A DNA stretch of 64,000 bases from Bacteroidales bacterium. GTDB lineage: Bacteria > Bacteroidota > Bacteroidia > Bacteroidales > Paludibacteraceae. Below the pieces are notes generated by a model. It had not been told where the DNA came from, did no database searches, and worked only from the letters and a program-made list of their open reading frames with translations. The stretch lies in NCBI GenBank assembly GCA_015654525.1, contig JAATGT010000033.1:4082-68081 (forward strand), given 5' to 3'. Positions 1-64,000 of this stretch are shown in pieces; position 1 is the first letter of the stretch; the number at the start of each line of letters is the position of its first letter. Made by a program: the position numbers and the translations under genes.

Positions 1-1
1 A

Positions 2-601
2 AAAGGAAATTGCCACTCTCTGCCCTATTTGTATAAAATGATAATGGATGAACTCGGACAGCCGGCTTATTTATCACTTGCACCCAATCATATTTATATC
101 AAAGCTCAAAATAAACGTGTCGGTTGGTATAATATTGAGTTGACTTGTGGCGATTTTCCGACCGATGCTTGGCTAATGGCTTCGGGATATATTCATACCG
201 ATGCTTTGCGAAACGGAATTTACATGGATACACTTTCAACAAAACAATCTGTTTGTCTTTGTTTGGTCGATTTAGCGCAAGGTTATCAGGCTAAGTTTGG
301 TATTCAGGACGGTAGTTTCATTTTGAAGTGTTGCGAGACTGCGTTAACCCATTTCCCGAAGTACATTAATGCCATGCTTTTAAAAGCCGAAACGTTGACT
401 GCTTTGTACAAGCAATCTGATAAAGATTCGGAACAAGACAAAAAGTTGTTTGCTCAAATGAATGAAACTTATACAACCATTCACCAATTAGGTTATCGCA
501 AAATGCCACAGGGAATGTATCTCAACTGGCTGAAATCTTCAGGAACTCAGACAACCAATTACCGAATGAAATCATTGCTAAGAACTAAAACCGATAAGTA
601 G
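2..601 (+). CDS. Transglutaminase-like (SirB1/Transglut_core2-type) protein, 5' end outside window
   Basis: Frame is open from base 2 (KGNCHSLPYLYK...APNHIYIK...WYNIELT). This gives a Cys-His-Glu arrangement; clear paralogue of the next gene. Confidence 0.7.
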   Translation, partial: KGNCHSLPYLYKMIMDELGQPAYLSLAPNHIYIKAQNKRVGWYNIELTCGDFPTDAWLMASGYIHTDALRNGIYMDTLSTKQSVCLCLVDLAQGYQAKFGIQDGSFILKCCETALTHFPKYINAMLLKAETLTALYKQSDKDSEQDKKLFAQMNETYTTIHQLGYRKMPQGMYLNWLKSSGTQTTNYRMKSLLRTKTDK

Positions 602-604
602 AAA

Positions 605-1939
605 ATGTTTATGAGAAACTTCGTCTTATTTTCATTTCTGTTTTTGTCAGTTTGTGCAACTGCACAAACTTCAACAGCGATTCCAAATCCTAAATTACCA
701 ACAATCGGGATTCCTCAACCGAATATTCCCAATTCCTATTTGTATCAAAACCAAACACAGCAAAACGCACAACAGGTAAATCCATACAATCCTAACGAAG
801 TAACAAACACTAAAAAAAAGAACGAAGCTTTAATTCAGGAAGCCGCAGAATATGAGCGCAAATTAGACGGAAAAAGCCAAATTCAAGCAGACGTACACAT
901 GCTTGCTACGAAAGGATTCCCCTCACAATCATATCAGGACGGAACAGCAAACTATTACAAGGCTTTCGAGGAAATCAACAATATGTTACAAGGGAAACAA
1001 CCGCTTAATTTAGGAAGAGCCGTTTTCTTTGTCGAAAATGCGTATTACAATAACACGTTGAATTATGACGAATATCAAAACAATCTCAACGATCAAATCA
1101 AACTTTGTGATGAAAAAATAAGAGAGGACAAATTAGACCCGAGTAATAATCTTGTCAAAAACATGATGTTATTCCGCTTTATTTCAGACACATTGAAAAT
1201 AAAACCAAAAGGAACAGAACGAACAATTACGCACTTACCCATAAAATATGATTTGGATGACTACAAGTCAGAGAAGCATTTCGACAGTCATTTCGTTACC
1301 AAACTAATGCGAAGCGGAATTGGTCAGTGTTATTCCATGCCTTTGTATTATTTAGTACTTGCCGAGAAGATGGAAGCTAAAGCCTATTGGTCTTTTTCAC
1401 CCAAACATTCATTTGTAAAGATTCAAGATAAAAATGGTGTATGGTATAATCTTGAACTTACCTGTAATGCGGTGTTAAGCGATGCCCATTACATGAACAA
1501 CAGTTACATTAAAGCCGAAGCAATCCGAAACCGTCTATATCTTGAACCACTAGACAAACAAAATGCTATTGCTGAACTTCTGATAAGTATGGCAGGAGGT
1601 TATTATACAAAGTTTGGATTAGATGATTTTTATCTGCAATGTGGGAATACAGCCAGTAAATATCTGAAAAACGATTTAAATGCAATTCTCAACACGGCAG
1701 CTTATGAAACAAACCTTACTATGACTCTCGCTCATTTATTAGATGCTAAGAAACCCGAAGTGTTGAAACAAAAATCACCTGAAGCCTACAAACATTACGA
1801 AAAGATGCAAGCATTATACAAGCAAATTGACGACATGGGTTACGAAGAGCTACCGGAAGGTATTTATGCTAAATGGTTAGAACATATCAACAAGTTGAAA
1901 GCAAAAGAGGATAAACGGAAAACCATTTTGCATAATTAA
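605..1939 (+). CDS. Secreted transglutaminase-like protein
   Basis: Signal peptide, P/Q/N-rich linker, then GQCYSMPLYY...SPKHSFVK...WYNLELT matching the upstream paralogue. Confidence 0.7.
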   Translation: MFMRNFVLFSFLFLSVCATAQTSTAIPNPKLPTIGIPQPNIPNSYLYQNQTQQNAQQVNPYNPNEVTNTKKKNEALIQEAAEYERKLDGKSQIQADVHMLATKGFPSQSYQDGTANYYKAFEEINNMLQGKQPLNLGRAVFFVENAYYNNTLNYDEYQNNLNDQIKLCDEKIREDKLDPSNNLVKNMMLFRFISDTLKIKPKGTERTITHLPIKYDLDDYKSEKHFDSHFVTKLMRSGIGQCYSMPLYYLVLAEKMEAKAYWSFSPKHSFVKIQDKNGVWYNLELTCNAVLSDAHYMNNSYIKAEAIRNRLYLEPLDKQNAIAELLISMAGGYYTKFGLDDFYLQCGNTASKYLKNDLNAILNTAAYETNLTMTLAHLLDAKKPEVLKQKSPEAYKHYEKMQALYKQIDDMGYEELPEGIYAKWLEHINKLKAKEDKRKTILHN

Positions 1940-2063
1940 TACAAGTTTTTCAGTGTCTGAAATTATCCCGATATTCGGCATAATACTATCTGTTCTCAGT
2001 TTTATATTTTCTGTTTAAAACTTATTTTGTTTTATACATTATAATCTCTCTAACCTTTATGTC

Positions 2064-3077
2064 ATGTTGTTATCAGACAAAAATCAATTTTTACGCGAAA
2101 GCTTTCGGTTAAATGCCATGCTTTTGTTGAGATGCAACGGTAATTCTGCATTTATGAAACTTTCGGTGAATGAACTGTATCGGATTGCCGGTTGCATTAC
2201 CGGTGTCAGAGTAGATCAATGCGGCGAGAGTAAAGAAATTGTACAACCATCGTGGAAAGTGGATGATATGAAAACTTCTGGCTTTTATTTACTTGAAATG
2301 AAACGAATAGCTGTATTCCTACGGGGTATTTATAAAGCTGTTAATGCCAAATTAAGTGAAGTTACTTCACGCCCGGTGAGGATACTGTATGCAGGTTCGG
2401 GTCCTTATGGCGAACTGCTCACCCCCTTGCTGCATTTGTACAAAGCCAATGAGGTTTTGGTCGATTTTATCGAGATAAATCCGGTTCTATTGTTGAGTTT
2501 ACAGAAACTAATCGATGGATTAGAACTTAGGCAATACGTGGATGAGTTTTATTGTGCCGATGTTACTACCTTTACGGTTAGCAAGTCCTACGATATTGTC
2601 ATTTCCGAAACAATGCTGGCTTGTATAAAAAGAGAATCGCAGGTGGCTATGATGCAAAATCTGATTCCTCAACTGAGTAAAGACTGCATTTTCATTCCCG
2701 AAGAAATATCGATCAATGCGAGCCTTATCACTCCCTGGATACAGATGGAAAGTTTGTCATATTATCAAAATGAACAAGCTTTATTGGAACGATATCCGCT
2801 TGGAAATGTATTCAAACTTAGTAAATTAACCATGCAGAACTTGTCGGAGCCTAAAGTAGTGAAAATCCCCGATGAAATTGCCAGATTCCCGCTATTGAAA
2901 CTTTTTACTACGGTGAAGGTTTACAGAGATGAAGTGTTGATCGACAATGATTCAGGTATTACATTGCCTAAGCAGTATTATGATTTCAGAGAGAAAGCTG
3001 CCCGTGAGGTAGAATTTTGGTATACCGGGGGCGAAAATCCCCAAATCGAAAGCCGGATTGTAGAAAATAACAGATAA
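2064..3077 (+). CDS. Class I SAM-dependent methyltransferase, PRMT-like
   Basis: Motif I ILYAGSGPYG, acidic FIEIN, CADVT, DIVISETMLACIKRE, IFIPEEI. Confidence 0.75.
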   Translation: MLLSDKNQFLRESFRLNAMLLLRCNGNSAFMKLSVNELYRIAGCITGVRVDQCGESKEIVQPSWKVDDMKTSGFYLLEMKRIAVFLRGIYKAVNAKLSEVTSRPVRILYAGSGPYGELLTPLLHLYKANEVLVDFIEINPVLLLSLQKLIDGLELRQYVDEFYCADVTTFTVSKSYDIVISETMLACIKRESQVAMMQNLIPQLSKDCIFIPEEISINASLITPWIQMESLSYYQNEQALLERYPLGNVFKLSKLTMQNLSEPKVVKIPDEIARFPLLKLFTTVKVYRDEVLIDNDSGITLPKQYYDFREKAAREVEFWYTGGENPQIESRIVENNR

Positions 3078-3232
3078 CAAAGCCTGGAGAAGTCAGAGGC
3101 GTAATGGCTATATGGTATATTGCATGTTCTGCTATTCTTTTTTAGAGTTGAGCATGTGTATTTCATTACTTCCTGTTCATTGCGGACAATACCACGGAAT
3201 ATTGAGAGTATAATTTTGAATGAATTGAAAGA

Positions 3233-4273
3233 GTGAAAAAAACAATGATCCTATCCATCGATGGCGGTGGAATCAGAGGCATTCTTCCCGGTGTCATACT
3301 TGCTTATCTGGAAGAAGAACTTCAGAAAAAAACCAGGAATCCGGAAGTGCGGCTTTCCGATTATTTTGATTTGATAGCCGGAACCAGTACCGGTGGAATA
3401 CTTACCTGCATGTACATAACTCCCGATGAAAACGGGCGACCAAAATTCAGGGCTCAGGATGTGGTTGGCCTGTACCTGAAAAACGGACAAGAAATATTTT
3501 CCATTCCTTTTGCCCGTCGGCTTATCAATTGGTTTGGATTGTTCGAGGCGCGCTATCCGGTTCGGAATATTGAGAAGATTCTACGTGCTTATATGAAGGA
3601 TATCCGGCTCAGTCAGGCATTAAAACCTTGTTTGATTACTTCCTACGAAATTTTTCAGCGAAAAACGATCTTTTTCAATAAGCTCGATACTGCCAAAAGC
3701 GAAACCCGCGACTTTCTGTTGCGCGATATTGCCCGCTCCACCTCGGCAGCGCCTACTTATTTTAAACCGGCTCAGATTCATTCCACCTACGGTAATCCAC
3801 TTTATCTGGTAGATGGCGGCATGTTTGCTAATAACCCGTCGATGTGTGCGTATGCTGAAGCACGAACCATAAAATTCAGTGCCTTGCCCGAGTGCGCAGG
3901 CAAAGTCGATTATCCCACAGCTACCGAAATGGTACTTGTTTCCATCGGCACCGGTTCGCATGGAGATCCTTATTCTTACCGGAAAGCCAAACGGTGGGGT
4001 GTGGTAGGATGGCTTCGCCCGCTAATCGACATTCTGATGTCCGGCAACTCCGAAACGGTACATTATGAACTCAGTCAGATGTTTGGAGCCGTTGATCCTG
4101 CCAATCTGGCTAACTACTTCCGGCTGGAACCTACGGTGGGTACAGCCAGTAGCGCTATGGATCTGGCTACGCCCGAAAACATGTGTGCGCTGGAAGAAGC
4201 CGCCAAAACCTTTGTAAGCAATAATGTGAATCAGCTCAACAGAATAGTAGATTTACTAATTGAGAATAAATGA
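3233..4273 (+). CDS. Patatin-like phospholipase
   Basis: DGGGIRG oxyanion loop, GTSTG nucleophile, SAAPTYF, DGG catalytic Asp. Confidence 0.92.
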   Translation: MKKTMILSIDGGGIRGILPGVILAYLEEELQKKTRNPEVRLSDYFDLIAGTSTGGILTCMYITPDENGRPKFRAQDVVGLYLKNGQEIFSIPFARRLINWFGLFEARYPVRNIEKILRAYMKDIRLSQALKPCLITSYEIFQRKTIFFNKLDTAKSETRDFLLRDIARSTSAAPTYFKPAQIHSTYGNPLYLVDGGMFANNPSMCAYAEARTIKFSALPECAGKVDYPTATEMVLVSIGTGSHGDPYSYRKAKRWGVVGWLRPLIDILMSGNSETVHYELSQMFGAVDPANLANYFRLEPTVGTASSAMDLATPENMCALEEAAKTFVSNNVNQLNRIVDLLIENK

Positions 4274-4291
4274 CGAAATTAAACCGAATGA

Positions 4292-5542
4292 TTATTTGAT
4301 TGACAATCTCCGTAACACCGGATTTATCTTGGCTGTAGTGCCTACAACGATCAAGGTCATAATACCACCAAATGCCACCGAAGGAATCAAGCCCATCAGT
4401 TTAGCAGTCATTCCCGATTCGAAGGCTCCCAACTCGTTCGACGATCCGATAAAAATACTATTGACCGAAGCTACCCGTCCACGCATGTGTTCAGGAGTGT
4501 AAAGTTGTAGGATGGTACCCCGGATAACCACACTGACATTGTCGAATAATCCACTTAGCAGTAAAAGTAAAGCCGATAACCAGAAAATATGTGAAAAAGC
4601 GAAACCAATCATACACAATCCGAATGCTGATACGGCAAGCAACAAGGTTTTACCACTGTTTTTTACCGGGGGATGAAACATCAGGTAGAATGACATCATA
4701 ATAGCTCCCACAGCCGGACAAGCCCGTAGTAATCCAAGTCCTTCGGGGCCTACATGTAATACATCCGATGCGAAAACCGGAAGCATGGCTACTGCGCCTC
4801 CAAATAATACGGCAAACATGTCGAGCGAAAAAGCTCCCAATAATTCGGGTGATTTCATGACAAAACGGATACCTTCACGAATACGACTGAAAATATCTTC
4901 TCCTTCTGTTTGCACAGCTCTGACAATATGTTTTATCTGCACACGGCTGATCATATAAACCGAAATCAGGTAAATAGTCATAATGGAACAATAAGCCACA
5001 GTGATAGTCGAAAACCCATAAATCAAACCTCCCAGAGCCGGCCCCATTACAGCTCCGATTTGCCAGTTGGCACTACTCCAGGTAGCTGCATTGGCATAAT
5101 CTTTTTTCTCTACCAATTGGCCAATCAAAGCAGTATGGGCAGGCATTAGTATGCCTCGTGATAGTCCGGTAAGGAATATGGTGACAAAGATAGGCCATAT
5201 CCCCAAATGTTGATAAGAGTGGAAAGATTCAATGCTGTAAAGTGTCAGGATGGACGAACCGAGCAAAAGGATAAGTGTTGAGTTCCTGACTATTTTTTTT
5301 CTGTCCCACAAGTCAACATAATGTCCGGCAAAAAGAGAAATGGAAATTTGCGGAATTACTTCCACCAACCCGATCATACCTAACCATACAACGTTTTTAG
5401 TGAGAAAATACATATGCCAACTCACAATCACCGATTGCATGAGTGTAGCCATAGTCATAAAGAAACGATACCCGAGAAAATACCTGAAATTGCTATTCCG
5501 AACAGCTGTAAATGCGTCACTCTTAAATAATCTACCAAACAT
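4292..5542 (-). CDS. MFS transporter (EntS/DHA3-like)
   Basis: About 12 hydrophobic segments, AGHYVDLWDRKK motif A, PEHMRGRV. Start moved to ATG 5542 because a TAACTTTG -7 box lies at 5567-5574. Confidence 0.88.
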   Translation of the reverse strand: MFGRLFKSDAFTAVRNSNFRYFLGYRFFMTMATLMQSVIVSWHMYFLTKNVVWLGMIGLVEVIPQISISLFAGHYVDLWDRKKIVRNSTLILLLGSSILTLYSIESFHSYQHLGIWPIFVTIFLTGLSRGILMPAHTALIGQLVEKKDYANAATWSSANWQIGAVMGPALGGLIYGFSTITVAYCSIMTIYLISVYMISRVQIKHIVRAVQTEGEDIFSRIREGIRFVMKSPELLGAFSLDMFAVLFGGAVAMLPVFASDVLHVGPEGLGLLRACPAVGAIMMSFYLMFHPPVKNSGKTLLLAVSAFGLCMIGFAFSHIFWLSALLLLLSGLFDNVSVVIRGTILQLYTPEHMRGRVASVNSIFIGSSNELGAFESGMTAKLMGLIPSVAFGGIMTLIVVGTTAKINPVLRRLSIK

Positions 5543-5631
5543 AGTCACCCTTTTATTATACCGCTGCAAAGTTACAAAATATTATTTCGCTATTTTGATA
5601 TCGTTTATTGAAATCAAAAACAAGAGGGTAG

Positions 5632-6000
5632 CTAACTTTTCTCCATTCGTTTTTTCTCATGCATATTTCGGAAGAATCTATCAATAAACATAAGCAACAA
5701 TATCAGTAAGGCAATATATACACTGAATCCGAAAATAGTTTTGGATTGTGGACTGAAAAAAGATGCTGCTATGCGAAAGCTGAAATTGAATGACAGATGG
5801 CCTGTCAATAAATAGGTCGCCAGCAAAATCAAACTTATGGATACAGTCGAGATAAGTATATAAGATAATACCATACTCCTTTTTTTACGTGCTGCGGACA
5901 CCAGGTATATTTGGGTCATCATGCGGGCATTGAAATCTGTGGGAAGCTTCTCATCTTTTTGCGATTTCAGAACTTTTATCAGGGCTTTATCTTGTTTCAT
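5632..6000 (-). CDS. Putative membrane anti-sigma factor
   Basis: Overlaps the sigma stop codon (ATGA). Short LPTDFNARMM N-domain followed by 2 TM helices. Confidence 0.65.
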   Translation of the reverse strand: MKQDKALIKVLKSQKDEKLPTDFNARMMTQIYLVSAARKKRSMVLSYILISTVSISLILLATYLLTGHLSFNFSFRIAASFFSPQSKTIFGFSVYIALLILLLMFIDRFFRNMHEKKRMEKS

Positions 6001-6554
6001 AAGTTCTCACTATTCATTAATACGTATAATTTTTTTCTTACTCTAAACAGTTTCACTTTTACATTTTCCGGAGTCATTTCCAAAACGATAGCCAATTCGG
6101 CTACCGGCTTTTCTTCCATATAATAAAGTGTTATCAGGGCTTTTTCTTCGGCATTTAATTTTTCTATTGCCACTTCCAATCGTTGAAGCAGGTTTTCGTC
6201 ATCATCTTTGTCGAAAATAGTTTTCACCGCTTCGTCCGGCACATTTTCCAACACACTTTCGTCAATTATGGGGAAAATAATTTTCCGCTTTCGCACAAAT
6301 GAAATTGCTGTGTTATACCCAATCCGAAACAACCAGGTAGAGAAACTGCAATCGCCTTTAAAAGTATCTAGTTTCCGATATGCTTTCAAAAAAGTGTCCT
6401 GAGTCAGTTCTTCTGCATCTTCTTTTGTCGGGACAATCCGCAGAATCAACAAATAGATAGAATTACTGTAACGATTCAGGAAATACGAAAACAAATTCGT
6501 TTCTCCTGCATCCAGTATCCGCTTTATATAGTTTATTTCTTCCTGGTTATCCAT
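5997..6554 (-). CDS. ECF RNA polymerase sigma-70 factor
   Basis: Region 2 DAEELTQDTFLKAY...FSTWLFRIGYN; region 4 VKVKLFRVRKKL. Confidence 0.93.
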   Translation of the reverse strand: MDNQEEINYIKRILDAGETNLFSYFLNRYSNSIYLLILRIVPTKEDAEELTQDTFLKAYRKLDTFKGDCSFSTWLFRIGYNTAISFVRKRKIIFPIIDESVLENVPDEAVKTIFDKDDDENLLQRLEVAIEKLNAEEKALITLYYMEEKPVAELAIVLEMTPENVKVKLFRVRKKLYVLMNSENL

Positions 6555-6563
6555 CTGTTTTTA

Positions 6564-6591
6564 TAGACGCAATCGTTACAGTTTGGTTACA
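6564..6591 (-). promoter_or_regulatory. ECF-type promoter TGTAAC-N16-CGTCTA for the sigma/anti-sigma operon
   Basis: Reverse complement reads TGTAAC caaactgtaacgattg CGTCTA, ending 9 bp before the sigma ATG. Confidence 0.75.
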
Positions 6592-6625
6592 GATATTTCA
6601 AAAATAAAAAAAAGACAACAGCTTG

Positions 6626-6653
6626 TGTAACCAATTTCAGGTGGCAGCGTCAA
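6626..6653 (+). promoter_or_regulatory. ECF-type promoter TGTAAC-N16-CGTCAA for the DUF6249-like gene
   Basis: TGTAAC caatttcaggtggcag CGTCAA; same geometry as the divergent promoter. Confidence 0.75.
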
Positions 6654-6697
6654 ACAGTACAAAGAACGAAATTATTTATTTTAAAAACAAAAAAATT

Positions 6698-7111
6698 ATG
6701 ATGGACTTTATTATGGTTCCATTGGTTGTAGGAATTGTAACCCTTGGTATTTACAAATTGTTTGAATTATTTGTCCGCAAAAAAGAGCGGTTGACTATTA
6801 TTGAAAAAATCGGAGAGAAATTTGATCCTTCGATGATCGAAAACAAGTTTTCGTTTCCTTTTAAATTTGAAGGTTCAGGTACTTTTGGAACGCTGAAAAT
6901 TGCTTGTTTGTTGTTTGGCGTAGGGTTGGGTTTACTTATCGGGTATTTTATTTGTTATGGTACCTTGGCGGGCTTTACGTCAAGTAATTTTGATAACCGT
7001 GAGACAGCAGGAGTTATTTATGGTGCATGTGTATTGCTATTCGGTGGCTTGGGATTATTGATTGCTTTTATTACCGAAATGAAGTATTTGAAAAAGAAAA
7101 AAGAGGACTAA
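6698..7111 (+). CDS. DUF6249-like membrane protein
   Basis: TM-RKKERLTIIEK...LKIACLLFGVGLG...GGLGLL. Start moved to ATG 6698, downstream of the ECF promoter and after an A-rich initiation region. Confidence 0.7.
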   Translation: MMDFIMVPLVVGIVTLGIYKLFELFVRKKERLTIIEKIGEKFDPSMIENKFSFPFKFEGSGTFGTLKIACLLFGVGLGLLIGYFICYGTLAGFTSSNFDNRETAGVIYGACVLLFGGLGLLIAFITEMKYLKKKKED

Positions 7112-7129
7112 AAACAGCCATTTTCAGAA

Positions 7130-7173
7130 GAAAAAAAAGCCCGGAAACAGTGAAGTTTCCGAGCTTTTTTTTC
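7130..7173. terminator. Bidirectional intrinsic terminator
   Basis: A8-GCCCGGAAAC...GTTTCCGAGC-T8 between convergent genes. Confidence 0.85.
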
Positions 7174-7224
7174 TTTTTTCTCTATTCAGGGAGCAACTTG
7201 GAGTCACATTCCGAATAAGACAAT

Positions 7225-9426
7225 TTATTTCACCTGAATCGCTACACTGCTTTTCACCTCGGCGGAAGAGGCTGCATTGCGCAAAACAAATTCTCCCGGT
7301 TCCACCGTCCACGACATGTTTTTTTCGTTGTAGAAAGCCAAATCTTTTACCTTTACATCCACGGATACAGTTTGTGTTTCGCCGGCTTTAAGAAATACCT
7401 TTTTGAATGCTTTCAATTCTTTGGCAGGGCGAATAACCGATGCTTTAGGCTGCGATGCATATACCTGAACTGCTTCTGCACCATCTACCTTTCCTGTATT
7501 CTTCAATGTAAACGATACTTTGACCGTCTCGTCGGCCTTATACGTGGTTTTATCGGTCGTGATTTTACCGTATTCGAAAGTTGTATACGAGAGTCCGTAG
7601 CCGAAAGCAAACTGCGGAGCAATTTTCTTGGTATCGAACCAGCGGTATCCTACCAGAATATCTTCTTTGTAATATTCGTTGATGCTATCGCCGGGATAAG
7701 CTATCTTTCCGAACGAATGTGCGGCATTATCTTCCAGTTTCTTTGGGAAAGAGAACGGCAATTTACCCGAAGGATTTACCGCGCCGCTAAGCACATTGGC
7801 AATAGCATTTCCTCCTTCGGATCCCAGATACCATGTTTGTACAATGGCCGGAACATCCTTCACCCATGGCATAGAAACTGCATTGCCACTTATCAAAATT
7901 ATTGCTATATTTTTATTTACTTTCAAAATAGCATCAATCAGTTTATCCTGTCCGTAAGGTAAGCTATAATTCTTGCGATCACCACCTTCGGCATCCTGAA
8001 AATGATTTTTATTCAATCCGCCTACAAAATAGACTACATCGGCATTTTTAGCTGTTTCCACCGCTGCTTTTATCAATGAGTCGGCATTCAGTTTCGAAGG
8101 TTCTTCGCGATCGTACAACGACGGACCGGAAGCATAGCCCATGCTATAAGTAACATGTTCTTTTCCATATTTGGAAATAAATCCATCCAACGGAGAAACT
8201 TCGTATTTTACTTTTAATGTAGAAGAACCACCACCTTCGGTTACACTGCGTGTTGCATTCTCTCCAATAACGGCGATCCTTTGATATTTACCAACAGGAA
8301 CAGGGAAAAATTGTTTGTCATTTTTTAATAATACAATACCTTCTTCGGCTACTTTGCGGGCAGTTGCGCTGTGATCTTCACAAACAAAGCGACCGTAAGG
8401 GCGATTTGGAGTCATAGCAGTACGGAAAATCAACCGTAATACCCGACGGGCTTTATCATCCACAACTGACACAGGTACTTCTCCTTTTTTCAATAGATCA
8501 AGAAATGGTTTTGCCAGATAATAATCTTCATAACCAAATTTTGCTTTCGATGAAAGGCCGTTGGTATAACTTCCCATTTCAATATCCAGACCATTCAAGG
8601 CTGCTTGTTTGGTATCATATGCTCCGCCCCAGTCGGTTACTACAGCTCCATCGAACTGCCAGTCTGTTTTCAGAATTTTGTTTAGCAACAGATCATTATG
8701 GCAACAATGCTGTCCGCGCAATTGGTTGTAAGAACCCATAATCGACCAGACTTTTCCTTCTTCTACAGCTGCTTTGAAAGCCGGCAGATAGATTTCGTAT
8801 AATGCTCTGTCGCTTAGGTTCACGTTGATGTGCCCACGCCATTCTTCCTGATTATTTAAGGCAAAATGCTTTACACAGGCTGCCACACCATTTTGTTGCA
8901 CTCCTTTAATGTAAGGTACTACCATCACCGAAGCCAGATACGGATCTTCGCCCATGTATTCAAAGTTTCGACCGTTCATTGGTGTACGATAGATATTCAC
9001 ACCAGGCCCCAGCAAAATGTCTTTTCGGCGATAGCGGGCTTCTTCGCCAATAGCCACACCATAAGCATGTGACATTTCCGGATTAAATGTCGCAGCAAGA
9101 CAAGTTAATGCAGGATAAGCTGTACACGAATCATTGGTGAAACCGGCATTGCCCCATGAATCCCATTGAATTTCTTCGCGTACACCATGTGGTCCATCAC
9201 TCATCCATATTTCCGGAATTCCCAAACGGGGGACTCCATGTGAACTGAATTTAGACTGAGCATGGCACAATGCTACTTTTTCCTCAAGTGTCATGCGCGA
9301 TAAAGCATCTTCTACGCGTCTTTCAATAGGTTGCGAATTATCTAAATAAATTGGTTTCATGCTTTGCGCATTAGTTTGCAGTCCTGCCAGAAGAAGGCAA
9401 AATAAGGCTGTTTTTAATTTTTTCAT
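7225..9426 (-). CDS. GH3 beta-glucosidase
   Basis: DGPHG, GRNFEYMGEDP, KHF, VVTDWG nucleophile, FGYGLSYT, Fn3-like C-terminus, signal peptide. Confidence 0.92.
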   Translation of the reverse strand: MKKLKTALFCLLLAGLQTNAQSMKPIYLDNSQPIERRVEDALSRMTLEEKVALCHAQSKFSSHGVPRLGIPEIWMSDGPHGVREEIQWDSWGNAGFTNDSCTAYPALTCLAATFNPEMSHAYGVAIGEEARYRRKDILLGPGVNIYRTPMNGRNFEYMGEDPYLASVMVVPYIKGVQQNGVAACVKHFALNNQEEWRGHINVNLSDRALYEIYLPAFKAAVEEGKVWSIMGSYNQLRGQHCCHNDLLLNKILKTDWQFDGAVVTDWGGAYDTKQAALNGLDIEMGSYTNGLSSKAKFGYEDYYLAKPFLDLLKKGEVPVSVVDDKARRVLRLIFRTAMTPNRPYGRFVCEDHSATARKVAEEGIVLLKNDKQFFPVPVGKYQRIAVIGENATRSVTEGGGSSTLKVKYEVSPLDGFISKYGKEHVTYSMGYASGPSLYDREEPSKLNADSLIKAAVETAKNADVVYFVGGLNKNHFQDAEGGDRKNYSLPYGQDKLIDAILKVNKNIAIILISGNAVSMPWVKDVPAIVQTWYLGSEGGNAIANVLSGAVNPSGKLPFSFPKKLEDNAAHSFGKIAYPGDSINEYYKEDILVGYRWFDTKKIAPQFAFGYGLSYTTFEYGKITTDKTTYKADETVKVSFTLKNTGKVDGAEAVQVYASQPKASVIRPAKELKAFKKVFLKAGETQTVSVDVKVKDLAFYNEKNMSWTVEPGEFVLRNAASSAEVKSSVAIQVK

Positions 9427-11879
9427 TGTTTTAAAGTAATTGTTTGATTTGCCTGTAAAGATATAAATATTTTCCCATCTGAAAACCTGATGCCTTTAGA
9501 TGTTTGCTTTGATAATTCGTTGATATTCCAATTCTTTGGTATTTTCATAATAAATTCATTAGGAACTGAAGCTTTAAGTGTAATTTCCTTTAAAACACTA
9601 TTTTCCCATGCTGCCGATACTTCGCCACCCCCCCGGACTTTCAATCCTTTGAAATGTCCGGTTTGCCAGGCATCCGGTAGAGCCGGCAAGAGCTCAATGT
9701 ATCCACAATGACTTTGTAATAACATTTCGGCAACTGCAGCCGCACCACCGAAGTTTCCGTCAATTTGAAATGGTGGATGTGCATCAAAAAGGTTTGGATA
9801 AGTGCCCCCGCCACGGTGTTTACTGTCTTTTACTCCATCAGGGTCAACATACCGCAACAGTTCGCGATACATCTTATAAGCTCTGTTTCCATCAGCAAGT
9901 CGTGCCCAAAGATTAATCCGCCATCCTTTCGACCAACCGGTTGTTTCGTCGCCTTTTATTTCTAATGTTTTGCGACAAGCATTTGCCAGTTCGGGCGTAG
10001 TGGCAGGTGTAATATGGCTTCCGGGAAATAAGCCGAATAGATGAGACTGATGACGGTGTTTTGGGTCCTGATCGGCCCAATCGTAATACCATTCCTGAAG
10101 ACTCCCGTTTTTACCAATTTTATAGGGGTGTAAACGAGACAGTGTACTTTCGGCTTTTGTCCGAAACTCTGCATCCACATTCAATAACTTAGAAGCCTCA
10201 ATTATTTGTAATAAGCATGCGCGGATCATGGCCAAATCAGCTGTTCCTCCGTAAAAAGTAGCACCGGTATATCCTTCCGGTGTAACAAATTTATTTTCGG
10301 GCGAGGTAGAGGGAGAAGTGATCAGTTTACCTTCTTTGTCTTCGACCAGCCATTCGATACAAAATTGAGCAGCACCACGCATAAGATCATAAGCTTCGTT
10401 TTTCAAAAAGTTTTTATCTTGCGTAAACAGGAAATGCTCCCAAAGATGGGTGCTTAACCAAGCACCACCCATGTTCCAGCAAGCCCAAACAGGATCGTCG
10501 TGACCAAAATTGCCTACCGGATTACTCATAGCCCAAATGTCCGAATTATGACAAGCAGCCCAGCCATTTACTCCATAAAATGTTTTGGCAGTAACCTTCC
10601 CCGTTTCCGAAATATTTTTGATAAAACGAAGCATGGGAAGATGCATTTCAGAAAGATTAGTATTTTCGGCCAACCAGTAGTTCTCTTCGGCGTTGATATT
10701 GGTGGTATAGTTACTGCTCCATGGTGGACGTAGGTATGGATTCCAGATACCTTGAAGATTTGCCGGAACCCCCAGAGTCCGGGAACTACTAATCAATAAG
10801 TAGCGACCATATTGAAAGTAGAGTATTTCCAGATTTTTATCTTCGGCACCTTCGGCAAAACGTTTCAACCGTTCATCGGTAGGTAAATTGGGAGCAGCAG
10901 TTAGTCCTAAATTTAGACTTACACGGTTAAAAAACTTTTGGTAGTCTATCAGATGAGCTGTTCTCAACACATTTAGTGGTTTTGAGAATGCCTTTGCCAA
11001 TTGATCTGATGCTATTTTTTTATTATCCAACCCATCGGTCGCCGGATTTTTATTGAACCCGTTGAAACTGGTAGCCACCGAAACCAACACCAAAGCCTCA
11101 GTGGCATTGCTTAGCACCAAGGTACTATCGGTGCTTGTCAGTACACCATCGGTATTTTTTATTTTTGCAAAAGATGAAAAGCGGGTTCCTCTGGTTTCAT
11201 CAAAAATAACGGAGTTAGCATCAGACCCGGTATAACTTGGCTTAGCGGCTATAGGGGCATAGCCATTTGCCTTCAATGTTTTGTTAGTCGTTGAAAGCTG
11301 ATATTTCAACAGACTTTTGAAGTTCAGATCCATATTCAAAGCCCCTTTTTTACTGCTGGTGAGTTTAATCACCAGCACTTTGTCGGGGTTCGAAATAAAA
11401 TATTCGCGCGTATACTTTACACCACCAATTTCGTAAACAACTTTCGATATTGCATTCGCTATATTTAATTCACGGTAATACTTAGTAGGAGTACCAGTAT
11501 TTTTAAAATTCAAAAACAGGGTTCCAAGTGGTGCATACGAATTTGAATACGTTCCCTGAAATTTCCGGTTAAGCTGATCGGCTAGTTTATAATCCTCATT
11601 TTTCAAAGCCTCTCTAATGGCCGGTAGATTTTTATATCCCTCGGGAAGCATATTGGCATTTACCGGTTCGCCAGCCCAGAGTGTAGCATCATTCAAGTAA
11701 ATCTGGTCGGAGTTGACACCTCCAAAAACAGATGCCCCCATTTTACCATTGCCCAACACCAAACTTTCCTCAAAATACTGAGCCGGTTTGTTGTACCACA
11801 AAACATGGTCGGACTGAGCCTTAATATTGCTTCCTCCCAAAAATAAAAATCCTAATATTGCTAATGCAATTTTCTTCAT
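9423..11879 (-). CDS. GH95 alpha-1,2-L-fucosidase
   Basis: QYGRYLLISSSR, NLQGIWN, NINAEENYW, HRHQSHL, PPFQIDGNFG. Confidence 0.93.
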   Translation of the reverse strand: MKKIALAILGFLFLGGSNIKAQSDHVLWYNKPAQYFEESLVLGNGKMGASVFGGVNSDQIYLNDATLWAGEPVNANMLPEGYKNLPAIREALKNEDYKLADQLNRKFQGTYSNSYAPLGTLFLNFKNTGTPTKYYRELNIANAISKVVYEIGGVKYTREYFISNPDKVLVIKLTSSKKGALNMDLNFKSLLKYQLSTTNKTLKANGYAPIAAKPSYTGSDANSVIFDETRGTRFSSFAKIKNTDGVLTSTDSTLVLSNATEALVLVSVATSFNGFNKNPATDGLDNKKIASDQLAKAFSKPLNVLRTAHLIDYQKFFNRVSLNLGLTAAPNLPTDERLKRFAEGAEDKNLEILYFQYGRYLLISSSRTLGVPANLQGIWNPYLRPPWSSNYTTNINAEENYWLAENTNLSEMHLPMLRFIKNISETGKVTAKTFYGVNGWAACHNSDIWAMSNPVGNFGHDDPVWACWNMGGAWLSTHLWEHFLFTQDKNFLKNEAYDLMRGAAQFCIEWLVEDKEGKLITSPSTSPENKFVTPEGYTGATFYGGTADLAMIRACLLQIIEASKLLNVDAEFRTKAESTLSRLHPYKIGKNGSLQEWYYDWADQDPKHRHQSHLFGLFPGSHITPATTPELANACRKTLEIKGDETTGWSKGWRINLWARLADGNRAYKMYRELLRYVDPDGVKDSKHRGGGTYPNLFDAHPPFQIDGNFGGAAAVAEMLLQSHCGYIELLPALPDAWQTGHFKGLKVRGGGEVSAAWENSVLKEITLKASVPNEFIMKIPKNWNINELSKQTSKGIRFSDGKIFISLQANQTITLKQ

Positions 11880-11938
11880 ACAAGTTTATTTTAGTCATTA
11901 TGTTAGTTCACACCAGTCTACTGTTTCTATATTTTTTG

Positions 11939-11946
11939 CAAATATA
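11939..11946 (-). promoter_or_regulatory. Bacteroidota -7 box (TATATTTG): internal promoter for GH95-GH3
   Basis: TAnnTTTG consensus in the 167-bp gap, 60 bp upstream of the GH95 ATG. Confidence 0.55.
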
Positions 11947-12046
11947 CAGATTTGTCTATAATATATTGATTTAACGATTCTATTTTTGAACAATAGAGAC
12001 CAGAAGTAAGTCCTGTAATCCCAATTGACTTTATCCCTATTTGATT

Positions 12047-13984
12047 TTATTTTTGCGTTATACCTTTCCACGCATCAGTACGGAAAGGTATAACCGGAAA
12101 ACCTTCAACATTAATCAAATTACAATCAGGATTATCGCTCCAGGCATATCGTACAGCCACCGGATTAGGCACTTTTTCAGAACTTATAATGAGTTCATTC
12201 CCGATAATTTGTGCTGTGGCATTATAAAACTTCTTGTCTGTTCCCGAAATGGTGAATTCGCATGGAGACAAATTGTCTTTGGTTTTAAGTCCCGATCCGA
12301 TTCCGAAAAATGAAATTCTGATCATGTTCCCCTCAACTTTGTAGTTGCTAAATAGCGGACCTGAAGCAATAATATCTTTTTGATATGCCATTTTATCTGC
12401 CAGTAGAGCTAACCTAAAACCAACATCTTGCTTGTTTGTCGGATGGATTGTTTTTGCGTCTCCCAAATCAATAGTACAGACCATTCCTGTGTTTGGTTGT
12501 GCCAGCGTCATAGTTTGTGCTTCGCGTAGCTCAGCCCATTCGCTTTCCATAGGTTCAGATTGCTGCTTTTTATAATTCGGTAGCTGAACATATAAAAACG
12601 GTAGATAACCTTGTTGCCAGCGAATTCTCCAATCATTTATCATTATTGGAAATAAGGTACGGTAATTATAGGCTAATGTATCATTGGCTTCTCCCTGATA
12701 CCACAAGAAGCCCTTCAGACCATAAGGTAATATCGGATGAATCATTGCATTGTATAGAAAGGTTGGATAATACTGATAGTTGCGGATTTTTGGAAGGGTT
12801 GGTTCTAACTCTTTCCTGTATTTCCATTTTCCGGCTATACTGATTTTGCTGTTTCCATCCGAAATATACATTTCCTGAGCCGGTGGGTTAAAGCCTCCAC
12901 CTCCCCATAGGTAAGCCATGCGTACCGATAGTATATTTTTACCGTTGTGGATAAATTTTGCCGGAATTGTATAAGTGTGATTTAAATTTGCATTCCACAC
13001 TGTTTTACAAATCTCGTTCCCGTTTATATAAACTGAATAATTCATTTCCGGATGGCCCAAATTCAATGTCATATTTTTTTTATTGAAATTACTTGGAATT
13101 TCGATCATTTTCCGCAACCAAATCATACCTTCGTAATACGTAATATCCGAAGTCTTTAAAATAGATGGCATATTCACTTCCACCCATTTAGTATCGTCGT
13201 AGGAAGGTTGTGTAACGATTTTTTCCATTTTATTTTTGGGATGATATACAATATCCCAAAACTTGATCAAATCCAGGCTATCCTTTAAAAAATGAGTTGA
13301 GATTACCGTGTCGTTTGCAATTACTTTATCATGAGTAATCGGTGACGACAACAGCATTTCCTTACTCGTCCAAGCTTCAACAGGCGAACCTCCCCAGGTT
13401 GCCTGCAGGATGCCGATTGGTACATTTATATCTGTATGAATTTTTCTTGCAAAGTAGTAAGCAACAGCCGATGCAGTTTTTACATTTATCGAATCACAGA
13501 CCTGCCACGAGCCACCTAATATATCCGCTTCGGGTTTCACACTTTTATTATGCGAAACAAAAAAGAAGCGAATATTAGGATAGTTGGCTTGTTTTATCTG
13601 AGCTCGGGCATCTTTAGCCTCTTGAACCTGCAGTTCCATATTCGATTGACCGGATGCTAACCACACATCACCAACCAGTACATCATCGAATTCTATTTTT
13701 TGTTCAGGCTTTTCAGTTTGATAAATTACAAGTTTATATGGGCCACCAGCATTAAATTTAGGTAGATGTAACATCCATTTCCCGTTTTCACCGGTGATTC
13801 CTTTTGCTTCAGTGCTTCCAAACCGTGCTGTGATTTCTGTCCCTACTGGTGCATTTCCCCAAATGGGAATTTCCATGTCGCGTTGTAAAACCATGTGACT
13901 GCTGAATACTTTTGGCATAGACACTTGAGCAAAAATGGCAATATGTAGTATAAAAAGCAATAAAATAGATAATTTGATTTTCAT
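12047..13984 (-). CDS. Sialate O-acetylesterase-type SGNH esterase with inserted beta-sandwich (CE20-like)
   Basis: GQSNM, WGGSPVEAW, WYQGE, IHP motifs with a galactose-binding-like insert. Start moved to MKIKLS, which gives a signal peptide. Confidence 0.85.
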   Translation of the reverse strand: MKIKLSILLLFILHIAIFAQVSMPKVFSSHMVLQRDMEIPIWGNAPVGTEITARFGSTEAKGITGENGKWMLHLPKFNAGGPYKLVIYQTEKPEQKIEFDDVLVGDVWLASGQSNMELQVQEAKDARAQIKQANYPNIRFFFVSHNKSVKPEADILGGSWQVCDSINVKTASAVAYYFARKIHTDINVPIGILQATWGGSPVEAWTSKEMLLSSPITHDKVIANDTVISTHFLKDSLDLIKFWDIVYHPKNKMEKIVTQPSYDDTKWVEVNMPSILKTSDITYYEGMIWLRKMIEIPSNFNKKNMTLNLGHPEMNYSVYINGNEICKTVWNANLNHTYTIPAKFIHNGKNILSVRMAYLWGGGGFNPPAQEMYISDGNSKISIAGKWKYRKELEPTLPKIRNYQYYPTFLYNAMIHPILPYGLKGFLWYQGEANDTLAYNYRTLFPIMINDWRIRWQQGYLPFLYVQLPNYKKQQSEPMESEWAELREAQTMTLAQPNTGMVCTIDLGDAKTIHPTNKQDVGFRLALLADKMAYQKDIIASGPLFSNYKVEGNMIRISFFGIGSGLKTKDNLSPCEFTISGTDKKFYNATAQIIGNELIISSEKVPNPVAVRYAWSDNPDCNLINVEGFPVIPFRTDAWKGITQK

Positions 13985-14078
13985 ACGATAATGATTGTTT
14001 TTAAAAGTCGTATAGAACTCGCATGTCAGATTATCACTTTCTTTAGTGAACGCCTGGACTAATGCTCGTTTCATACAT

Positions 14079-14717
14079 TTATTTCTGAATTAATTTTTCC
14101 GCTATAATTCCGGTCATTACTTTCACTGCCTTTTCATTGGGGTGAATGCTATCGGGAAAATTAGCACCCTGACCATTCATGCCATGATATAAATCTATAA
14201 CCGACAAGTTATTTTTAGAGGCAAGTTTTTCCAGAATAGGGATAACACCATGTACTACAGTAGAGTCATTGATTCCCCATTTGGTTTTAAAAACAGGAAC
14301 CGGAAGGCATACATAGATTTTTGGCTTCGGTGAAATCGTTTCAAAAGTATCAATCAATACCTGATAATCTTTTTCATACTTATCGGCATGCCAGTTTTGG
14401 GGTTTGGTGTCGTTAGTTCCCAATTTAATGATAACTATATTTGGTTTATACACAAATACATTCGAGAATTCTTTGCAGATCCAATACGGAAAATCTCCTT
14501 TCATTTGTAATGTTGTTGCACTCCTGCCGCAATTCAAAACTGAATATTTTGGACCAAGAATACTATCAAGTATTACCGGATAGCTGGTTTTGCTTTGTAC
14601 GGCTAAACCATAACCTTCGGTGATACTATCGCCAACGCAAGCTACCCGAAGAATTTTGTCAGAGCAGCCGCCCAATAATAATATGGACAAGAAAAGTAAG
14701 ATATATGAATTTTTCAT
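14079..14717 (-). CDS. GDSL/SGNH esterase lipoprotein
   Basis: GDSIT, LGTND, DSIHP; lipobox LGGC. Confidence 0.88.
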   Translation of the reverse strand: MKNSYILLFLSILLLGGCSDKILRVACVGDSITEGYGLAVQSKTSYPVILDSILGPKYSVLNCGRSATTLQMKGDFPYWICKEFSNVFVYKPNIVIIKLGTNDTKPQNWHADKYEKDYQVLIDTFETISPKPKIYVCLPVPVFKTKWGINDSTVVHGVIPILEKLASKNNLSVIDLYHGMNGQGANFPDSIHPNEKAVKVMTGIIAEKLIQK

Positions 14718-14729
14718 TATTCTGTCGTT

Positions 14730-16241
14730 TTATTTTATAGATTTATACATGAAGTTTTTGAAAATAACTTTCCCATCACCCATAGAACAAAGTCCAAGTC
14801 GTAAACTTAAAAAGCCTGTGAGAACATTATGATTTAAAGAAGAAACTTCAGCTGAATTTTCTATTTTGTTCCATCTCTCTCCATCGATGCTATAATACAT
14901 ATCAACTGTATTATTTATATTTTTTAAACGAAGAAATACATGACTTTTAATTACTCCTTTTTCTGTTGCAAACTGCCAGCCTCTAAGATCTGCCAAAATA
15001 TTTTCTTTATCGGCTAATATCCCCGAATGCGCATCTTTGTTATAAAAAAGGATTAATCCTCCGGTGGCTTCCCCTTCTATAAACAGTTCGACCTGTGCTA
15101 AATATGAATGGTCTGATGGGATACACAGTAAAGGAGAACAATCACCAACAGATTTTCCCTTAGATTTTACAACTAAACTGTTATCTACAAGATGAAACCG
15201 GGTGGTATCATATTCCCCTAAGAATTTCCATTGAGGTTTTAACTCATTACCTTCAAAGCTGTCATTTAATGTAAATGCAACATTTGAAATTGTTGCTAAA
15301 GGTCTTTTAATGGGTTGATCAGTTTTAATATTGTCAGGAGTTTTAAACCAGCCGTCATTTGTCCATTCTATTGGTTGAAGTAAGGTTTGACGTCCCATGT
15401 TATAGTGTCCGTTTTCATAGCCATGAAAAACCGTCCACCAATTTCCTGTTGCGTCTTCGAATATAGTACTATGACCTTTTGACCACCATTCTTCAGAGTC
15501 CCCTTTTGTCCTAATGATAGGATTGTAAGGTGAATTTTCCCAAGGACCAAAAGGTGATTTTGAACGTGCAGAGATGACCATGTGACTCGTAGCGGGACCT
15601 GCTGTTCCGCCTTCTGCAACTGTCAGATAATAATAATTCCCTCGTTTAACAAGCTTAGGTCCCTCCATACAAAAACATTCAATGGTCCATTCGCGGGGTA
15701 TTGGCCAACCACTGTAAGCATGTTTGAGCTCTCCTGTAACAGAAAGTCCATTGTCAGACAAAGGAACATAACCTCCGTTACTAAAATATAAATACCGTTT
15801 TCCTTCAGCATCTGTAAAATGACCGGGATCGATATTCCCAATCTTCAAATCTACCGGATCACTCCAGTGACCATTTATTGAATCGGCCGTTATAACATAA
15901 TTGGTGTTATTAGCCGGAAAATAGATGTAAAATTTTTTCTTATATTTCACTAAATCGGGAGCCCAAACCGAACCTACATATTTGTGTAATGCATTTGTTA
16001 TGGGTTTCCAGTTGATCAAATCTTTCGAGTGCCAGATTAGTAAACCTGGATAATATTCGAAAGATGAATGAACTATATAATAATCGTTGCCATCACGTAA
16101 TAAGCTCGGGTCAGGGTAATCGCCGGCAAAAATTGGATTAAAAAAAGACTCATCATTTTTTTTATTGGTATTAGTTTGATATTGTGCATTTACTAAAAAA
16201 CTCAATTGAATGAGCAAAGTAATAATAAGAGATTTTTTCAT
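14730..16241 (-). CDS. GH43 beta-xylosidase/alpha-L-arabinofuranosidase
   Basis: YPDPS, WAP, NIDP, MEGP propeller motifs plus a C-terminal beta-sandwich. Confidence 0.9.
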   Translation of the reverse strand: MKKSLIITLLIQLSFLVNAQYQTNTNKKNDESFFNPIFAGDYPDPSLLRDGNDYYIVHSSFEYYPGLLIWHSKDLINWKPITNALHKYVGSVWAPDLVKYKKKFYIYFPANNTNYVITADSINGHWSDPVDLKIGNIDPGHFTDAEGKRYLYFSNGGYVPLSDNGLSVTGELKHAYSGWPIPREWTIECFCMEGPKLVKRGNYYYLTVAEGGTAGPATSHMVISARSKSPFGPWENSPYNPIIRTKGDSEEWWSKGHSTIFEDATGNWWTVFHGYENGHYNMGRQTLLQPIEWTNDGWFKTPDNIKTDQPIKRPLATISNVAFTLNDSFEGNELKPQWKFLGEYDTTRFHLVDNSLVVKSKGKSVGDCSPLLCIPSDHSYLAQVELFIEGEATGGLILFYNKDAHSGILADKENILADLRGWQFATEKGVIKSHVFLRLKNINNTVDMYYSIDGERWNKIENSAEVSSLNHNVLTGFLSLRLGLCSMGDGKVIFKNFMYKSIK

Positions 16242-16257
16242 GTCCAAAATATTTTAT

Positions 16258-17847
16258 TTATTGCTTAATCAGATTTAGAAAATAAACATCATTCTCACGA
16301 AGTTCAAGTTCTTTTACAAAACCCGTATTTGTTTTTATATTTATGACTTCGGTAGAAAGCACTGAACCGTCATTGAGTTTCTTTATTTGTTCCACCTGTT
16401 GTTTGGTCAGTTGCTTTGGAGCCTTCATGGCCAAATACGTTGAATATGGATCATTCACATGGTAACCTACCTTATAGATTTCAAGCTTGTATGTCCCCTT
16501 GGGCATGTCTGACAGATTTACTTTCCCTTTTGATTTTGCAGGCAAATCGCGGACGTAATACACCTGATTATTTACCGAATCGCCGGGATGCGTATTTGTG
16601 AAGTCCCAAAGCAAAACCTGAACATTCCCTTTTGCATCTTTACAAATCCACGAAGTGGAATCGGCATTGACTAATTCTTTGCTTCCCAGTTGATTCATAA
16701 ATTTGAATGAGTAGAAAGCCGGTTTATTGATGCCCTGCGTATTCAGCAATCCGAATCCCCCGTGGAAAGGCGTAAAACGCGGTCCGGCTTCTTCAAATAT
16801 ATCGGTGAATACCCAGTACGACATTGAGTTTGCGGCATTACCCACCTGTTTGATTTTTTGTAACACGTAAGCAGCCTGATGATAGCTGTCGTGAATCGGG
16901 TCGGAGGGTGTGTAAGACGAACTCCATTCGGTATAATGAAGCTGCAAGTTCGGCATGGCCGAGTTGCTTATTTGTTTGCGCGAATTCAGGATATCTCCAC
17001 TTACAGACATTGGATCTTTACTCAGAACTGTGCCCGAGTTACCAAACTCATCTAAAAATCCCTGCTTTACACCATAGGTATGCGTACTTATAAAATCTAA
17101 TGGAAGTGCGTTTTTACTGCAGAAGTCAATCATATCAGGAACCCATGCTGCACCTGCAGTAGCCGGACCACCCACGCGGTAATCCTTATTGACCCCTTTG
17201 ATGGCATTTACCGAATACTTGTATAGTTTGAAATATTCAGCTTGTGTCCCAGACCAAAAACCCGGTGACAAGTTAGGCTCATTCCAAACTTCGAAGTACC
17301 ACGATTTCACTTCCTCTGCTCCATAACGCTCGGTAAAATGGGCGGTAAGATTCTTGATCAAATCGGCCCATTTAGTATAATCTTTTGGTGGAGTAACATT
17401 CCCTCTCCACCAAAAAATGGTTTGTGAACCACTGGCCAGAGCCGATGGCATAAAGCCAAGTTCCACAAAAGGCCTTATGCCAATGCTAAGTAAATAATCA
17501 AACAATGGATCGATATACATATAATTGTATTCCGGTTTTCCATTTTTATCTTCCCTGTAAACGGCCATATCGTCTGTTAACAATCCATGCATACGGATAT
17601 ACTTGAAATCGCATGCTTTCTTTACATACGCCAGTTGTTGCTGCCAGTCGGCCCGTAATCCTTCGTTAGCACGACCTGCTCCAATACATTCTTTGAACAT
17701 GGTATTCAATGGGCCTTTTTCTTTATTATAATTGGCACTGATTACCCGTTCCTGCAAAGCAGTAGGTTTAATATTATAATTGGTTTGTGCCAATACTAAG
17801 CTCATAAACAGGTTCCCCAGAATGGCAAATAAGTGTTTTGCTTTCAT
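16258..17847 (-). CDS. GH39 glycoside hydrolase (beta-xylosidase-like)
   Basis: YIRMHGLL, PFVELGFMP, FEVWNEPN, HYTEW, FHGGFGL. Confidence 0.9.
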   Translation of the reverse strand: MKAKHLFAILGNLFMSLVLAQTNYNIKPTALQERVISANYNKEKGPLNTMFKECIGAGRANEGLRADWQQQLAYVKKACDFKYIRMHGLLTDDMAVYREDKNGKPEYNYMYIDPLFDYLLSIGIRPFVELGFMPSALASGSQTIFWWRGNVTPPKDYTKWADLIKNLTAHFTERYGAEEVKSWYFEVWNEPNLSPGFWSGTQAEYFKLYKYSVNAIKGVNKDYRVGGPATAGAAWVPDMIDFCSKNALPLDFISTHTYGVKQGFLDEFGNSGTVLSKDPMSVSGDILNSRKQISNSAMPNLQLHYTEWSSSYTPSDPIHDSYHQAAYVLQKIKQVGNAANSMSYWVFTDIFEEAGPRFTPFHGGFGLLNTQGINKPAFYSFKFMNQLGSKELVNADSTSWICKDAKGNVQVLLWDFTNTHPGDSVNNQVYYVRDLPAKSKGKVNLSDMPKGTYKLEIYKVGYHVNDPYSTYLAMKAPKQLTKQQVEQIKKLNDGSVLSTEVINIKTNTGFVKELELRENDVYFLNLIKQ

Positions 17848-17884
17848 TTTTATCTTAATATTATCGTTTTGTAATTTTAATCTA

Positions 17885-19966
17885 TCAATTTGTCATCACA
17901 TCCACTTCGGCATACCCGGCAACATCATCGCCATAAGTATTTTTCAAAGCTATAATCTTTATAAACCGGGCTTTTTCGGAAGCAAACTGCTTTATTTGCC
18001 ATAACGGATTATTTTTAATGTTTGAAAATTCTCCTTCACTCACCAGTTTCCATTCTTCGTTGTCTGCAGAAACATAGAACTGGTAGTGAGTAATAATGCC
18101 GAAGCTCCATTTATTTTGATCCGGAAGGTATTTGAAACCACATAAGTTGTATTCATTTCCTAAATCAATGACCAACTCAATTGGCATCTTTTTACCATCT
18201 CTTTGATGCCATACCGTAGAGCTGTTTCCATCTAAAATTGTGTAAGCCTTTTCATCGCTTATACCAACTATTTTCCAATCTTTACGGCAGATGTCAAACT
18301 TTTCAAGGTTTACCGGACTGCTCTTACCCGAAGTAGGGTCGTAAGCGATAGCTTTTACTTCTACTTTTTCTTGTGTTGGAACAGGGTTAGTATATTTCTT
18401 CGAATTCATAGTCGGCTCACTACCGTCTAATGTATAGTAAAAAATAGGACCGATATCATCTGTCGATATGCTGATTTCTCCGGCTTGATTTCTCGCTATT
18501 GAAGGTGCATGTAGGAATACCTGTGCATTATAAATTCCGATATTTGAAATTACAGGGCAACTTTTAGAATCGGTAATATTGAAGCGCACTTTTGTTGCTT
18601 TTACGCTTGGGAAACGAAGGATCCGTTTATAACCGATAGTTGTTGCTTTAGCCACTTCTTTCCAATTTCCATCCACAAATGCTTCAACCGTGAAGGCTTT
18701 CACACGTTGCCCCAAACGAATATATTCCTGTATCAGAAAACGGTTGAACAAAGTTGGTTTCCCAAAATCGATAGTCAACGAAGCTTTAGTAACATTGTCA
18801 TCGGTTGCCCAATATGAATCTTTTTTGCCGTCAATTGCTTTATCGGCTCCAAATTCTTTTGAGTTACCACGAACATTCGAAGCTTTTGCTTTTGTTTTTT
18901 CAGCAAGGTTAACGCTAAATGATTCTTTCACTGCTTGTCCAAATTCATCTGCGGTCTTTTCGTCATTTTGATGGATTAAGCCATTGGGCATAATCGGGAA
19001 ATTGAGCAACAAGGAACCGTTACGTCCGATAGAGTTATAGTAAAGATCCATCAATTGAGGAACAGTTTTTACCTTGTTATCTTCGCTCGGATGGTAAAAC
19101 CACTCCGGTCTGATGGAAGTATTTACTTCAGCAGGTACCCATGCATTCCCGTTTTCCACTCCATAATGCAACATATTCCAAGGCACTTCGCCTGTGGCAT
19201 CCAGCAAACTCCAGTTTGTTTCACCCACATAGCCCTCTTCGGTGCCTACCCAGCGCAAATCACCTCTGTCACCTCCATCGTTCCATATTACACAATTGGG
19301 CTGTAGTTTGTGGATCAGCTTGTAAGTATTCTTCCAGTCGTAATAGGTTGTACGGTCAATGGTGCGGGTTTCATTGGCTCCGCCGTAATATCCATTACCG
19401 CCATTTGCTCCATCAAACCATACTTCGAAAATTGGTCCGTAGTTGGTCAAAAGTTCGGTAAGCTGGTTGCGGAAATAGGTTATATACTCAGGTTTTCCAT
19501 ACTCCGGGCTGTTTCTGTCCCAAGGCGATAAATAGATCCCCAATTTCAAACCATATTCTTTGCAAGCATCAGCCATTTCGCGAACCATATCGCCTTTGCC
19601 GTTTTTCCAGGGAGCATTTTTTACTGAATATTCGGTATATTTAGAAGGCCAAAGGCAAAAACCACAATGGTGCTTTGCAGTAATGATAATCCCTTTCATA
19701 CCTGCTTCTTTGCAAATACGTGCCCACTGACGGCAATCAGATTTCTCCGGATTAAATAGTTTGACATCCTCATTCCCGAATCCCCACGACTGGTCGGTGT
19801 AAGTGTTTAATGAAAAATGGACAAAAGCATAAGATTCCATTTCCTGCCATCTCATCTGATTTTCAGTTGGAACCGGACCACATGAGGCAGGAACTTTTAT
19901 CTGGGCATTATTAAAGCCAATTGAACACACGGAAAGAATTATTCCGTAGAAAAAATATTTTCTCAT
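17885..19966 (-). CDS. GH29 alpha-L-fucosidase with F5/8C and Fn3-like modules
   Basis: TAKHHCGFCLW, YLSPWD, VWFDGA, SIGRNG; two discoidin-like domains and YYTLDGSEPT. Confidence 0.92.
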   Translation of the reverse strand: MRKYFFYGIILSVCSIGFNNAQIKVPASCGPVPTENQMRWQEMESYAFVHFSLNTYTDQSWGFGNEDVKLFNPEKSDCRQWARICKEAGMKGIIITAKHHCGFCLWPSKYTEYSVKNAPWKNGKGDMVREMADACKEYGLKLGIYLSPWDRNSPEYGKPEYITYFRNQLTELLTNYGPIFEVWFDGANGGNGYYGGANETRTIDRTTYYDWKNTYKLIHKLQPNCVIWNDGGDRGDLRWVGTEEGYVGETNWSLLDATGEVPWNMLHYGVENGNAWVPAEVNTSIRPEWFYHPSEDNKVKTVPQLMDLYYNSIGRNGSLLLNFPIMPNGLIHQNDEKTADEFGQAVKESFSVNLAEKTKAKASNVRGNSKEFGADKAIDGKKDSYWATDDNVTKASLTIDFGKPTLFNRFLIQEYIRLGQRVKAFTVEAFVDGNWKEVAKATTIGYKRILRFPSVKATKVRFNITDSKSCPVISNIGIYNAQVFLHAPSIARNQAGEISISTDDIGPIFYYTLDGSEPTMNSKKYTNPVPTQEKVEVKAIAYDPTSGKSSPVNLEKFDICRKDWKIVGISDEKAYTILDGNSSTVWHQRDGKKMPIELVIDLGNEYNLCGFKYLPDQNKWSFGIITHYQFYVSADNEEWKLVSEGEFSNIKNNPLWQIKQFASEKARFIKIIALKNTYGDDVAGYAEVDVMTN

Positions 19967-19969
19967 AAT

Positions 19970-22015
19970 TTATTTTATTTCTATAAATTCCGGTTCGTAA
20001 GGAGCTATTTTAAAATTTCCATCATAGTTTTTATCTAAAAGGATACTTTTAGATTTTCCTGTCATTTTAATCTCTTTAGATTCACCACTGACATTTAGAT
20101 AAAGAAAATGATTTTTGTCAATCTGTCTGGCCATTATACCCGTAGGTACATCAGGACCTTTTTTTATGTTTAATTGATCTATAAGTTCATCAAGCAAAGG
20201 ATTAAGTATACTTCCATCAGCAGGCAGACCAACATAAATGGCTCTCCCTTTACCATATTTGTTTAAAGTCATAGTTGGATAGTCCTTATCCAGGCTGGTT
20301 ATACTTCCGATAACTTCAGCTCCTTTCGGCTCAATCACATCAAACCTTGTCGATTCTGTATCAATAGCTTTTCCTTTATATGTAAACTCGAGCTTTTTAC
20401 CTTTGTATGATTTACGGGATATTTCATTTAGATTTTCTGTCTCTTCAAAACTTGCAACCCGTATTCCGAACACATCGCTTAAACGGCCCGGTCGGGTGGA
20501 AGCAAATACTTTGCCTGTTTCGTCAACTACAGCTGAATTGCTTGTCATAATAACAGTTCCACCATTTTTTACAAAATCACGGATTTTGCTAGCAGTTGCT
20601 TCATCCATCACAGTTACACCGGGTACTATCAGCAGTTTGTATTTCAACGTACTTTTGCTTATTTCTACAACGTTAGCATCCATATTGCGATAATAAAACA
20701 GATTCCAGCAAGCTTGTAGTTGGTTATCCTGTTGTTCGGGGAAGGAACTACTTGCTATCTGGCTTGGGAAAGAAGATGCTAATCCAACTTCTGCTTGAAG
20801 TTTATAAGGGAAGAATTTCCCGATCTTTTTAAACTCAGTTGCTATTTTCTTATATTCCTCATACTTGCGGTTTGGTATGCCATCCCAATCAAGCATTCCT
20901 TCCAGATACTGTTCTTCTCCAGCGTGCATACTTTGCCATGTCCATCCGCAAACCATTTGATTACCATACATCAGTGTAGCGTAAGCCGATTTACGGATAG
21001 AATTTGGCACCGCTGTCATGGTCGTAAACTCGCTACACCAAAATGGATTTGTGCTTTCAAATTGAATACGTGAAATTCCAAATGCAGAGTTCATAACTCC
21101 CCAATTAGTAGTTAATGAGTTTCCCGGATAGAAGCCGCAACCTTCGCGAGTCATTTTGCCCGAATAGGCCATCTCTGCATAGTCAAAATATTTCAAAGGG
21201 CTGTAATACCATGCATTAGTATTCGTTAATACATTTGGTGCATTGATATTTACCTTATCAATTACTTTAAAAAGAAACTGATTGACTTCATCTGAAACAA
21301 AGCGTCTGAAATCGAGGACTCTTTCAGGAGCACCAATTACCGAACTTGAAATTGGCAAACCAACTTCTTCAAAGTCGTTAATTCTCCGTGACCAACGCTG
21401 ACCTGCCCATGCTTTATTTAAGCTCTCAGCATTGTTATACTTATTCTTTAACCAGAGTATAAACCTTTCCCTTGTTGCTTCGGAATAGGAGATCGGACCG
21501 TCGCCCGATTCATTATCTATACCAAAAGCCAATAATGCAGGATGTTTTGCATACCGCTTTGTAATGGCATCGGTGTAATGTAGCGCATATTTCTGATAGT
21601 TTGGATCTCCAATATCATCCATGTAGCGGTGGTTTGCATAAAGCTGATGTTCATTGGGATCAACAATATCTATCGTTGGAAATCTCTTATGCAACCAAAT
21701 TGGGGCTGGTCGTATTGCTATATCCAAAATTACTTTAATTCCAGCCTCATTCATCAAATCCATCACCTTGTCGAACCATTCAAAATCGAATTGCCCTTCT
21801 GCCGGTTCATAACTGTCCCAAGCCAAATGACCCATACGGACAGAAGTAAACCCGGCAGCTTTCATCAGTTGGATGTCACTTTTGATTTTTTCAATATTCT
21901 TATCATCATGTGGATGATAATTAGTTCCAACATACAATCCCTGACCTTTTAATACAGGACTAAAAAAAATAGAGATTAGAATTAGAAACAAAATTGTGGT
22001 CTTACTCTTTTTCAT
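19970..22015 (-). CDS. GH42-type beta-galactosidase
   Basis: GTNYHP, AWDSYEPAEGQFDFEW, IDNE acid/base, WCSEF nucleophile, trimerisation domain (FVKNGG). Confidence 0.82.
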   Translation of the reverse strand: MKKSKTTILFLILISIFFSPVLKGQGLYVGTNYHPHDDKNIEKIKSDIQLMKAAGFTSVRMGHLAWDSYEPAEGQFDFEWFDKVMDLMNEAGIKVILDIAIRPAPIWLHKRFPTIDIVDPNEHQLYANHRYMDDIGDPNYQKYALHYTDAITKRYAKHPALLAFGIDNESGDGPISYSEATRERFILWLKNKYNNAESLNKAWAGQRWSRRINDFEEVGLPISSSVIGAPERVLDFRRFVSDEVNQFLFKVIDKVNINAPNVLTNTNAWYYSPLKYFDYAEMAYSGKMTREGCGFYPGNSLTTNWGVMNSAFGISRIQFESTNPFWCSEFTTMTAVPNSIRKSAYATLMYGNQMVCGWTWQSMHAGEEQYLEGMLDWDGIPNRKYEEYKKIATEFKKIGKFFPYKLQAEVGLASSFPSQIASSSFPEQQDNQLQACWNLFYYRNMDANVVEISKSTLKYKLLIVPGVTVMDEATASKIRDFVKNGGTVIMTSNSAVVDETGKVFASTRPGRLSDVFGIRVASFEETENLNEISRKSYKGKKLEFTYKGKAIDTESTRFDVIEPKGAEVIGSITSLDKDYPTMTLNKYGKGRAIYVGLPADGSILNPLLDELIDQLNIKKGPDVPTGIMARQIDKNHFLYLNVSGESKEIKMTGKSKSILLDKNYDGNFKIAPYEPEFIEIK

Positions 22016-22200
22016 ACTATCATTAAATTATTTAGATTATCCTCATCTCTATTAATTACAGATAAGATATTGATATTATTATTTAATTTCAATATCTTCA
22101 ATTACAATATTTCTGTTCACACCTCTCCACTTCTACATAGCAATGTGTTAGTTTTATTCGAAATTATTATCTACTTGGAGTCTGGGTCTTAGATAAACAG

Positions 22201-24561
22201 TTATTTCACCTGATATTTCACTCCTCTAATCGTACCTTTCTGCAGCTCGTAAGTTGTTCCCTTTTTGAAAACTTCCACTTGCACCAATTTATTATCCGCT
22301 GGCAGGCATACCAATCCTTTAGCTGTCGGTTCATCACCATATACATTTAAATCGATGTTCGACCAGTCGATTTTATCGGTACTTTGTGCAAGCTTAGCAT
22401 GAGGAATCACAGCTCCGTCGCGCACCAGAATGATACAAGGGATTGCTCCGGCTTCGATATCGTTCCAACCGCGGTTATAGGTTTTTCCTGTTTGATAATC
22501 GATCCATTTTCCACCCGGCAAATACACCTGGCGTCCTTTGGTATTTTCCATCAAAGGAGCTACATAGATGTCCGAACCAAACAAGTAAGCATCATCCACT
22601 GTCCAGGCTCCGGGATCGTTCGGGAATTCAACAAACAGCGCACGCACCATCGGCAACCCTTTTTCGGTACAGTTCTTTGCCTGGGCATAAACGTATGGCA
22701 TCAGTTTGTATTTCATTTCGGCAGCTTCGCGGAATGCCTTCACGAAACTTTGATTGTACAACCAGGGTTCTTTGGGAGGTGCTCCATGCGCCCGGCTGTG
22801 CGAAGTAAGGAATCCAAAAGGTAACCAGCGACGGTACAATGCTTCGGGTGAAGATTGGACAAATCCACCAATGTCGTGACTCCAGAATGAGAATCCACTT
22901 AATCCAAACGACAAACCGCCGCGCAATTCCGATTCCATGGCAATGTCTTTGTTGGCAGCATCGCCGCCCCAATGCAATGGATAACGTTGGCTACCGGCCC
23001 ACGCGCTACGCGCCCAGATAATGTTTTCATTGTTGGTGGCCTTGGTAACTTCGGCCACCGCTTTGTTATAGCGCAATGGATAGAGATTATGTTCGTACCA
23101 ACCGCCACGACCTGATGCATAGATTCCTTCCAACGGTGCAGCTTCGCCAAAGTCCACTTTGATAGCCCCTACGCCCATTTTGAGCAATCCGGCCAGCTTA
23201 TCCTGATACCATTTCACGGTATTGGTATTCGAGAAATCGAGCACGGCATCTTCGTACGGCATTTCGCCTTTCGAATTCTTTACATTCAGGTTTTTGTCGA
23301 TGATTTCGGGAAAAAACTTATTCTTTGGAGTGAAATAGGTAAGTTGCCACAACGAAATATGGAAACCATCCTTCTTCAAATCATTGATCATCTTTTGCGG
23401 ATCGGAGAAACGCGATGGGGCAAATTTATAATCGCACTGCCAATCGGTTTCAAACCATCCGGTATCAAAATGAATCACATCGGCAGGGATTTTATTTTCT
23501 CGCAATTTGGCTGCCACTTCATATCCTTCTTTTTGTTCGAAGTAAGTAATGCGGCTCATCCAGGTTCCAAACGACCAAAGCGGAGGCATATGTGCTTTTC
23601 CGGTGATTTCGGTATACTCGTTCAGGATATCTTTTGGTTCGCCGATGAAAACGAACAAATCCAATGCTTCATCGCCCATGAAAAGCTTATTGGCACCCAC
23701 GTACGTGTTTCCAAAATCGCAGGTAACAGGGGCTGAAGTGTGCATAAACATGCCGTAACCACGGTTACTCATAAAGAATGGAATCGGTTTATACATCTGA
23801 TCGGTTTCCGGTCCCTGCGGATCGGTAACGTATAAATTAACTTTTTGTCCGCGCTTGTCCAACTTGGTAAATGATTCTCCACAACCAAATATCTTTTCGT
23901 TGGGCGAAAGCGAAAATACCGGATTAATCTCACGGCTGTTGTCTGCACCCTTTTTAATAAAGTTGAAAGGCAGGATCTTTACCTGCGACGAGTCATTATC
24001 ATTCCAACGCCAGGTATCAGTCAGGCGGTTTCCTTTAGCATCCATCAACACAATGCGGAATGGATTAACTTCAATCAGTAATTTTCCAAACGCACTGGTA
24101 TAACTGTGTCCGGTATTGGTTTTGGCATATTTCCACGAGCTGTCTTTGCTCGGTTCTTTTACCAACATAGGTGAATCGAAAGGCTTCGGCTCCATCGGAG
24201 TCGTCAGCATTTTGATGCGTAAAGTTCGCGGCGTAATAAACTCTACCGTGAAGCTCAGTTCCGGATTCTGCTGATAGGCTGCACCCGGAAAATCGAGCAT
24301 TGTCAAATCCTGCGGCAAGATAGTGTTTACGTTAAAAGCCTGACGGGTGTAAAGCGACGACCGTTTCCAACTTATCTTTCCTTTAGCAGTAGCCGGGTCA
24401 AAACTAGCCAGTTTATCGGCAAAGAAAAATGTGTTATGAAAATCTTTGAAATCGAGACTCATATCCACGGGATCGCCGAGGAGTCGTTTCTGTTGTGCCA
24501 TAAGCGGTTGTAAACAATTGCAAGCCAACAAAAGCAAAGCGGGAATGATTTGTTTTTTCAT
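22201..24561 (-). CDS. GH31 alpha-xylosidase (YicI-like)
   Basis: YKPIPFFMS, IKVDFGE, WGGD, WSHDIGGF, HSRAHG. Confidence 0.88.
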   Translation of the reverse strand: MKKQIIPALLLLACNCLQPLMAQQKRLLGDPVDMSLDFKDFHNTFFFADKLASFDPATAKGKISWKRSSLYTRQAFNVNTILPQDLTMLDFPGAAYQQNPELSFTVEFITPRTLRIKMLTTPMEPKPFDSPMLVKEPSKDSSWKYAKTNTGHSYTSAFGKLLIEVNPFRIVLMDAKGNRLTDTWRWNDNDSSQVKILPFNFIKKGADNSREINPVFSLSPNEKIFGCGESFTKLDKRGQKVNLYVTDPQGPETDQMYKPIPFFMSNRGYGMFMHTSAPVTCDFGNTYVGANKLFMGDEALDLFVFIGEPKDILNEYTEITGKAHMPPLWSFGTWMSRITYFEQKEGYEVAAKLRENKIPADVIHFDTGWFETDWQCDYKFAPSRFSDPQKMINDLKKDGFHISLWQLTYFTPKNKFFPEIIDKNLNVKNSKGEMPYEDAVLDFSNTNTVKWYQDKLAGLLKMGVGAIKVDFGEAAPLEGIYASGRGGWYEHNLYPLRYNKAVAEVTKATNNENIIWARSAWAGSQRYPLHWGGDAANKDIAMESELRGGLSFGLSGFSFWSHDIGGFVQSSPEALYRRWLPFGFLTSHSRAHGAPPKEPWLYNQSFVKAFREAAEMKYKLMPYVYAQAKNCTEKGLPMVRALFVEFPNDPGAWTVDDAYLFGSDIYVAPLMENTKGRQVYLPGGKWIDYQTGKTYNRGWNDIEAGAIPCIILVRDGAVIPHAKLAQSTDKIDWSNIDLNVYGDEPTAKGLVCLPADNKLVQVEVFKKGTTYELQKGTIRGVKYQVK

Positions 24562-24578
24562 TTTGTACGAAATAAAGT

Positions 24579-24675
24579 CCCCTAACCCTTAAAAGGGAAT
24601 AGAGAGTTTGGTTATGAAAATATTAGTATCAATTATAAATTAAATTACTCTTTATTCCCTTTTAAGGGCTAGGGA
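24579..24675. repeat. REP-like element: 29-bp inverted arms, each with a CCCTTAAAAGGG core
   Basis: Arms 24579-24607 and 24647-24675 match 26/29 as reverse complements. Confidence 0.8.
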
Positions 24676-26844
24676 TAATATCTTTGTCAGTTTTATATCT
24701 GCCGATGAACTACCAACCATCAACTTCACGTTCCCCTTTTCAACGATAAAAGTGTGCTTTTCTACATTCCAATAAGCCAAATCTTCCGCTTTCAACGGAA
24801 TTTCTACCGTTTTCGATTCACCGGCAGGAATAAACACCCGTTTAAACCCTTTCAGTTGTCTCATCGGGCGTTCCACTTTCGAACCGGGATAAGAAACATA
24901 CAATTGAACCACTTCGTCGCCATCTCGCTTGCCGGTGTTCTTTATACTTACTGATGCAATGATAGAATCAGAAAGAGTCGGTTTTGATGTTTTCAACCCG
25001 GAATATTCAAACGAAGTATAACTCAAACCAAATCCGAAAGGATAAAGCGGTTTGCCTTTGAAGTATTGGTATGTTCTGCCATGACGAATATCGTAATCCA
25101 TCATCGGCGGCAGGTCCGTAATGCTTTTCACCCAGGTTTGATTGGTTCGCCCGGCCGGATTGACATCACCAAAAATCACATCAACCAAACCATTGCCTAA
25201 TTCCTGGCTGTTGTTGGTAATATGCAAAATAGCTGGGACATTGTCCTGCGACCAGTTGATGGCAAACGGGAAGTTACTCACCAATACCATAACCGTTTTT
25301 GGATTGGCTTGTGCCACCACCTTCACTAAGTCTTCTTGTTCCAATGTTATTGATTTACGGTCTACTCCTTCCCGTCCATCACTCGGTACTGGCGAAACCA
25401 TCCAGCGCGCGTCGGTTCCGTAAGGATGATTGCCTACACAAACAATCGCCACATCAGCTTTGCGGGCAGCAATGATTGCCTTGTCCATTTGGTTGGACGG
25501 AGCATAAAACACCTCAACATCTTTTCCAACGGCATTTTTGATTCCCTGCAAGATAGTTACTGCATATGGTGGCGTTCCGCTGTACCAGTCGAACAGAACT
25601 TCATCAGCCCGAGGTCCGATGACGGCAATGGATTTGATTTTCGATTTATTTAGTGGCAACAGATTCGAGCTGTTTTTGAGCAAAACCACCGATTTAGCCG
25701 TTACCTTACGCACAAAAGCTTTGATCTGCGGTTTGTTCCATGGCGAAACGGTATCGGTTACGCCAATGTTAGCATACGGCACGTTAGTTTGATCACCATC
25801 CAGCAATCCCAGTTTCAATGCCACGAAAAAATTTCCTCGGATAGCATTATCTATGTCTTTCTCATTCAGTAAGCCTTTCTTTAATGCCTCGTAAATGTAG
25901 GGCTTAAATGTGTCGAGGAATTGACCCACAGAAGCTTTAACTACAGCTGCAGCACCTTCAGTCATTGTTGGGAATGCTTTGTGCGCATTCACCAGCAAGG
26001 TAAGCGCCCCTCCATCGGTACAGATAATGCCGTTATTTCCCCATTCATCGCGGGTAATATTTTTTAATACCGGATTTATAGTCATTGGTACCCCATTCCA
26101 GGCATTGTACGAAGCCATAAATGCACGCGAACCGCCTTCGGTAATTCCTTTATAAAAAGGAAAAGAATAGTATTCGCGGAAAAGTCGTTCATCAAAATTT
26201 GACGAAGTCGAATCGCGGCCATCCTCGTTACTGTTGGCCAGGAAATGTTTCATGAGCGAAGCGGACTTCCAGTATTTGGGATCATTTCCCTGTAACCCTT
26301 TCACAAAAGCTACTGTAAGTCGCGAGCCCAAAAATGCATCTTCACCATAGCTTTCTTCAGTACGTCCCCAACGAGGATCGCGAGCCAAATCAGCATTCGG
26401 AGCACGCAGCACCATGCCACCTTTTTGTAAATTTGGGTTTTGTGCATAAAAGCGTATTTCGGTAGCTTCAACATCAGCCACTTTTTGAATCAGTTCTGTG
26501 TCCCAAGTCTCACCGAGTCCGTAAGCCTGTGGAAAAATAGTTGTTGGATAAGTTTTAGGAATGTGACCAACTGCAGAGAAGTCGCCCCAATTGCCGGGAC
26601 CACCAAGTGCCATACCATGCAACCCTTCGGAGTGTCCGGTATTACGAATGCCCAAGCGGGGAACACCTAAATTGGTAGAAAGGGCATTCACTTTTTCATC
26701 CAAAGTCATTAACGAGAGAAGGTTATCGACTCGTTTATCGTCGGACAAAGCAATATTTTGGAAAGGATAAACTGTTGTCTGGGCCGCCAATGGGAGTTGC
26801 AGCGAAAAAAGCAGAACGGCTAGTTTGAATGTGTTGATTTTCAT
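24652..26844 (-). CDS. GH3 beta-xylosidase/beta-glucosidase
   Basis: EGLHG, RDPRWGRTEESYGED, KHF, ICTDGG, FGFGLSYT. Confidence 0.9.
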   Translation of the reverse strand: MKINTFKLAVLLFSLQLPLAAQTTVYPFQNIALSDDKRVDNLLSLMTLDEKVNALSTNLGVPRLGIRNTGHSEGLHGMALGGPGNWGDFSAVGHIPKTYPTTIFPQAYGLGETWDTELIQKVADVEATEIRFYAQNPNLQKGGMVLRAPNADLARDPRWGRTEESYGEDAFLGSRLTVAFVKGLQGNDPKYWKSASLMKHFLANSNEDGRDSTSSNFDERLFREYYSFPFYKGITEGGSRAFMASYNAWNGVPMTINPVLKNITRDEWGNNGIICTDGGALTLLVNAHKAFPTMTEGAAAVVKASVGQFLDTFKPYIYEALKKGLLNEKDIDNAIRGNFFVALKLGLLDGDQTNVPYANIGVTDTVSPWNKPQIKAFVRKVTAKSVVLLKNSSNLLPLNKSKIKSIAVIGPRADEVLFDWYSGTPPYAVTILQGIKNAVGKDVEVFYAPSNQMDKAIIAARKADVAIVCVGNHPYGTDARWMVSPVPSDGREGVDRKSITLEQEDLVKVVAQANPKTVMVLVSNFPFAINWSQDNVPAILHITNNSQELGNGLVDVIFGDVNPAGRTNQTWVKSITDLPPMMDYDIRHGRTYQYFKGKPLYPFGFGLSYTSFEYSGLKTSKPTLSDSIIASVSIKNTGKRDGDEVVQLYVSYPGSKVERPMRQLKGFKRVFIPAGESKTVEIPLKAEDLAYWNVEKHTFIVEKGNVKLMVGSSSADIKLTKILSLALKRE

Positions 26845-26870
26845 ATGTATTCTGGATAACTGGAGTTATG

Positions 26871-26960
26871 CAAAAATAGAAATAAAAAAGGAACCGTACC
26901 GACCCGGGTGACCTGTATTATAGAGGGATATGTTTCTAATTGGGGGGCGAAATGTTATGT
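26871..26960 (-). promoter_or_regulatory. Promoter of the leftward PUL operon: -7 box TATTTTTG plus putative HTCS sites
   Basis: -7 box at 26871-26878. Upstream, AACATTTCGCCCCC and AACATATCCCTC lie 22 bp apart and resemble the repeats at 31348-31428. Confidence 0.6.
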
Positions 26961-27142
26961 TCGGAATAAGGAGGTACAAAAACAAGCATCCATCTTGTTG
27001 TTTCGTTCGTATTTCGAAAAGATATACGCCGCTGCTGCTTTTTGCAGTGTAACGCGATACAACCCGTATCTGTTTTTCCATCCAATCCGGCGGATTTTCC
27101 TGAATAATTGAGTTTCGGCAGTTCTTTCGGAAAGGTACTTCC

Positions 27143-30100
27143 TTAATTCAGAAATTTCTTTTTATATTCATTCGGACTGATACCAAATTCATCTTTAAAA
27201 TACTTCCGGAAATACTTCGGATCGTTAAAGCCTACTTGAAAAGCCACTTCGTTGACAAATAGTTGACTTTTCTCCAACAGATCAGCGGCACGTTTCAACC
27301 GAATAAACCGAATAAATTCAGAAGGAGTTTTATCGGTGAGAGAAAGTATTTTTTTATAAAAATATACCCGACTCATTCCCATCTCTCTGCATAGATCCTC
27401 TACAAGAAATTCACTGGTTGAAATATTTGCTTCTACCAAGGCTACTGCTTTCTTCACAAACTTTTCGTCCATAGTTGTTATCTGCACATCACTGGTGGTA
27501 ATATCCACTTTATGTTTAAACTGATCACGGGTTTTCTTTTGTCTTTCAAGAATACGGTTCACTTTAAGCGTAAGCATTTCCATATTAAATGGCTTTGAAA
27601 TATAATCTTCGGCTCCGGCCTCCAATCCCCGGTATTTATTTTCATCCCCGGCTTTGGCTGTAAGTAATATTATTGGAATGTGAGAAATGCGAATATCATT
27701 TTTCACCAGTTTACACAGTTCGAAACCATCCATTTTAGGCATCATCACGTCACAAATAATTAGATCGGGCATTTTGTTCAGAATAATTTGATAGGCCTTT
27801 TCACCATCCTCGGCACTCAAAATTCTATAGTTTTGGGTAAACAATGTTGTCAAAAAGTTTCTGAAATCATGATTATCATCCACAATCAACATTAATGGCA
27901 GTTTCGTTCTTTGGTCTTCAGAAACTATATCTTCTTCAAATGTAATTTCTTCCGCTGGGTCATCATTTTCTCGTTTTTGTGCTATGATTTCTTCCTGAAT
28001 ATGCTGATTAGCCGGAATCATAACAGTAAATATTGAACCTTTACCTATCTGGCTTTCAACGCCTATTACACCTTCGTGTAATTTGACGTACTCGCTAACT
28101 ATATGCAAACCAACTCCAGTTCCTGTCTGATTTCCATTCTCCGGGATTTCAACCCGATAAAATCGTTCAAAAATACGATCAAGGTCTTTGGCGGGAATGC
28201 CGATGCCACTATCAGCAACCGTGATCTTAAGCAATTTCTTATCTTCATTAAGCTGTTGGATTAAACTCATATTTACATCAATTTTTCCTGAGTTGGGTGT
28301 AAATTTAAATGCATTCGAAAGAAGGTTAAATACAATTTTCTTTATTTTCTCCGGATCAAACTCCATACGAAGCTCACTAATAGATGTTGAAAATGAAAAA
28401 TTAATAGATTTCTGATTCGCTAGCTCAGTAAACGAATAGCAAATATCTTTAATATAAGCCACCACATCGCCTACAGATATATTCAATGTGTCTTTGTGGA
28501 CATCTAGTTTTCTGAAATCTAACAGCTGATTTACCAGTTCCAGCAATCCATAAGCATTCCGTTGAATAATGGAAAGTAATGCCTTGTCTTCCTCTGCTTT
28601 GTCCTCTTTTAGTAGCTTTTCTACCGGATTAATAATTAATGTCAGTGGCGTACGAAACTCATGACTTATATTCGTGAAAAACCGGAATTTCATTTCATCC
28701 ATTTCGTGCAATTGTTTTGCTTCTTGTACCCGATGTTGATTTTCAAATTCTCGTTTTTGTTTTCTTAGATTAAAATTAATAATATACCACAGTACTACAA
28801 GGCCTAAGATAAAATAGAATGTAAAAGCCCACCATGTAAACCAGAAAGGAGGCTGAATGACAATTTCCAAAATCAGCGGCTTTGCACTCCAGGCATTATC
28901 ATTGTTGCTTGCATAAACAATGAGTTGATATGTTCCCTGATCCAGATTCGAGTAAGAAGCAGATCCTATTCCACTTTTGGTTTCCGTCCAATCTTCATCA
29001 AAACCTTTTAGTTTATAACGATAACGATTTTTTTCAGGATGGATATAGCTCAATGCAGAAAAGTTTACTGTAAAATTCTTTTCATCATAATGCAAAACAA
29101 TCCGACTCTTATCTGTAATAGAACTATCCAATATAATCCGGTTCTTGTACTTCTTTCCGGGCACTATTTCTTCATTTCCAATCAGCAATTCTGTGAAATG
29201 TGGTTGTGGCAGGATGGTATTAAAATGAATATTCTGAGGGTCGAAGACTGTATAACCTTTCGTGCAGCCGATAAAGATCTTACCTTGTTTGTTTTTAAAT
29301 ATTGCATTCTGATTAAAAATAGAACCTAACAATCCATCGTTTTCATCAAAGGAAACGACATTATATCGGTATTCTTTTGTTTTAGAATCGGTAGAGCAAT
29401 AAATACAAGCTAGCCCATTTCGCGTTCCAGCCCATATATTCCCACTGTTATCCTCAACCAAAGAAACAACCTGATCGCTTGGTAATCCCGAAGATTTATT
29501 GATATAGCTTATCGATTTTTTTTGAGAATTATAAATATTTATTCCGTTGTCTGTCGCAATCCAAAGTTGGTTTCGGCTATCGATAAGAGTATTATAAATG
29601 ATTAAATCAGAAAGTTTATTCTGCTGCGAACGTCCTTTAAAAACAGGAATAATGGTATTCTTTGAGGTATTTAAAAGATCAATTCCTGACGCTGTACTGA
29701 CATATACCATATTAGCATCTTTTGAATACATCGACAAAATGAAATTAGAAGACATCCCGGGGACATTACCGACATCGTGCCGGCGAAAGTTTTTTCTTGT
29801 GACATCCAGTTGGTCTACTCCACCACCAAGAGTTCCGATCCAAAGATTCTGTTGCGGATCCTCTATAAGACCATAAACGCTTTTATTCGAGAGTGAGTTC
29901 GGGTTATTTACATCTGGAAAATAATGAACAAATTTTTCACTGACCATCTGATTCAGGCCTCCAAGAAAAGTTCCAAACCACATTGATCCTTTTTTATCCT
30001 GCAATACGGAAGTGATAATGTCAGACGAAATACTCGACAAATCTCCTTTTTGATTGCGATAAAGACGAAAATTCTGGCTCTCGGTTTCCCATTTCAGCAC

Positions 30101-31273
30101 GCCACTTCCATTGGTCCCTATCCATAAATTCCCTTTCATATCTTCGTAGAGGGCGTTACAATCTCTGGTTTCCAGGTCCGGATTATGATAGAAGAATAAT
30201 GGGGACTTGTCAAATTTAAACATTCCCGGATGATAATATGAAACTCCATTTTTATAGGTTCCCACCCACATTATTCCGGTATTATCGCAATACAAACTAA
30301 TAGCTGAATTTTGGCTTAATGAATTCGGATTCATTGGATCATTCCGAAGGATTGTAATTTCATTGCTTACCTTATCATAAATATTAATTCCCCCGTGATC
30401 GGTAGCAATCCATATTCTTGATCTTTTGTCCTGTGCAATAGAACGCACAAAGTTAGAACTAATAAAATGGCCTATAGACCCTTGAAAATCCTTTTTATCG
30501 TTTCCAAAAAAATGCCATTCGGATCTGGATAAATCATAGTATAAAACCCCTTTATCGCTAATGCCGGGATAAACCCATGGGCAACCATTGGCATCCAAAT
30601 ACAGATTTTTACCAATCGTAGAGCCTGTTGCATTCTGAGCCACATAAGCATTTCTAAAATCTACTTTCTTTGCCTTTTCATTGAAACGTTCTAATAATCC
30701 GGACTGAAACAAAATCCAAAAAAATCCTTGTCTAACTCTTATACTTTTAATTGTTCCAAGACTAAGAGATTTTGGGTTTATTGATTGTTTATAATGAATA
30801 AGTTTTTTGAGTTTTACATCATATTTATATATCCCATCATTAGGTTTGTATAAATAAAAATTTTTCTGAGAATCTATTTCAATAAGTGACGGAACAAAAT
30901 GAATACCTAAAGGAGAAAGTATTGTTGATAAATTACGAATAAATTTCTCTGTTCTAATATTGTAAATAATATAGGTTGAATTGCTTCTTATCCACAAATT
31001 ACCTGAGGCATCTTCTTTAATATCACTAATAGCGTTTGCTATCAGGCTAGTAGTGTCATTCTTGATAGATTTGTAAATTCGGGAGTTGTATCCGTCGTAT
31101 CGATTTAATCCATAGTTTGTCCCGATCCACATAAAGCCACGACTATCTTTGAAAATACATTCAATTTGATTGTTCGATAAACCGTGAGTATTATCTAACC
31201 GTGCGAAATTATAAGTTTCAGCTTTCACACTAAGTGCAACAATTAGGACTAAAAATAATAGGTGTCTTTTCAT
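27143..31273 (-). CDS. Hybrid two-component sensor kinase/AraC regulator (HTCS)
   Basis: Reg_prop propeller repeats, Y_Y_Y domain, TM, SHEFRTPLT, HATPase GTGVGL, receiver DVMMP, AraC HTH. Likely start MKRHLL at 31273; -7 box TACATTTG at 31303-31310. Confidence 0.95.
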   Translation of the reverse strand: MKRHLLFLVLIVALSVKAETYNFARLDNTHGLSNNQIECIFKDSRGFMWIGTNYGLNRYDGYNSRIYKSIKNDTTSLIANAISDIKEDASGNLWIRSNSTYIIYNIRTEKFIRNLSTILSPLGIHFVPSLIEIDSQKNFYLYKPNDGIYKYDVKLKKLIHYKQSINPKSLSLGTIKSIRVRQGFFWILFQSGLLERFNEKAKKVDFRNAYVAQNATGSTIGKNLYLDANGCPWVYPGISDKGVLYYDLSRSEWHFFGNDKKDFQGSIGHFISSNFVRSIAQDKRSRIWIATDHGGINIYDKVSNEITILRNDPMNPNSLSQNSAISLYCDNTGIMWVGTYKNGVSYYHPGMFKFDKSPLFFYHNPDLETRDCNALYEDMKGNLWIGTNGSGVLKWETESQNFRLYRNQKGDLSSISSDIITSVLQDKKGSMWFGTFLGGLNQMVSEKFVHYFPDVNNPNSLSNKSVYGLIEDPQQNLWIGTLGGGVDQLDVTRKNFRRHDVGNVPGMSSNFILSMYSKDANMVYVSTASGIDLLNTSKNTIIPVFKGRSQQNKLSDLIIYNTLIDSRNQLWIATDNGINIYNSQKKSISYINKSSGLPSDQVVSLVEDNSGNIWAGTRNGLACIYCSTDSKTKEYRYNVVSFDENDGLLGSIFNQNAIFKNKQGKIFIGCTKGYTVFDPQNIHFNTILPQPHFTELLIGNEEIVPGKKYKNRIILDSSITDKSRIVLHYDEKNFTVNFSALSYIHPEKNRYRYKLKGFDEDWTETKSGIGSASYSNLDQGTYQLIVYASNNDNAWSAKPLILEIVIQPPFWFTWWAFTFYFILGLVVLWYIINFNLRKQKREFENQHRVQEAKQLHEMDEMKFRFFTNISHEFRTPLTLIINPVEKLLKEDKAEEDKALLSIIQRNAYGLLELVNQLLDFRKLDVHKDTLNISVGDVVAYIKDICYSFTELANQKSINFSFSTSISELRMEFDPEKIKKIVFNLLSNAFKFTPNSGKIDVNMSLIQQLNEDKKLLKITVADSGIGIPAKDLDRIFERFYRVEIPENGNQTGTGVGLHIVSEYVKLHEGVIGVESQIGKGSIFTVMIPANQHIQEEIIAQKRENDDPAEEITFEEDIVSEDQRTKLPLMLIVDDNHDFRNFLTTLFTQNYRILSAEDGEKAYQIILNKMPDLIICDVMMPKMDGFELCKLVKNDIRISHIPIILLTAKAGDENKYRGLEAGAEDYISKPFNMEMLTLKVNRILERQKKTRDQFKHKVDITTSDVQITTMDEKFVKKAVALVEANISTSEFLVEDLCREMGMSRVYFYKKILSLTDKTPSEFIRFIRLKRAADLLEKSQLFVNEVAFQVGFNDPKYFRKYFKDEFGISPNEYKKKFLN

Positions 31274-31347
31274 AAAAAGAATTAGCAATTGAATTTATAG
31301 CGCAAATGTATGAAATTATTACGTCTTACAGAAAGATAAAACGTGAT

Positions 31348-31457
31348 GTTATCAATCCGCGCCCATCCAGTGAACATTTACACCCCATAGGTTATCAAAT
31401 ACAACCACCGATAGCAACATTGAACCCTATTCAGATGAATTCTGTAGTGTATATTTG
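31348..31457 (+). promoter_or_regulatory. Promoter of GH31-susCD operon: four 21-22-bp-phased sites plus -7 box TATATTTG
   Basis: GTTATCAA...AACATT occurs twice at a 43-bp period; -7 box at 31450-31457. Confidence 0.7.
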
Positions 31458-31517
31458 CATAACCTTAAATGTGGGATTCCTCTTTATTAGAATACTGTAA
31501 AAACTATTATAGAAATC

Positions 31518-34367
31518 ATGATCAGGTATAAATTAATTGTGTTGTTTTGTTGCATTGCATCGGTGGTAGGATGCAATTGTGCTAACTTTCAGAAAATGCC
31601 AGATGGCATTCTTATTTCATTAAATCAGTCTTCACCAGAAGCTGTAAGAACAATTCGTTTACAAGTTGTAAATAATGACATCATTCATGTTACAGCTTCT
31701 CCCTCAAAAAAACTTCCCGAAACGCAGAGCCTCATTACAGCTTATGTCAAAACACAACAAAATGGATGGCAGGTTTCCGAAAAAAATGAAACAGTAGTTT
31801 TGGAAACAGTAACTACGAAAGTATTTGTATCATTAAAGACCGGAGAAATCAAATTTACCGATCTGAAAGGAAACGTAATTCTTCAGGAGCAACGTGGTGG
31901 AGGGAAAACATTCAAACCAATTGAAGTTGAAGGTAAATCAGGTTACACTTTCCGTCAGGTATTCGAATCGCCAGCTGATGAAGCATTTTACGGTTTGGGT
32001 CAACATCAGTCAGATGAGTTTAATTATAAAGGGAAAAATGAGGAGTTATTTCAATACAACACCAAAGTTTCCATTCCATTTATTGTCTCCAATAAAAACT
32101 ATGGAGTTCTTTGGGATAATTACTCATTCAGTCGCTTCGGTGACCCGCGCCCTTACGTAAATTTGGATCAATTCAGATTGTTCGATAAAAACGGAAAAGA
32201 AGGGGGACTTACCGCTACTTACATGGCTGACAAAACGTCTAAAAATATTTCCCTTGAAAGAGCAGAATCATCCGTTGACTACGAGAATATTCAAACCATA
32301 AAAAACTTTCCCAAAGACTTTCCTCTCAACAATGCTGCAGTTACCTGGCAGGGTGAAATCCAGCCTAAAGAAAGTGGAATTTTCAGATTTATATTGTACT
32401 ATGCCGGATATACTAAGGTTTATATTGATGATAGCTTGGTTGTGGCCGAACGTTGGCGTACAGCCTGGAATCCGAATAGTTATAAATTTTCGATTAAATT
32501 GTCAGCCGAGAAGAAACACAGACTTCGCATAGAATGGCTTCCTGACGGCGGAATTTCGTATATTGGACTAAAAGCATTGAGTCCGGTTTCCGACCAGGAA
32601 CAAACTAAACTTTCCTTGTGGTCCGAAATGGGGCAACAGCTGGATTACTACTTTATACGTGGAAATAATCCCGATGAGGTTATCAGCGGCTATCGCACCG
32701 TCACCGGCAAGGCACAAATAATGCCTAAGTGGGCCATGGGCTTTTGGCAAAGCCGTGAACGTTATAAAACACAAACAGAAATTATTGATGCACTCAAAGA
32801 ATTCCGTCGTCGCGAAATCCCAATAGATAATATTGTTCTTGATTGGAATTATTGGCCCGAAACGGCATGGGGAAGTCATGAATTTGACAAAAGCCGTTTC
32901 CCGAATCCAAAAGGAATGGTTGATTCCATCCATGCTCTCGACGCAAAGATTATGATTTCAGTTTGGCCTAAATTCTACCAAACCACCGAGCATTTCAAAG
33001 AGTTTGAAAGTAAAGGCTGGATGTATATGCAAGCTATAAAGGATAGTATTCGCGATTGGGTAGGTCCGGGTTATATAGGTTCATTTTACGATGCTTATTC
33101 GGCAGATGCCCGTAAATTGTTCTGGAAACAAATGAAAGAACATCTTTATACACTGGGCATCGATGCATGGTGGATGGATGCCAGTGAACCAAACGTTCGT
33201 GATTGTACTGATATGCCTTACCGCAAAGCATTGTGTGGACCAACTGCACTTGGTCCATCAACGGAATATTTTAATGCCTATGCTTTAATGAATGCTGAAG
33301 CCATTTATGATGGACAGCGCGGTACAGATAATAATAAACGTGTGTTTCTGCTCACCCGTTCGGGCTTTGCCGGCCTGCAACGTTATTCGACTGCAACCTG
33401 GAGTGGCGACATTGCTACGCGCTGGGAAGATATGAAAGCACAAATTTCAGCCGGTATTAATTTCTCCATCAGTGGCGTCCCATACTGGACCATGGATAAT
33501 GGCGGTTTCTGTGTAGAAAAGCGTTACGAACAGGCCAAAGAGGGATCGGAAGATTTAAATGAATGGCGAGAGCTAAATGTTCGCTGGCATCAATTTGGTG
33601 CATTTGTACCCTTATTTCGCACCCATGGACAATTCCCATATCGTGAGCTATGGAATATTGCTCCGGATAATCATCCTGCTTACAAAACAATGTTATACTA
33701 TACGCAATTGCGTTATCGTTTGATGCCATACATCTACACCATGGCAGGAATGAGTCATTTCAACGATTTCACGATTATGCGTGCATTGATGATGGACTAT
33801 TCAACCGATAAGAATGTGTTGGATATCAGTGACCAGTATATGTTCGGAAAAGAATTAATGATATGCCCGGTTTATCAATACAAAGCCCGCACCCGTGAAG
33901 TTTATTTTCCCAAAGAGACCGGATGGTATAACCTCTATAATGGAAAATACACAGCAGGTGGTCAAAAACAAATGGTAGATGCAGCCTATGACAGAATGCC
34001 AATATATGTTGCAGCCGGAAGTATTTTGCCTATGGGGAAAGTAATTCAAAACACGACGCAAGCTCAAATAGATCTGACATTGTACGTTTATGCCGGTAAA
34101 AACGGAACTTTTACCTTATATGAAGATGAAAACATAAATTACAATTACGAAAGAGATGCCAGCGCAACAATTAAATTTACATACGATGATAGAAATAAAA
34201 TAGTAACCATTGCCGATAGAAAGGGTAGTTTTAAGGGAATGACAAAAGAACGCAATATCAGCATTATTTTAGTTCAGGCGAATAATCCTGTTGGTATTGA
34301 CTCACCTACAAAAGATGAAAAAACCATACATTATACTGGAAGTAACATTTCAGTAAGCTTTAAATAA
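31518..34367 (+). CDS. GH31 alpha-xylosidase with PA14 domain (BoGH31A-like)
   Basis: YGLGQHQ, PA14 insert (WRTAWNP), WWMDASEP, WSGD, WTMDNGGF. Confidence 0.9.
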   Translation: MIRYKLIVLFCCIASVVGCNCANFQKMPDGILISLNQSSPEAVRTIRLQVVNNDIIHVTASPSKKLPETQSLITAYVKTQQNGWQVSEKNETVVLETVTTKVFVSLKTGEIKFTDLKGNVILQEQRGGGKTFKPIEVEGKSGYTFRQVFESPADEAFYGLGQHQSDEFNYKGKNEELFQYNTKVSIPFIVSNKNYGVLWDNYSFSRFGDPRPYVNLDQFRLFDKNGKEGGLTATYMADKTSKNISLERAESSVDYENIQTIKNFPKDFPLNNAAVTWQGEIQPKESGIFRFILYYAGYTKVYIDDSLVVAERWRTAWNPNSYKFSIKLSAEKKHRLRIEWLPDGGISYIGLKALSPVSDQEQTKLSLWSEMGQQLDYYFIRGNNPDEVISGYRTVTGKAQIMPKWAMGFWQSRERYKTQTEIIDALKEFRRREIPIDNIVLDWNYWPETAWGSHEFDKSRFPNPKGMVDSIHALDAKIMISVWPKFYQTTEHFKEFESKGWMYMQAIKDSIRDWVGPGYIGSFYDAYSADARKLFWKQMKEHLYTLGIDAWWMDASEPNVRDCTDMPYRKALCGPTALGPSTEYFNAYALMNAEAIYDGQRGTDNNKRVFLLTRSGFAGLQRYSTATWSGDIATRWEDMKAQISAGINFSISGVPYWTMDNGGFCVEKRYEQAKEGSEDLNEWRELNVRWHQFGAFVPLFRTHGQFPYRELWNIAPDNHPAYKTMLYYTQLRYRLMPYIYTMAGMSHFNDFTIMRALMMDYSTDKNVLDISDQYMFGKELMICPVYQYKARTREVYFPKETGWYNLYNGKYTAGGQKQMVDAAYDRMPIYVAAGSILPMGKVIQNTTQAQIDLTLYVYAGKNGTFTLYEDENINYNYERDASATIKFTYDDRNKIVTIADRKGSFKGMTKERNISIILVQANNPVGIDSPTKDEKTIHYTGSNISVSFK

Positions 34368-34418
34368 CAACAACCAAATAAACAACAACCAATTATTAAT
34401 TTTAAATTAAAATGAATT

Positions 34419-37400
34419 ATGAATGAAAATCACGTGATTCAATGTATTCGGAGGGTTTCAAGAAACCTTTTGAATAAGTATGCAATCCTCGCAGTGATGC
34501 TATGTTCTTTTGGAATAGCCACGGCGCAGAATGCTAATGGGAAAGTTTCTGGAACAGTTTTATCTGCAACAAACGGTGAGCCACTTATCGGTGTAAGCGT
34601 TATGGTAGTGGGGACAAACTCGGGATCGGTAACAGACTTTAATGGTGTCTTTGAAGTTCCGGCAAAAGCAGGACAAGCAATTAAATTCTCTTACATCGGC
34701 TTTTTAGGGCAGGAAGTAAAAGTTAGCGGAACCAAAATAACTATTCGCTTAAAAGAAGATCAACGATCTTTAGATGAGGTAGTCGTTATGGGTTATGGGG
34801 TGCAAAAGAAAAAATTAGTCACCGGCGCAACCGTATCTGTAAAAGGTGAAGATCTTCAAAAGATGAACACCACTAATGCTATGCAGGCCTTACAAGGACA
34901 AACTGCAGGTGTAAACATTACATCTACTTCAGGTCAACCGGGTGGTGGTTTTAAAGTGAATATCCGCGGAGCAGGTACAATTGGGAATGCAAGCCCAATT
35001 TACGTTGTAGATGGAGTAATAAGTAGTGACATAACTTACTTAAACAATTCAGATATTGCATCTATTGACATATTAAAAGATGCTGCATCTTGTGCTATCT
35101 ATGGTGTAAATGGAGCTAATGGTGTAGTATTGATTACGACTAAAACTGGGAGCTCTGGAAGTAAAAAAGGATGGCAAATTTCATTTGATGCCTACTATGG
35201 TATTCAAAATGCTGCTCGTAAAACAAATATGTTGAATTCACAACAATATGCTACAATTCAAAATGAGGCGGCAATTAACTCGGGTAAATCACCTCTCTTC
35301 ACACAATCGCAAATTACAGCATTGGGTACCGGAACAAACTGGTTGGATCAAATGATCTCGAAAGATGTACCAACTCAGAATTATAGTTTGTCTTCTACTG
35401 GAGGTAACGCAACTTCTACCTATTCATTAGGTCTTTCTTACACTGAACAAGGTGGTATCATTGGTGGTAGCAGCCTTTCGGATTACAAGCGCTATAACTT
35501 CCGTTCAAATACTGAACATTCAATGTATGATAATGCATTGAAAGTTGGCGAACATTTAACTTTTTCGTTTATAAATCAACGCGGTATAAGTGACGGTGGT
35601 GTATACAGTAATTCTCTTCGAGGAGCTTTATCAACGAGTCCACTACTAGCAATGTATGATGCAAATGGTAATTATTTGAATAGTCAGAATTCAACAGTAT
35701 ATAATGGTGGAGCATGGTACACTGGTGAAGCAAATCCTTATGCTTTAATGCAGCTAAATAACCAAAATAATACGAAAAGTCAAAAATTAATTGGGGATGT
35801 GTATGCAGAACTTCAGCCTATTAAGAATTTGAAAATTAAATCAACGTTTGGTTTTAACTATTATTCATCAGCATATCATAGTTACTCTCCTAGCTACTCC
35901 AATTTATCCCTTTATTCGTACAGAGATTACGAAACTATTAGTCAAAGTGCTTCCCAAAATTATACTTGGAACTGGGATAATACAATTAATTACTTATTTC
36001 AAATAAACGACCATAAGTTTGATGTTTTGGCAGGTAGCTCGGTACGAAAATATCAAGGTTCATGGATGAGTGGATCTAATACAGGCACGACTTTATTTGG
36101 AAATTTTAATAGTAGCTATTTAAGTACATCAGAAATAACAAGCTATACGATGAGTGGAAGTTCTGATGATGCAGATAAACAAACTCTCACACACTCACTT
36201 TCGTTAACGGGGAATGCTAATGCTGTATATGCACAAGCATCTTTTTTCGGACGAATAAATTATAACTACAAAGAAACCTACATGGCTTCTGCTATTATGC
36301 GTGCTGATGGATCTACAAGATTTGCTAAAGGTCAACAATGGGGTTACTTTCCGTCTTTATCCGGCGGCTGGGTCGCAAGTAACGAAGCGTTTATGGAATC
36401 TACTAAAAACTGGATGGACTTCCTGAAAGTCCGTGCCAGTTGGGGTACGAATGGTAATGATGCTATTACCTCTTTCAATTACCTTTCATTAATCTCATTA
36501 TCAAATGCCCAATATAATTTTGGGAGTGACAATTCGACTTTAACAGCGGGTTCATATCCTTCAACAGTGGGTGTAGAAAAGACAAAATGGGAAACTTCTT
36601 ATCAAACCAATATTGGTTTTGATGCTCGGTTTCTAAATAGCAAATTAAATTTAAGCGTCGATTTATATAATAAAACCACTAAAAATTGGTTGATTGCGGC
36701 TCCATTATTGGCTACTGCCGGTGTTTCTACTAGTCCATATATTAATGGTGGTGACGTTACCAACAAGGGGATAGAACTTCAATTGTCTTATAACAATAAT
36801 ATTGGTAAAGATTTTAGCTATTCTATATCCGGTTCATATGCTTATAACAAAAACGTAGTAAATAATATCCCGACTGATGACGGTATTATCCATGGAGGTA
36901 CAGGTCTTTTATATGACAACTCACCTGAATTTTTCCGTGCATCAGCAGGAGAGCCTATTGGTTATTTCTGGGGTTATAAAACAGCCGGTATTTTCCAAAA
37001 TGAGGCAGAAGTACAATCATATAAAAGTAATGGAAAGGTTTTACAACCAAGCGCCGTACCCGGTGATGTAAAATATGTAGATGTGAACGGTGATGGCACA
37101 ATCACATCTGCTGATAAAACCAATATCGGGGACCCAAATCCCCATCATGTTTTCGGATTAAGTCTTTCTTGCAATTACAAAAACTTTGATCTTGGAGTAA
37201 GTATGAATGGAGTAGCTGGTAATAAGATTGTTCAATCATACCGGAACATAGCAAATAGCTATGGTAACTGGACTACTGCTATTCTTAACCGTTGGCATGG
37301 TGAGGGGACATCAAATACAGTTCCTCGCGTAACCCAAGATAATGCAAATTGGGCTGAGTTTTCTGATTTATATGTTCAGAGTGGAAGCTATTTAAGAATA

Positions 37401-37640
37401 TCAAATGTGACATTTGGTTACGACTTTGCGAAGTTAATTAAATGGAAAAATCTAAGCCAATTTCACTTATATATAGCTGCTACAAACTTATTTACATTTA
37501 CCAAGTATGATGGAATGGATCCTGAAGTTGGTAATTCCGGATCGGATGCTAGCGGTGTTTATTCCTTTGGTCAGGGAGTCGACGTAGGTACGTACCCTCG
37601 ATCACGAACATTTTTAATGGGCGTTAATGTTAAATTCTAA
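34419..37640 (+). CDS. susC: SusC-like TonB-dependent transporter
   Basis: EPLIGVSV, LDEVVVMGYG, ILKDAASCAIYG, RADGSTRF, KWET, C-terminal YPRSRTFLMGVNVKF. Confidence 0.95.
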   Translation: MNENHVIQCIRRVSRNLLNKYAILAVMLCSFGIATAQNANGKVSGTVLSATNGEPLIGVSVMVVGTNSGSVTDFNGVFEVPAKAGQAIKFSYIGFLGQEVKVSGTKITIRLKEDQRSLDEVVVMGYGVQKKKLVTGATVSVKGEDLQKMNTTNAMQALQGQTAGVNITSTSGQPGGGFKVNIRGAGTIGNASPIYVVDGVISSDITYLNNSDIASIDILKDAASCAIYGVNGANGVVLITTKTGSSGSKKGWQISFDAYYGIQNAARKTNMLNSQQYATIQNEAAINSGKSPLFTQSQITALGTGTNWLDQMISKDVPTQNYSLSSTGGNATSTYSLGLSYTEQGGIIGGSSLSDYKRYNFRSNTEHSMYDNALKVGEHLTFSFINQRGISDGGVYSNSLRGALSTSPLLAMYDANGNYLNSQNSTVYNGGAWYTGEANPYALMQLNNQNNTKSQKLIGDVYAELQPIKNLKIKSTFGFNYYSSAYHSYSPSYSNLSLYSYRDYETISQSASQNYTWNWDNTINYLFQINDHKFDVLAGSSVRKYQGSWMSGSNTGTTLFGNFNSSYLSTSEITSYTMSGSSDDADKQTLTHSLSLTGNANAVYAQASFFGRINYNYKETYMASAIMRADGSTRFAKGQQWGYFPSLSGGWVASNEAFMESTKNWMDFLKVRASWGTNGNDAITSFNYLSLISLSNAQYNFGSDNSTLTAGSYPSTVGVEKTKWETSYQTNIGFDARFLNSKLNLSVDLYNKTTKNWLIAAPLLATAGVSTSPYINGGDVTNKGIELQLSYNNNIGKDFSYSISGSYAYNKNVVNNIPTDDGIIHGGTGLLYDNSPEFFRASAGEPIGYFWGYKTAGIFQNEAEVQSYKSNGKVLQPSAVPGDVKYVDVNGDGTITSADKTNIGDPNPHHVFGLSLSCNYKNFDLGVSMNGVAGNKIVQSYRNIANSYGNWTTAILNRWHGEGTSNTVPRVTQDNANWAEFSDLYVQSGSYLRISNVTFGYDFAKLIKWKNLSQFHLYIAATNLFTFTKYDGMDPEVGNSGSDASGVYSFGQGVDVGTYPRSRTFLMGVNVKF

Positions 37641-37658
37641 TTTTTAAGAGATACAGAT

Positions 37659-39245
37659 ATGAAAAAATATAAAATTATCGCACTTGCAATTACTGCAATG
37701 ATTGCATTCAATTCGTGCAGTGATTTCCTCACTACAACGTTGACAGATCCAAAAATAACCAGTGAGAACTATTACAAGACTCCTACAGAAGCTAGTACAG
37801 CTTTAGTGGGTTGCTACAATGGATTAAATTTGCTATGGCAAGGAGGAGTCTCTTTTCCTGTGGCATCAGAAGTTTTTTCCGACAACTGCTTTGGTGGTAC
37901 CGGTGCATCTGATGGATATGGATATCAAATGTTAGACGAGTTTAATAAAACGATTTCACCATCAGATGTATCAACTTATAGTAGCAACTGGAAAGCTTAT
38001 TATCAAGCAATCTACCGTTGCAATCTATTAATTAGTAAATTGGATCAAGTTACTTGGGGAGACAGTACAGCATTAAGACCAAAAATTGAAGCGGAAGCTA
38101 AATTTATTCGTGCATATTGTTATTTCGATATGGTTCGTTTATGGGAAAAAGTACCTTTATTGACTGTCCCATCAACCGACAACATAGCTCAAGCTGAACC
38201 CGCTGAAACTTATGCACAAATCATGAGCGACTTACGTTTTGCGTCAGATAATTTGGCTTCTACTATTTATTCAAATACTACAAGTGGTAGGGTGACAAAA
38301 TGGGCTGCTGAATCTTTATTAGCTCGTGTTTATTTATTCTATACAGGTTACTATGGTGCAACTGAAATCGGCGGTGAAACTAAAGCCACTGCTTTAGCAG
38401 CAGTTGAAGATGTAATTTCAAATAGCGGCCATGGTTTGGTTAGTGATTTTACTACTTTATGGCCGGCTGCTTCAACAGCTAAAGGAGTTACATATGCCGG
38501 TGAAGATAACAAAGAAGTTGTTTTCTCTATCAAATACTCTTCAACTCAAGATTACAATGGAAATATTACAGGTAATAGATGGATGGTTATGGAAGGTATT
38601 CGTGAAGAATCTCATTATCCATATCAATATGGTTGGGGAGCTTGTACCGTAGATCCAATACTTTGGAATGCATTTACTTCTACTGATTCTCGGCGTTTTG
38701 CATCCATAATTTCTATTGCAGATGAGAGCATTGCATACACAAAGTCTGCTAGTAATAGGGAATACACGGGTTACTACTTGAAGAAATACAGCCCGATGTG
38801 CGATATTAATGGAAAATCTATTGCCACTGATTTCCAAATTAGTCAAGATCAAGATTATTTTGTCATTCGCTATTCCGATGTTCTATTGATGGCTGCCGAA
38901 CTAGGAAGTGCAAATGCTGCAAGTTATTACAACTTGGTTCATCAACGGGCCGTACCAACAGCTACTGCTGTAAGTTCTGTGACAAATGCAGATATTTTGG
39001 CTGAACGTCGATTGGAATTCGTAGGTGAAGGTATCCGTTATTGGGATTTGCTACGGCAAGGTATCTCTACTGCTGCTTCAACAATTGTTGCAAACACAAC
39101 CTTTTCGTATTTTAATAATGGTGGTACTGCACCAACAGCAGCTCAATTACAAGCCAATATAACAACTACACGCGGATTTCAACAAGTACCAAACGATCAA
39201 ATTACTTTGTCGTCTGGAGTTTTAGTTCAAAATGTTGGTTGGTAA
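37659..39245 (+). CDS. susD: SusD-like lipoprotein
   Basis: Lipobox FNSC, EAKFIRAYCYF, RYSDVLLMAAE, ERRLEFVGEG, QNVGW. Confidence 0.95.
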   Translation: MKKYKIIALAITAMIAFNSCSDFLTTTLTDPKITSENYYKTPTEASTALVGCYNGLNLLWQGGVSFPVASEVFSDNCFGGTGASDGYGYQMLDEFNKTISPSDVSTYSSNWKAYYQAIYRCNLLISKLDQVTWGDSTALRPKIEAEAKFIRAYCYFDMVRLWEKVPLLTVPSTDNIAQAEPAETYAQIMSDLRFASDNLASTIYSNTTSGRVTKWAAESLLARVYLFYTGYYGATEIGGETKATALAAVEDVISNSGHGLVSDFTTLWPAASTAKGVTYAGEDNKEVVFSIKYSSTQDYNGNITGNRWMVMEGIREESHYPYQYGWGACTVDPILWNAFTSTDSRRFASIISIADESIAYTKSASNREYTGYYLKKYSPMCDINGKSIATDFQISQDQDYFVIRYSDVLLMAAELGSANAASYYNLVHQRAVPTATAVSSVTNADILAERRLEFVGEGIRYWDLLRQGISTAASTIVANTTFSYFNNGGTAPTAAQLQANITTTRGFQQVPNDQITLSSGVLVQNVGW

Positions 39246-39276
39246 CAATTATTTAATAATGTAAATATATACAGAC

Positions 39277-40212
39277 ATGAAAAATAAATTAAAAATATTA
39301 TATCCATTGTTTGGGTTGGTACTGTTATTCACAGCTTGTACCCCCGATAATCCTGAATTGGGAGCTCTATTGGACAAAAGCAAATTATCGTTTACAGTAG
39401 CAGCTTCGTCTGAAAATGCCAATGATATTGTTCTGACAAGTTTAACCCCAAATGCCACTCCAATGTGGGTTACTCCGTATGGTCGTTCAACCCGTGTGAA
39501 AGATACTGTCAACATTGCTTTCCCCGGAATATATAAATTTGTTTATGGGGTAGAAAGTGCAGGTGGCTTTGTTCAGGCTGATACTACAGTTATAACAGTA
39601 AGCACAGTGGACAAAAATGCTGTAAGCGGTGCTATGTGGGTTAATCTAGCTGGAGGATACGGCAATGAAAAAACATGGTATCTCGATCTGGATGCAAACA
39701 AAAAAAGTAAATATTGGACTGGTCCGATGTATTATTACGGAACAGAAGATTCATGGGCAAGTCTCGCATTGTATGCAGCCGGATACACAACAGCTCAAGT
39801 TAAAACCGCATTAGGTATTTCGGACACTTGGAACTGGTCTCCTTCTTACTCGGGAAATACATGGTTAATGGCTGCAGTTGATTTTGGGTCTATGACTTTC
39901 AACCTGAAAAACGGACCTTACGCTACTGTAAATCATACATCAACTACGAATGGTATTACTATGGGTGGTCAGCAATCAGGAACTTATATGCTTGATGAAA
40001 CCAATCATACCATTAAACTGACTGATGTTACACTTATTCACCCATATGAATATGATGGCAAAGTAAAAACATGGGGTGGCTTGTTGAAGATATTCTCATT
40101 AACAGCAAACTCCATGCAGATAGGCGTTTTACGGGATAAAGCTTTGTCAGGAGAAGATGCATGTTATTACGTATATAACTTTGTAAGTAAAGATTATTAC
40201 GATGCACATTAA
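39277..40212 (+). CDS. Surface glycan-binding lipoprotein (SusE/F position)
   Basis: Lipobox FTAC, PKD-like N-domain, Trp/Tyr-rich C-domain, directly after susD. Confidence 0.7.
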   Translation: MKNKLKILYPLFGLVLLFTACTPDNPELGALLDKSKLSFTVAASSENANDIVLTSLTPNATPMWVTPYGRSTRVKDTVNIAFPGIYKFVYGVESAGGFVQADTTVITVSTVDKNAVSGAMWVNLAGGYGNEKTWYLDLDANKKSKYWTGPMYYYGTEDSWASLALYAAGYTTAQVKTALGISDTWNWSPSYSGNTWLMAAVDFGSMTFNLKNGPYATVNHTSTTNGITMGGQQSGTYMLDETNHTIKLTDVTLIHPYEYDGKVKTWGGLLKIFSLTANSMQIGVLRDKALSGEDACYYVYNFVSKDYYDAH

Positions 40213-40231
40213 ATAGCATCAAATTAAATCT

Positions 40232-40262
40232 AATATGGGAAGAGTTTGACTCTTCCCATATT
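40232..40262 (+). terminator. Intra-operon stem-loop/terminator between the glycan-binding protein and GH5
   Basis: AATATGGGAAGAGT-ttg-ACTCTTCCCATATT, a perfect 14-bp stem. Confidence 0.75.
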
Positions 40263-40297
40263 TATAATTTATTAATTCTTATTTAACAAATTCAAAG

Positions 40298-41791
40298 ATG
40301 AGCAAGTGGATTACTAAATTTTTATTCGCAGTAGCGATTATTACTCTTTCAGTTTCATGCAAAGGGAATGAGTCGGTAGACTCCCCTGTAGTAACCGATC
40401 CTATCTTTACAGCTACTCCAGATACACTGAAATTTACCGGAGACGGAGGTAATGATACATTGACTGTAAACATGAATGGAAGTAACTGGGTTGTTGCTTC
40501 TAATCAAACATGGTGTAGCGTTTCATTCAACACATCATCAAAAACCAGTGACAAACTGATTGTTACTGCAGCTGAAAATACAACCAGCAGTGTCCGTACC
40601 GCAACACTTACCTTGATTATGGATCAAAAAACTACCGTATTGATTCAGGTAAAACAAGAAATAAAAAAAGTTACTTATCCCGATTACAGTAGCCCAATAG
40701 CGGGTGATGCAACCGGAATGTCTAGTGATGCTAAAACACTTGCTTCAAAAATGTTTGTAGGTTGGAATTTAGGCAATTCGCTCGAAGTTCCTAGTAGCGA
40801 AACAGCTTGGGGGAATCCAAAAGTTACACAACTTTTGATTGATTCTATAAAAGCAGCCGGAATTAATTCCATACGCATTCCTTGTGCATGGAATAGCTAT
40901 ATTGAAGATGCAAGTACGTGTAAAATAAAGGCATCGTGGCTGGCCCGGGTGAAAGAAGTGGTGGATTATTGCTATAAAAACAATATGTATGTTATTATTA
41001 ACATACACTATGATGATGGTTGGCTGGAAAATAATCCGACCTATGCCAAACAAGATGCAGTCAATGCTAAACAAAAAGCTCTTTGGGAGCAAATTGCAGT
41101 TTATTTCAGAGGATATGATGAGCATCTTCTTTTTGCAGGAACCAACGAGGTACATGCTGATTACAATGCACCAACAACCGAAAATAATACAGTTCAACAA
41201 TCTTATAATCAAACATTTGTGAATGCAGTACGGTCGACAGGTGGTAAGAATACTTACCGAAATCTGATTATTCAATCCTATAATACCAATATAGGATATG
41301 CTGTAAGTTATTTAAAAGTTTCTACCGATGCGATCTCCAATAAATTAATGGTGGAAGTGCATTATTATGATCCATGGGATTTCTGTGGAGATACCACCAG
41401 TAGCAGTATTTACCTTTGGGGTACAAGTTATACACAATATGGCTCAATCTCTACATGGGGACAAGAGAGTTATGTGCAATCTCAATTTCAAAGTATGAAA
41501 ACCAACTTTGTGGACAAAGGATATCCGGTTATTTTAGGAGAATTTGGTGCTATACGCCGTTCATCGTTAACTGGTACTACACTTCAGCACCATCTTGATT
41601 CAAGAGCATATTACTACCAATATGTTACCCAACAAGCAAAAAACTACGGTTTAGTCCCCTTTGTATGGGATAATGGATCCACAGCAAATAATGGTTTTGC
41701 CATTATTAATCGTGCAGATGGTACAACATTCGACCGTCAGACATTAAATTCATATATAGCGGGAGCTTCTGCGGGAGTTTATCCATATTAA
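40298..41791 (+). CDS. GH5 (subfamily 4-like) endo-xyloglucanase lipoprotein with BACON-like domain
   Basis: Lipobox VSC, BACON-like W..ASNQTWC...EN...RTA, GWNLGN, IRIP, TNE acid/base, HYYDP, ILGEFG. Confidence 0.88.
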   Translation: MSKWITKFLFAVAIITLSVSCKGNESVDSPVVTDPIFTATPDTLKFTGDGGNDTLTVNMNGSNWVVASNQTWCSVSFNTSSKTSDKLIVTAAENTTSSVRTATLTLIMDQKTTVLIQVKQEIKKVTYPDYSSPIAGDATGMSSDAKTLASKMFVGWNLGNSLEVPSSETAWGNPKVTQLLIDSIKAAGINSIRIPCAWNSYIEDASTCKIKASWLARVKEVVDYCYKNNMYVIINIHYDDGWLENNPTYAKQDAVNAKQKALWEQIAVYFRGYDEHLLFAGTNEVHADYNAPTTENNTVQQSYNQTFVNAVRSTGGKNTYRNLIIQSYNTNIGYAVSYLKVSTDAISNKLMVEVHYYDPWDFCGDTTSSSIYLWGTSYTQYGSISTWGQESYVQSQFQSMKTNFVDKGYPVILGEFGAIRRSSLTGTTLQHHLDSRAYYYQYVTQQAKNYGLVPFVWDNGSTANNGFAIINRADGTTFDRQTLNSYIAGASAGVYPY

Positions 41792-41879
41792 GTTCAAAAA
41801 AATATTTTTTCTCTGGTTAGGTAGGTTTAGTTTTTTAAAGTGAAGAGGGTGTTCAACAGTTGATTTCCCTTATTAAGGC

Positions 41880-41914
41880 AAGCAGGTCGATTCTCACGAA
41901 CCGACCTGCTTTTT
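41880..41914 (+). terminator. Intrinsic terminator ending the PUL
   Basis: AAGCAGGTCG...CGACCTGCTT followed by a T tract. Confidence 0.8.
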
Positions 41915-41984
41915 CATTTAAATTATTTTTTTATGGTCAAACAACTTTTTTCAGAATACCTCCGATTTACCGTTGCAAATATAT

Positions 41985-43094
41985 TTATTTTTTCTTTCTT
42001 TTCTTCCACCAGATGATAAAACCTGTTATAGGAAAACTGGCTATACACAAGCTCATCAAAAATGCAAATATCTTGCCGGGCAAACCCAGTATGGCTCCGG
42101 TGTGGATTTCGTAGTTCATGCGGAAAAGCTTGTCGGCAAAACCGGCATCGGCATATCTCCCGTAGATATTCTTCATGCTGACTTCTTTTAGGTTATGCTG
42201 GTCGAAGTAACGGTAATCGGTTTTCCAGTATTTCCCATCGTGCTGAGTGGCATTGGCAGCAATGGCAGTGCTGTCGGTATGCGGCGGATGCACTTCGATG
42301 GAGCCCGCGGAGGGGTATTCCCGTTGCATTAGTATCCAAACCCGATCAATGGGTTTTTCGGGGTGTTGTGTTGAATCGGGAGTGTGTTTGTATGGACTTA
42401 CATCGGAGTAAGCAAGTGATTTTTCGCCTCCCATCGCTTTATAATACGATTGGGCAAACCATTGAAATCCCCAAACCAAGCCGGTGATGGCAAAGATAAG
42501 AGCAAAAACAGTAACGTATAATCCTCCTATCACGTGCAGGTCGAAGTTGATGCGCGGCCATTTTGTGCCTTTTTTCCATCGAAACCATACGCGGTTTTTG
42601 AGGACATTTCGATTTTTGGGAATCCAGATCACCAGACCTGTAAGTAGTACCAACGCAAATGCCAGTGTGGCTGATGCCACCAGCGGATGACCTATTTGTG
42701 GTGGTAGCCACAAATAAAAGTGTCCCTGCATGATGAACCGGAAGAAATCCTTATTCATATCTTTCACCTTTTGTACTTGCCCGCTGTACGGATTCAGATA
42801 AACGATAAAGTAATAGCTTGGATTATAACCATAGAAAATGGCTTCGGCAGCTTTCGCCTTACCATTATACTTTACGGCATGAAGTTCTTTGCCCGGCAAT
42901 AATTTTTTGGCGGTTTCGCCCAATTGCGTGGGAAGCATAAAACTTTTATTTTGCTCCGTCACATAGTGATACTTGCCTATGCCGGTTATTTCGTCCTGAA
43001 AAGCATACAATGCCCCGGTAGTGGCTATTATAAAGACCAAAAGCCCGGACACCAGTCCAAGCCAAAGATGAATTTGATGGAATATCTTTTTCAT
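41985..43094 (-). CDS. PepSY-associated TM helix protein (iron-uptake associated)
   Basis: HLWLGL, NPYSG, H.YLWL, FDLH, EIHTG, ITGFIIWW. Start moved to MKKIFHQ. Confidence 0.88.
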   Translation of the reverse strand: MKKIFHQIHLWLGLVSGLLVFIIATTGALYAFQDEITGIGKYHYVTEQNKSFMLPTQLGETAKKLLPGKELHAVKYNGKAKAAEAIFYGYNPSYYFIVYLNPYSGQVQKVKDMNKDFFRFIMQGHFYLWLPPQIGHPLVASATLAFALVLLTGLVIWIPKNRNVLKNRVWFRWKKGTKWPRINFDLHVIGGLYVTVFALIFAITGLVWGFQWFAQSYYKAMGGEKSLAYSDVSPYKHTPDSTQHPEKPIDRVWILMQREYPSAGSIEVHPPHTDSTAIAANATQHDGKYWKTDYRYFDQHNLKEVSMKNIYGRYADAGFADKLFRMNYEIHTGAILGLPGKIFAFLMSLCIASFPITGFIIWWKKRKKK

Positions 43095-43173
43095 TAGGGA
43101 AAAATTAATTGATTTAATCACCGTAAATCCCACAATCTCTCCTGATTTGTCGGAAGGGATTGTGGGTGTTTTT

Positions 43174-45507
43174 TTAGAATTTATAGGTAATATTCAGCCT
43201 TGAATTAATCAGTGGCTCCGATTGCCATTCATAAAATCCTCCATAACTATAGTAAGCTCCAGTGTATAAATATTTGCTGGTAATATTGTTTACATTCAGA
43301 GCAATGGTAAACTTATTCACCTGATATGATACTGCACCGTCGAGCCTGAAATAATCGGGTAAATTTTGTTGAGTACCGTCGAACACATACCACGAAGTAC
43401 GTCCACCCTGATATTGTGCTCCAAGCGACATCCCGAATCCTTTCAATAGCTTATCCGTAAAACGATACGTCAACCAGGTATTGGCAATGTGTGAACTTAT
43501 TCCCGGAATAGTGATATCCACTTTTGCCGGATCAGTGTCTTTGGTTACAACGCCATCGGTATATGCATAGTTTGCAGTCAGGTTTAGGTTGTCGGTAAGT
43601 TGTCCGCGGAGGTCGAATTCAATTCCTTTTGTTTGGGTCTGCCCCAGTTGGATAGAAAAATTTATGTTGGCAGGGTCGGATGTTAATACATTATTCTTGG
43701 TAATTTGATAAAGTGACAACGAAGTTACCCAATTTCCGCCAAACCATTCGCGCTTGATGCCTATTTCCATATTGTTTCCGGTGATGGGTTTAAAACTGTT
43801 TCCTTTGATATCGGCGCCAGCCTGAGGAACGAAAGCCTCATCGTAGACTCCGTATGCCGAGGTATTTTTATCAATTGAATAGCTTAATCCGAAACGGGGT
43901 GTAAACTTCGAGGCTTCCACGCTGCCGGAATACGGATCGAGGTCGGTGGCAGTGGTATAACGACCTGCCAAAGTCAGGCGCAATTTGTCGTTGAACATGG
44001 CTATTTCATCTTGAGCATAATATCCCACGTAGGATTGACGATAATGTACTCCGCGTTGTTCCAAACTGAGTGTGCGATTAAATACCGGATATGCCGAAGC
44101 TGCTATTTGTCCGTAAACAGGATTGTATACATTCAGTCCTTTCAGTGCTCCACTCTGTCCGAAGTCATGATAGAAGGATTTATCTCCCATATCGATGCCT
44201 GTGAGGATGCGATGGCGGAGAAATCCTGTTTGAATATCACCATTGATAAAAAACTGTCCTACTTTACTTTCTCCCTGATAATCCCAGATGGACATAGCAC
44301 GATACAAGGTATCTTTATTGGCCGAGAAACCGGTTGGCCATATGCTTTGTCCTATTTGCTTTGAGTTTATGTAGGCAATTTGTCCGGTGAACTTCCAATT
44401 GTTGTCGAGTTGATGAACCAGGGTCAGAAAGGCTGAATTTTCTGTTAGGGTAGTGGTTGGCATATTGCCTTCAGCTGTTGTAAAATCCACGGGAAGATCG
44501 GCATATCCTTTGGCTGAAAATGAATAGTTGGATCCGATCATTGACATGGTGTTTTTCTGATGTGTGTATTCGGCGGTAATGGAAGTCCGGTCATCGAACT
44601 GGTACTTGATAACGGGGGCAACGGAGATGCGGTTGCTGAATTCATTGTCGCGTTGCGAGCCCTTCGATTGTCCGAGCACATTCAACCGGTAGAGTAATTT
44701 TCCGGTTTTATCCAGTTTTCCATCCAAATCCAAAGTGGCGCGGTATGTGTCAAAGCTACCTACAGTCATTCCTACCTCACCTTTGGTAATTCCGGTTGGC
44801 TTTTTGGTTACCACATTGTAAAAACCACTTGGTTCGCCGTTGGATAGCATAAATCCAGCAGGGCCTTTTACAAATTCTATGCGTTCTACCATACTCATAT
44901 CCTCAGGCTGAGGACTCCATAGCATGGTTACGTTCATCCCGTTGCGGTAAGCCGCTATTTGTGACCCGCGCATGTAAATCAGGGCATAATTATCCCAGTG
45001 TTCCATTCGGCGTGCGCCACTCACATTGCGTGTTACGCCTTCGAGCATGTCAAATATCTGTTGATCCTGAAGAATCTGTTTGGTAACAATCTGAATATTC
45101 TGCGGAACTTCGAGCAATGGTGTTTTGAGCCGGAGCGATACTGATGGATAATCGGCCACGTACTTACTTGGATTAGCTGTAACTACTACCTCTGTGAGTT
45201 CTTTACTGTTTTCGGAGAGTACATAGTTTATTTTTATCGTTTTTCCGGCTTCTACCACCACACTTTTACTTTGTGTGGCAAGTCCTACAAACGAAGCAAC
45301 CAGATTGTGTGTTCCGGCTTTGACGCCTTCGATAATGAAGGTCCCTTGCTCACCGACAATAGCACCCTTTTGTGTACCGGTAACAATCATATTTACAAAC
45401 TCGGCAGGCTTCCCATCTTTGGTCATCACTGAGCCTTCTATATTTCCTGTTTGAGCAATAGCATGAGTTGTAATAAACAACAACGCGAAAAGTAATAATT
45501 TTTGCAT
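43174..45507 (-). CDS. TonB-dependent siderophore-type receptor
   Basis: Carboxypeptidase-regulatory-like N-domain, PQNIQIV, ERIEFVKGPA, NVVTKKP, C-terminal YKF; -7 box TACTTTTG at 45538-45545. Confidence 0.92.
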   Translation of the reverse strand: MQKLLLFALLFITTHAIAQTGNIEGSVMTKDGKPAEFVNMIVTGTQKGAIVGEQGTFIIEGVKAGTHNLVASFVGLATQSKSVVVEAGKTIKINYVLSENSKELTEVVVTANPSKYVADYPSVSLRLKTPLLEVPQNIQIVTKQILQDQQIFDMLEGVTRNVSGARRMEHWDNYALIYMRGSQIAAYRNGMNVTMLWSPQPEDMSMVERIEFVKGPAGFMLSNGEPSGFYNVVTKKPTGITKGEVGMTVGSFDTYRATLDLDGKLDKTGKLLYRLNVLGQSKGSQRDNEFSNRISVAPVIKYQFDDRTSITAEYTHQKNTMSMIGSNYSFSAKGYADLPVDFTTAEGNMPTTTLTENSAFLTLVHQLDNNWKFTGQIAYINSKQIGQSIWPTGFSANKDTLYRAMSIWDYQGESKVGQFFINGDIQTGFLRHRILTGIDMGDKSFYHDFGQSGALKGLNVYNPVYGQIAASAYPVFNRTLSLEQRGVHYRQSYVGYYAQDEIAMFNDKLRLTLAGRYTTATDLDPYSGSVEASKFTPRFGLSYSIDKNTSAYGVYDEAFVPQAGADIKGNSFKPITGNNMEIGIKREWFGGNWVTSLSLYQITKNNVLTSDPANINFSIQLGQTQTKGIEFDLRGQLTDNLNLTANYAYTDGVVTKDTDPAKVDITIPGISSHIANTWLTYRFTDKLLKGFGMSLGAQYQGGRTSWYVFDGTQQNLPDYFRLDGAVSYQVNKFTIALNVNNITSKYLYTGAYYSYGGFYEWQSEPLINSRLNITYKF

Positions 45508-45656
45508 ACCTATTATTTATAAGTTATTAATTGGCTGCAAAAGTAGTGTTCGGTAGAGCAGGGGGCAATACCTATTTGTGGGGGTTTTGTGTGTAGAAAT
45601 TCATTAGTTTTTGTGTTAACTGATGATTTTTTTTGATATTTAACGGGAAATATAAC

Positions 45657-45693
45657 AGAAACAGACCAATCCTATAAGAATTGGTCTGTTTCT
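45657..45693. terminator. Stem-loop/terminator downstream of the DUF6261-like gene
   Basis: AGAAACAGACCAAT...ATTGGTCTGTTTCT, a perfect 14-bp inverted repeat. Confidence 0.75.
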
Positions 45694-45707
45694 TTCAGTT
45701 TTGTTTT

Positions 45708-46448
45708 TTAATTTTTCTTTTCTTCTTCGTCCGGTTTGTCCTTCGACTTCGATATCAATGCATGGGTTTTTATTCGCAGCTCATTCATATTGGTAAATAG
45801 TTCCAACGTTTCTTCGGTAGGCATCAGGTTGACTGTTTCCTCTATTACCGAGCAACAGCTGATGTAACTTTCACTCGCAGCGGGGCGCAAATCCGTTCCC
45901 GAACTGCCACGGCGTTCGCCGATTTCGGCAATACGAGCCAGATAATTCGACGATAAAGAAGTATTATTCGTTTTTAGTTCGCCCATCGGAGTGTTTAGCC
46001 CCAGTAATGTTCCTTTTGTAACGATGGTTGCGTCAGCTTCATATTTTTCTATCATTTCGGACGTATCTTTTATCTGATTGCCCAGTGGACGATCGGATAA
46101 ATCCCAATAAGGTTTATAAAAGTAATTGAGATCGGTGGCGGCGGCTTTACGCTCTGCAATTCGTGATTTCATTTCGAAAGTAACTGTACGTTTTACTTCG
46201 GACATCAGACTATTGTTTTGGATGCGCCCGACATTGATTGATGGCGTGTAGGGGCTTTCGCGCAGGCGGTTAATCTGGGTGATAAATGGTCTGGATTTGG
46301 TTTCCATCGAGTCGAGTGCCAGTTTTACCAGTTCGGAAACTTTACTTTTTACGGGTTCGCCTACGTTAAGTGTCCATTCAAATAAGTTGGCTGCATCATC
46401 ATTTTGTACGCGAGCGATGTTTAGCGAGAAAAATTTTAATTTTTTCAT
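45708..46448 (-). CDS. DUF6261-like alpha-helical protein
   Basis: 246 aa, no signal peptide. Pattern R..N, S.YT..I, AA..L, LGL....EL...N......Y..R and a charged tail recalls DUF6261 (recognised by eye). Confidence 0.65.
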   Translation of the reverse strand: MKKLKFFSLNIARVQNDDAANLFEWTLNVGEPVKSKVSELVKLALDSMETKSRPFITQINRLRESPYTPSINVGRIQNNSLMSEVKRTVTFEMKSRIAERKAAATDLNYFYKPYWDLSDRPLGNQIKDTSEMIEKYEADATIVTKGTLLGLNTPMGELKTNNTSLSSNYLARIAEIGERRGSSGTDLRPAASESYISCCSVIEETVNLMPTEETLELFTNMNELRIKTHALISKSKDKPDEEEKKN

Positions 46449-46512
46449 GTTTTGTTGTTTTTAATTTGTTTGTGTATTAATTATTTGGTTTTAAACCTAA
46501 TGAAGTTTCCTT

Positions 46513-46734
46513 AAATCTTAAATACTGAGTATATTTTACCTCCCGAATACAAAAAATGAAATCTACCGGGTATATTTAACCACCACACAGCCAAAAATAA
46601 AATCTACCCAGTGTTTTTAACTATTATGCTTGCTGAAATAAAATCTACCCGGTATATTTTTACTAACAAGTATCGAAATCAAAATTTACTCAGTACATTT
46701 TGCAAATTGCTTGGCAAAATCAAAATCTACCCGA
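46513..46734. repeat. Six-unit tandem array, exact 41-bp period, with a dyad core
   Basis: Core TAC at 46523, 46564, 46605, 46646, 46687, 46728. Consensus AAATnAAATCTAC-N3-GTATATTT plus about 14-16 variable nt. Confidence 0.9.
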
Positions 46735-46881
46735 TCTTTATTTTATTAGTATTAGAACTATCTTATTTTAGTTCGTATTTAATCTAAAAATGACAATAAG
46801 TACATTTAAACCTAAATTATTTAGTGTTGCTGCTATTTGTTTGTTTTGTATTGAATATATGCTATAGCTGACAATTACGAT

Positions 46882-46949
46882 GCGAATATAAAAATTGTTT
46901 TTTTTTATTGCAGGTCAAATCGTAAAAATAAAGGGTCAAATCGTAAAAA
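46882..46949 (-). promoter_or_regulatory. Putative promoter of the DUF6261-like gene: TATATTCG -7-like box and a 16-bp direct repeat
   Basis: GGTCAAATCGTAAAAA at 46913 and 46934 (21-bp period), just upstream of a near-consensus -7 box at 46883-46890. Confidence 0.55.
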
Positions 46950-47014
46950 ATTGATCATTATGATTATCTATCATTTCAACTAATCAAAAAATGATACCAC
47001 AAAAGGCGCAAAAA

Positions 47015-47175
47015 GAGGCTGTCTCAAAAGTCTTTTTGGAACGCAAATGACGCAAAATGCGCAAATTAATGCAATCTTATTAAATTGAAATTCAACAAAT
47101 AACATTCTACTTTACAAATCTTATTTGCGAAAATTTGTGTTGTTTGCGTTATTTGCGTGCTTTTGATACAACCCC
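47015..47175. mobile_element. MITE-like non-autonomous element (161 bp)
   Basis: Terminal IRs GAGGCTGTCTCAAAAG / CTTTTGATACAACCCC (13/16); internal IR ACGCAAATGACGCAAA / TTTGCGTTATTTGCGT; no credible ORF. Confidence 0.65.
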
Positions 47176-47454
47176 TTCGGGTAACAAAGCGGATATTCAT
47201 ATTAATCTTTTAGTGCAATCCCGAATAAAATCATCTTTGGAGGTGATTGAAAACCTTACTTTCTGTCTGATGGAAATGCCATTTCGTGGGTCGGATCCTC
47301 CTGACTGTCGAAATTAGAGAATGTTAGCTCTTCTCTGATGAAAAAGTTCCATACATTTGCTGTTGGTAATTCTTGTGCAGGTCGGCAGTTCTCTGAGCAT
47401 GTGACTCTCCGCAGGAGCTTACTTTTATTCAATATTCAATAAAAGAATGATAAG

Positions 47455-48903
47455 ATGAAACAAAACAAATTTAGGGTATCCCTGCTTTTTACGGCAGCTT
47501 TTGTATTAATCTTTGCTACGGCCTGCCATACGGCCCAAAAGGTGAGTAAACCATCCGCCGACGATCAGTTTGTCGCCGGTCCTCCGCCGGATGGAACACC
47601 TTCCGGTCCTCCGCCCAATGGTATGCCTCCGGGTCCTCCTCCGGGCGGTAAAAAACCCAATGGAATGCCTCCCGGCGGTGGAATGGGGCAAAAATTTGAT
47701 GTGAGCACCATTCTGGCTACTCTTTTGGTGAAAGAAGGAACGCAAAGTAAGAGCAACGAAACGATTACGGCTGCCAATACCAACCAATCGGCTGTGGTCA
47801 CTTTTGGCAATGCAGTGCTGATGCTCGACCGGAACATAATTTCGACCACCGGACGGTCATCGTCGTCGGACAACAGCAGTTTTCAGGGTTTAAATGCCAT
47901 TGTGCTGAGTCGCGATCAAAGTAAAATTAATATGTCAGGCAATAAACTCACATCGAGTGGGGCAGGAGCCAATGTCGTGTTTGCTTATGGCAAAAGCTCG
48001 ATTTCATCGGAACATGACGTGATAAACTGTACAGGGCCTTATGCGCATGGCTTGATGGCCAGCGGAGGTGGAACTATTGTAGCTTCGGATGTAAACGTTC
48101 ATACCGAAGGAGCCAACTCGGGAGCCGTAGCGACTGATCGTGGTAGCGGTATTATTACGGTGAATAGGGGAAAAATATCAACTACGGGGATGGATTCACC
48201 TGCGCTGTATTCTACGGGTAAAATCACCGTGTCGGATGCCGAGCTAAGTGCTACCGGAGCCGAAATGGCCGTGATCGAAGGGTCTAATTCCATCGCGTTG
48301 AAGCGTTCCAATATGTCGTCTACCAAGCCCGGTAAATGGGGTGTGATGATTTACCAGAGCTTTTCGGGCGATGCCGAAGGGGTAGACGGAAACTTCAGTA
48401 TGGAAGATGGATCATTGTCGTATACCGATGCCCGGGGACCGTTGTTTTTTGTGACCAACTCGGTGGCTAATATTCATCTGAAAAATGTGGAGGTAACAGC
48501 TCCCTCGGGCATACTGCTAAAAGCAACGGCCGGTAGATGGGGGCACAAAGGCAGTAATGGTGGAAAAGCAAATCTTACCGTCGAATCGCAAACATTAAAT
48601 GGTAGTCTGGTGGCCGATAGCCTGAGTACTATTTCGCTTTCGCTGCTCGGAAACTCCGTTTTCACCGGAAGTATTAATGCCGATTGTCAGGCACACAAGG
48701 CATCGCTCAACCTGGACGGAACAAGTAGCTGGGCACTTACTGCCGATTCGTATGTCAATGTTATAAATGCCGACATTTCGGGCGATGCGGTGATGAATAT
48801 TATTGGCAATGGGCATACGGTGTATTACAAACAGGCAGAAAACAAACGACTGGACGGTAAGACCTACACATTGAAACAAGGCGGAACACTGAAGCCGGAG
48901 TAA
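47455..48903 (+). CDS. Pro-rich lipoprotein with predicted beta-helix (pectin-lyase/autotransporter-like) domain
   Basis: Lipobox ATAC, GPPP repeats, Gly/Ser/Thr-rich beta repeats (ATDRGSG, LYSTG, VIEGSN, MIYQSFSGD); -7 box TACATTTG at 47352-47359. Confidence 0.7.
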   Translation: MKQNKFRVSLLFTAAFVLIFATACHTAQKVSKPSADDQFVAGPPPDGTPSGPPPNGMPPGPPPGGKKPNGMPPGGGMGQKFDVSTILATLLVKEGTQSKSNETITAANTNQSAVVTFGNAVLMLDRNIISTTGRSSSSDNSSFQGLNAIVLSRDQSKINMSGNKLTSSGAGANVVFAYGKSSISSEHDVINCTGPYAHGLMASGGGTIVASDVNVHTEGANSGAVATDRGSGIITVNRGKISTTGMDSPALYSTGKITVSDAELSATGAEMAVIEGSNSIALKRSNMSSTKPGKWGVMIYQSFSGDAEGVDGNFSMEDGSLSYTDARGPLFFVTNSVANIHLKNVEVTAPSGILLKATAGRWGHKGSNGGKANLTVESQTLNGSLVADSLSTISLSLLGNSVFTGSINADCQAHKASLNLDGTSSWALTADSYVNVINADISGDAVMNIIGNGHTVYYKQAENKRLDGKTYTLKQGGTLKPE

Positions 48904-48948
48904 AATGGAATAAAATAAGGTTAGATTAGATTGTGTTTTAGGTTAGAT

Positions 48949-48981
48949 AAAGCAACATGTCTTGCGGGGCATGTTGCTTTT
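48949..48981 (+). terminator. Intrinsic terminator
   Basis: AAAGCAACATGTC...GGCATGTTGCTTTT. Confidence 0.8.
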
Positions 48982-49015
48982 AAGCGCGTGAAGCGATGAA
49001 AGCTCATTCTTAACT

Positions 49016-49114
49016 GCTCCCAACCCCCTAAAGGGGGCTGCCGAAGCGCGATATGCGCGAAAAAAAAATCAATATTTTTACACGGCTAAAGTCCCCTTTA
49101 GGCGATTTAGGGGC
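49016..49114. repeat. Degenerate REP-like element (CCCCTAAAGGGG cores)
   Basis: Arms CCCCCTAAAGGGGGCT and AGTCCCCTTTAGGCGATTTAGGGGC are inverted; same style as 24579-24675. Confidence 0.65.
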
Positions 49115-49151
49115 GGATCAAAATAACATAAACTAATTTCGAGCATGCACT

Positions 49152-49303
49152 TAATGTCGCACCTACGGAGCTTCGTTGCCCTTAAATAGCAATTGAATCT
49201 ACCATACTATCGCCACTCTGTGGCTAAAACAGGTACGTAGTACCGACAGTATGGTAGAAATATATATGCAATCGAATTAATAAGCTCCGTAGGTGCGACA
49301 TTA
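49152..49303. repeat. BIME-like nested palindrome of four REP units
   Basis: Perfect 22-bp outer IR TAATGTCGCACCTACGGAGCTT (49152-49173 / 49282-49303); inner 14/15 IR TCTACCATACTATCG (49198-49212 / 49244-49258). Confidence 0.85.
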
Positions 49304-49402
49304 TTGGTAGATTTCAAGAATTACAAATACGACATTATTTGATTATTATTACTTCTTTGTGGGATACGAATGCCCGAAGAGTTTTAGGCAAATTGAGTAA
49401 CA

Positions 49403-49438
49403 AAAAAGCAGAACTACGCTTCCGTAATTCTGCTTTTT
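49403..49438 (-). terminator. Intrinsic terminator after galM
   Basis: AAAAAGCAGAACTACG-cttc-CGTAATTCTGCTTTTT. Confidence 0.8.
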
Positions 49439-49459
49439 ATATAAGGGTGAACAGGTATT

Positions 49460-50500
49460 TTATTCTACAGAGAATTTATACACGCACCATTCGTCGTATT
49501 TCTGACCGGGACGAAGCACCGGGCTTGGGAAATGCGCTATATTGGCTGAGTTAGGAAAACCTTGCGTCTCGAGGCAAATAGCATCCTGACGGTCGTAGAT
49601 CTTACCTTCTTTGCCGGTTACTTTATCCACCCAGTTTCCGGTATAAATCTGCATTCCGGGTTGTGTGGTCAGTACTTCCATTTTGCGTCCGCTGATGGGT
49701 TCGTAAACGGTTCCTGCTAGCGTACAATCTCCCAGTTGCGGTTTACGCAGGCACCAGTTATTGTCAATTCCCCATCCGGGCACATATACTTCGTCGTCGA
49801 TGCGTTCGCCCACCACAGTTGGTTGGCGGAAATCGAACGGAGTTTCGGCTACGGGACGTATTTCACCGCTCAAAGCAAATGATTCGTCTAACACGGTGTA
49901 GAAATCGGCATTGATTTGCAACAGGTGGTTCTTAATTGTTCCGTTTCCGGCACCTTTCAGGTTGAAGTAAGAGTGATTGGTTAGCCCCACGATAGTAGGT
50001 TTGTCGGTGGTAGCTTCGTAGTGAATCTTCACTTCGTTTTCGTCCGACAAAATGTAGGTAGCAGTCACGGTCAGATTTCCCGGATAACCTTCTTCGCCAT
50101 CGGCCGCAAAAAGTTCCAGAACCAGTTCCTGTTGTGCAACCGATTTTACAGTCCATACCTTCTCGTTGAAGCCATGTACACCACCGTGCAGGGAATTGGT
50201 ACCGTTATTCACCGGAAGTTGATAATCCACCCCATCCAGCGTGAATTTACCATCCTTGATGCGGTTAGCCACCCGGCCGCAAATAGCACCGAAGTAAATT
50301 TCTTTTTCAACCACTTCTTCCAGGGTGTCGAAAGAAAGCACCACATCGTCAAATTTTCCGTTTTTATCCGGAACCATCAGGCGAATAATCTTAGCACCGT
50401 AATTGGTTATATCTACCGATACGCCGTTTTTGTTGAACAAAGTGTAAAGTGATATCGGTTTACCGTTTAATTCGATTTCTAAATCTTTTACTGTTTTCAT
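49460..50500 (-). CDS. galM: Aldose 1-epimerase (galactose mutarotase)
   Basis: GRVANRI, SLHGG, GYPG, TNHSYFNL, CLETQ. Confidence 0.93.
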   Translation of the reverse strand: MKTVKDLEIELNGKPISLYTLFNKNGVSVDITNYGAKIIRLMVPDKNGKFDDVVLSFDTLEEVVEKEIYFGAICGRVANRIKDGKFTLDGVDYQLPVNNGTNSLHGGVHGFNEKVWTVKSVAQQELVLELFAADGEEGYPGNLTVTATYILSDENEVKIHYEATTDKPTIVGLTNHSYFNLKGAGNGTIKNHLLQINADFYTVLDESFALSGEIRPVAETPFDFRQPTVVGERIDDEVYVPGWGIDNNWCLRKPQLGDCTLAGTVYEPISGRKMEVLTTQPGMQIYTGNWVDKVTGKEGKIYDRQDAICLETQGFPNSANIAHFPSPVLRPGQKYDEWCVYKFSVE

Positions 50501-50514
50501 ATTTAGTTTTTTTT

Positions 50515-50598
50515 ACCACAAAAGGCACAAAAGACACACAAAAGAAATATCTCAATAAAAAGAAATAAACTCTTTTGCACTTTTGTGCCTTTTGTGGT
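50515..50598. repeat. REP-like palindrome between galK and galM
   Basis: Perfect 19-bp IR ACCACAAAAGGCACAAAAG / CTTTTGTGCCTTTTGTGGT. Confidence 0.85.
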
Positions 50599-50609
50599 TC
50601 AATAAATTC

Positions 50610-51767
50610 TTACAATTTGCAAGCTCCGTCGCCTATTTCGGCAATGTAGAACTCGGGTTTTAATCCGGTTTTAGCTTCGTAAGCAGCTCCTACTTTTTCG
50701 ATGAAGGTATCGATTGCTTCATCTTTTACCAGCGACACAGTACAACCGCCAAAACCGCCACCGGTCATACGTGAACCGATAACGCCGGGTATTTTCCAGG
50801 CTTCTTCGGCCATAGTGTCCAGCTCAAGACCTGTTACTTCGTAATCGTCGCGCAACGATACATGTGAAGCATTCATCAACTGACCGAATTTGATGATATC
50901 ACCTGCTTTCAATGCTTTTACTGCGTCTGAAGTACGTTGTACTTCGCCAACCACGTGACGGGCACGTTTACGGGCCGTTGGGTCGGTAATTGCCGATTCA
51001 ATCGATTTAAATTCGGCTTCGGTAAGCTCAGCCAGGTATTTCAACGGGCGAACTTTGTTCAATTGTTCAACAGCCAGTTTACATTCGGCCACGCGTTGGT
51101 TATATGCGCCCGAATCAAGTTTGTGTGGGCTGTGAGTATTTGAAATAAGAATTTTGATGCCTTCCAGTTTCACGGGAACAAGTTCAAATTCCAGCGTGTC
51201 GCAGTTTAGGTGGATAGCATGATCTTTAGCACCGTTAGCCGACGCAAATTGATCCATGATACCACAATTTACCAGTACAAATTCATGTTCCGATTTCTGA
51301 CCTATCTGAGCAAGTACAGTACGGTTATAACCGGTTCCGAGTTGGTCGTTGAATGCAAAAGCAGTTACTACTTCCAATGCTGCCGATGAAGATAAGCCGG
51401 CACCGTTAGGAACATTTCCCCAAATCAACATGTCATAACCTTCTTTGATTTCAATGCCACGTTTTACAAACTGAGCAATTACACCCAGCGGATAATTTAC
51501 CCACGATTTGTCGAGTGGAGTAGTCAACTTGTCGAATCCAAGTGTAACAAGTTCAGGTTGGTTTAATGATTTGAAGTTCATTACTTTTTTATCATTCTTA
51601 GCCAATAACAAATAAGTCCCGAAGCTCAACGCACATGGAAAAACCGAACCACCATTGTAATCGGTGTGCTCACCAATCAGGTTTACACGTCCCGGAGAAA
51701 AGTAAACAGCCTCTGCAGCTTTTCCATAAGCAGCTTCGAAAGCCGATTTTAATTCTTGCACTGTCAT
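50610..51767 (-). CDS. galK: Galactokinase
   Basis: GRVNLIGEHTDYNGG, GAGLSSSA, CGIMDQ, RMTGGGFGGC. Start moved to MTVQELK. Confidence 0.95.
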   Translation of the reverse strand: MTVQELKSAFEAAYGKAAEAVYFSPGRVNLIGEHTDYNGGSVFPCALSFGTYLLLAKNDKKVMNFKSLNQPELVTLGFDKLTTPLDKSWVNYPLGVIAQFVKRGIEIKEGYDMLIWGNVPNGAGLSSSAALEVVTAFAFNDQLGTGYNRTVLAQIGQKSEHEFVLVNCGIMDQFASANGAKDHAIHLNCDTLEFELVPVKLEGIKILISNTHSPHKLDSGAYNQRVAECKLAVEQLNKVRPLKYLAELTEAEFKSIESAITDPTARKRARHVVGEVQRTSDAVKALKAGDIIKFGQLMNASHVSLRDDYEVTGLELDTMAEEAWKIPGVIGSRMTGGGFGGCTVSLVKDEAIDTFIEKVGAAYEAKTGLKPEFYIAEIGDGACKL

Positions 51768-52016
51768 AATAGATTTATTTTTAATTGTATTTTGTACATT
51801 TATTATTTTGGTACGCAAAATAACACAAAAAAAGGGGGATTTATAAGGTCATAAATCATGTTGTAGAACATAATTCCATAAAAATAACTTGCATTAAGCT
51901 TTTATAAAGTTAAAGCTGGAGATTGCATTGATAGCGACAAGACAGGCTCTTGTCTTCTTCTTTTAAAACAATCAGATTAAATACATGTGTTTATAAGATA
52001 ATTGTTGCAGCTGGAT

Positions 52017-52346
52017 TTAAATCAATCGGTAAGTTCGATTCTGAGCAAAGTAAAATACAATTGCTCCTATCAATGGAAAACAAAAAACAGTCCCCAGCAA
52101 ATAATAAATGGATATGTGCTTAAACAGTCTCATTATCTGTTCAAACAGGTTCGAATTAATCCCTATATAGCCGGATATAATCAATCCAACGATTGCAAAT
52201 GCCCACACAATCCATCTCCGGTCCGTCTGTTCGGGTAGGTTTTGTAACAAGCGCTTGCTAAATCCGTTATCTTCGATTTCCTGTTTTTGTTCGCTGAAGA
52301 AGTCCTTCAGCATCTTGTCGGTATTAGTTGTTTCCATATCCTGCAT
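52017..52346 (-). CDS. Putative anti-sigma membrane protein (DUF5056-like)
   Basis: LKDFF...EIEDNGFSKR...LP followed by 2 TM helices; overlaps the sigma 3' end. Confidence 0.65.
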   Translation of the reverse strand: MQDMETTNTDKMLKDFFSEQKQEIEDNGFSKRLLQNLPEQTDRRWIVWAFAIVGLIISGYIGINSNLFEQIMRLFKHISIYYLLGTVFCFPLIGAIVFYFAQNRTYRLI

Positions 52347-52869
52347 TTGTTAGGTAAACACTTAGTTTTTCTTTTCCTTTCAGAATGTATGTTTTGGCTG
52401 TTCCCAGTGGGCAATCCATTATTTTGGCAACTTCTTTGTGTGTTTTATCTTCCATGTAAAACAGCATAACAGCTGTTTGTTCTTCTTTTCGCAATACTTT
52501 CAAAGCTTTATAAATATCCATCTTCTCGGCCGAAAATTCGTTTAGTGCATGTCGTTGGCTGTCTATCATTTGTTCATCAATATCTTCATAATGTTTATGC
52601 GCTCGTGCCGAATCGTAAAAAACATTGTAAGCTATCCGGTACAGCCAGGTAGAAAAGCCTGATATCCCTTTAAAGCTGCTAATGTTGAGATACGCCTTAA
52701 TAAACGTTTCCTGTGCCAGATCATCACTAAGCGGAGCATCGCCCATAGTCAGGTTCAAAAAGAACCGACGTATGGACGATTGGTATTTACAAGTGAGTTT
52801 ATCAAATGCACCTTTGTCTCCAAGCAAAGCAACTTGTGCTACCCATCGGATATCATCCGTGCTGCTCAT
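52324..52869 (-). CDS. ECF RNA polymerase sigma-70 factor
   Basis: DDLAQETFIKAY, FSTWLYRIAYN, PLGTAKT. Start moved to MSSTDD, coupled to the upstream gene. Confidence 0.92.
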   Translation of the reverse strand: MSSTDDIRWVAQVALLGDKGAFDKLTCKYQSSIRRFFLNLTMGDAPLSDDLAQETFIKAYLNISSFKGISGFSTWLYRIAYNVFYDSARAHKHYEDIDEQMIDSQRHALNEFSAEKMDIYKALKVLRKEEQTAVMLFYMEDKTHKEVAKIMDCPLGTAKTYILKGKEKLSVYLTNAGYGNN

Positions 52870-53482
52870 CGTTGTTTCCGGTTGTATTGGTTTTAGGTTT
52901 TTCAAGGTAATGAACCAACAAATAACCAATTCCAACAAAGGAAGGAACGATGCCTACTATCAGACCGTTTGTTTGATGCATTACAACAAATGAAATAAGT
53001 ACTGCTAGCCCAACAACCAGCCACAGTATTCCTTTTTTCAAATCGGAAATTGGATTGACCTTCTTCGGTTCATCAAAGAAATGATCGGGAACACTTTGTC
53101 CCATTTCTAGTGATTTTGCGTACAAATCATACCTGCGTCTTGCTTCTTCTTTTTTTGCTCTGACCTGAACCGCAATAATTACAACAACAAAAATGAATGG
53201 CAACATGCAAATCAAAACTAATTCGAACCCATTAAATGGCATCTCGCTGCGTCCGTCATTCTCCACCTGTTTCTTTTTTAATTCCAATTCCTGCTTTTTC
53301 AGCTCCATCAGTTGATCGGGCGTTAACTTTGAGAGCATGATCGAATCTTTTTGAATATCATGTATCTCTTTACTGTTACTAATGATAGCTTGCTTTAAGC
53401 TGTCCATATTAACGCTTTTTTCGGTGGCATGTACTCCGAAAAAGAAGGCTAATACCAATAAAAATAATCCGACTCGTTTCAT
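52853..53482 (-). CDS. DUF6249-like membrane protein with exported N-terminal coiled coil
   Basis: Signal peptide, coiled coil, TM, KSLEMGQSVP, LKKGILWL, FVGIGYLL. Confidence 0.7.
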   Translation of the reverse strand: MKRVGLFLLVLAFFFGVHATEKSVNMDSLKQAIISNSKEIHDIQKDSIMLSKLTPDQLMELKKQELELKKKQVENDGRSEMPFNGFELVLICMLPFIFVVVIIAVQVRAKKEEARRRYDLYAKSLEMGQSVPDHFFDEPKKVNPISDLKKGILWLVVGLAVLISFVVMHQTNGLIVGIVPSFVGIGYLLVHYLEKPKTNTTGNNDEQHG

Positions 53483-53527
53483 AAGTTCCAAATTTTAATG
53501 TGTAAATTTAGTATTTGTTTTTCTATT

Positions 53528-53556
53528 TAGACGTAATGATAGCTTCATTTGGATGT
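53528..53556 (-). promoter_or_regulatory. Putative ECF promoter ACATCC-N17-CGTCTA
   Basis: Same CGTCTA -10 as the first ECF module, 45 bp upstream of the operon ATG. Confidence 0.55.
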
Positions 53557-53687
53557 CGTGAACGAAATTTTTTTCGTTGTCTCTTTTTTTTCAGGGAGTT
53601 TCTTCGAAATAAATAAGCAATAATATGAATGATTTGTTTTTCTGAAAACAAAAAACAGTCTGGTAACCGTAACTATTACTCGCCAAC

Positions 53688-54182
53688 CTAATATCTTCTG
53701 GTAACAGAGAATGAAAGCTTTGGAAATAATAATACGGGTAAGGAAACACCTACTACGAGTGCCAGAAGTATAAATAAAGTCGTCATTCCATTATGAAAGA
53801 AGTCCATAAAGAATTCCTGATTTTTAATCGGATTAGTGCTTTGCATAAACTTTATTAAACTCAAAATAGTCCGGTATGCAAACAGTCCGGGAATCATAGG
53901 TAGGAGTGATGGAAATCCAAACACCTCGGCCGGACAATGAATAATGCGTGCAAAAAGAATACTTAGAAGCCCAATAAAGGAAGCTACAATAAAAGTGGAT
54001 ATGGATATATCAACTCCATATTTTATCATTGAAAAACGGAATCCATGCCCAAGTGCAGCTAATAATGCTGAAATTAAAATAGCTTTACGGGGTGGATTGG
54101 AACTAATGGCAAAACCAATAGCTGTTATAGCAGCCAATATGCCATCGATAGTCATAAGCTGAATCATTTCAGGTGTTGTCAT
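53688..54182 (-). CDS. ThrE family exporter, small subunit (YjjB-like)
   Basis: Hydrophobic; GFAISSNPP, PSLLPMIPG. Confidence 0.8.
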   Translation of the reverse strand: MTTPEMIQLMTIDGILAAITAIGFAISSNPPRKAILISALLAALGHGFRFSMIKYGVDISISTFIVASFIGLLSILFARIIHCPAEVFGFPSLLPMIPGLFAYRTILSLIKFMQSTNPIKNQEFFMDFFHNGMTTLFILLALVVGVSLPVLLFPKLSFSVTRRY

Positions 54183-54958
54183 AGCTTACCGAGTCCTAAA
54201 AGTAACATAGCGGTGAATAATCCTATGGCAGTGCAGATCATTAAGCTGGAGGCATTCACCAAACGGGCTATTCCGGTCAGAATATGCCCTTCGATAATGT
54301 CTAATACAGAATTTATAAGCTGAACTCCCGGTGTGTGATATAAAACCCCCGAAGCAAGTGCTATTTCGGGTGTATTTCCCCAATGGAAGATATAGCCCAT
54401 CCCTGCAACGATGGATGCAACAAATGAACTGGTTGTGTACACCACTAAATGATTGATATGGCGTAACATCATTTCTTGTCGCACAAAATATCCTACCAGC
54501 GTGGCTGCAAAAACAAGTTCAATAGCATAAATATCTCCGTTAAACAGGCCACAAAATGCCGCATTGGCAAACGTAACAAGAATAAGAATTATCCATCTGG
54601 AGGTGCGTTTCTCTGAGATGATTTCATGAAAACGTCGTTTCACTTCTACATAATTCAGCTGTTTGTCATGTGTATCCCAACTTAATGCACTCAGGTTTGA
54701 TACAAAGGTATAATTAATCAGCAGTTGTTTTGTCTTTTTAATTAAGGTCAGACGTTTGGTTGAATCGTTTCGATCGGTAATTGTCATGATGATGCTAAGT
54801 TGAAATACCGATAAATCCAATCGATAACCAAAATTGTCTGCCATGCGGGAAATGTTTTGTAAAATTCGCATGGTATGTGCCCCCGATGACATTAGCTCGC
54901 AAGCAATGTCGCTTAACAAGTCGGCCGTTTGTTCAATTGAAGGTAATTTATTTTCCAA
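54179..54958 (-). CDS. ThrE family threonine/serine exporter (YjjP-like)
   Basis: LMSSGAHTMRI, FCGLFNGD, TPGVQLINS. Probable TTG start at 54958, downstream of a TATCTTTG -7 box at 55052-55059. Confidence 0.8.
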   Translation of the reverse strand: MENKLPSIEQTADLLSDIACELMSSGAHTMRILQNISRMADNFGYRLDLSVFQLSIIMTITDRNDSTKRLTLIKKTKQLLINYTFVSNLSALSWDTHDKQLNYVEVKRRFHEIISEKRTSRWIILILVTFANAAFCGLFNGDIYAIELVFAATLVGYFVRQEMMLRHINHLVVYTTSSFVASIVAGMGYIFHWGNTPEIALASGVLYHTPGVQLINSVLDIIEGHILTGIARLVNASSLMICTAIGLFTAMLLLGLGKL

Positions 54959-55189
54959 ATTCGGAGTTGTTTTTATAAAATTGTTGTATTTTGCAGATAG
55001 CTTATCCGACAGGCTCTGTTCCTTTCGAATGATCAAGATTTTGTTTTGGCGCAAAGATATTGAAAAATGGACGTTGGTGAAAATACTCTTCGCTTTTCTT
55101 TTATTCTTTCGCTTTCTGATGCCCTTTTTCTGAACTATATGTCGTTTTAAGTGTTTTTTAGGCATTGAAAAAACTAGCAACAAAGAAAA

Positions 55190-57721
55190 ATGAGAACTGA
55201 GAAGTTTGATGTTACAGGCATGACCTGTTCTTCGTGCGTGGCACATGTGGAGAAAAGTGTAAGCAAATTGGAAGGCGTAAAAACCGTCAATGTCAATTTG
55301 CTTACTAACAGCATGACTGTAAATTATGACGATGCTCAACTTTCTACTACTTCTATAGAACAATCTGTGGAAGAGGCCGGATATCAGGCTCACATTCGTC
55401 CAATGGCTGGTGATGCTTCATTGAGCCTTTCACCAAAAATAGACTTCGTGCAGCAGGAGCAAGATGAAATGAAACAGCGGTGGTGGATATCGTTTGCTTT
55501 TCTTATTCCATTGCTTTATATTTCTATGGGGCATATGGTTGGGTTGCCCTATCCACATGTATTTCACGATCCGCAAAATGCCTTACTCTTTGCTTTCACT
55601 CAGTTTTTGCTCGTGTTGCCTATTGCTTTTGTCAACAAAAAGTATTTTCAGACGGGTTTTAAAACTTTGTTCAGAGCCGCTCCTAATATGGATTCGTTGA
55701 TTGCTATTGGATCTTCGGCAGCTATTGTTTACGGTATTTATGCTATTTATCAGATTGGGTATGGGTTGGGACATGCCGATATGGAAACCGTAAATCAATT
55801 TTCGCACGACTTATATTTTGAATCTGGAGCAACTATTCTTACACTGATAACATTAGGAAAATACCTTGAAGCCAAATCGAAAAATCGCACTTCGGACGCC
55901 ATTACCAAACTGATGGATTTAGCTCCTAAAACAGCCGTTGTAATTCGTGATGGAAGCGAAATGGAAATCCCCGTGGAGCAAGTAGTTGTTGGTGATATGG
56001 TGGTTGTAAAGCCCGGACAACGAATTCCCGTGGATGGAGTTCTGGAAAGCGGAAACTCATCGGTAGATGAATCGGCATTAACGGGCGAAAGTATGCCGGT
56101 GTTTAAGGAAAAAGGTGATTCGGTTATGTCCGCTAGCATTAATAAATTGGGATATTTTACGCTTCGGGCCACTAAAGTAGGTAAAGATACTACCTTGGCA
56201 CATATCATTGAATTAGTAGAAGATGCTTCTTCGTCGAAAGCTCCTATTTCTAAATTAGCAGATCAGATCAGTGCTGTTTTTGTTCCGGTAGTTATGGGCA
56301 TTGCTTTGCTGGCAACAGTTATATGGCTGTTGTTGGGGTATCCGTTTGATTTTGCACTGTCTATTGGTATTGCAGTGCTGGTTATTTCGTGTCCTTGTGC
56401 ATTAGGACTGGCAACTCCTGTAGCTATTATGGTCGGAACGGGAAAAGGAGCAGAGCATGGTATTTTGATTAAATCGGCAGAGTCGCTCGAGATGGCCGGT
56501 AAGATTGATACTATAGTTCTCGACAAAACCGGTACGCTGACCGAAGGAAAACCGCGCGTAACCGATGTATTCGCAATAAGCTCTGTTTCTGAAAATGATT
56601 TGATAGAGCTGGCTGCTTCGTTGGAAAAACAATCGGAACATCCATTATCCGAAGCTATATTGCAGGAGATGGAAAACCGAAAACTGAAGCTCAAAAACAT
56701 TGAAGCTTTTCTGGCTATACCCGGAAGAGGAATTGAAGCTATGATACTTGGTAAGAAATACAGTGTTGGAAATGAAAAGCTGATGATGGAGCGAAGCATT
56801 GATTTGAATGACTTTGCCGATCTTTCAAACAGACTGGCCGATGAAGGCAAAACTCCATTATTCATTGCTGCTGATTCTCATATTTTAGGAATAATTGCTG
56901 TGGCTGATATCCTCAAGTCAACTAGTAAAGAAGCTATTGATCAATTTAAAAATATGGACCTTGAGGTTGTAATGCTAACCGGCGATCATGCTAAAACGGC
57001 TGCTGCTATACAAGGGCAACTTGGAATTTCAACCGTTGTGGCCGAAGTGCTGCCGCAAGATAAGGATAAAGAAATAATCAAATTGCAGGCTGCAGGCAAA
57101 ACCGTAGCGATGGTTGGCGACGGTATTAACGATGCACCGGCTTTGATGCGCTCTGACTTGGGCATTGCTATTGGAGCCGGAACTGACGTAGCCATTGAAT
57201 CGGCCGACGTGGTGTTGATGAAGAGTGACTTACTTGATGCTGTTACAACACTTCGGCTGAGTAAAGCTGTAATGCTTAATATCCGGCAAAACTTATTTTG
57301 GGCATTCTTTTATAATGTAATCGGTATTCCATTGGCAGCGGGACTTTTTTATGGCGTGCTGGGTTGGAAACTGAATCCTATGTTTGCAGCTGCTGCTATG
57401 AGTTTCAGTTCGGTTACGGTAGTGCTGAATGCTCTTCGTTTGATGCGGTTTAAACCTACCGCTTCTCTTTTAAATAATCATGAAATATTAATAACAAAAA
57501 CAGATACTATTATGTCAGAAAAAACATTGCAAATAAAAGGCATGAGTTGTGGGCATTGCTCGGCTCGTGTAGAAAAAGTGCTGAATGCCATTGATGGTGT
57601 AGAAGCCAAAGTCGATTTAGAATCCAACTCGGCTAAACTGATTCTCTCTAAAGATGTCAGTGACGAAACGATTAAAGCTGCTGTTGATAATATTGGCTAC
57701 GAAGTAACGGAAGTGAGCTAA
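55190..57721 (+). CDS. copA: Copper-translocating P1B-type ATPase with N- and C-terminal HMA domains
   Basis: GMTCSSC, TGES, CPCALGLA, DKTGT, SEHP, GDGIND, YN..GIP, MSFSS; C-terminal GMSCGHC. Confidence 0.93.
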   Translation: MRTEKFDVTGMTCSSCVAHVEKSVSKLEGVKTVNVNLLTNSMTVNYDDAQLSTTSIEQSVEEAGYQAHIRPMAGDASLSLSPKIDFVQQEQDEMKQRWWISFAFLIPLLYISMGHMVGLPYPHVFHDPQNALLFAFTQFLLVLPIAFVNKKYFQTGFKTLFRAAPNMDSLIAIGSSAAIVYGIYAIYQIGYGLGHADMETVNQFSHDLYFESGATILTLITLGKYLEAKSKNRTSDAITKLMDLAPKTAVVIRDGSEMEIPVEQVVVGDMVVVKPGQRIPVDGVLESGNSSVDESALTGESMPVFKEKGDSVMSASINKLGYFTLRATKVGKDTTLAHIIELVEDASSSKAPISKLADQISAVFVPVVMGIALLATVIWLLLGYPFDFALSIGIAVLVISCPCALGLATPVAIMVGTGKGAEHGILIKSAESLEMAGKIDTIVLDKTGTLTEGKPRVTDVFAISSVSENDLIELAASLEKQSEHPLSEAILQEMENRKLKLKNIEAFLAIPGRGIEAMILGKKYSVGNEKLMMERSIDLNDFADLSNRLADEGKTPLFIAADSHILGIIAVADILKSTSKEAIDQFKNMDLEVVMLTGDHAKTAAAIQGQLGISTVVAEVLPQDKDKEIIKLQAAGKTVAMVGDGINDAPALMRSDLGIAIGAGTDVAIESADVVLMKSDLLDAVTTLRLSKAVMLNIRQNLFWAFFYNVIGIPLAAGLFYGVLGWKLNPMFAAAAMSFSSVTVVLNALRLMRFKPTASLLNNHEILITKTDTIMSEKTLQIKGMSCGHCSARVEKVLNAIDGVEAKVDLESNSAKLILSKDVSDETIKAAVDNIGYEVTEVS

Positions 57722-57848
57722 ATAAGGGGTAGCTACTACTAACGATGTGTTAGTAGAGGTTCTAATGCAGCAAGGAAAATTTACCTTAAATATCATTTCT
57801 ATTAATGTTCATTTTCCAGCGCTTTCCTGTTTTACTCTTTTTAGATAC

Positions 57849-57882
57849 AAAGAAGGACCAATTGTAAAACTGGCCCTTCTTT
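57849..57882 (-). terminator. Intrinsic terminator of the minus-strand surface-protein operon
   Basis: Minus strand AAAGAAGGGCCAG...TTGGTCCTTCTTT, with G-U pairs. Confidence 0.6.
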
Positions 57883-57887
57883 ATATT

Positions 57888-58568
57888 TTATTTTTCTATA
57901 TGTGTCTTCACTGTTACTCTAAATCTCTTTCTCCAGACTCCATATCCGGCAGCCAGCACCAATAAAAATACCCAACCATCACCAACAGGTATAGGAGGTC
58001 CGTTAGGATTACCTCCCGGGTCAGTTCCATGTCCGCCATGTGATAATACAGCTTGTTTTGTGGGGCTACTAGCTGTTAAATCGGATGACAAAGCCGTAAT
58101 TCCTCCATTGTTCATTGTTACTGCAGATGAAGCATCGTTACTACTCCTGGAGCTACTATTATTGGATATAAAAGTGCCCCCGCCCCCTCCTATGTTACCA
58201 GATGAACTGTTACCATTGGTATTTTGATATGTTGATGACTGGGAAGCATTATAAGAGGCGGATGTCGTTGATCCGGATGTGTTCGCTGTAATGCTATAAC
58301 TGTTTACAGCATATTTTGGCGAATTATCTTCAGAACTACTACTATAACTAGGAACGTCAATTTGATTATTGTTGTCTTCGTATGCAAATTTTCCTCCGTT
58401 TGGTGCATTCTCAATGGCATCGCCTTTAAAGTTGACACTCTGATTTCCTACAAAATATCCTTTTGTTGAATATAAGTCTGGACTTCCGATTGGAGAATAA
58501 AGTACTGCTATGAGCAATCCGGCCCATACAAATATCCAAACTAATATGTTTTTCTTTTTGTTATTCAC
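57888..58568 (-). CDS. Ser/Asn-rich protein with a PEP-CTERM-like C-terminal sorting signal
   Basis: N-terminal TM, low-complexity S/N/G body, then PIPVGDG-WVFLLVLAAGYGVW-RKRFR. Confidence 0.7.
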   Translation of the reverse strand: MNNKKKNILVWIFVWAGLLIAVLYSPIGSPDLYSTKGYFVGNQSVNFKGDAIENAPNGGKFAYEDNNNQIDVPSYSSSSEDNSPKYAVNSYSITANTSGSTTSASYNASQSSTYQNTNGNSSSGNIGGGGGTFISNNSSSRSSNDASSAVTMNNGGITALSSDLTASSPTKQAVLSHGGHGTDPGGNPNGPPIPVGDGWVFLLVLAAGYGVWRKRFRVTVKTHIEK

Positions 58569-58575
58569 GTATTCT

Positions 58576-61500
58576 TTATTGTACTATAAAACGTTTCGTA
58601 TTTTTTTCGCTATTAGTAGCAGCTTTACCTACATAAATGCCCTGCTGTGCCACAGTACAAACCTGAGTTACGCTGTTGGGGCCAAACAGTGTTCTGTTCA
58701 GTTGACGACCGGCCATATCATACAAACTAAATTGTCCTTGCTCGCTGCTTAGGTTCTGGACAAAAACCATTCCATTGGAATTAAAAACCTTAATCTTAGA
58801 ATTAACTTCAGGATCATTTTGTTCATAACTACGCGTTATAATTTTGAACCGATTTGGATAGATGCCATTCGAATCAACCGTAAATTCATATTGTGATCCA
58901 CTGGCAGTTATATCTATTGTTTTGTGTTCAATAGAATCCACTAAATAGATGCCGGAATAGCGCGTATCGGTATTCTCATGGGTAAATGTAAATGTGTATG
59001 TGTCATCTACACCCCGTTCAAATCCTAATACTGTATTGCTCATGTCATTCACTGCATTTATCTGATATATTCCATCCGATCCGACAGCATATAGTTGAGG
59101 TGCCAGCGCACTACCATACATTTTAGTTCCATCCCATCCTTTGTCGTATTTTTTTGTAAATGTAGAATCGGTGAATATCCACATTTTATCGGAATAGTTT
59201 GCTCCTGTTACTTCAATTTTGGTACTAACCATATCCTCTGCTGATGTTGCTACCGTTCCTTTTACCCGTTGTAATTCGGAGTTTTTTACAACGTCATTAT
59301 AATTGAAGGTTATCGTTGAATTAGGTTGTGAACCTGTGACAACCTGAACTAAAAAACCTTGCATAGACGGTATCTGAGACGGCAACCCGCCTGTACCGGC
59401 AGTATTATTTACTACCTGATATTGTCCGGGGCTTGTTCCATATGCACCTCCCTGTCCTCCTGCATTTCCCCAATCGGCGTACGATCCGGTGCTGTACAAA
59501 TAAACCGATCCGTCGAAATCTGCATTGGTATTTGTAGTCAGGAACTTCTTAATATCTATGGCTGCTGTGTAAGGATTGGCCAAAATTTGTTGTCCGGGAA
59601 ATAAAGCTGTACTTGTTTTTGCCAATATTGGCGTAGTGAAATTTCTGTTCACCAGTTGACCTTGAAAAACGATTGTTTTGCCTGTTGTTACTTGTTGCGT
59701 AATTTCATAGCCATAAAATGGGTTTAGTTGGTCGGTGTTGCCTAGCTGTACCCAGTGACTGGCCATGTCCGCTCCCGTTTCGTTCCACCTGCGAACCCAG
59801 GAATCGTAAAAAGTAGGGTCGGCTGGAATGGATTCTATTGGGATACCAAAGTATTGCCAGGTGTAATTATAAGTGACTCCATTATATAACGTCCCTGTTG
59901 CGTTATATTTTGCTATTGAGTACATTTCCACCGTTCCATTAACCTTTGATGTGTCGTGGAATACCAACGATCCGTTTTGCTGAGCACCAGTCTGATCGGC
60001 TTTTAGTTGTATTTGATTAACATCGCCATTGGTTGTAATGGTACCATTTACTGTTAAGCATCTTGCCGACGGAATAATTAAGTTTTTACTTGACAGATTT
60101 GTAAGATTATTAATAACCTTATCGGCATTGTCTACTATCAAATCCCGGCTGGCATCACCCCAAGGAATAGTTGTTGTTGTTGAAAATTCCACATTATCTC
60201 CCGATGCCGGAATAGCATTCGCAGTCCAATTCAACGGATTGCTCCAGTTAGAATCTACAGTTCCCGTCCAATAATTTTTGGTAGCAGTTGCAACCGTCAT
60301 CGTTATGGCATTTGAGATATATGGGTTCGAGCCGGTTTTACATGTAGAGGTTGATGTCATCTCGCATGTTATTTTATCTCCATTGGCAGGTATGTATGTA
60401 TAAGTTTCAGCAGTAGTGACTCCTGTTGTAGGAATAATGCCGTTTACTTTCCACTGATAGATAGGTGGATGACCTCCATTGGTGGGCGTCGCCGTAAATG
60501 TCACACTCGTTCCTGCACTAACCGTACTAGTGGTGTCTGCCGCAATAGTCACGGTTGGGAGGGTAAAAGAACTGTTAACTGATACATTTACCCAAGCTGA
60601 TGCTGTTACTCCCTTTTTCATTGATATGTCGTCCACCGCAAATTGATTTCCGTCAGTCTTTGGATTTACCAATTCTAAAATTAAAGTTGTGGCATTTCCT
60701 GTGTTTATATTGTAGACCCATTGTTGCCATTGCCCGGCTGCTGCAGGTGCGGTATATACAGATCCTACAACACTGCCATTGACATCCAATTGTATTTTAG
60801 CCGAAGGTACTCCAGTGCCAGTGCCAGCCACATTTTGTATCCAATAAGAAAACTGATAGTTAGAATTAGCCTCAACAGGTACAGATTGACTCCAAAAAGT
60901 ATAATTATCCACATTAGACCCGTGTACCACCAACTGATAAGTACCGCCATGAGCCGGATTACTTGTATAATCAAATTGAGCCCCCTTCTTTGTATGGACA
61001 CTTATAGGTGTGTTAGTTATAGTGTAAGTGTTAGAACTCTTAAGTACTGATCCTCCGGCAGAGGGGGATGCATAAGTATAATCGGATGAGAAATCAGTGG
61101 GCTTAATATTTGTTGGTTCGCTTTCGAATCCACCATCAACAATCAATTCAGAACCAGTAAGATAATCAGCTGTAAGCGTGTAGGCCCCAGCATTGGCTGC
61201 AACAGAGGTAACTGGTATAGATGCATTGAGCGTATTGAGCTTATAAAAGTTATTTGGTCCACTCCAGTAATAGCTTGTAGCACCTGATGACACAGAACTT
61301 GTTAACTTTATCGAGTCATTTATACAATATGATCCCCCTCCCCCTACTATAACTGATGGGATTACATATCCTATACAAGTTACAGCTTTGCTCGTCGAGC
61401 CTGTTGATGTCAAAGTTATATCTTGAGGTCCATATCCACCTGCGGATAATCCGGCTTTCAAACGAACATAGATAGTAGTTAGGTTGATATTGCCTCCTGT

Positions 61501-63999
61501 CTGAGTAAGCGTAATAGGGTTTGTCGAAAAAACACCTCCAGATACTGTTGAGATTTCAAAATTGGATGGGGCTGTAGCAACTATATTCGCAGCAAGTCCT
61601 GAACCCTTTACTGTAAATGACTGCTCGCCCGATGGACCCGAACCCTGAGCGTAATTAAACCCATTCAACGACGATGTTGAAATAGCAATTGGATCAATAA
61701 TGTTTATTGTATAATCTTCGACCTCACCATTCTGCCCGTAACAAGGAGGATAAACAGAATTATAATAATTACTGGCTATTCTCATTCTGGTTGCACCTAA
61801 ACTTGTTCCTGCAGGAGCTGTTATGCTCGGAGTTATACTGGTTACTCCACTAGTGGTGGTATTTCCAAGATCATATTCTTCGCCTGCGTCTGTAAAAGAT
61901 CCATTATTATTCCAATCTATCCATGCTTTTGCACTAACCTTACCACTACTAATGGTGTTTACGTTCACTGTAAGCGTATACGAAATTCCAACAGAAATAG
62001 TGGTTAATGGCGATGAGGTAAAATCACCATACCCATTTGCAGAACAACTATTAGAATTATTATCCAGCGTGTTGAGTCTAACCCGGGAAATATAGTATGA
62101 TGAATTATTTTGTCCCTGACCGGGGCAGTAAAGAGAAGTAGGCGATGTAACTGTTCCGGTGACAGGTACAAGTGTTGCAACTAAACCAACCGTTGAGCAA
62201 GTGATATTTTCGTTATAACTCCCTATTGCTAATCCTGCTTTAAGCCGGATATAAATAAGAGCATTATTCACAGATCCTGTTGGAGATTGAGGAACTGTAA
62301 GTGGGGTGGAGTAGAAATTGATATTATCTAATGAAATTTCATAATCAGCTGGGGGGGTAACTATAAACGAACCTGTAAGATTTTTACCGTATACATAAAG
62401 TTGCTGAACAATCGAAGGGCCTACGCCATGCACATAAGTGAATGTAGAGGATGGTGCTGAATTGATAGTTATTGATGGGAATCCCATTGCGGTAAAATCG
62501 CCAAAAAAAGAAACTCCATTAGCAGCAAGTGTATAGGGGGCTGGATTTCCGCTTACACTCGATGGGGAGGTATAGGGAAGCCAGCCGCCATTTACGTATT
62601 CAGCCGGATTTTGAACAGTCCAATCTCCTACAAGCTCATTAGCATTTCCAAAAGTTGCTGTAACATTGCATAGAAATGCGGAGATTCCGGTTTGACTTAC
62701 CGTCCAATATCTTTTAAAATAATTAGCTGAATTCAGATTTTGAGGATGTACTGCGTTGGTAACATTTACCCCTACGTAAGCACCAGCCGCATAAATTCCC
62801 TGAGTAAAATTGAGAGTTATAGGGGAATAATAATACGCACCATTTGTGTTGTCTCCAATAGGGAAGGTAAATGAACCATTTCCTGTAATCATTTTTTGTA
62901 CTTGACCTGTACCATCGGCCACAATCATACAACTATTGTACATATTTGGCATATTGCCTATTGAAGCTGAAGCGCCTAAGGTTAGATTATTTGACCCAAG
63001 TGTGAATAATGTATTGTTCTTAATTGTCAGGACTCCATTAACTATTTCACTAAATCCTAATGAAAAATCTTCACCATTACCAGTCCCTAGTGTTAAATTA
63101 TTAAAAGTGGTTGAAACGCTACCTCCAATAGTTTTTGCAGAAGTGCTCATTGTTACTGTTCCAGTACCTGAGGTGAATGTTCCACCATTATTATTCCAGT
63201 TGCCAGCCACAGAAAGATTTGTTCCTGCTGTAAACGTTCCTGCAGCCAGAGTAAAGTTGCCGGTTACATTCATAATTGGCGGAGCATTAAAGTCTCCCAA
63301 AGTTTCAGTAAAAGTTCCTCCAACATTCAGCGTAGTTGTGCTTCCACTGACATTTAAATCCTGACCTGCAGTTTTATTTAAAATAATATTGTTGAAAGTT
63401 TGAGTAGCTGCAGTTCCATTAATTGCAGTAGTGTTACCTGTAAATGTTACTGTTCCGGTTCCGGCTGTAAATGTTCCACCATTATTTATCCAGTTGCCAC
63501 TAACAGTTGTATTAAAGTTATTTGCATTAAAAGTAGTACCTGAAGGTATCGTAAGATCACCGTTTATTGTCAACCCAACACCCATTGTTGTAGTACCTGC
63601 AATACATGTCAGATTATTGAATGTCGTGAAAATAGTAGCTGGCAATGTGTTGGTAGCGTCAAGTATTATAGTTCCTGAGCCTGGAGTAAATGAATTACCC
63701 GTTGCAGTATTAACCGCCAGACTTCCGGTTCTTAATGCACCTCCATTTGTCATGTCTATTATGCCACACCCTTGTCCCGAATAACCTAGAACCACACTCC
63801 CGGCATCTAAAGTTGATCCATTAGCGAAGTTAATCGTCAGGTCTTTATTGGTATTGTTGCCTCCCAGTTGTACGCTTCCTGAAACTGTAAGCGTATATGC
63901 GCCCCCAAAGGTAAGCGCCCCATAATTGTTTGTACTTGCATTTATACTAGAACAAGCTGCATCTGCAGTAACTGTAACAGTATATGTCCTTTCAATAAT
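58576..63999 (-). CDS. Large T9SS-secreted surface protein with GEVED and Ig-like domains, 5' end outside window
   Basis: Frame is open to the window end. AWIDWNNNGSFTDAGE...TRMRI...GEVEDY, repeated Ig-like and GNW.NNGGTF units, CTD LYDMAGR...QGIY...KRFIVQ. Confidence 0.85.
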   Translation of the reverse strand: MIERTYTVTVTADAACSSINASTNNYGALTFGGAYTLTVSGSVQLGGNNTNKDLTINFANGSTLDAGSVVLGYSGQGCGIIDMTNGGALRTGSLAVNTATGNSFTPGSGTIILDATNTLPATIFTTFNNLTCIAGTTTMGVGLTINGDLTIPSGTTFNANNFNTTVSGNWINNGGTFTAGTGTVTFTGNTTAINGTAATQTFNNIILNKTAGQDLNVSGSTTTLNVGGTFTETLGDFNAPPIMNVTGNFTLAAGTFTAGTNLSVAGNWNNNGGTFTSGTGTVTMSTSAKTIGGSVSTTFNNLTLGTGNGEDFSLGFSEIVNGVLTIKNNTLFTLGSNNLTLGASASIGNMPNMYNSCMIVADGTGQVQKMITGNGSFTFPIGDNTNGAYYYSPITLNFTQGIYAAGAYVGVNVTNAVHPQNLNSANYFKRYWTVSQTGISAFLCNVTATFGNANELVGDWTVQNPAEYVNGGWLPYTSPSSVSGNPAPYTLAANGVSFFGDFTAMGFPSITINSAPSSTFTYVHGVGPSIVQQLYVYGKNLTGSFIVTPPADYEISLDNINFYSTPLTVPQSPTGSVNNALIYIRLKAGLAIGSYNENITCSTVGLVATLVPVTGTVTSPTSLYCPGQGQNNSSYYISRVRLNTLDNNSNSCSANGYGDFTSSPLTTISVGISYTLTVNVNTISSGKVSAKAWIDWNNNGSFTDAGEEYDLGNTTTSGVTSITPSITAPAGTSLGATRMRIASNYYNSVYPPCYGQNGEVEDYTINIIDPIAISTSSLNGFNYAQGSGPSGEQSFTVKGSGLAANIVATAPSNFEISTVSGGVFSTNPITLTQTGGNINLTTIYVRLKAGLSAGGYGPQDITLTSTGSTSKAVTCIGYVIPSVIVGGGGSYCINDSIKLTSSVSSGATSYYWSGPNNFYKLNTLNASIPVTSVAANAGAYTLTADYLTGSELIVDGGFESEPTNIKPTDFSSDYTYASPSAGGSVLKSSNTYTITNTPISVHTKKGAQFDYTSNPAHGGTYQLVVHGSNVDNYTFWSQSVPVEANSNYQFSYWIQNVAGTGTGVPSAKIQLDVNGSVVGSVYTAPAAAGQWQQWVYNINTGNATTLILELVNPKTDGNQFAVDDISMKKGVTASAWVNVSVNSSFTLPTVTIAADTTSTVSAGTSVTFTATPTNGGHPPIYQWKVNGIIPTTGVTTAETYTYIPANGDKITCEMTSTSTCKTGSNPYISNAITMTVATATKNYWTGTVDSNWSNPLNWTANAIPASGDNVEFSTTTTIPWGDASRDLIVDNADKVINNLTNLSSKNLIIPSARCLTVNGTITTNGDVNQIQLKADQTGAQQNGSLVFHDTSKVNGTVEMYSIAKYNATGTLYNGVTYNYTWQYFGIPIESIPADPTFYDSWVRRWNETGADMASHWVQLGNTDQLNPFYGYEITQQVTTGKTIVFQGQLVNRNFTTPILAKTSTALFPGQQILANPYTAAIDIKKFLTTNTNADFDGSVYLYSTGSYADWGNAGGQGGAYGTSPGQYQVVNNTAGTGGLPSQIPSMQGFLVQVVTGSQPNSTITFNYNDVVKNSELQRVKGTVATSAEDMVSTKIEVTGANYSDKMWIFTDSTFTKKYDKGWDGTKMYGSALAPQLYAVGSDGIYQINAVNDMSNTVLGFERGVDDTYTFTFTHENTDTRYSGIYLVDSIEHKTIDITASGSQYEFTVDSNGIYPNRFKIITRSYEQNDPEVNSKIKVFNSNGMVFVQNLSSEQGQFSLYDMAGRQLNRTLFGPNSVTQVCTVAQQGIYVGKAATNSEKNTKRFIVQ

Positions 64000-64000
64000 A

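Follow-up and report, generated by a model that had tools for sequence, protein, structure and literature searches.

In eukaryotes, the methylation of arginine is one of the major regulatory marks, but to our knowledge hardly any of the enzymes that set it in bacteria have been studied by experiment. The gene described here is most similar to the eukaryotic protein arginine methyltransferases (PRMTs), with which it shares a Rossmann SAM domain and a beta-barrel, a helix containing an invariant arginine, motif I, a double-E loop behind strand 4 and an (L/I)(F/I)P turn. By structure, the closest PRMT is the N-terminal module of Caenorhabditis elegans PRMT7 (3wst/3x0d), besides PRMT5, PRMT9 and PRMT1/Hmt1.

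Related enzymes of bacteria have been described mainly by comparative genomics. According to Aravind et al. (2011), as summarised in a passage of PMC3417536, the PRMTs derive from a bacterial 'peptide methylase' radiation. The same passage places their bacterial sister groups in operons resembling those for secondary metabolites, together with peptide dioxygenases, NRPS and LSD1-like oxidases, and it reports PRMT domains inside giant peptide synthetases. An arginine methyltransferase of the streptozotocin cluster, SznE, which makes omega-N-methylarginine, is treated in part of PMC12637814. For the guanidino methyltransferase BlsL, the relevant passage of the BlsL paper reports only low similarity to PRMT and GAMT. 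Our literature searches on bacterial PRMTs, tail-collar proteins and MdpB yielded nothing on the family analyzed here, PMC3417536 being the only relevant source, nor did they reveal an experimental study of the family. The sequence-only reading, which had regarded protein-arginine or guanidino methylation as a poorly described activity in bacteria, was therefore right as far as experiments are concerned but not with regard to comparative genomics, as PRMT-like methylases had been described by 2011-2012.

The gene was found in a stretch of 64,000 nucleotides, hereafter called the window, from a Bacteroidales bacterium. Its features and the main neighbours of its relatives are compiled in Table 1. 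Scans for promoters and terminators gave sites that were no more frequent than in shuffled sequences.

Table 1. Features of the methyltransferase gene (positions in the window) and main components of the gene neighbourhood of its relatives (79 loci)
Feature	Position	Strand	Basis or remark
PRMT-fold SAM-dependent methyltransferase gene (P0001)	2064..3077	+	intact ORF, 337 aa
Direct-repeat copy B, 126 nt, over the gene start	2049..2174	+	repeat comparison with copy A
Two-helix N-terminal extension, residues 1-50	2064..2213	+	model helices 3-22 and 28-46
Lid segment, residues 53-74	2220..2285	+	consensus replaced: G64W, A66V, A72S; C75Y just behind; predicted disordered
Helix with invariant R81 (LEMKRIAVFLRG)	2295..2330	+	R81 in 129/129; aligns with pre-motif-I helix of C. 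elegans PRMT7 (3wst, E 7.7e-5)
SAM-binding motif I, ILYAGSGPY	2382..2408	+	Y109 in 129/129; G111, G113 and P114 each in 128/129
Strand 4 and double-E loop (YDIVISETMLACIKRESQ; E182, E191)	2589..2642	+	conservation and profile alignment
IFIP turn	2688..2699	+	P212 invariant (129/129); aligned with LIFP of PRMT1
C-terminal beta-barrel domain, residues 214-337	2703..3074	+	model strands; PRMT alignments reach residues 333-337
Loop NDSGITLP, residues 295-302, candidate THW-loop counterpart	inside barrel domain		T300 in 108/129, P302 in 121/129
Tail-collar proteins (PF07484), frequently in tandem groups of 1-3 immediately beside the methyltransferase			37/79 loci
Giant protein with cadherin/fn3/HYR repeats and T9SS sorting domain			35/79 loci
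Peripla_BP_6-like (PBP6-like) protein			27/79 loci
Formyltransferase-like protein			15/79 loci
Asp/Asn-hydroxylase-type (AspH) oxygenases			12/79 loci
PhyH-type oxygenases			10/79 loci
F5/8-type-C and cadherin-like proteins			8/79 loci

Fold and double-E loop

According to model and profile comparisons, the gene product is a true PRMT-fold SAM-dependent methyltransferase, predicted to consist of a Rossmann SAM domain and a PRMT beta-barrel. The AF2 model of the window protein (mean pLDDT 83.1, pTM 0.85) revealed the Rossmann strand-helix pattern. All 50 matches listed by Foldseek were PRMTs (best E 1.9e-13, TM 0.47-0.55) and not small-molecule or RNA methyltransferases, the outcome that the sequence-only reading had named as speaking against its proposal. 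With VIA-align, a Z score of 17.9 to C. elegans PRMT7 was obtained (rmsd 4.3, 257 residues aligned), and sequence identities to PRMTs in the structural alignments ranged from 10 to 16%. A Foldseek-independent search was also run over 48,161 representative chains. Here, ranks 1-15 were held exclusively by PRMTs (Z 12.8-17.7, 238-265 residues aligned), rank 16 by PrmA (Z 12.6, 144 residues aligned) and the following ranks by generic Rossmann methyltransferases. The PRMT alignments span model residues from approximately 50 to 337 while other methyltransferases align over 134-166 residues. The PRMT architecture that had been proposed from the letters was thus supported, since only PRMTs match over both domains of the model.

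A typical member of the family, the methyltransferase of locus L020, gave a model of higher confidence (pLDDT 94.4), which matched PRMTs with Z scores of 13.2-19.8 as against 10.5 for the next fold; here, too, the PRMTs alone were aligned over both domains. The Z score of 10.5 belongs to PrmA (3grz, 160 residues aligned), the bacterial methyltransferase of ribosomal protein L11, which is built around a Rossmann core and is the best structural match outside the PRMTs. In contrast to the PRMTs, however, PrmA aligns with the Rossmann domain alone and leaves the C-terminal half of the window protein uncovered. We know of no double-E loop in PrmA.

Comparisons of sequences led to the same enzymes when the diversity of the family was included. 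A profile built from 129 representatives recognized PRMT7 (E 7.7e-5) and PRMT1 (E 1e-3) in the PDB, PRMTs accounting for 32 of the 35 chains listed. When the profile was built from the 33 closest members alone, its PDB match to PRMT7 (E 0.28) was not significant, and phmmer with the single sequence gave chance matches only (OppA, E 0.58). In Pfam, the query merely produced sub-threshold matches to Methyltransf_25 and Methyltransf_31 and none to a PRMT model at E<=10, and a search of NCBIfam with the query returned nothing relevant. The PRMT5 model PF05185 matched 10 of the 33 members (best E 0.0021), all below the gathering score, but missed the query.

The sequence-only reading was mainly based on two glutamates spaced nine residues apart in YDIVISETMLACIKRES, a spacing which it compared with the PRMT1 loop. 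The segment comprises residues 176-192 (nt 2589-2639), with E182 at nt 2607-2609 and E191 at nt 2634-2636. The protein contains 27 glutamates which form three E-x8-E pairs (182/191, 262/271 and 315/324), and after shuffling of its sequence (10,000 shuffles) a mean of 2.0 such pairs was counted, at least one pair being present in 89% of the shuffles. Since the spacing alone is therefore within chance expectation, the meaning of the pair depends on homologues and structure. E182 is present in 129 and E191 in 128 of the 129 family representatives, which align at 24-62% identity, and both glutamates occur in all 13 sequences of a second alignment that included fused forms. The case of glutamates not conserved in homologues, which would have told against the proposal, was hence not encountered. 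In the model, the pair directly follows a strand formed by residues 178-181. By the 129-member profile, strand 4 and the loop fall column for column on VDIIISEWMGYCLFYESML of rat PRMT1, and both glutamates are aligned with those of PRMT1 and likewise with the pair of C. elegans PRMT7. It is conservation, position and alignment together that give the pair its meaning. A further residue, D166, is conserved in 127 of the 129 representatives.

The additional elements on which the proposal had relied, namely the Arg helix EMKRIAVF, motif I (YAGSGP), the IFIP turn and a beta-rich C-terminal domain, were all recovered (Table 1), R81 being aligned with the arginine of the equivalent PRMT7 helix. In PRMTs, the conserved arginine of the helix preceding motif I contacts the cofactor. 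On the other hand, there are differences from the eukaryotic enzymes that go beyond the low identity of the window protein, its bacterial host and the sporadic distribution of the family. An extra two-helix extension is present at the N-terminus, and most PRMT alignments skip it: of the 50 rows listed, 49 begin no earlier than model residue 43 and one begins at residue 27. The T-H-W sequence of the PRMT THW loop is absent from the protein and is not conserved in the alignment of the 129 representatives; the family has S/G-x-T-x-P. The candidate counterpart, the conserved loop NDSGITLP, is located between barrel strands in the models of both the window protein and the typical member. A short insert modelled with low confidence (approximately residues 224-244) presumably stands where type I PRMTs carry their dimerisation arm.

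Family and gene neighbourhood

The window protein belongs to a large bacterial family, mostly from Bacteroidota, which has the two-domain PRMT fold and for which no experimental characterisation was found. In a collection clustered at 90%, 150 relatives of near-equal length were detected at E<=1e-3. Most of them are nameless, others are annotated as 'hypothetical protein', 'predicted RNA methylase' or 'phospholipid N-methyltransferase', and one UniRef entry is called 'Phytanoyl-CoA dioxygenase'. Altogether, the family comprises 1328 clusters (50% identity) at E<=1e-3, of which 1039 are found at E<=1e-10, and neither Pfam nor NCBIfam contains a model for it. Its distribution is sporadic, as only three of 121 genomes sampled across the order carry a member. 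Cultured strains of Pedobacter and Mucilaginibacter possess the family, and loci of Pedobacter contain the full cluster described below. Among more distant relatives, fusions to PhyH, AspH, GNAT or DUF1801 domains occur, and P0135 consists of two PRMT-like modules in tandem.

To describe the gene neighbourhood, a scan with one genome per species was performed in which 248 relatives were reduced to 79 loci, nearly all from Bacteroidota. Neighbouring ORFs lying no more than 7 kb from the match were called and grouped into clusters, which were named by Pfam. At least one of the seven main components listed in Table 1 was found at 54 loci, none of them at the remaining 25. Further neighbours were a carbamoyltransferase, an extra 2OG oxygenase, an APS kinase with a sulfotransferase, an Asn-synthase-like protein and a GNAT protein. 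No signal peptide was detected in the examined N-termini of the tail-collar (Collar) and PBP6-like proteins. Apart from the window genome, the order sample contained two family-positive genomes, and in both a Collar gene is situated directly downstream of the methyltransferase gene; three family-negative genomes that were checked have no Collar gene. The Collar proteins share a conserved P-D-L-R-G-R motif (R58 in 38 and R60 in 47 of 54 proteins) and have a C-terminal arginine in 50 of the 54. The arginines of the motif and the C-terminal arginine are candidate acceptor sites.

This context resembles that of the bacterial peptide methylases in that PRMT-like domains are linked or fused to peptide-type 2OG dioxygenases and belong to sporadic accessory clusters, as far as these enzymes are portrayed in the passage of PMC3417536. 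It differs from it, however, in two respects. The NRPS and LSD1-like amine oxidases named there as partners are not among the recurrent neighbours of the 79 loci, and a context of tail-collar, PBP6-like, formyltransferase and giant T9SS proteins is not mentioned in that passage. PKS and amidinotransferases are likewise missing from the recurrent neighbours of these loci. SznE, compared by its description in part of PMC12637814, is likewise a bacterial enzyme and is described as forming its methylated arginine for a natural product. Unlike SznE, which belongs to a biosynthetic cluster, the window gene has no such cluster around it.

The copy in the window

Within the family, the window copy is an atypical, derived orphan that has lost its partners, has its conserved lid motif replaced and has evolved fast. 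It is followed by a gene for a CapV-like patatin (3233-4273) and by an MFS transporter gene on the opposite strand. There is no tail-collar gene beside the methyltransferase gene, and the genome to which it belongs (89% complete) does not contain any match to PF07484. A maximum-likelihood tree was calculated from 78 rows, i.e., 77 loci and the window; the loci L033 (ORF too short) and L077 (no ORF called) were excluded. The window protein joins that of locus L001 (support 100/100), with which it shares 94% identity and the patatin neighbour. The sister of this pair is L035 (support 99/87), a locus with a Collar gene downstream, and the surrounding clade is rich in members linked to the cluster. 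Since the pair is nested in this clade, the loss of the context is a derived trait. In a quick tree, the stem of the pair amounted to approximately 0.55 changes per column.

Divergence of the window protein is concentrated in one region. It deviates from the family at seven of 26 columns conserved to at least 90% (G64W, A66V, A72S, C75Y, T82I, A167V and L188I), the second highest number among the 129 representatives, for which the median is one. The first five of these residues are located in the segment that precedes and begins the R81 helix. The position of C75 is, as we assume, that of the Met/Phe steering the product type in PRMT1 and PRMT5. In the model, the lid has pLDDT values below 50 whereas block means of 86-95 were obtained for the typical member of locus L020. 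The two models were calculated from alignments of similar depth (33 and 35 sequences), but a difference in confidence between models is suggestive only. A frameshift as the cause of the diverged lid (residues 62-75) could be rejected because the other two frames give stops, and the divergence therefore reflects real substitution. It is common to the window and L001. The frame is open in both genomes, which are 96% identical in their DNA, and the residues of the SAM motif and the double-E loop are intact. For codons 48-337, comparison with L001 yielded a pN/pS ratio of 0.31, but with seven synonymous and eight non-synonymous changes the numbers are too small to demonstrate purifying selection. 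A peat metagenome run contains a near-identical copy of the gene, with 13 differences over 861 nt. Contigs from three wetland metatranscriptome runs covered only positions 3234-4242, where they correspond to the patatin of a relative, and none covered the methyltransferase gene, so these data are uninformative on its expression.

The association of the methyltransferase and patatin genes was considered as an operon or defence pair, and this idea was rejected. Among the loci, the adjacency is limited to the window and L001, patatin genes of approximately 93% identity on other contigs have unlike flanks on both sides, and a cyclase gene does not adjoin the pair. A match of the methyltransferase to the PADLOC model 'mad2' (E 3.2e-4, residues 103-213) was also dismissed, as it covers the generic Rossmann core only.

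The 5′ end of the gene has been rearranged. Upstream of the window, its contig (L080) carries a gene for an AraC-type regulator; in L001 and six other loci, such a gene directly precedes the methyltransferase gene. On the contig of the window, the regulator gene is followed by a truncated 5′ end of the methyltransferase gene (copy A, L080 1664-1789, outside the window), which lies 4466 nt upstream of copy B. The 126 nt of copy A are 96% identical to the gene start of L001 but only 83% to copy B (2049-2174). The 4.3 kb between the copies contain four ORFs, none of which belongs to a Pfam family. Synonymous divergence (pS) from L001 is 0.31 in codons 1-47 compared to 0.0375 in codons 48-337, and the present 5′ end therefore arrived together with the inserted DNA. 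The copy from the peat metagenome, whose upstream sequence is unlike that of the window from position 2049/2063, fits an imported 5′ end.

Substrate and role

A guanidinium group is the most likely methyl acceptor of the enzyme. As in PRMTs, E182 and E191 would grip the guanidinium, which may belong to an arginine residue in a peptide or protein or to a compound derived from arginine, and the methyl group of SAM would be transferred to one of the guanidinium nitrogens. In most relatives, the enzyme may carry out one of the tailoring reactions encoded by a sporadic accessory cluster, which comprises cytoplasmic MdpB-like tail-collar proteins, a PBP6-like protein, a formyltransferase-like protein, 2OG oxygenases, which are sometimes fused to the methyltransferase, and a giant surface protein secreted by T9SS. 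The window copy has lost these partners and is now bordered by the 4.3-kb insertion on one side and by a CapV-like patatin gene, to which it is unrelated, on the other. Its substrate may have changed or its activity may be weakened, as suggested by the loss of the partners, the replaced lid and the fast evolution. Taken as a whole, this reading, a diverged orphan of a bacterial PRMT-fold family with guanidinium methylation as its activity and tailoring within accessory clusters as the role of its relatives, is considered fairly probable. Protein or peptide arginine is slightly favoured over a small molecule since proteins make up the constant neighbours and some relatives are fused to peptide-type oxygenases. 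Cluster partners such as the carbamoyltransferase, sulfotransferase, APS kinase and Asn synthase, on the other hand, would suit the tailoring of small molecules and the modification of proteins equally well.

It is conceivable that the family goes further and represents the writer of a dedicated bacterial system of protein-arginine methylation. The adjacent cytoplasmic Collar proteins or the giant T9SS protein of the cluster would then be methylated prior to their assembly or export. Additional modifications would be introduced by the 2OG hydroxylases and the formyltransferase-like enzyme, and the window copy would be a freed paralogue with an altered lid and a new substrate. The P-D-L-R-G-R motif of the Collar proteins resembles RG-rich substrates of PRMTs. 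This scenario is unlikely. A somewhat better, though still modest, chance is given to the tailoring of small molecules, in which free arginine, an arginine-derived or other cationic metabolite, or a building block of a glycoconjugate would be methylated instead of a protein, similar to the reaction of SznE. The carbamoyltransferase, sulfotransferase with APS kinase, Asn-synthase-like, formyltransferase-like, GNAT and 2OG oxygenase genes in the clusters of the relatives are consistent with such a role, as are the bacterial methyltransferase for free arginine described in part of PMC12637814 and the placement of bacterial PRMT-like domains in secondary-metabolite operons in the passage of PMC3417536. 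By contrast, NRPS, PKS and amidinotransferase genes are missing from the recurrent neighbours, the most constant of which encode proteins of the tail-collar (37/79) and giant T9SS (35/79) types. A substrate without a guanidinium group, be it lysine, an N-terminal amine or, by O-methylation, an acceptor as for domains embedded in peptide synthetases, appears very improbable. The common fold does not fix the substrate, the sequence of the THW loop is not conserved, and PRMT-like domains inside giant peptide synthetases, e.g., anabaenopeptilide synthetase, are reported in the same passage of PMC3417536. However, the near-invariance of both glutamates in the 129 representatives and their presence in all 13 sequences including the fused forms are not what one would expect of an enzyme that binds no cationic group.

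The remaining explanation does not concern the family but the gene in the window, which could be a decaying or inactive remnant left after loss of the collar/T9SS cluster and rearrangement of the locus. The seven changed positions out of 26 against a family median of one, five of them in the lid, the predicted disorder of the lid that is not seen in the typical member, the long stem branch, the genome devoid of a Collar gene, and the replaced 5′ end with its truncated duplicate upstream all point in this direction. On the other hand, every residue of the SAM motif and the double-E loop has been kept, the reading frame is uninterrupted in both the window genome and that of L001 (96% DNA identity), a copy with 13 differences in 861 nt exists in the peat metagenome run, and the pN/pS ratio of 0.31 for codons 48-337 is not close to 1, although the counts are small. 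A remnant is rather improbable.

Bacterial PRMT-like methylases were already known computationally. The more than 1000 sequence clusters of the family, which has the full PRMT catalytic architecture, are without a curated family model. The copy in the window is less important than its family and is of interest mainly as a natural lid variant. The most interesting lead, which is found outside the window, is the link of the family to tail-collar and T9SS proteins. This tight linkage to tail-collar and giant secreted surface proteins provides concrete candidate substrates.

A direct repeat at the 5′ end of the methyltransferase gene

The start of the PRMT-fold methyltransferase gene is contained in a repeat, the other copy of which lies upstream of the window on the same contig (L080). 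Both copies have the same orientation and are separated by 4466 nt. Upstream, the duplication of the methyltransferase gene is truncated and comprises its first ~37 codons. This upstream copy is 96% identical to the allele of the related locus L001, while the copy within the intact gene shares only 83% identity with it. The 4.3 kb between the copies harbor four ORFs (322, 147, 365 and 444 aa), none of which matched a Pfam family or is a recognisable integrase. This segment looks like an insertion which carried its own replacement 5′ end for the methyltransferase gene. Two tandem ORFs within the window belong to the inserted segment, both without a Pfam family. The 444-aa member of this pair has a signal-peptide-like N-terminus, and the ESM Atlas clusters closest to it carry the names 'SirB1 N-terminal domain' or 'transglutaminase-like' (score 0.98).

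Features at the methyltransferase locus and upstream of it
Feature	Location	Strand	Remarks
Direct repeat, upstream copy	L080 (= G000:C87) 1664-1789, upstream of window		126 nt
Direct repeat, copy in intact methyltransferase gene	window 2049-2174		126 nt
Two tandem ORFs	window 2-601 and 605-1939	+	paralogous to each other
Patatin-like phospholipase gene	window 3233-4273	+	motifs GGGxRG, GxSxG and DGG all kept

The downstream patatin-like gene

The patatin-like phospholipase is similar to the CBASS effector CapV (PADLOC PDLC00758, E 2e-60); against NCBIfam CBASS_lipase it scored 162 bits, short of the required 200. There is no cyclase gene next to it. RNA libraries from wetland and a DNA run from peat contain contigs on which a ~93% identical copy has unlike flanks; the gene therefore moves between contexts.

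Neighbourhoods and architecture of relatives

Loci from Bacteroidota (L012, L018, L034, L043, L049, L058, L068 and others) repeatedly share a conserved accessory cluster, for which literature searches revealed no published description. Its PRMT-fold methyltransferase is accompanied by one to three cytoplasmic tail-collar (PF07484) proteins, which are encoded in tandem and carry a P-D-L-R-G-R motif. The other members are a Peripla_BP_6-like protein that lacks a leader, a formyltransferase-like protein and a giant repeat protein secreted via the T9SS. In a larger version found in Pedobacter (L056, L057, L065, L067, L071), the methyltransferase is additionally surrounded by a clostripain-type peptidase (PF03415) and a GH108 lysozyme that carries a peptidoglycan-binding domain, along with PhyH, AspH, a NodU-like carbamoyltransferase and one more 2OG oxygenase. 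The distant relative P0135 (719 aa) consists of two PRMT-like modules in tandem, each with an E-x8-E loop, the same layout as in eukaryotic PRMT7 and PRMT9.

Follow-up and report, generated by a model that had tools for sequence, protein, structure and literature searches.

Phased palindromes upstream of a DUF6261 gene

What does a strictly periodic row of imperfect palindromes do directly upstream of a gene for a soluble helical protein, and is that protein its partner? The question is raised by a locus within a 64,000-nucleotide stretch of a Bacteroidales genome (the window), for which a sequence-only reading had offered two explanations: a phased array of binding sites, iteron- or centromere-like, or a leader processed into repeat-spacer RNAs, with the adjacent protein as partner. 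The features of the locus are as follows.

45657..45693, minus strand: terminator-like hairpin of 17 pairs, 15 nt past the DUF6261 stop codon
45708..46448, minus strand: DUF6261 gene, 246 aa (ORF and Pfam PF19775)
46449..46512, minus strand: 64-bp stretch from array to ATG, with one weak -7-like box
46513..46758, no strand assigned: six-unit 41-bp array, with a near-palindrome of ~19 bp and a unique spacer of ~16 nt per unit
46592..46599, minus strand: exact TAnnTTTG match TATTTTTG within the array, 151 nt upstream of the ATG, in the spacer that separates units 2 and 3
46852..46890, minus strand: possible distal promoter region, holding imperfect -7-like boxes and kept in close relatives (locus L033)

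Read in a 41-nt register, the region again yielded six units, starting at 46513, 46554, 46595, 46636, 46677, and 46718, with zero drift from the 41-bp step. The array lies 65–310 bp upstream of the DUF6261 gene (45708–46448, minus strand), and the gene-proximal dyad centre is 79 bp before the ATG. Direct reading also reproduced the imperfect palindrome in each unit and the degeneracy of the outer units. The consensus of the window dyad is AAATCTAC-N3-GTATATTT, or AAATATAC-N3-GTAGATTT on the gene-sense strand, and the individual dyads read:

Dyad 1: TTAAATAC-TGA-GTATATTT
Dyad 2: AAATCTAC-CGG-GTATATTT
Dyad 3: AAATCTAC-CCA-GTGTTTTT
Dyad 4: AAATCTAC-CCG-GTATATTT
Dyad 5: AAATTTAC-TCA-GTACATTT
Dyad 6: AAATCTAC-CCG-ATCTTTAT

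The stretch after each dyad, described beforehand as unique, measures 14–17 nt and is single-copy in both the array and the genome. About 25 of the 41 nt of the window units are conserved; the dyad and the spacing are kept, and the spacer sequence is not. A degenerate 20-mer of the dyad found seven matches in the 64-kb window, where 0.18 would be expected, and none of 100 shuffled sequences reached that number. The 41/82/41 spacing was recovered by a repeat search of the window, and both register printing and lag autocorrelation detect the array, which Tandem Repeats Finder missed because only ~25 of 41 positions are conserved.

With units that look like repeats of 25 nt joined to unique 16-nt spacers, and with variation of the inner units between strains, the array recalls a CRISPR locus with effector-guiding spacers. 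We rejected this explanation, which we consider exceedingly improbable: the spacers are too short, there is no cas neighbor, and the spacers have no targets in their own genome. CRISPR repeats of 23–55 nt and spacers of ~21–72 nt were taken as the criterion, against a ~25-nt repeat and 14–17-nt spacers here; to our knowledge, 16-nt spacers are shorter than those of any known CRISPR array. The flank genes in the window (DUF6261, a TonB-dependent receptor, PepSY_TM, and an ORF of unknown function) include nothing cas-like. Compared with their own genome, the spacers gave only chance one-mismatch matches; viral contigs held no match to a two-unit dyad motif, and plasmids and phages held none to the window DNA (upstream region) or to the DUF6261 protein. 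An Rfam search of the array region returned nothing above noise. In most sister arrays, moreover, the whole unit is conserved, the “spacers” as much as the “repeats.”

The DUF6261 protein

Assignment of the gene as DUF6261-like was upheld by a match to Pfam PF19775 over residues 80–222 (51.6 bits against a cut-off of 27; E 1.3e-13). The terminator-like hairpin lies 15 nt past the stop codon, which suggests a monocistronic gene. Its product is soluble and all-helical (9 helices), has no signal peptide, and has a pI of 6.7; the AlphaFold2 model (pLDDT 90) is a helical bundle in which the N-terminal 10 residues are coil. A homodimer prediction scored 0.27, where the mark is 0.42, and weighs in neither direction. 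The family is large: a profile built from 33 members retrieved 7,590 cluster representatives (clusters at 50% identity) at E ≤ 0.001 and 5,412 at E ≤ 1e-10.

Structures were compared through a sequence search of solved structures, Foldseek, and a wide structural search. Foldseek gave no match at E ≤ 0.001, and the wide search returned generic helical bundles, with a best Z of 10.3, in the noise range for helical proteins. The McpS and TorS sensor domains, PME inhibitor, Avd, Rop, and YicC were dismissed as relatives, all being noise-level helical matches. No DNA-binding fold (ribbon-helix-helix, HTH) was recognized in the model by the structural searches, no nuclease fold or motif was found in the protein, and PHROGs, PADLOC, and NCBIfam searches yielded nothing useful. 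Most paralogues are acidic to neutral (pI 5.3–6.9). Such a charge, together with a helical bundle in which no DNA-binding fold is recognized, speaks against an operator-binding role for the family.

Arrays beside DUF6261 genes

If gene and array belong together, comparable arrays should stand beside homologues, and they do. Of the 21 DUF6261 paralogues in this genome that could be tested, 18 are preceded by an array with a period of 41 or 42 bp that faces the start codon at a distance of 12–203 bp. The same is true of all metagenomic homologues (19/19), and in 17 related genomes arrays were found at 18 of 25 family members, compared with 48 of 1,342 control genes (3.6%). The window locus fits this design, defined by a period of 41–43 bp, a palindrome in each unit, and an array facing the start within ~250 bp. 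Many dyads of the family have a center of 0–1 nt. Each paralogue of the genome has a different palindrome and the same period. There are 22 DUF6261 modules in this genome and 0–22 copies, patchily distributed, among 41 related genomes. Nearly every DUF6261 gene apparently adjoins its own private array of palindromic repeats in 41–42-bp units, a rule that also appears to be undescribed, as literature searches found no account of it. A private array beside nearly every such gene makes gene and array most likely a matched pair of protein and putative binding sites.

The explanation that we prefer, at slightly less than an even chance, is that the array consists of phased operator sites for the adjacent DUF6261 gene, read by the DUF6261 protein, which would autoregulate. 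The near-palindromes, one per unit, would all be on one side of the helix, 41 bp making about four turns. A DUF6261 oligomer, presumably a dimer at each site, would bind to form a cooperative nucleoprotein array and control transcription of its own gene, by roadblock where the promoter is upstream of the array and by occlusion where it is downstream. With one private palindrome per paralogue, the genome would hold ~20 orthogonal protein-array pairs. We infer that the array is bound by the DUF6261 protein, whose specificity would reside in its first ~13 residues, and that autoregulation is the output. A phased array of binding sites with the neighboring protein as partner stands as the best-supported part of the sequence-only reading, and the iteron- or centromere-like function attached to it is unlikely.

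Conservation of the palindrome and exchange of gene heads

Dyad, polarity, and period are as in the window at the orthologous loci L033, L081, L082, and L077. A Flavobacterium orthologue of 46% identity is preceded by seven copies of AAATATAC-TGA-GTAGAT at a period of 41, in the same orientation as in the window. Orthologues of 54–58% identity have TAAATAC-TGA-GTAGATTT, and those of 50–54% have AAATCTGC-AGC-GCAGATTT, in which both half-sites are altered. Across the 46–58% identity range, the palindrome is kept or symmetrically altered, and the flanking DNA is unalignable. Among 58 loci, words of ≥11 nt were common to the arrays in 50% of pairs at 50–65% protein identity, compared with 4–9% in the flanks. 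These comparisons of arrays with flanks show conservation of the palindrome within orthologue groups beyond that of neutral DNA. The AATGTAC-N3-GTACATT arrays of Prolixibacteraceae were set aside as orthologues of the window dyad, as the neighboring proteins form another DUF6261 subfamily.

These data bear on the notion of a selfish or neutral minisatellite, MITE-like, spread and homogenized by recombination and serving no dedicated function. Units are indeed gained, lost, and reshuffled between strains with 93–97% identical proteins, and arrays of the same sequence occur at unrelated loci. There is also a precedent for the repeat length: the MITE464/PgRS element of P. gingivalis contains 41-nt tandem direct repeats, is present at 10–20 copies per genome, and is described as a MITE that has repetitive flanks and whose terminal inverted repeats are IS5-like (PMC4596501). 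The window array likewise has a 41-nt tandem unit in a Bacteroidales genome but differs in having neither terminal inverted repeats, of which the repeat search found no convincing one flanking the array, nor a conserved target-site duplication. An 11-bp direct repeat does flank the array (46490–46500 and 46805–46815); it is ruled out as such a duplication by its absence from the orthologous locus L033. Against a selfish origin, furthermore, the dyad is kept between orders while spacers and flanks are not, half-sites change symmetrically, and arrays hold a fixed position and polarity relative to DUF6261 genes. We consider this origin decidedly improbable.

Particular gene heads occur with particular dyads. 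Within the C43 subfamily, FAL[ST]R heads go with CGTAC..GTACG in five of the six loci fetched for this test (the sixth has CGTAG), and FSL[VT]R heads go with CATCC..GGATG; in an unrelated subfamily, the head xSR[VT]TEVN accompanies TGTAC..GTACA in three lineages. The paralogues on contigs C43 and C173 are 93% identical and have different dyads, CGTAC..GTACG and ATCC..GGAT. Their differences, synonymous ones included, cluster in the first 15 codons, and their upstream DNA is unalignable, a pattern indicating that array, leader, and head are exchanged as one block. Judging from these sequences, the array, the leader, and the first ~13 codons are swapped jointly between paralogues. Physical linkage alone can therefore yield the association of head and dyad, and a residue-to-base code was marginal at the lineage level (about p 0.06 by a rough hand count). 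A nucleotide-level cause of the link was rejected: for a repeat or complement of the dyad in the first 75 nt of the coding sequence, the mean was 4.9, no higher than the 5.1 of mismatched controls. That DUF6261 constitutes a large family of sequence-specific DNA binders, in which a ~13-residue head would read the private palindrome and head and array would form one cassette, seems to us possible but rather doubtful.

Promoters and the level of action

Between the array and the ATG (46449–46512), there is a weak -7-like box, TAGGTTTA, running from 46499 down to 46492, 51 nt before the ATG; no hairpin or terminator-like site was found in this stretch. On the far side of the array are two imperfect boxes, TATATTCA (46859–46852) and TATATTCG (46890–46883), 127 and 158 bp before the first dyad center. 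The latter is the promoter proposed earlier and has one mismatch to the Bacteroidetes -7 consensus TAnnTTTG. The exact box TATTTTTG within the array could be an internal promoter or chance. At nine other loci, some of them encoding relatives 40–54% identical to the window protein, an exact -7 box precedes the first dyad by 119–125 bp, and it is by likeness to these loci that 46852–46890 is a candidate distal promoter region.

Across the family, exact -7 boxes upstream of arrays occur at 2.66 per kb, compared with a background of ~0.7, and in 32 of 58 loci; only 6/58 have a box between array and ATG. Because -7-like boxes are enriched in the former position and not in the latter, it is plausible that the array lies inside a long leader in most family members. 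One subfamily (6 genes in 4 genomes) is arranged otherwise, with a canonical -7 box, at -49 to -52, on the gene side of the array. The distance from dyad center to box, modulo 41, is 32–38 in 6/6 of these genes.

The best promoter box sits upstream of the array in about half of the family, which leaves room for an RNA-level role. The array would then be a long 5′ leader whose hairpins DUF6261 binds or cuts, giving translational autoregulation or a system like type III toxin-antitoxin, in which the repeat RNA would neutralize the DUF6261 protein. Type III systems (toxIN, cptIN, tenpIN) comprise near-identical tandem repeats, a terminator, and a toxin with the ToxN/AbiQ endoribonuclease fold. 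Their likeness to the DUF6261 loci lies in a fixed-unit tandem array directly upstream of one gene, with the toxIN order of promoter, tandem repeats, and gene; in cognate pairs of array and protein; and in loci that are many, divergent, and patchily distributed, with module swapping of the kind seen in toxin-antitoxin or selfish loci. A protein-RNA ruler could equally fix the unit length. In contrast to type III arrays, the window units agree in only 25/41 nt, with unrelated 16-nt spacers, and lack a detectable terminator before the gene; the protein shows no recognized ToxN-like fold, nuclease motif, or PADLOC or PHROG match, although a missing fold match is no proof. Palindrome mismatches on the sense strand comprise 48 G.T and 53 A.C, with no G-U bias on either strand. 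Folding of the leader gave a z of -3.3, with long-range pairing between units and no row of hairpins; the score is uninformative because any palindrome array would pair in this way. Also telling against this explanation, which we regard as unlikely, are the subfamily whose sole canonical promoter lies, in register, downstream of its array, and a gene-less array past a terminator between convergent 3′ ends (below).

The lack of G-U bias, together with the arrays of one subfamily that lie upstream of their promoter in register, favors an action on DNA rather than RNA, in line with the operator reading. The many dyads with a center of 0–1 nt point the same way, as does the window array, where dyad and spacing are kept but the spacer is not. 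The earlier suggestion of a leader processed into repeat-spacer RNAs found no support, on similar grounds: in most sister arrays the units are wholly conserved, spacers have no targets in the genome, G-U bias is absent, and one subfamily has its array upstream of the promoter.

Relation to known repeat arrays

A close parallel to the operator reading is the F-plasmid centromere sopC, which is bound by SopB and whose 12 direct repeats, 43 bp long, each contain an inverted repeat of 16 bp. Like sopC, the window array has head-to-tail units of about four turns with one palindrome each, lies beside the gene of its presumed binder, and keeps its spacing more strictly than the sequence between sites. 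It differs from sopC in being chromosomal, in belonging to a module present ~20 times per genome with a different palindrome each time, and in the unrelated, all-helical fold of its protein. Partition centromeres need adjacent ParA/ParB-type genes on a replicon that depends on them. A sopC/parS-type centromere is unlikely given the lack of ParA/ParB-type neighbors, the lack of plasmid or phage matches, and the 22 modules per genome, and a segregation function is implausible. In an iteron origin, the gene for the Rep initiator lies next to the repeats and the replicon has an AT-rich element for unwinding; this class is also unlikely, as the window has no Rep-like neighbor, its array exists in two copies, and the genome holds >150 arrays.

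The plasmid autoregulators omega of pSM19035, ParG/parH, and KfrA of RA3 offer another parallel. They use 7–10-bp repeats spaced by one or two turns, bind cooperatively, and autoregulate, and a short N-terminal segment may hold their specificity. The DUF6261 loci share with them short repeated sites upstream of the putative binder's own gene and, putatively, the cooperative binding, the autoregulation, and the N-terminal specificity; the DUF6261 product differs as a 245-aa helical bundle in which no ribbon-helix-helix or HTH was recognized.

Arrays elsewhere in the genome

Two further arrays are referred to:

Contig C154, 19577–19822: second six-unit array of the window motif, gene-less
Contig C10: non-cognate array, the TCGTACTAGTACGA array

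The window motif might have been a repeat family scattered genome-wide, but the C154 array is its only other site in the genome. It is flanked by the 3′ ends of two convergent genes and follows a terminator. In 40 related genomes, the motif gave only single chance matches within coding genes. Gene-less arrays match the dyad of at least seven paralogues, and under the operator reading arrays with the same palindrome, such as C154:19577–19822, would be further targets of the window protein.

In total, the 4.2-Mb genome contains 157 periodic arrays, almost all with a period of 21, 41, or 42. None of the 74 arrays with the 21-bp period has a DUF6261 gene, nor do about 33 of those with 41/42 bp, and arrays recur upstream of other families: ~300-aa CarboxypepD_reg genes (9), ~205-aa fn3 genes (8), and LytTR genes (5–6/13). 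With ~100 more palindrome arrays of 21/41/42 bp away from DUF6261, a more general factor could read them. The arrays would then be minisatellites of a generic regulatory or architectural kind, recognized by other host factors (such as LytTR-type regulators or nucleoid proteins), and DUF6261 would be no more than the class of gene most often found behind them, not the binder. LytTR regulators bind direct repeats ~21 bp apart, and the DUF6261 fold bears no sign of DNA binding. Yet ~20 palindromes would need ~20 regulators, against only 13 LytTR genes, and palindromes pair one-to-one with DUF6261 subfamilies across orders, a pairing that suggests that the diversified partner is the DUF6261 product. 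We hold the generic explanation to be improbable, about on a par with the RNA-level one.

Should DUF6261 proteins read their own arrays, a new family of sequence-specific nucleic-acid binders, and a very large one, would come to light, with orthogonal specificities diversified in nature and with head and site joined in a modular cassette; some of the palindromes would have extra gene-less target arrays on the chromosome. This would bear on gene control in Bacteroidota and offer a source of orthogonal regulator-operator pairs. The window offers a clean test case in a single protein with two arrays of six sites and the same dyad, its own and a gene-less one. Independently of the binder, there are 157 palindrome-bearing arrays of 21/41/42 bp in 4.2 Mb, and the genome-wide preference for these periods implies some structural rule linked to the helical repeat of DNA.

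A six-unit array precedes the DUF6261 gene

The array before the window's DUF6261 gene (PF19775, an uncharacterised family) has six units, starting at 46513, 46554, 46595, 46636, 46677, and 46718, as seen by direct reading and in a print in 41-nt register. Each unit has a conserved part of ~25 nt containing the near-palindrome AAATCTAC-N3-GTATATTT (the dyad; in perfect form, AAATATACC-N-GGTATATTT), and each dyad is followed by a stretch of 14–17 nt with no likeness between units. A degenerate 20-mer matched seven times in the 64-kb window, all within the array, against 0.18 matches expected. None of 100 shuffles equalled this count, and a repeat search recovered the 41/82/41 spacing. These results confirmed the strictly 41-bp, six-unit dyad array first noticed in the sequence-only reading. 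Tandem Repeats Finder did not report the array in the window, because conservation covers just part of each unit.

Features of the locus (-7 box, the Bacteroidetes promoter consensus TAnnTTTG)
45708–46448, minus strand: DUF6261 ORF, 246 aa (Pfam DUF6261, 51.6 bits; cut-off 27)
65–310 bp upstream of ORF 45708–46448 (gene on minus strand): array of six 41-bp units
46852–46890: TATATTCA and TATATTCG, candidate -7-like boxes, imperfect
-51: TAGGTTTA, candidate -7-like box, imperfect
Inside the array: exact -7 box

A 17-pair hairpin lies 3′ of the stop codon, which makes the DUF6261 gene look monocistronic. Its neighbours encode a TonB-dependent receptor, a PepSY_TM protein, and a 482-aa product without a family. 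In the interval that separates the array from the next gene, GGTCAAATCGTAAAAA occurs twice, exactly, 21 bp apart (46913–46949). Repeats of 9 bp, of two types (ACGCAAATG and TTATTTGCG), cluster on both strands at 47041–47158, upstream of the 482-aa ORF (47455–48903; no Pfam family), and are possibly operator sites for a different regulator. Within that ORF, a 27-bp tandem repeat (47576–47644, 2.6 copies) is predicted to encode a proline-rich repeat.

Arrays accompany DUF6261 genes across paralogues and relatives

DUF6261 copy number ranged from 0 to 22 among 41 related genomes. The maximum of 22 matches belongs to the window's own genome, G000, an assembly of 361 contigs and 4.16 Mb. When the 800 bp before the start were examined, the strongest autocorrelation lag was 41 or 42 bp (or double) in 19–20 of the 21 G000 paralogues with enough upstream DNA, and a stricter genome-wide detector found 18 paralogues with a 41/42-bp array facing the start codon, 12–203 bp off. 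The palindrome differs for each of the DUF6261 arrays of G000, examples being TCGTACTAGTACGA, TTCTCAGTACTGAGAA, TTGCGTAA-N-TTACGCAA, CGCCC-C-GGGCG, and AAATGCA-N4-TGCATTT. Outside G000, among metagenomic homologues of the window protein, each of the 19 with sufficient upstream sequence had a 41-, 42-, or 83-bp array. An array also preceded 18 of 25 DUF6261 genes drawn from 17 further genomes that belong to the same genus or order as G000, compared with 48 of 1342 control genes in array-rich G000. Homologues thus do have arrays comparable to the window's beside them. At one G000 locus (C125:1644–2306), the DUF6261 gene is broken by an in-frame TAA, and a seven-unit 41-bp array still lies upstream. 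The family profile matched 7,590 cluster representatives (50% identity) at E ≤ 0.001. Our literature search found no description of this gene-array rule, with DUF6261 mentioned incidentally at most.

Comparison with known systems

The closest anatomy is that of the F-plasmid sopC centromere and of plasmid autoregulator operator arrays. Unlike these systems, the window array has no partition or Rep genes nearby, and no plasmid or phage relatives were found. A centromere or replication origin is ruled out by the twenty-odd copies per chromosome, and the phased binding sites suggested earlier are unlikely to act as iterons or a centromere. A CRISPR-like repeat-spacer reading of the window array was also rejected. 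Type III toxin-antitoxin loci have the repeats-then-gene layout in common with the DUF6261 locus, but their near-identical repeats and intervening terminator are not seen here, and no match to their toxin fold was recognised. Tandem repeats of 41 nt also occur in the Porphyromonas gingivalis MITE464/PgRS elements (PMC4596501). These were described as MITEs, and the terminal inverted repeats ascribed to them are absent around the window array.

Dyads are retained and diverge with the protein

At an orthologous locus, L033, the protein is 97% identical to that of the window over partial sequence. Strains with proteins 93–97% identical to the window's carry AAATATAC-N3-GTAGATTT in unchanged phase; three of the four have their last dyad centre 79 bp ahead of the ATG, and the inner units are reshuffled. 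Orthologues at 54–58% identity alternate TAAATAC-TGA-GTAGATTT with AATCTAC-TGCG-GTAGA; two at 50–54% have AAATCTGC-AGC-GCAGATTT, in which both half-sites are symmetrically altered; and a Flavobacterium orthologue at 46% has seven copies of AAATATAC-TGA-GTAGAT, with period 41 and the same orientation to the gene. Once protein identity falls below about 45%, the dyads are unrelated. All pairwise comparisons were made across 58 loci having both gene and array. In pairs whose proteins are 50–65% identical, the two arrays shared an exact word of ≥11 nt in 50% of cases; the share was 4% in the 80 nt leading up to the ATG and 9% in the 150 nt past the array, with a background of 2%. Among the window orthologues, the dyad is kept well after the surrounding DNA is no longer alignable. 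This retention, together with the word sharing, shows that purifying selection acts on the dyads, which diverge in step with the protein. We consider it improbable that the arrays are a selfish minisatellite.

We tentatively favor, at somewhat short of even confidence, a phased DNA operator array putatively read by the adjacent DUF6261 protein, which would most likely serve autoregulation. An AlphaFold2 model of the window protein (33 sequences; pLDDT 90) is all-helical with nine helices, and its first ten residues are coil. Foldseek with this model gave no match at E ≤ 0.001, and a wide structural search returned generic helical bundles only (Z ≤ 10.3, no better than the noise level given for helical proteins). 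The protein had no match in solved structures (by sequence), PHROGs, PADLOC, or NCBIfam. The paralogues in G000 are mostly acidic to neutral. The predicted fold gives no argument for DNA binding and none excluding it.

DNA or RNA level

If the module instead acted at the RNA level, which we consider unlikely, the array would be transcribed. Four results favor DNA. First, palindrome mismatches on the gene's sense strand comprise 48 G·T and 53 A·C, so the wobble tolerance of an RNA stem is seen on neither strand. Second, in many dyads the palindrome is perfect and its centre just 0–1 nt long. Third, the window array conserves dyad and spacing and not the sequence between dyads, a pattern that reads as the signature of phased sites. 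Fourth, in one subfamily (six genes in four genomes, 42–70% identical, with differing dyads), the only canonical -7 box lies downstream of the array at -49 to -52, and the distance from dyad centre to box is 32–38 modulo 41 in all six, which places the array in register with the promoter and outside that transcript.

The distribution of boxes points the opposite way. In ordinary G000 genes, -7 boxes occur at 3.5–4.0 per kb in the 100 nt adjoining the gene start and at about 0.7 per kb farther upstream. At DUF6261 loci, the array-to-ATG interval has 1.13 per kb, all six boxes coming from the subfamily with the box at -49 to -52, and the region upstream of the array has 2.66 per kb, with boxes in 32 of 58 loci. 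At nine loci, the box precedes the first clear dyad by 119–125 bp, or about three periods. About half of the family thus probably carries the array inside a long leader, in line with the leader originally proposed for the window gene. At the window gene itself, the boxes outside the array are all imperfect, and the one exact box lies inside the array.

Exchange of arrays together with the protein head

The paralogues on G000 contigs C43 and C173 (loci L045 and L046) are 93% identical, yet carry CGTAC-GT-GTACG and ATCC-N-GGAT, respectively. Their amino-acid differences number four in the first 15 codons versus about one per 15 codons elsewhere, synonymous differences are likewise concentrated there, and upstream identity is at the random level. 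The same pattern was seen for the pair L092/L094 (CCACC vs CCGCC). Array, leader, and first ~13 codons are thus swapped together as a single block. A functional cassette made up of a reading head (the first ~13 residues) and its site would be consistent with such exchange. Equally, an association between head and dyad can arise from physical linkage alone.

Among seven C43-subfamily loci fetched for testing a head-dyad rule, FAL[ST]R heads accompanied CGTAC..GTACG in five of six loci and CGTAG..CTACG in the sixth, and the single FSLVR head accompanied CATCC..GGATG, as in C173. In an unrelated subfamily, the head xSR[VT]TEVN occurs with TGTAC-N3-GTACA in three lineages (Prolixibacteraceae, an unclassified Bacteroidetes MAG, and a Melioribacteraceae MAG) with 45–52% protein identity between them. 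His heads tended to go with GCG/CGC-rich dyads and Arg heads with GTA/TAC dyads, a marginal tendency (p about 0.06, hand count by lineage). No nucleotide echo of the dyad was found in the gene's first 75 nt as a source of the association.

Gene-less arrays and the genome-wide array population

Elsewhere in G000, the window dyad occurs in exactly one place, a six-unit 41-bp array at C154:19577–19822 (L064:1578–1823), so the motif is not scattered across the genome, as an unrelated repeat family would have been. This array shares its polarity and its variant end unit with the window array but has no DUF6261 gene. It is flanked by the 3′ ends of an amino-acid kinase gene, whose terminator it follows, and of an lrgAB operon. 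At least six further DUF6261-linked arrays have sequence-related gene-less arrays elsewhere in G000.

Altogether, G000 has 157 periodic arrays in 4.16 Mb, mostly intergenic and almost all with a palindromic core. Basic periods are 21 bp (74 arrays), 41 bp (26), and 42 bp (25), with others rare. Spacing by two or four helical turns is thus favored throughout this genome, and the association with DUF6261 is the strongest, though not the sole, instance of it. Two further families repeatedly have 21-bp arrays upstream of their genes, a ~300-aa CarboxypepD_reg-domain family (nine genes) and a ~205-aa fn3 family (eight genes), and 5–6 of 13 LytTR genes adjoin an array. We assign a low probability to the DUF6261 arrays being read by other factors.

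The DUF6261 array on contig C283 (1107–1385) has a near-identical copy at C259:24843–25186, 97 bp upstream of a LytTR-domain gene, which may reflect a common regulon or the duplication of a control region. Five Prolixibacteraceae loci (L031, L032, L038, L043, and L044) have composite arrays, in which runs of 41-bp units with different palindromes abut, TGTACTGAGTACA runs lying beside GTGGAGA-N-TCTCCAC or TCATTAAATGA runs. On their gene-distal side, these composite arrays have a conserved flank of about 110 nt that recurs at several loci per genome.
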